Assembly: GCA_000002435.2 (NCBI GenBank)
Contig: AACB03000020.1
Strand: one strand, 5' to 3'
Source: Giardia intestinalis
Taxonomy: Eukaryota
DNA length: 6,922 nucleotides
Shown here: positions 1 through 6,922 of the stretch, piece after piece
Position numbering within the stretch: the stretch's first letter is position 1
Layout: each line of letters begins with the position of its first letter
The notes under the pieces: model-generated
The model's database searches: none
Told to the model about the DNA's origin: nothing
What the model saw: only the letters and a program-made list of their open reading frames with translations
Position numbers and translations under genes: made by a program

Positions 1-60
1 ACGAGGTGCGTCGATGGGCCAGCCTGGCCGGATGCTTTTCCCCGGTCAACGAGGTGCGTC

Positions 61-111
61 GATGGGCCAACCTGTCCTGGCATGCTGTTTCCCCGGTCAA
101 CGAGGTGCGTC
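61..111. repeat. Representative canonical type-A unit (51 bp).
   Basis: The sequence gatgggccaacctgtcctggcatgctgtttccccggtcaacgaggtgcgtc is read directly. About 89 of the ~137 units are of this type. Confidence 0.9.
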
Positions 112-819
112 GATGGGCCAACCTGTCCTGGCATGCTGTTTCCCCCGGTCAACGAGGTGCGTCGATGGGCCAACCTGTCCTGGCATGCTGTTTCCCCGGT
201 CAACGAGGTGCGTCGATGGGCCAACCTGTCCTGGCATGCTGTTCCCCGGTCAACGAGGTGTCGATGGGCCTAGCTGGCCCGGAGTCCATTTCCCCGGTCA
301 ACGAGGTGCGTCGATGGGCCAACCTGTCCTGGCATGCTGTTTCCCCGGTCAACGAGGTGCGTCGATGGGCCAAGCTGCCTGGAGTCCCATTTCCCCGGTC
401 AACGAGGTGCGTCGATGGGCCAACCTGTCCTGGCATGCTGTTTTCCCCGGTCAACGAGGTGCGTCGATGGGCCAACCTGTCCTGGCATGCTGTTTCCCCG
501 GTCAACGAGGGCGTCGATGGGCCTAGCTGGCCCGGAGTCCCATTTCCCGGTCAACGAGGTGCGTCGATGGGCCAACCTGTCCTGGCATGCTGTTTCCCCG
601 GTCAACGAGGTGCGTCGATGGGCCAACCTGTCCTGGCATGCTGTTTCCCCGGTCAACGAGGTGCGTCGATGGGCCAACTGTCCTGGCATGCTGTTTCCCC
701 GGTCAACGAGGTGCGTCGATGGGCCAACCTGTCCTGGCATGCTGTTTCCCCGGTCAACGAGGTGCGTCGATGGGCCAACCTGTCCTGGCATGCTGTTTCC
801 CCGGTCAACGAGGTGCGTC

Positions 820-870
820 GATGGGCCAGCTGTCCTGGCAGTCCCATTTCCCCGGTCAACGAGGTGCGTC
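820..870. repeat. Chimeric A/B unit. The left half of the variable segment is A-like (agctgtcctggca) and the right half is B-like (gtcccattt).
   Basis: The sequence at ~828-849 reads agctgtcctggcagtcccattt. The flanking units on both sides are canonical type A. Confidence 0.75.
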
Positions 871-972
871 GATGGGCCAACCTGTCCTGGCATGCTGTTT
901 CCCCGGTCAACGAGGTGCGTCGATGGGCCAACCTGTCCTGGCATGCTGTTTCCCCGGTCAACGAGGTGCGTC

Positions 973-1023
973 GATGGGCCTAGCTGGCCCGGAGTCCCAT
1001 TTCCCCGGTCAACGAGGTGCGTC
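973..1023. repeat. Representative canonical type-B unit (51 bp).
   Basis: The sequence gatgggcctagctggcccggagtcccatttccccggtcaacgaggtgcgtc is read directly. About 42 units are of this type. Its variable segment matches type A at about 17 of 26 aligned positions, so B is a diverged homolog of A and not an unrelated insert. Confidence 0.9.
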
Positions 1024-1430
1024 GATGGGCCAACCTGTCCTGGCATGCTGTTTCCCCGGTCAACGAGGTGCGTCGATGGGCCAACCTGTCCTGGCATGCT
1101 GTTTCCCCGGTCAACGAGGTGCGTCGATGGGCCAACCTGTCCTGGCATGCTGTTTCCCCGGTCAACGAGGTGCGTCGATGGGCCAACCTGTCCTGGCATG
1201 CTGTTTCCCCGGTCAACGAGGTGCGTCGATGGGCCAACCTGTCCTGGCATGCTGTTTCCCCGGTCAACGAGGTGCGTCGATGGGCCAACCTGTCCTGGCA
1301 TGCTGTTCCCCGGTCAACGAGGTGCGTCGATGGGCCAACCTGTCCTGGCATGCTGTTTCCCCGGTCAACGAGGTGCGTCGATGGGCCAACCTGTCCTGGC
1401 ATGCTGTTTCCCCGGTCAACGAGGTGCGTC
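1024..1430. repeat. Homogeneous run of 8 consecutive near-identical type-A units.
   Basis: Units start at ~1024, 1075, 1126, 1177, 1228, 1279, 1329 and 1380, and all carry aacctgtcctggcatgctg. The only difference seen is a single T-length change (gttcccc) in the unit at ~1279. Confidence 0.85.
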
Positions 1431-1734
1431 GATGGGCCTAGCTGGCCCGGAGTCCCATTTCCCCGGTCAACGAGGTGCGTCGATGGGCCAACCTGTCCTG
1501 GCATGCTGTTTCCCCGGTCAACGAGGTGTCGATGGGCCAACCTGTCCTGGCATGCTGTTTCCCCGGTCAACGAGGTGCGTCGATGGGCCAACCTGTCCTG
1601 GCATGCTGTTTCCCCGGTCAACGAGGTGCGTCGATGGGCCAACCTGTCCTGGCATGCTGTTTCCCCGGTCAACGAGGTGCGTCGATGGGCCAACCTGTCC
1701 TGGCATGCTGTTTCCCCGGTCAACGAGGTGCGTC

Positions 1735-2027
1735 GATGGGCCTAGCTGGCCCGGAGTCCATTTCCCCGGTCAACGAGGTGTCGATGGGCCCTGTCCTGGA
1801 GCTGTTTCCCCGGTCAACGAGGTGCGTCGATGGGCCAACCTGTCCTGGCATGCTGTTTCCCCGGTCAACGAGGTGCGTCGATGGGCCAACCTGTCCTGGC
1901 ATGCTGTTTCCCCGGTCAACGAGGTGCGTCGATGGGCCTAGCTGGCCCGGAGTCTTTTCCCCGGTCAACGAGGTAGTCGATGGGCCAAGCTGGCCCGGAG
2001 TCCTTTCCCCGGTCAACGAGGTGCGTC
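1735..2027. repeat. Heterogeneous zone of 6 units containing several variants. These are a B unit with ccat, a 46-bp chimeric unit, two A units, and two short B variants (gagtcttttcccc and aagctggcccggagtcctttcccc). Two altered cores are present (gaggtgtcgatgg and gaggtagtcgatgg).
   Basis: Unit starts at ~1735, 1783, 1829, 1880, 1931 and 1979 have lengths 48, 46, 51, 51, 48 and 49 bp. All variant sequences were read directly. Confidence 0.7.
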
Positions 2028-2631
2028 GATGGGCCAACCTGTCCTGGCATGCTGTTTCCCCGGTCAACGAGGTGCGTCGATGGGCCAACCTGTCCTGGCA
2101 TGCTGTTTCCCCGGTCAACGAGGTGCGTCGATGGGCCAACCTGTCCTGGCATGCTGTTTCCCCGGTCAACGAGGTGCGTCGATGGGCCTAGCTGGCCCGG
2201 AGTCCTTTCCCCGGTCAACGAGGTGCGTCGATGGGCCTAGCTGGCCCGGAGTCCCATTTCCCCGGTCAACGAGGTGCGTCGATGGGCCAACCTGTCCTGG
2301 CATGCTGTTTCCCCGGTCAACGAGGTGCGTCGATGGGCCAACCTGTCCTGGCATGCTGTTTCCCCGGTCAACGAGGTGCGTCGATGGGCCTAGCTGGCCC
2401 GGAGTCCCATTTCCCCGGTCAACGAGGTAGTCGATGGGCCTAGCTGGCCCGGAGTCCCATTTCCCCGGTCAACGAGGTGCGTCGATGGGCCAACCTGTCC
2501 TGGCATGCTGTTTCCCCGGTCAACGAGGTGCGTCGATGGGCCAACCTGTCCTGGCATGCTGTTTCCCCGGTCAACGAGGTGCGTCGATGGGCCAGCTGGC
2601 CCGGAGTCCTTTCCCCGGTCAACGAGGTGTC

Positions 2632-2680
2632 GATGGGCCTAGCTGGCCCGGAGCTGTTTCCCCGGTCAACGAGGTGCGTC
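2632..2680. repeat. Chimeric B/A unit. The left half is B-like (tagctggcccggag) and the right half is A-like (ctgttt).
   Basis: The sequence at ~2640-2659 reads tagctggcccggagctgttt. It is preceded by a CG-deleted core. Confidence 0.75.
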
Positions 2681-2984
2681 GATGGGCCAACCTGTCCTGG
2701 CATGCTGTTTCCCCGGTCAACGAGGTGCGTCGATGGGCCTAGCTGGCCCGGAGTCCCATTTCCCCGGTCAACGAGGTGCGTCGATGGGCCAACCTGTCCT
2801 GGCATGCTGTTTCCCCGGTCAACGAGGTGTCGATGGGCCTAGCTGGCCCGGAGTCCCATTTCCCCGGTCAACGAGGTGCGTCGATGGGCCAACCTGTCCT
2901 GGCATGCTGTTTCCCCGGTCAACGAGGTGCGTCGATGGGCCTAGCTGGCCCGGAGTCCCATTTCCCCGGTCAACGAGGTGCGTC

Positions 2985-3288
2985 GATGGGCCAACCTGTC
3001 CTGGCATGCTGTTTCCCCGGTCAACGAGGTGCGTCGATGGGCCAACCTGTCCTGGCATGCTGTTTCCCCGGTCAACGAGGTGCGTCGATGGGCCAACCTG
3101 TCCTGGCATGCTGTTTCCCCGGTCAACGAGGTGCGTCGATGGGCCAACCTGTCCTGGCATGCTGTTTCCCCGGTCAACGAGGTGCGTCGATGGGCCAACC
3201 TGTCCTGGCATGCTGTTTCCCCGGTCAACGAGGTGTCGATGGGCCAACCTGTCCTGGCATGCTGTTTCCCCGGTCAACGAGGTGCGTC
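2985..3288. repeat. Homogeneous run of 6 consecutive type-A units.
   Basis: Units start at ~2985, 3036, 3087, 3138, 3189 and 3238. The run is flanked by type-B units at ~2934 and ~3289. The unit at ~3189 carries the recurrent CG-deleted core (gaggtgtcgatgg). Confidence 0.8.
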
Positions 3289-3339
3289 GATGGGCCTAGC
3301 TGGCCCGGAGTCCCATTTCCCCGGTCAACGAGGTGCGTC

Positions 3340-3694
3340 GATGGGCCAACCTGTCCTGGCATGCTGTTTCCCCGGTCAACGAGGTGCGTCGATGGGCCAA
3401 CCTGTCCTGGCATGCTGTTCCCCGGTCAACGAGGTGCGTCGATGGGCCAACCTGTCCTGGCATGCTGTTTCCCCGGTCAACGAGGTGCGTCGATGGGCCA
3501 ACCTGTCCTGGCATGCTGTTTCCCCGGTCAACGAGGTGCGTCGATGGGCCAACCTGTCCTGGCATGCTGTTTCCCCGGTCAACGAGGTGCGTCGATGGGC
3601 CAACCTGTCCTGGCATGCTGTTCCCCGGTCAACGAGGTGCGTCGATGGGCCAACCTGTCCTGGCATGCTGTTTCCCCGGTCAACGAGGTGCGTC
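3340..3694. repeat. Homogeneous run of 7 consecutive type-A units.
   Basis: Units start at ~3340, 3391, 3441, 3492, 3543, 3594 and 3644. Two of them carry the gttcccc one-T-shorter variant. Confidence 0.8.
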
Positions 3695-4754
3695 GATGGG
3701 CCTAGCTGGCCCGGAGTCCCATTTCCCGGTCAACGAGGTGCGTCGATGGGCCAACCTGTCCTGGCATGCTGTTTCCCCGGTCAACGAGGTGCGTCGATGG
3801 GCCAACCTGTCCTGGCATGCTGTTTCCCCGGTCAACGAGGTGCGTCGATGGGCCTAGCTGGCCCGGAGTCCCATTTCCCCGGTCAACGAGGTGCGTCGAT
3901 GGGCCAACCTGTCCTGGCATGCTGTTTCCCCGGTCAACGAGGTGCGTCGATGGGCCAACCTGTCCTGGCATGCTGTTTCCCCGGTCAACGAGGTGCGTCG
4001 ATGGGCCTGCTGGCCCGGAGTCCCATTTCCCCGGTCAACGAGGTGCGTCGATGGGCCAACCTGTCCTGGCATGCTGTTTCCCCGGTCAACGAGGTGCGTC
4101 GATGGGCCAACCTGTCCTGGCATGCTGTTTCCCAGGTCAACGAGGTGCGTCGATGGGCCAACCTGTCCTGGCATGCTGTTTCCCCGGTCAACGAGGTGCG
4201 TCGATGGGCCAACCTGTCCTGGCAGCTGTTTCCCCGGTCAACGAGGTGCGTCGATGGGCCAACTGTCCTGGCATGCTGTTTCCCCGGTCAACGAGGTGCG
4301 TCGATGGGCCAACCTGTCCTGGCATGCTGTTTCCCCGGTCAACGAGGTGCGTCGATGGGCCAACCTGTCCTGGCATGCTGTTTCCCCGGTCAACGAGGTG
4401 CGTCGATGGGCCAGCTGGCCCGGAGTCCCATTTCCCCGGTCAACGAGGTGTCGATGGCCTAGCTGGCCCGGAGTCCCATTTCCCCGGTCAACGAGGTGCG
4501 TCGATGGGCCAACCTGTCCTGGCATGCTGTTTCCCCGGTCAACGAGGTGCGTCGATGGGCCAACCTGTCCTGGCATGCTGTTTCCCCGGTCAACGAGGTG
4601 CGTCGATGGGCCTAGCTGGCCCGGTCCCATTTCCCCGGTCAACGAGGTGCGTCGATGGGCCAACCTGTCCTGGCATGCTGTTTCCCCGGTCAACGAGGTG
4701 CGTCGATGGGCCAACCTGTCCTGGCATGCTGTTTCCCGGTCAACGAGGTGCGTC

Positions 4755-5006
4755 GATGGGCCTAGCTGGCCCGGAGTCCCATTTCCCCGGTCAACGAGGT
4801 ATGTCGATGGGCCAGCTGGCCCGGAGTCCCATTTCCCCGGTCAACGAGGTGCGTCGATGGGCCAGCTGGCCCGGAGTCTTTCCCCGGTCAACGAGGTGCG
4901 TCGATGGGCCTAGCTGGCCCGGAGTCCCATGTTTCCCCGGTCAACGAGGTGCGTCGATGGGCCTAGCTGGCCCGGAGTCCCATTTCCCCGGTCAACGAGG
5001 TGCGTC
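4755..5006. repeat. Cluster of 5 consecutive B-family units, which is the longest B-run in the window. It includes B-prime units (gatgggccagctgg, lacking the T), a short variant (gagtctttcccc) and a unit with a G insertion (cccatgtttcccc).
   Basis: Units start at ~4755, 4806, 4856, 4903 and 4955, and all carry (t)agctggcccggag. The core at ~4797-4810 reads gaggtatgtcgatgg instead of gaggtgcgtcgatgg. Confidence 0.75.
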
Positions 5007-5815
5007 GATGGGCCAACCTGTCCTGGCATGCTGTTTCCCCGGTCAACGAGGTGCGTCGATGGGCCAACCTGTCCTGGCATGCTGTTTCCCCGGTCAACGA
5101 GGTGCGTCGATGGGCCTAGCTGGCCCGGAGTCCCATTTCCCCGGTCAACGAGGTGCGTCGATGGGCCAACCTGTCCTGGCATGCTGTTTCCCCGGTCAAC
5201 GAGGTGCGTCGATGGGCCAACCTGTCCTGGCATGCTGTTTCCCCGGTCAACGAGGTGCGTCGATGGGCCTAGCTGGCCCGGAGTCCCATTTCCCCGGTCA
5301 ACGAGGTGCGTCGATGGGCCAACCTGTCCTGGCATGCTGTTTCCCCGGTCAACGAGGTGCGTCGATGGGCCTAGCTGGCCCGGAGTCCTTTCCCCGGTCA
5401 ACGAGGTGTCGATGGGCCTAGCTGGCCCGGAGTCCCATTTCCCCGGTCAACGAGGTGTCGATGGGCCAACCTGTCCTGGCATGCTGTTTCCCCGGTCAAC
5501 GAGGTGCGTCGATGGGCCTAGCTGGCCCGGAGTCCCATTTTCCCCGGTCAACGAGGTGCGTCGATGGGCCAACCTGTCCTGGCATGCTGTTTCCCCGGTC
5601 AACGAGGTGCGTCGATGGGCCAACCTGTCCTGGCATGCTGTTTCCCCGGTCAACGAGGTGCGTCGATGGGCCAACCTGTCCTGGCATGCTGTTTCCCCGG
5701 TCAACGAGGTGCGTCGATGGGCCAACCTGTCCTGGCATGCTGTTTCCCCGGTCAACGAGGTGTCGATGGGCCTAGCTGTCCCGGAGTCCCATTTCCCCGG
5801 TCAACGAGGTGCGTC

Positions 5816-5863
5816 GATGGGCCTAACCTGGCCTGGAGCTTTCCCCGGTCAACGAGGTGCGTC
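5816..5863. repeat. Divergent or chimeric unit (taacctggcctggagcttt) that mixes an A-like aacctg with a B-like g(c)ctggag.
   Basis: Read directly. The unit is 48 bp long. It is flanked by a B variant (tagctgtcccggag, a G-to-T change) on the left and a canonical A unit on the right. Confidence 0.65.
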
Positions 5864-5965
5864 GATGGGCCAACCTGTCCTGGCATGCTGTTTCCCCGGT
5901 CAACGAGGTGCGTCGATGGGCCAACCTGTCCTGGCATGCTGTTTCCCCGGTCAACGAGGTGCGTC

Positions 5966-6012
5966 GATGGGCCAGCTGGCCCGGATGCTTTCCCCGGTCA
6001 ACGAGGTGCGTC
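5966..6012. repeat. Chimeric B-prime/A unit (agctggcccggatgcttt). It is nearly identical to the first full unit in the window at 13-60 (agcctggccggatgctttt).
   Basis: Both variable segments were read directly. The same chimera type therefore occurs twice, about 5.95 kb apart. Confidence 0.7.
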
Positions 6013-6715
6013 GATGGGCCAACCTGTCCTGGCATGCTGTTTCCCCGGTCAACGAGGTATGTCGATGGGCCTAGCTGGCCCGGAGTCCCATTTCCCCGGT
6101 CAACGAGGTGCGTCGATGGGCCAACCTGTCCTGGCATGCTGTTTCCCCGGTCAACGAGGTGCGTCGATGGGCCAACCTGTCCTGGCATGCTGTTTCCCCG
6201 GTCAACGAGGTGCGTCGATGGGCCAGCTGGCCCGGCCCATTTCCCCGGTCAACGAGGTGCGTCGATGGGCCTAGCTGGCCCGGAGTCCATTTCCCCGGTC
6301 AACGAGGTGTCGATGGGCCTAGCTGGCCCGGAGTCTTTCCCCGGTCAACGAGGTGCGTCGATGGGCCAACCTGTCCTGGCATGCTGTTTCCCCGGTCAAC
6401 GAGGTGCGTCGATGGGCCAACCTGTCCTGGCATGCTGTTTCCCCGGTCAACGAGGTGCGTCGATGGGCCAACCTGTCCTGGCAGCTGTTTCCCCGGTCAA
6501 CGAGGTGCGTCGATGGGCCTAGCTGGCCCGGAGTCCCATTTCCCCGGTCAACGAGGTGCGTCGATGGGCCAACCTGTCCTGGCATGCTGTTTCCCCGGTC
6601 AACGAGGTGCGTCGATGGGCCAACCTGTCCTGGCATGCTGTTTCCCCGGTCAACGAGGTGCGTCGATGGGCCAACCTGTCCTGGCATGCTGTTTCCCCGG
6701 TCAACGAGGTGCGTC

Positions 6716-6866
6716 GATGGGCCTAGCTGGCCCGGAGTCCCATTTCCCCGGTCAACGAGGTGTCGATGGGCCTAGCTGGCCCGGAGTCCCATTTCCCCGG
6801 TCAACGAGGTGCGTCGATGGGCCTAGCTGGCCCGGAGTCCCATTTCCCCGGTCAACGAGGTGCGTC
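6716..6866. repeat. Run of 3 consecutive canonical type-B units at the window end.
   Basis: Units start at ~6716, 6765 and 6816, each carrying tagctggcccggagtcccattt. A CG-deleted core precedes the unit at 6765. Confidence 0.8.
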
Positions 6867-6922
6867 GATGGGCCAACCTGTCCTGGCATGCTGTTTCCCC
6901 GGTCAACGAGGTGCGTCGATGG

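What the first reader, a model, noticed from the sequence alone, without database searches (positions are those of the whole stretch)
255..6767. Recurrent core variants are linked to a downstream B-type variable segment (13 of 16 cases)
The core normally reads gaggtgcgtcgatgg. A 2-bp-shorter form, gaggtgtcgatgg, occurs 12 times. Its positions are ~255, 1525, 1776, 2625, 2825, 3231, 4446, 5404, 5453, 5757, 6305 and 6759. In 9 of these 12 the next variable segment begins with the B-type tagctgg, although B units make up only about one third of the array. Two other core variants show the same pattern. The form gaggtagtcgatgg occurs at ~1971 and ~2424, and gaggtatgtcgatgg occurs at ~4797 and ~6055. 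All four of these are followed by B-family units. This suggests a third haplotype of the unit, a variant core joined to a B variable segment, that spreads as a linked block. It also suggests that the natural exchange phase of the repeat places the right half of the core with the following variable segment. The 2-bp deletion is not in a homopolymer and is identical every time, so it is unlikely to be random sequencing error.
Basis: seen in the sequence. Interest (0 to 1): 0.5.

Follow-up and report, generated by a model that had tools for sequence, protein, structure and literature searches.

The report
Noisy coding repeat in Giardia kinase
The window is a long protein-coding 51-base repeat at the tail of a Giardia NEK kinase gene, and the "2-bp-shorter core" linked to B units is most likely a long-read consensus error at a truly variable Thr-His codon pair, not a real deletion haplotype.

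Summary
The counts are nearly right: 12 + 2 + 2 variant cores at the stated places, plus a 17th at 507. B follows 8 of the 12 deleted cores (not 9) and 12 of all 16 (not 13). The enrichment is real (Fisher p = 3e-4). It is two-sided, though. An upstream B also matters (p = 0.008), and 8 of 14 B-B junction cores are variant against 2 of 60 A-A.

The array is not anonymous satellite DNA. Its minus strand encodes a 17-residue repeat, DRGNSMPGQVGPSTHLV (A) or DRGNGTPGQLGPSTHLV (B), at the C-terminus of a Giardia duodenalis NEK kinase. Window A differs from the assemblage E unit by 7 synonymous and 0 nonsynonymous changes.

All three main core variants hit the Thr-His codon junction (acG|Cac). Short-read and 454 contigs of other assemblage-A isolates run in frame into the same array. 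All 14 complete units there are exactly 51 bp. They carry in-frame alleles at this dinucleotide (aca-cac, and aca-tac = His to Tyr) and never a deletion.

The window has 39 frameshifting units, 86 deleted against 7 inserted bases, and A/B mosaics with length changes. This is long-read consensus noise. A minority core allele near B units is probably real; the 2-bp deletion and the inferred exchange phase are not supported.

The parts
1..6922 (-). 51-bp (17-codon) tandem array of about 137 units that fills the window. It is read on the minus strand as DRGNSMPGQVGPSTHLV (A, 92 units) and DRGNGTPGQLGPSTHLV (B, 45 units). It forms the C-terminal repeat tail of a Giardia NEK-family kinase gene.
   Evidence: TRF finds period 51 and 137.3 copies. 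Unit parse. phmmer hit to the Giardia kinase P0003. The same repeat lies at the 3' end of the orthologous gene in L018, L019, L024-L027 and L029. Window A against P15 A shows 7 synonymous and 0 nonsynonymous differences.
399..1301 (-). Longest open stretch on the coding strand (300 aa). About the first 200 aa are in the gene frame. It was used as the query that identified the gene.
255..267 (+). 2-bp-shorter core gaggtgtcgatgg (A upstream, B downstream)
507..520 (+).
1523..1535 (+). 2-bp-shorter core (A upstream, A downstream)
1775..1787 (+). 2-bp-shorter core (B upstream, A-like mosaic 44-bp unit downstream)
1970..1983 (+). Core gaggtagtcgatgg (A at the first polymorphic base, second base missing), at a B-B junction
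2424..2437 (+). Core gaggtagtcgatgg, at a B-B junction
2624..2636 (+). 2-bp-shorter core, at a B-B junction
2824..2836 (+). 2-bp-shorter core (A upstream, B downstream)
3230..3242 (+). 2-bp-shorter core (A upstream, A downstream)
4445..4457 (+). 2-bp-shorter core, at a B-B junction. The following ggg is also shortened to gg.
4796..4810 (+). Full-length in-frame variant core gaggtATgtcgatgg. On the coding strand this is aca-tac, Thr (synonymous) plus His to Tyr. It lies at a B-B junction.
   Evidence: The same allele occurs in L024 and L030.
5403..5415 (+). 2-bp-shorter core, at a B-B junction
5452..5464 (+). 2-bp-shorter core (B upstream, A downstream)
5757..5769 (+). 2-bp-shorter core (A upstream; the downstream B carries one A-state base, tagctgt)
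6054..6068 (+). Full-length in-frame variant core gaggtATgtcgatgg (A upstream, B downstream)
6304..6316 (+). 2-bp-shorter core, at a B-B junction
6757..6769 (+). 2-bp-shorter core, at a B-B junction

Best explanation
The window is part of a very long protein-coding minisatellite. One unit is 51 bp, or 17 codons, read on the minus strand. It forms the C-terminal tail of a Giardia duodenalis (assemblage-A-like) NEK-family kinase. The 'core' encodes GPSTHLV.

All three main core variants change one dinucleotide, the junction of the Thr and His codons (acG|Cac). That site is truly polymorphic in this repeat family, with in-frame alleles aca-cac (silent) and aca-tac (His to Tyr).

In this window most copies of the minority allele have been rendered as 1-2 bp deletions by an imperfect long-read consensus. 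gaggt--gtcgatgg is exactly the longest common subsequence of the GC and AT alleles, and it is also a (gt)3 to (gt)2 contraction of the GT allele. The same process produced the many other deletions and the A/B mosaic units, mostly in the minority B units.

The statistical link to B units is real. It reflects where the minority core allele sits, next to B units on either side and above all between two B units. It does not reflect a deletion-bearing haplotype with a defined exchange phase.

Shown: the array is coding, its gene identity, the polymorphism at this site in other isolates, the two-sided association, and the noise profile. Inferred: that the deletions are artefacts of consensus calling, and which in-frame allele underlies each one.
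For: 1. Gene identity. phmmer of window ORF 399-1301(-) hits the C-terminus of P0003, a Ser/Thr kinase of G. duodenalis assemblage B, at 74% identity over 54 aa. The homologous 51-bp units lie at the 3' end of that gene in L018, L019 and L029. Assemblage-A contigs run from the unique part of the gene straight into units identical to window B, and one base different from window A. The upstream-kinase cluster includes the WB and DH proteins.

2. Coding constraint. Window A against P15 A shows 7 synonymous and 0 nonsynonymous differences (P = 7e-5 under neutrality). Window B against P15 B shows 7 and 1. Every other frame except the wobble-sharing antisense one shows 7-8 amino-acid differences. 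The ORF is open through the array to the contig end in L024 (962 aa) and L025 (930 aa).

3. Independent arrays. All 14 complete units in L024-L027 are exactly 51 bp, against 44 of 136 units of another length in the window (Fisher p = 0.011). The cores there are acg-cac, aca-cac or aca-tac. The AT allele is seen in DH (L024) and in SRR21529626 (L030).

4. Noise signature in the window. There are 86 deleted, 7 inserted and 7 substituted bases, and only one substitution lies outside the GC site. 39 of 136 units are frameshifting, and only 5 of 44 length changes are multiples of 3. ttt and cccc runs show homopolymer slips. 11 units are A/B mosaics, and 9 of them have changed length although A and B are collinear. 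B segments deviate in 25 of 45 units and A segments in 15 of 92 (p = 5.5e-6).

5. Site specificity. Outside homopolymers, the GC dinucleotide is the only indel hot spot in the 32 columns shared by A and B, and it is also their only recurrent substitution site.

6. The nearest A/B difference lies 12 nt downstream and 19 nt upstream of the dinucleotide (sequence). Local sequence context therefore cannot explain the B dependence.

7. Published long-read Giardia assemblage-A assemblies used PacBio RS II reads. One used Canu and Quiver, including separately assembled leftover reads (PMC7000408). Another used miniasm, Racon and Pilon (PMC10132058).
Against: - No reads are available, so the artefact is inferred and not observed.
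- Twelve identical 2-bp deletions is high reproducibility for an artefact.
- A mixed-pileup model would also predict partial forms such as gaggtggtcgatgg, and these are absent.
- The silent GT allele seen in other isolates is absent from the window.
- In the other isolates the variant cores lie in A-type units, not B units. The B linkage therefore has no external replication.
- The test of whether deletions fall on A/B-polymorphic columns is inconclusive, because alignment is ambiguous: 27 to 69 of 86 deleted bases, depending on placement.
- The sequencing platform and source assembly of the window are unknown.
Confidence: 0.65

Rival explanations
1. The 2-bp-deleted core is a real sequence variant that forms a third unit haplotype together with the downstream B segment. 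It spreads through the array by unequal exchange or gene conversion, in a phase that keeps the right half of the core with the following segment.
For: The deletion is identical 12 times and is not in a homopolymer. It is significantly enriched before B units. Type-linked core variants do exist in this repeat family: in assemblage B, PSAHLV follows NSMPGQM and PSTHLV follows NGGPGQL.
Against: The deletion would frameshift a repeat under strong purifying selection. It is absent from 14 short-read or 454 units of the same array in other isolates. An upstream B matters independently and the asymmetry is not significant. No multi-unit block with rare variants recurs. Three different variants at one dinucleotide (AT, A-, --) would need several stacked mutations at a single site. 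The window is full of other frameshifting deletions.
Confidence: 0.1
2. A purely technical error with no underlying polymorphism. The core deletions arise from mis-stacked or haplotype-mixed long reads in B-rich parts of the array, or from a platform-specific systematic miscall. All true cores would then be canonical GC.
For: The window shows a general deletion-biased noise profile. B units are much noisier than A units, and mosaics have length changes. Giardia is tetraploid (stated in PMC10132058), so minisatellite alleles on different chromosome copies could differ. That last step is my inference.
Against: Mis-registered reads carry the same canonical core, so mixing alone should not damage it. 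The nearest A/B difference is 12-19 nt away. The base A appears at the first polymorphic position in four units (AT twice and A- twice), while only one other novel substitution occurs in 6.9 kb. The AT allele is real in two other isolates.
Confidence: 0.17
3. The array in this genome is no longer translated beyond its first units, or the window is a separate non-coding copy. It is decaying, and the indels, including the 2-bp deletion, are real mutations homogenised by concerted evolution.
For: No open frame longer than 304 codons exists on the coding strand. The window shows neither end of the array, so its position in the gene is inferred from the matching junction contigs.
Against: 86 deleted bases against one novel substitution outside the GC site is not a natural mutation spectrum. 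77 of 92 A units are still identical. The unit consensus is under purifying selection between lineages. Short-read contigs of related isolates are in frame as far as they reach.
Confidence: 0.08

Closest known systems
Protein-coding minisatellites (coding VNTRs), i.e. tandem-repeat tails of proteins. Here specifically the C-terminal repeat of the Giardia NEK kinase orthologs KWX12190.1 (assemblage B BAH15c1), ESU43930.1 (GS_B) and the P15 'Kinase, NEK'.
   Same: The unit is a multiple of 3 (51 bp, 17 aa). It sits at the same position at the 3' end of the same gene, with the same peptide (DRGN[SM/GT]PGQ.GPSTHLV). Both SM-type and GT-type units are present in assemblages A, B and E. The repeat is in frame in the orthologs. 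Copy number differs between isolates: 2.5 units in BAH15c1 and 6.5 in GS_B.
   Different: The window holds at least 137 units, against 2.5 to about 6.5 in the assemblage B and E assemblies. As written it is broken by 39 frameshifts. The A/B order shows no detectable periodicity, whereas assemblage B strictly alternates and P15 reads BAA-BAA.
GC-rich minisatellites with interspersed variant repeats (the pattern read by minisatellite variant repeat mapping, as at human MS32). This comparison comes from my own knowledge.
   Same: The unit is tens of bp long, the array is 64% GC and kilobases long, and two main unit types are interspersed without a higher-order period.
   Different: This array is coding and under purifying selection. 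No data exist here on germline-like instability or polarity.
Long-read consensus errors inside tandem repeats. General problem reviewed in PMC6868369, listed.
   Same: Errors are deletion-biased and include homopolymer slips. Noise is concentrated in the minority repeat variant, and hybrid units have length changes.
   Different: The reads could not be examined. The exact recurrence of one 2-bp deletion needs an underlying minority allele or a short (gt)3 run, not random error.

Membership tests
Protein-coding tandem repeat (coding minisatellite) | Unit length is a multiple of three | tested here: met
   Period 51 = 17 codons. 92 of 136 units are exactly 51 bp.
Protein-coding tandem repeat (coding minisatellite) | Purifying selection on the encoded peptide between lineages | tested here: met
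   Window A against P15 A: 7 synonymous and 0 nonsynonymous differences (P = 7e-5). Window B against P15 B: 7 and 1.
Protein-coding tandem repeat (coding minisatellite) | The ORF of the host gene continues in frame through the array | tested here: inconclusive
   Met in related loci: L024 (962 aa, 0 stops), L025 (930 aa, 0 stops) and L029 with P0078. Not met in the window as written: 39 frameshifting units, and the longest open stretch is 304 codons. I attribute this to consensus errors.
Giardia NEK-family kinase gene (host gene) | Protein kinase domain at the N-terminus, and annotation as NEK in orthologs | tested here: met
   Pfam Pkinase matches P0003 at 9e-30 and P0061 at 2e-29. The source name is 'Kinase, NEK [Giardia lamblia P15]'. 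The window itself contains only the repeat tail. The link to the gene rests on junction contigs L020 and L024-L028.
Giardia NEK-family kinase gene (host gene) | Intact catalytic-loop HRD motif (active kinase) | tested here: not met
   P0003, P0061 and P0078 read HRNIRPE instead of HRD. This suggests a catalytically inactive kinase, by my own knowledge of the motif.
Minisatellite with interspersed variant repeats | Two or more unit variants interspersed along one array, with copy number differing between individuals | tested here: met
   A and B are interspersed with no lag autocorrelation (B-B adjacency 14 observed, 14.6 expected). Copy number differs between two assemblage B isolates. Variation in length among assemblage A isolates could not be tested.
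Satellite DNA with higher-order repeat structure | Multi-unit blocks that recur, carrying the same rare variants | tested here: not met
   No repeated string of units with two or more rare forms was found. TRF reports only period 51.
CRISPR array | Conserved repeats separated by many different spacers, in a prokaryote or virus | tested here: not met
   There are only two 'spacer' types plus noisy derivatives. The locus is a eukaryotic gene. No match was found in prokaryotic, viral or metagenomic DNA.

The most novel reading that the evidence does not exclude
The frameshifting cores are real. The giant NEK tail is a hypermutable coding minisatellite in which B-linked frameshift units end translation at different depths on different chromosome copies. 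This would give a built-in, phase-variation-like way to vary the length of the kinase's repeat tail in a tetraploid parasite.
Probability: 0.05. Interest if true: 0.6.

Novelty: new member of a known kind. Interest (0 to 1): 0.2.

Why it matters
For the scan, an apparent "third haplotype" in an anonymous satellite becomes a coding repeat seen through long-read consensus noise. Recurrent identical indels inside tandem arrays should not be read as biology without accurate reads.

For Giardia biology, one NEK-family (probably inactive) kinase appears to carry a repeat tail of at least 137 x 17 residues (more than 2,300 aa) in an assemblage-A-like genome. Assemblies of assemblages B and E show only 2.5 to 6.5 units. 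Real variant units (SM, GT and a His to Tyr form) are present. Such a gene will be mis-annotated or called a pseudogene in current long-read assemblies. The array could serve as a high-resolution typing marker if sequenced accurately.

Tried and rejected
- Exact DNA searches with the 30-mer and the 22-mer core found nothing in genome contigs (bacteria and archaea), viral contigs or metagenome contigs.
- An 18-mer gave 17 single hits in metagenomes. BLAST showed 18-21 nt matches only, so they are chance.
- blastn against plasmids and phages found nothing.
- Rfam gave only a chance miRNA-like hit below threshold.
- Literature string searches for the DNA and peptide motifs found nothing.
- A protein search with five reading frames concatenated found nothing. 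The exhaustive phmmer of a single window ORF found the gene.
- A higher-order repeat or block structure was tested and not found.
- I tested whether deletions fall on A/B-polymorphic columns. The result is inconclusive because alignment is ambiguous: 27 to 69 of 86 deleted bases.
- I tested whether core variants mark locally bad consensus. Once B-ness is taken into account there is no significant effect of an upstream deviant unit, so this was rejected as the driver.
- CpG-methylation miscalls were considered for GC to AT. This was rejected because symmetric CpG effects would hit the C and the following G, not the G and C seen here. This is sequence reasoning only.
- CRISPR and non-coding satellite readings were rejected (see the membership tests).
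- The NCBI WB chromosome could not be fetched. The look-up of the WB protein returned only a short Logan contig.

Full report
**What is in the window**

The whole 6,922-base window is one tandem array with period 51 and 137.3 copies. I split it at the invariant caacgagg, which gives 137 units. Each unit has a 15-nt core, normally gaggtgcgtcgatgg, and a 32-nt segment of two kinds. Type A is gccaacctgtcctggcatgctgtttccccggt, with 92 units of which 77 are exact. Type B is gcctagctggcccggagtcccatttccccggt, with 45 units of which 20 are exact. A and B are collinear and differ at 9 positions.

**Check of the observation**

There are 12 gaggtgtcgatgg, 2 gaggtagtcgatgg and 2 gaggtatgtcgatgg.
- A 17th variant, gagggcgtcgatgg at 507, was missed.
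- The linkage count is slightly too high. B follows 8 of the 12 deleted cores (not 9) and 12 of the 16 (not 13). With the extra variant it is 13 of 17.
- The enrichment is significant. Fisher gives p = 3e-4 for the 16, p = 1e-4 for the 17, and p = 0.02 for the deletion alone.
- The association is two-sided. The variant-core rate is 2/60 between A and A, 5/31 for A then B, 2/31 for B then A, and 8/14 between two B units.
- In a logistic model both neighbours contribute: upstream OR 4.7 (p = 0.008) and downstream OR 10.9 (p = 3e-5). Asymmetry is not significant (p = 0.26).
- A and B are interspersed with no detectable periodicity. No multi-unit block with rare variants recurs, and 29 of 38 unit forms are singletons. 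Nothing therefore shows spread as a block.

**What the array is**

DNA searches of prokaryotic, viral, metagenomic, plasmid and phage collections found no relatives. Rfam found nothing that reaches its threshold.

An exhaustive phmmer search with the minus-strand ORF 399-1301 hit the C-terminal end of P0003 at 74% identity over 54 aa. P0003 is a Ser/Thr kinase of Giardia duodenalis assemblage B. Its ortholog in isolate P15 (assemblage E) is named 'Kinase, NEK'. Both proteins have an N-terminal Pkinase domain.

At the DNA level, the 3' ends of these genes carry 51-bp units plainly homologous to the reverse complement of the window's unit. There are 2.5 units in BAH15c1 (L018), about 6 in P15 (L019) and 6.5 in GS_B (L029, P0078). 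The array ends a few codons before the stop codon.

The upstream gene's protein cluster contains the WB and DH (assemblage A) proteins. Contigs of that lineage run from the unique part of the NEK gene directly into units identical to window B, and one base different from window A.

The window is therefore the repeat tail of this NEK gene in an assemblage-A-like genome, read on the minus strand. Unit A encodes DRGNSMPGQVGPSTHLV and unit B encodes DRGNGTPGQLGPSTHLV.

**Coding constraint**

Window A and the P15 A-type unit differ at 7 nucleotides. All 7 are synonymous in this frame (P = 7e-5 under neutrality). Window B against P15 B gives 7 synonymous and 1 nonsynonymous. Apart from the antisense frame that shares the wobble positions, all other frames show 7-8 amino-acid differences. 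The SM/GT dimorphism is present in assemblages A, B and E, so it predates their split.

**What the core variants are in that frame**

All three main variants, AT, A- and --, alter one dinucleotide. It is the last base of the Thr codon and the first base of the His codon (acG|Cac on the coding strand). AT gives aca-tac, a silent Thr change plus His to Tyr, and stays in frame. The other forms are frameshifts.

Independent assemblies of other assemblage-A isolates show that this site is truly polymorphic, with in-frame alleles only:

- DH (L024, 454 data) has aca-tac in the first unit and aca-cac in two later units.
- Three metagenome contigs (L025-L027) each have aca-cac in one unit.
- An Illumina contig from SRR21529626 (L030) has aca-tac in the first unit.

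All 14 complete units in L024-L027 are exactly 51 bp, against 44 of 136 units of another length in the window (p = 0.011). The NEK ORF is open through them to the contig ends.

**Noise profile of the window**

I aligned every unit to a profile that accepts either the A or the B state.

- This gives 86 deleted, 7 inserted and 7 substituted bases. Six of the substitutions are at the GC site and only one is elsewhere.
- 39 of 136 units would shift the frame, and only 5 of 44 length changes are multiples of three.
- The ttt and cccc runs show typical homopolymer slips.
- Eleven units are A/B mosaics. Nine of them changed length although A and B are collinear, which homologous exchange would not produce.
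- B segments deviate from their type in 25 of 45 units, and A segments in 15 of 92 (p = 5.5e-6).
- Outside homopolymers, the GC dinucleotide is the only indel hot spot in the 32 columns shared by A and B.

This is the profile of an imperfect long-read consensus, not of mutation.

Published assemblage-A long-read assemblies used PacBio RS II reads. One used Canu and Quiver, including separately assembled leftover reads (PMC7000408). Another used miniasm, Racon and Pilon (PMC10132058). I could not establish which record the window comes from.

**Most likely mechanism**

A minority in-frame core allele exists in this array, either aca-tac or aca-cac. It sits preferentially next to B units, most often between two B units. 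The long-read consensus failed to resolve it against the majority GC allele and left a gap.

The 2-bp-shorter form is exactly the longest common subsequence of gaggtGCgtcgatgg and gaggtATgtcgatgg. It is equally a (gt)3 to (gt)2 contraction of gaggtGTgtcgatgg. The A- form is a half-resolved AT.

From my own knowledge, consensus methods that encode mismatches as insertion-deletion pairs drop both alleles when neither reaches half of the coverage. This step is inferred and not shown.

The nearest A/B difference is 12 nt downstream and 19 nt upstream of the dinucleotide, so simple sequence-context miscalling does not explain the B dependence. Mis-registered reads alone would carry the same canonical core. 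An underlying real allele is therefore the more economical assumption.

**Weak points**

- No reads were available.
- Twelve identical deletions is very reproducible for an artefact.
- Some partial forms predicted by a mixing model are absent.
- The GT allele is absent from the window.
- The B linkage is not replicated in the few units available from other isolates.
- The test of deletions against polymorphic columns is inconclusive, at 27 to 69 of 86 depending on placement.

**Verdict**

A B-associated variant core very likely exists. The literal 2-bp deletion, the spread as a linked block and the inferred exchange phase are not supported.

The feature is a new member of a known kind: a coding minisatellite with interspersed variant units. 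In this lineage it is expanded to at least 137 units, and here it is seen through assembly noise. Interest is low to modest.

Noticed in passing
window 507-520: There is a 17th variant core, gagggcgtcgatgg, with a 1-bp deletion next to the same dinucleotide.
   Followed up: yes
window 1-46, 350-399, 806-856, 1771-1814, 2620-2666, 5802-5849, 5952-5998: These units mix A-specific and B-specific bases and mostly have changed length (for example a 44-bp unit at 1771). They look like consensus of mixed A and B signal rather than true recombinants, because A and B are collinear.
   Followed up: partly
L019 12676-12725 (P15, ACVC01000096.1): One P15 unit is 50 bp (aacgggacacc shortened to aacggacacc, a ggg to gg slip). 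The annotated protein P0061 therefore runs into another frame (…DRGNGHRARWVRPRTSLIGETAC…) and ends at a different stop. This is probably a 454 homopolymer error, so the deposited protein's C-terminus is likely wrong.
   Followed up: partly
P0003, P0061 and P0078, about residues 155-162 (L018 gene 10001-12685): The kinase catalytic loop reads HRNIRPE instead of HRD..., so this NEK is probably catalytically inactive. PMC10132058 notes that many Giardia NEKs are predicted to lack catalytic function.
   Followed up: no
L018 12530-12665 against L029 about 5640-5880: Assemblage B arrays strictly alternate two diverged units (NSMPGQMTPSAHLV and NGGPGQLAPSTHLV). They differ in copy number between isolates: one dimer in BAH15c1 (894 aa) and three in GS_B (962 aa). 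Here the core residue (A or T) is strictly linked to the unit type.
   Followed up: partly
L024 14147-14471; L025-L027 tails: In DH and three metagenome contigs the A-type unit reads agcatCcc (Ser-Ile-Pro), where the window reads agcatGcc (Ser-Met-Pro). The window therefore comes from a different assemblage-A sublineage. This single base could be a sub-assemblage marker.
   Followed up: no
L020, L028, L031 and L032 contig ends; L030 end: Logan short-read contigs stop exactly 31 nt after the last unique base of the gene-array junction, i.e. one k-mer. The isolate with the rare AT core in the first unit extends 24 nt further. This is consistent with a long array that short reads cannot cross.
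   Followed up: partly
L022 10760-10798 (ERR3333381): A more distant Giardia lineage, whose upstream kinase is 60% identical to the assemblage B one, also ends its NEK ortholog contig with …KHLVDRGK. The repeat tail therefore seems conserved beyond assemblages A, B and E.
   Followed up: no
L019 12523-12810: The P15 array reads B-A-A'-B-A-A, where A' carries a synonymous core variant (ggcccatct instead of ggtccgtcc) just before the next B unit.
   Followed up: partly
(method): A word-indexed protein search with five reading frames concatenated missed the Giardia hit, because only the 8,000 candidates sharing most words were scored. The exhaustive search with a single frame found it.
   Followed up: yes

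What the first reader, a model, noticed from the sequence alone, without database searches (positions are those of the whole stretch)
820..870. Chimeric A/B units place recombination breakpoints inside the 20-bp variable segment, and one chimera type recurs 5.9 kb apart
At least six units switch between the A and B subfamilies partway through the variable segment. The unit at 820-870 runs A to B, 2632-2680 runs B to A, and 1783-1828 is a 46-bp A-like unit with an agctg insertion. The unit at 5816-5863 has a mixed character, and 13-60 and 5966-6012 are B-prime to A chimeras. The units at 13-60 and 5966-6012 carry essentially the same chimera (agc(c)tggcc(c)ggatgcttt). This implies that a chimeric unit arose once and was then itself propagated by unequal exchange or conversion. 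This is direct evidence that the two subfamilies recombine within the array and are not evolving as separate blocks.
Basis: seen in the sequence. Interest (0 to 1): 0.5.

Follow-up and report, generated by a model that had tools for sequence, protein, structure and literature searches.

The report
Mosaic units in Giardia coding repeat
The window is not an anonymous satellite but a very long copy of a 17-amino-acid coding repeat from the tail of a Giardia NEK kinase gene; a few units do mix the two repeat types, but every one also carries frame-breaking deletions, so they may be long-read assembly errors as easily as real recombinants.

Summary
The whole 6,922-bp window is one array of 137 units of 51 bp. 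There are two unit types, A (91 units, 74 exact) and B (45 units, 15 exact), which differ at 9 sites.

The mosaic units are real in the sequence and exceed chance: 6 units fit a one-switch chimera better than A or B, against 0.45 in simulation. None is a clean in-register recombinant. One named unit (1768-1811) is simply A with deletions.

Read on the minus strand, the unit encodes DRGNSMPGQVGPSTHLV (A) or DRGNGTPGQLGPSTHLV (B). It is homologous to in-frame C-terminal repeats of a NEK Ser/Thr kinase in Giardia assemblages E and B. Of 33 orthologous differences, 25 fall at third codon positions. In the window, however, 45 of 137 units are out of frame.

Non-canonical variation is 86 deleted, 7 inserted and 18 substituted bases. 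Mosaic units carry the highest indel load. A/B order is random, and recurrent variants share no flanks.

Verdict: this is ordinary minisatellite-type behaviour. Exchange between the types is plausible, especially the synonymous A patches in B units. Propagation by unequal exchange is unsupported, and the conspicuous chimeras may be consensus artefacts. Raw reads are needed to decide.

The parts
1..6922 (-). Tandem array of 137 units of a 51-bp (17-codon) repeat. The homologous reading frame is on the minus strand. It runs off both ends of the window.
   Evidence: TRF; anchors. Homology to the Giardia NEK kinase C-terminal repeats. Third-codon-position bias, 25 of 33 differences, p=7.5e-7.
44..94 (-). 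Example of a canonical A unit (74 exact copies). Minus-strand peptide: DRGNSMPGQVGPSTHLV.
956..1006 (-). Example of a canonical B unit (15 exact copies). Minus-strand peptide: DRGNGTPGQLGPSTHLV.
803..853 (-). A B-A-B mosaic: an 11-nt A tract, CTGTCCTGGCA, inside a B-like unit, plus a +1 and a -1 indel. The in-register form would still encode the B peptide, because the A states fall at two synonymous sites.
2617..2663 (-). B 5' half plus an A-derived 3' half (GGAGCTGTTT). It is a deletion-only derivative of a one-switch chimera and also has the 2-nt core deletion.
1768..1811 (-). It is A with 7 bases deleted. It is not a chimera and has no insertion. It shares GGAGCTGTTT and the core deletion with unit 52.
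5799..5846 (-). A heavily altered unit, 6 edits from A and 7 from B. No simple mosaic explains it.
1..43 (-). B-like 5' half plus an A-derived 3' half (GGATGCTTTT).
5949..5995 (-). Same junction, CCGGATGCTTT, as unit 0. It is a deletion-only derivative of a one-switch B-to-A chimera.
347..396 (-). Unit 7. B-like, with A states at sites 1 and 10 (both synonymous in the minus frame) and one deletion.
1963..2010 (-). Unit 39. B-like, with an A state at site 1 (synonymous). It also has the TAG core variant and a CA deletion.
5750..5798 (-). Unit 114. B-like, with an A state at site 7 (synonymous GGC>GGA) and the 2-nt core deletion.

Best explanation
What it is (shown). The window is a very long array, at least 137 units, of a 51-bp, 17-codon repeat. 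The repeat is homologous to the in-frame C-terminal repeats of a NEK-family Ser/Thr kinase gene of Giardia duodenalis. The coding strand is the window's minus strand. A and B are two old variants of the repeat peptide, NSMPGQV and NGTPGQL. Both variants are present in assemblages E and B.

How the array evolves (inferred). Units are homogenised by gene conversion or unequal exchange. The junctions resolve almost always in the 32-bp block that is identical in A and B. The 19-bp variable block is therefore passed on as an intact cassette, and the cassettes become shuffled into a random order.

The mosaic units (inferred). At most about 9 of 137 units mix A and B states, and they are of two sorts.
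1. Small A-state patches at synonymous sites in B units (units 7, 16, 39, 114). These are the best candidates for real short-tract conversion.
2. The conspicuous B-5'/A-3' units (0, 52, 118) and the heavily deleted units (35, 115). These carry 4-7 frame-breaking edits each. They are most likely local failures of long-read consensus at units of the minority type. So are most of the 86 deleted bases in the array.
For: Identity:
- An exhaustive phmmer search with the minus-strand ORF hit the Giardia assemblage B kinase KWX12190.1 at 74% identity over three repeats.
- The repeats lie inside annotated ORFs in L132, L133, L134 and in P15 locus L135.
- The window A peptide is identical to the P15 A peptide, and all 7 nucleotide differences are synonymous.
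- Pooled orthologous differences by codon position are 5/3/25, p=7.5e-7.

Cassette behaviour:
- A and B are 100% identical in the 32-bp block but differ at 9 of 19 sites in the variable block.
- Unit order is random.
- There are no clean chimeras among 137 units.

Error reading:
- The edit spectrum is 86 deleted, 7 inserted and 18 substituted bases.
- 31 of 48 non-canonical units are deletion-only derivatives of A or B.
- 45 of 137 units are not 51 bp long, and only 5 of those are 48 bp. There is therefore no preference for frame-preserving lengths, in a repeat that is under purifying selection elsewhere.
- B-like units carry 1.8 edits per unit, against 0.34 for A-like units.
- Mosaic-flagged units carry 3.2 residual edits, against 1.34 in other B-like units (p=7e-4).
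- 7 of 9 mosaic units are B-nearest with A patches. That is the direction expected if reads of the majority type contaminate the pile-up.
- Public long-read Giardia assemblies come from PacBio RS II or MinION reads. Their authors report residual indels and frameshifts (PMC7000408; PMC10132058). Deletion-biased systematic nanopore errors are documented (PMC11927395).

Real short conversion:
- The substitution-type A patches match the A state exactly and are all synonymous.
Against: - The source record and its reads were not found, so 'error' is inferred from the spectrum alone.
- Deleted bases are not enriched in homopolymers. 37% lie in runs of 2 or more, and about 50% of positions are in such runs. 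This is not the classic long-read error profile.
- The recurrent core variants (TGCG to TG, TATG or TAG) are linked to the B type 12 nt away: 13 of 45 B-like units against 4 of 91 A-like units, p=1.2e-4. Purely local-context errors do not predict this linkage.
- The same odd junctions recur: CCGGATGCTTT twice, and GGAGCTGTTT in units 35 and 52.
- Damaged B units are not preferentially the isolated ones (string).
- The P15 B peptide is NGTPGQV. This shows that the two halves of the variable block can be uncoupled in nature.
- The array lies at the extreme C-terminus. After a first real frameshift the rest could be untranslated and free to collect real indels.
Confidence: 0.5

Rival explanations
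1. All mosaic units are genuine products of recombination or gene conversion between A and B units, with breakpoints inside the variable block. The 0/118 type arose once and was then copied.
For: - Mosaic units exceed the independent-edit null.
- Deletion errors cannot create bases of the other type.
- Units 0 and 118 share a unique 11-mer.
- Units 35 and 52 share both the core deletion and GGAGCTGTTT on different 5' halves.
- Core variants are linked to the B type, as real haplotypes would be.
- GC-rich minisatellites are known to mutate by complex conversion, with SDSA proposed as the mechanism (PMC2599865).
Against: - No clean in-register chimera exists, although A and B are colinear and are flanked by 32 bp of identity.
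- Every candidate is 1-7 bases short, or has compensating indels.
- Mosaic units carry an excess of other edits.
- No duplicated flanks or blocks are present.
- The pattern is asymmetric: B recipients only.
- Units 0 and 118 differ from each other at three positions within 24 nt.
Confidence: 0.3
2. The array as written is correct. It is an untranslated, decaying expansion: a non-coding minisatellite derived from the coding repeat, or 3' sequence lying beyond a first real frameshift. The indels and the mixed units are real neutral mutations.
For: - The longest minus-strand ORF is only 300 aa.
- Unit lengths show no preference for multiples of 3.
- The array sits at the very end of the ORF in its relatives, so truncation would be tolerated.
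- Deletions are not homopolymer-biased.
Against: - About 93 indel bases against 18 substituted bases is the inverse of the usual neutral spectrum. That usual spectrum is stated from general knowledge, not tested here.
- 74 A units are still identical, so decay would have to be almost wholly by small deletions and concentrated in B units.
Confidence: 0.15
3. The mixed units are neither recombinants nor errors. They are surviving evolutionary intermediates between A and B, or independent point mutations that happen to match the other type.
For: - Single-site cases (units 39 and 114) need only one substitution.
- P15 and assemblage B carry intermediate combinations such as NGTPGQV.
Against: - Multi-site tracts (the 11-nt tract in unit 16, the 8-nt tract in unit 52) are very unlikely by independent mutation. 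Simulation gives 0.02 such units, against 2 observed.
- The 32-bp block is fully homogenised between A and B. Old intermediates would therefore have had to escape the same homogenisation.
Confidence: 0.05

Closest known systems
C-terminal 17-residue repeats of a Giardia duodenalis NEK Ser/Thr kinase (P15 'Kinase, NEK' = P0064; assemblage B KWX12190.1 = P0003 and ESU43930.1 = P0061)
   Same: - The unit is the same 51 bp and is readable in the same frame.
- The A peptide is identical to the P15 A peptide.
- Both the A-like (NSM) and B-like (NG[T/G]) types are present.
- DNA identity is 86% to P15 and 76% to assemblage B for the A unit, with differences mostly at third codon positions.
   Different: - Those arrays have only 2.5-6.5 units, in strict higher-order patterns: (A,B)x3 or (B,A,A)x2.
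- They lie inside an ORF.
- The window has at least 137 units in random order, a third of them out of frame, and no flanking gene is visible.
- The source lineage is neither P15 nor assemblage B. Assemblage A is only an inference from the distances.
GC-rich minisatellites with interspersed variant repeats (MVR-mapped loci such as MS32 and CEB1)
   Same: - The unit falls within the 9-100 bp range and the sequence is GC-rich (64%).
- Two similar unit types are randomly interspersed along the array (PMC2363947 abstract; PMC2599865).
- Conversion-type mutation is proposed for such loci.
- Unit number appears to differ between isolates.
   Different: - The classic MVR loci differ by one or a few bases per unit and are non-coding.
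- Here the types differ at 9 of 19 sites and the unit is derived from coding sequence.
- Neither germline conversion nor polymorphism was tested here.
Concerted evolution of satellite DNA by unequal exchange and gene conversion
   Same: - Lineage-specific synonymous states are shared by all units within a genome.
- The array is homogeneous: 74 A units are identical.
- Exchange within repeats is expected (PMC5411766).
   Different: - There is no higher-order repeat.
- There is no local clustering of variants.
- There are no duplicated blocks.
Residual consensus errors of long-read assemblies in tandem repeats
   Same: - The discrepancy spectrum is dominated by deletions.
- Frameshifts occur in sequence that is otherwise coding.
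- The minority unit type is the worst affected.
- Background: PMC11927395; PMC7000408; PMC6868369 abstract.
   Different: - There is no homopolymer enrichment.
- Variants are linked to a unit type 12 nt away.
- Reads were not available to test this directly.

Membership tests
Giardia NEK kinase C-terminal coding repeat | Unit length is a multiple of 3, and one frame is open in every unit type | tested here: met
   51 bp is 17 codons. Minus frame 2 is open in both A and B.
Giardia NEK kinase C-terminal coding repeat | Sequence homology of the unit to repeats that lie inside the annotated kinase ORFs | tested here: met
   phmmer E=7e-14 and 74% identity to P0003. The A peptide is identical to the P15 A peptide.
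Giardia NEK kinase C-terminal coding repeat | Substitution pattern of a translated sequence (excess of third-position, synonymous changes) | tested here: met
   Differences by codon position are 5/3/25, p=7.5e-7. Window A against P15 A is 7 of 7 synonymous.
Giardia NEK kinase C-terminal coding repeat | Continuous reading frame through the array, joined to a kinase domain | tested here: not met
   45 of 137 units are not 51 bp long. The longest minus-strand ORF is 300 aa. No flank lies within the window. If the indels are errors, this feature would be met.
Interspersed-variant (MVR-type) minisatellite | Tandem units of 9-100 bp, with two or more variant types interspersed along the array | tested here: met
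   51-bp unit; 91 A-like and 45 B-like units; runs test z=0.35.
Interspersed-variant (MVR-type) minisatellite | Hypervariable unit number and order between individuals | tested here: inconclusive
   Unit numbers are 2.5 and 6.5 in two assemblage B assemblies, 6.5 in P15, and at least 137 here. Short-read, Sanger or 454 assemblies may have collapsed the array.
Interspersed-variant (MVR-type) minisatellite | Mutation by gene conversion or SDSA | not testable with these tools
   This needs pedigrees, single-molecule data or population data.
Recombinant (chimeric) repeat units from homologous exchange | Units combine contiguous tracts of both parent types more often than chance | tested here: met
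   6 units against 0.45 expected (gain of at least 1 edit). 2 units against 0.02 expected (gain of at least 2 edits).
Recombinant (chimeric) repeat units from homologous exchange | In-register junctions with no residual changes, as expected between colinear units | tested here: not met
   No clean chimera exists among 137 units. Residual edits are 2-5 in every candidate.
Recombinant (chimeric) repeat units from homologous exchange | Copies propagated by unequal exchange share flanking units | tested here: not met
   No repeated blocks beyond chance. The neighbours of units 0 and 118 differ from the second unit on (string).
Non-coding satellite DNA | No protein-coding constraint on the unit | tested here: not met
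   Third-position bias, and the peptide is conserved across three Giardia lineages.
Long-read consensus artefact | Variants absent from raw or accurate reads | not testable with these tools
   The source record was not found. Only indirect spectrum evidence is available.

The most novel reading that the evidence does not exclude
The indels are errors and the array really is translated. In that case a Giardia NEK kinase carries a C-terminal tail of more than 2,300 residues made of 17-residue repeats. Two variants, conserved across assemblages, are strung in an essentially random binary order. That would make it a hypervariable coding minisatellite, with three possible consequences. It could serve as a digital (MVR-like) strain barcode. 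It could give a variable protein tail. The rare hybrid units would then record conversion tracts only a few bases long.
Probability: 0.25. Interest if true: 0.45.

Novelty: new member of a known kind. Interest (0 to 1): 0.2.

Why it matters
For the finding as posed, it matters little. Hybrid repeats and interspersed variants are standard behaviour for minisatellites and satellites, and here they cannot be separated from consensus error.

The useful results lie elsewhere:
- The 'satellite' is a coding-type repeat of a Giardia NEK kinase.
- Its two 'subfamilies' are old peptide variants shared by at least three lineages.
- The array appears to be vastly longer here than in the short-read, Sanger or 454 assemblies. 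Those assemblies may therefore be collapsed, and their gene models truncated or mis-framed. P15 is an example.
- A random two-state unit order over 137 units would make a highly informative typing locus, if it is real.

Tried and rejected
Searches that found no relatives:
- Exact-pattern scans of prokaryotic genomes, viral contigs and metagenome contigs with conserved 20-25-mers found nothing.
- The gapped 11-mer pair pattern returned 131 loci. All are chance matches of 15 nt or less.
- Plasmids and phages gave no match.
- Sequence strings and peptide strings were not found in any paper.
- Rfam gave no match.

Protein searches:
- The word-indexed protein search failed twice: plus-strand ORF and minus-strand ORF. 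Only the exhaustive HMMER search found the Giardia relative.
- Pfam hits on plus-frame ORFs (EGF2_RECK, HTH_Tnp_ISL3, CBM32, Lsr2) have no passing stretch. I rejected them as additive repeat noise.
- Exact look-up of window ORFs did not find the source contig.

Ideas rejected or left undone:
- CRISPR-like array: rejected, because there are only two 'spacer' types and the period is 51.
- Higher-order repeat or segmental duplication inside the array: rejected.
- The codon-phase signal from the A-versus-B comparison alone was only marginal (p=0.017 before allowing for three phases; permutation p=0.16). It became convincing only with the orthologues.
- I considered simulating mixed pile-ups. I did not run it, because with standard scoring A and B reads align in register without gaps. 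A simple majority vote would therefore not reproduce the deletions, and the result would depend on the polisher.

Full report
ANATOMY

The whole window is a single head-to-tail array with period 51 and 137.3 copies. I phased it on the invariant 11-mer GGTCAACGAGG, which occurs 137 times.

Two unit types dominate:
- A = GGTCAACGAGGTGCGTCGATGGGCC|AACCTGTCCTGGCATGCTG|TTTCCCC, with 74 exact copies.
- B = ...GGGCC|TAGCTGGCCCGGAGTCCCA|TTTCCCC, with 15 exact copies.

They are colinear. They differ by 9 substitutions within 19 bp and are identical in the other 32 bp. Counting near-copies, there are 91 A-like and 45 B-like units.

CHECK OF THE OBSERVATION

It has an 11-nt A tract inside a B-like unit. 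The best fit is B-A-B rather than A to B, and it has a +1 and a -1 indel.
- Unit 52 (2617-2663) is B to A, with four bases missing.
- Unit 35 (1768-1811) is not a chimera and has no insertion. It is a subsequence of A with seven bases deleted.
- Unit 115 (5799-5846) is equidistant from A and B (6 and 7 edits). No simple chimera fits it.
- Units 0 (1-43) and 118 (5949-5995) share the junction CCGGATGCTTT, which occurs nowhere else in the window. They differ from each other at three single-base run lengths.

I simulated independent edits, using the observed number and kinds of edits.
- Units fitting a one-switch chimera better than A or B: 0.45 expected, 6 observed.
- Units with a gain of at least 2 edits: 0.02 expected, 2 observed.

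The mixture of A and B states is therefore real in the sequence. However, not one of the 137 units is a clean in-register chimera. None of the 87 canonical A 5' halves is joined to a B 3' half.

WHAT THE ARRAY IS

Nothing related turned up in several searches:
- prokaryotic, viral or metagenome contigs;
- plasmids or phages;
- papers;
- Rfam.

The plus-strand ORFs have no homologues.

An exhaustive HMMER search with the minus-strand ORF hit one relevant protein. It is a Ser/Thr kinase of Giardia duodenalis assemblage B, KWX12190.1. Its C-terminus reads ...APSTHLV DRGNSMPGQM TPSAHLV DRGNGGPGQL APSTHLV GFYNSII*.

At the DNA level this is a 51-bp repeat of 2.5 units inside the ORF (L132 12533-12657).
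- A second assemblage B assembly has 6.5 units arranged as a perfect (A-like, B-like) x3 (L133).
- The orthologue in assemblage E, 'Kinase, NEK [Giardia lamblia P15]', has B-A-A-B-A-A (L135).

The window's minus-strand peptides are DRGNSMPGQVGPSTHLV (A) and DRGNGTPGQLGPSTHLV (B).
- The A peptide is identical to the P15 A peptide, and all 7 DNA differences are synonymous third positions.
- Pooled over the four orthologous comparisons, differences fall 5/3/25 on codon positions 1/2/3 (p=7.5e-7).

The unit is therefore a coding repeat under purifying selection. The A/B (SM versus GT/GG) dimorphism predates the split of three Giardia lineages.

The window's lineage is neither P15 nor assemblage B. 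Its A unit is 86% identical to P15 and 76% identical to assemblage B. Assemblage A is my inference from those distances, not a result.

Within a genome, A and B units share lineage-specific synonymous states: codon 1 is GAC or GAT, and codons 11-13 are GGC CCA TCG or GGT CCG TCC. This means the 32-bp block is homogenised across the two types while the cassette stays dimorphic.

ARRANGEMENT

The A/B order is indistinguishable from random.
- The runs test gives z=0.35, and no autocorrelation exceeds 0.2 up to lag 60.
- The longest repeated block of unit types is 13 units, against 14.2 +/- 2.0 in shuffles.
- At the level of exact sequence the longest repeated block is 7 units, against 6.9 +/- 1.7.
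- Recurrent minor variants are 21-71 units apart and never adjacent.

There is no sign of the duplicated blocks that unequal exchange would leave. The second-right neighbours of units 0 and 118 already differ. Randomly interspersed variant units are the known state of many minisatellites (PMC2363947; PMC2599865).

REAL OR ARTEFACT

Non-canonical variation amounts to 86 deleted, 7 inserted and 18 substituted bases. Of the 48 non-canonical units, 31 are deletion-only derivatives of A or B, and 3 more are deletion-only derivatives of a one-switch chimera.

Forty-five of 137 units are not 51 bp long, and only 5 of those are 48 bp. In a repeat whose peptide is conserved across assemblages, frameshifts every third unit, with no preference for multiples of three, point to one of two things: technical indels, or an untranslated array.

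Edits are unevenly distributed.
- B-like units carry 1.8 edits per unit, against 0.34 for A-like units. The B variable block is the hottest region.
- Mosaic-flagged units carry 3.2 residual edits after the best mosaic fit. Other B-like units carry 1.34 (p=7e-4), and other non-canonical B-like units carry 2.2 (p=0.02).
- Seven of nine mosaic units are B-nearest with A-state patches, and almost no A units carry B patches.

This is what I would expect if reads of the majority type contaminate the pile-up at minority-type units. That is plausible in an array whose only anchoring is a random A/B code.

Public long-read Giardia assemblies are built from PacBio RS II or MinION reads. Their authors report residual indels and frameshifts (PMC7000408; PMC10132058). 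The WB assembly has 33 small contigs 'enriched with repeats'. I could not show that the window is one of those contigs. Deletion-biased systematic nanopore errors are documented (PMC11927395).

Several observations argue against a pure-error reading.
- Deleted bases are not enriched in homopolymers (37% in runs of 2 or more).
- The recurrent core variants (TGCG to TG x12, TATG x2, TAG x2) are linked to the B type 12 nt away: 13 of 45 B-like units against 4 of 91 A-like units, p=1.2e-4.
- The same junctions recur.
- The substitution-type A patches in B units (sites 1, 7 and 10 in units 7, 16, 39 and 114) match the A state exactly. All are synonymous in the coding frame. This is what genuine short-tract conversion in a constrained repeat would look like.
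- The P15 B peptide is NGTPGQV. This shows that the two halves of the variable block have been uncoupled in evolution.

MECHANISM, AS BEST SUPPORTED

Shown:
- The unit is a coding-type repeat.
- Two old cassettes exist.
- The 32-bp block is fully homogenised.
- The order of unit types is random.
- Hybrids are few and none is clean.

Inferred:
- Exchange between units (conversion or SDSA, or unequal sister exchange) resolves almost always within the 32 bp of uninterrupted identity. In the variable block a mismatch occurs every 2-3 bp, which would disfavour resolution there. The cassettes therefore move as wholes.
- 'Breakpoints inside the variable segment' are the rare visible exception, not the rule. 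They are visible only because that block holds all the markers.
- Of the mixed units, the small synonymous patches are the best candidates for real conversion. The gross, deletion-laden ones are more likely consensus failures.

My probabilities are about 0.5 for this composite, 0.3 for all mosaics being real recombinants, 0.15 for a correct but untranslated decaying array, and 0.05 for intermediates or coincident mutation.

COMPARISON AND NOVELTY

The array behaves like an MVR-type minisatellite and shows satellite-like concerted evolution. By homology it belongs with the C-terminal repeats of a Giardia NEK kinase. Hybrid repeat units are a known phenomenon. Neither the peptide nor the DNA strings occur in the searched literature, so the locus itself seems undescribed.

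Interest in the finding as posed is low. The side results may be worth a note to Giardia genomicists: the coding identity, the apparent expansion to at least 137 units, and the possibly collapsed or mis-framed public gene models.

Noticed in passing
L135 about 5680-5700 (P15, GCA_000182665.1 ACVC01000096.1) and protein P0064: The annotated P15 NEK kinase ends in ...DRGNGHRARWVRPRTSLIGETAC... This is the same repeat read out of frame, after a 1-nt deletion (GGG>GG) in the fourth unit. With that base restored, the ORF would end GQVGCF* two codons after the array. This is probably a homopolymer sequencing error in a public gene model.
   Followed up: partly
L132 12533-12657 versus L133 about 5533-5860: Two assemblage B assemblies carry 2.5 and 6.5 units of the repeat in the same kinase gene (894-aa and 962-aa products). 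This is either real length polymorphism or collapse of the array during assembly.
   Followed up: partly
window 1-6922: The A:B ratio is 91:45, or 2.02:1. That is the same 2:1 ratio as the strict (B,A,A) trimer in P15. Here, however, the order is statistically random (runs z=0.35, and lag-3 autocorrelation is only 0.05).
   Followed up: yes
window; e.g. 259-266, 2626-2632, 5405-5411 (12 units in all): A recurrent 2-nt deletion, GGTGCGTCG>GGTGTCG, occurs in the conserved block. Two further variants occur there: GGTATGTCG (units at 4789 and 6047) and GGTAGTCG (units at 1963 and 2417). All four substitution variants and 8 of the 12 deletions lie in B-like units (Fisher p=1.2e-4). Local-context sequencing error does not explain this linkage.
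   Followed up: partly
window units versus L135 and L133 units: Lineage-specific synonymous states (codon 1 GAC or GAT; codons 11-13 GGC CCA TCG or GGT CCG TCC) are shared by A and B units within a genome. The SM versus GT/GG cassette stays dimorphic in all three lineages. This indicates concerted evolution of the flanks with a long-lived two-state core.
   Followed up: partly
window 1768-1811 and 2617-2663: Units 35 and 52 share both the core 2-nt deletion and the unusual 3' end GGAGCTGTTT, but have opposite 5' variable halves (A-like and B). This looks like a 10-nt swap in the middle of the unit, or the same two errors occurring twice.
   Followed up: partly
window plus-strand ORFs, e.g. 334-1941 and 2978-4462: Sub-threshold Pfam hits (EGF2_RECK, HTH_Tnp_ISL3, CBM32, Lsr2 DNA-binding) arise by summing weak matches over repeats read in non-homologous frames. 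None has a stretch that passes on its own.
   Followed up: yes
L001-L131: All 131 loci fetched with the gapped 11-mer pattern are chance matches of 15 nt or less and are unrelated to the window. L057, L067, L111 and L117 hold other tandem repeats that happen to contain the 11-mer.
   Followed up: partly
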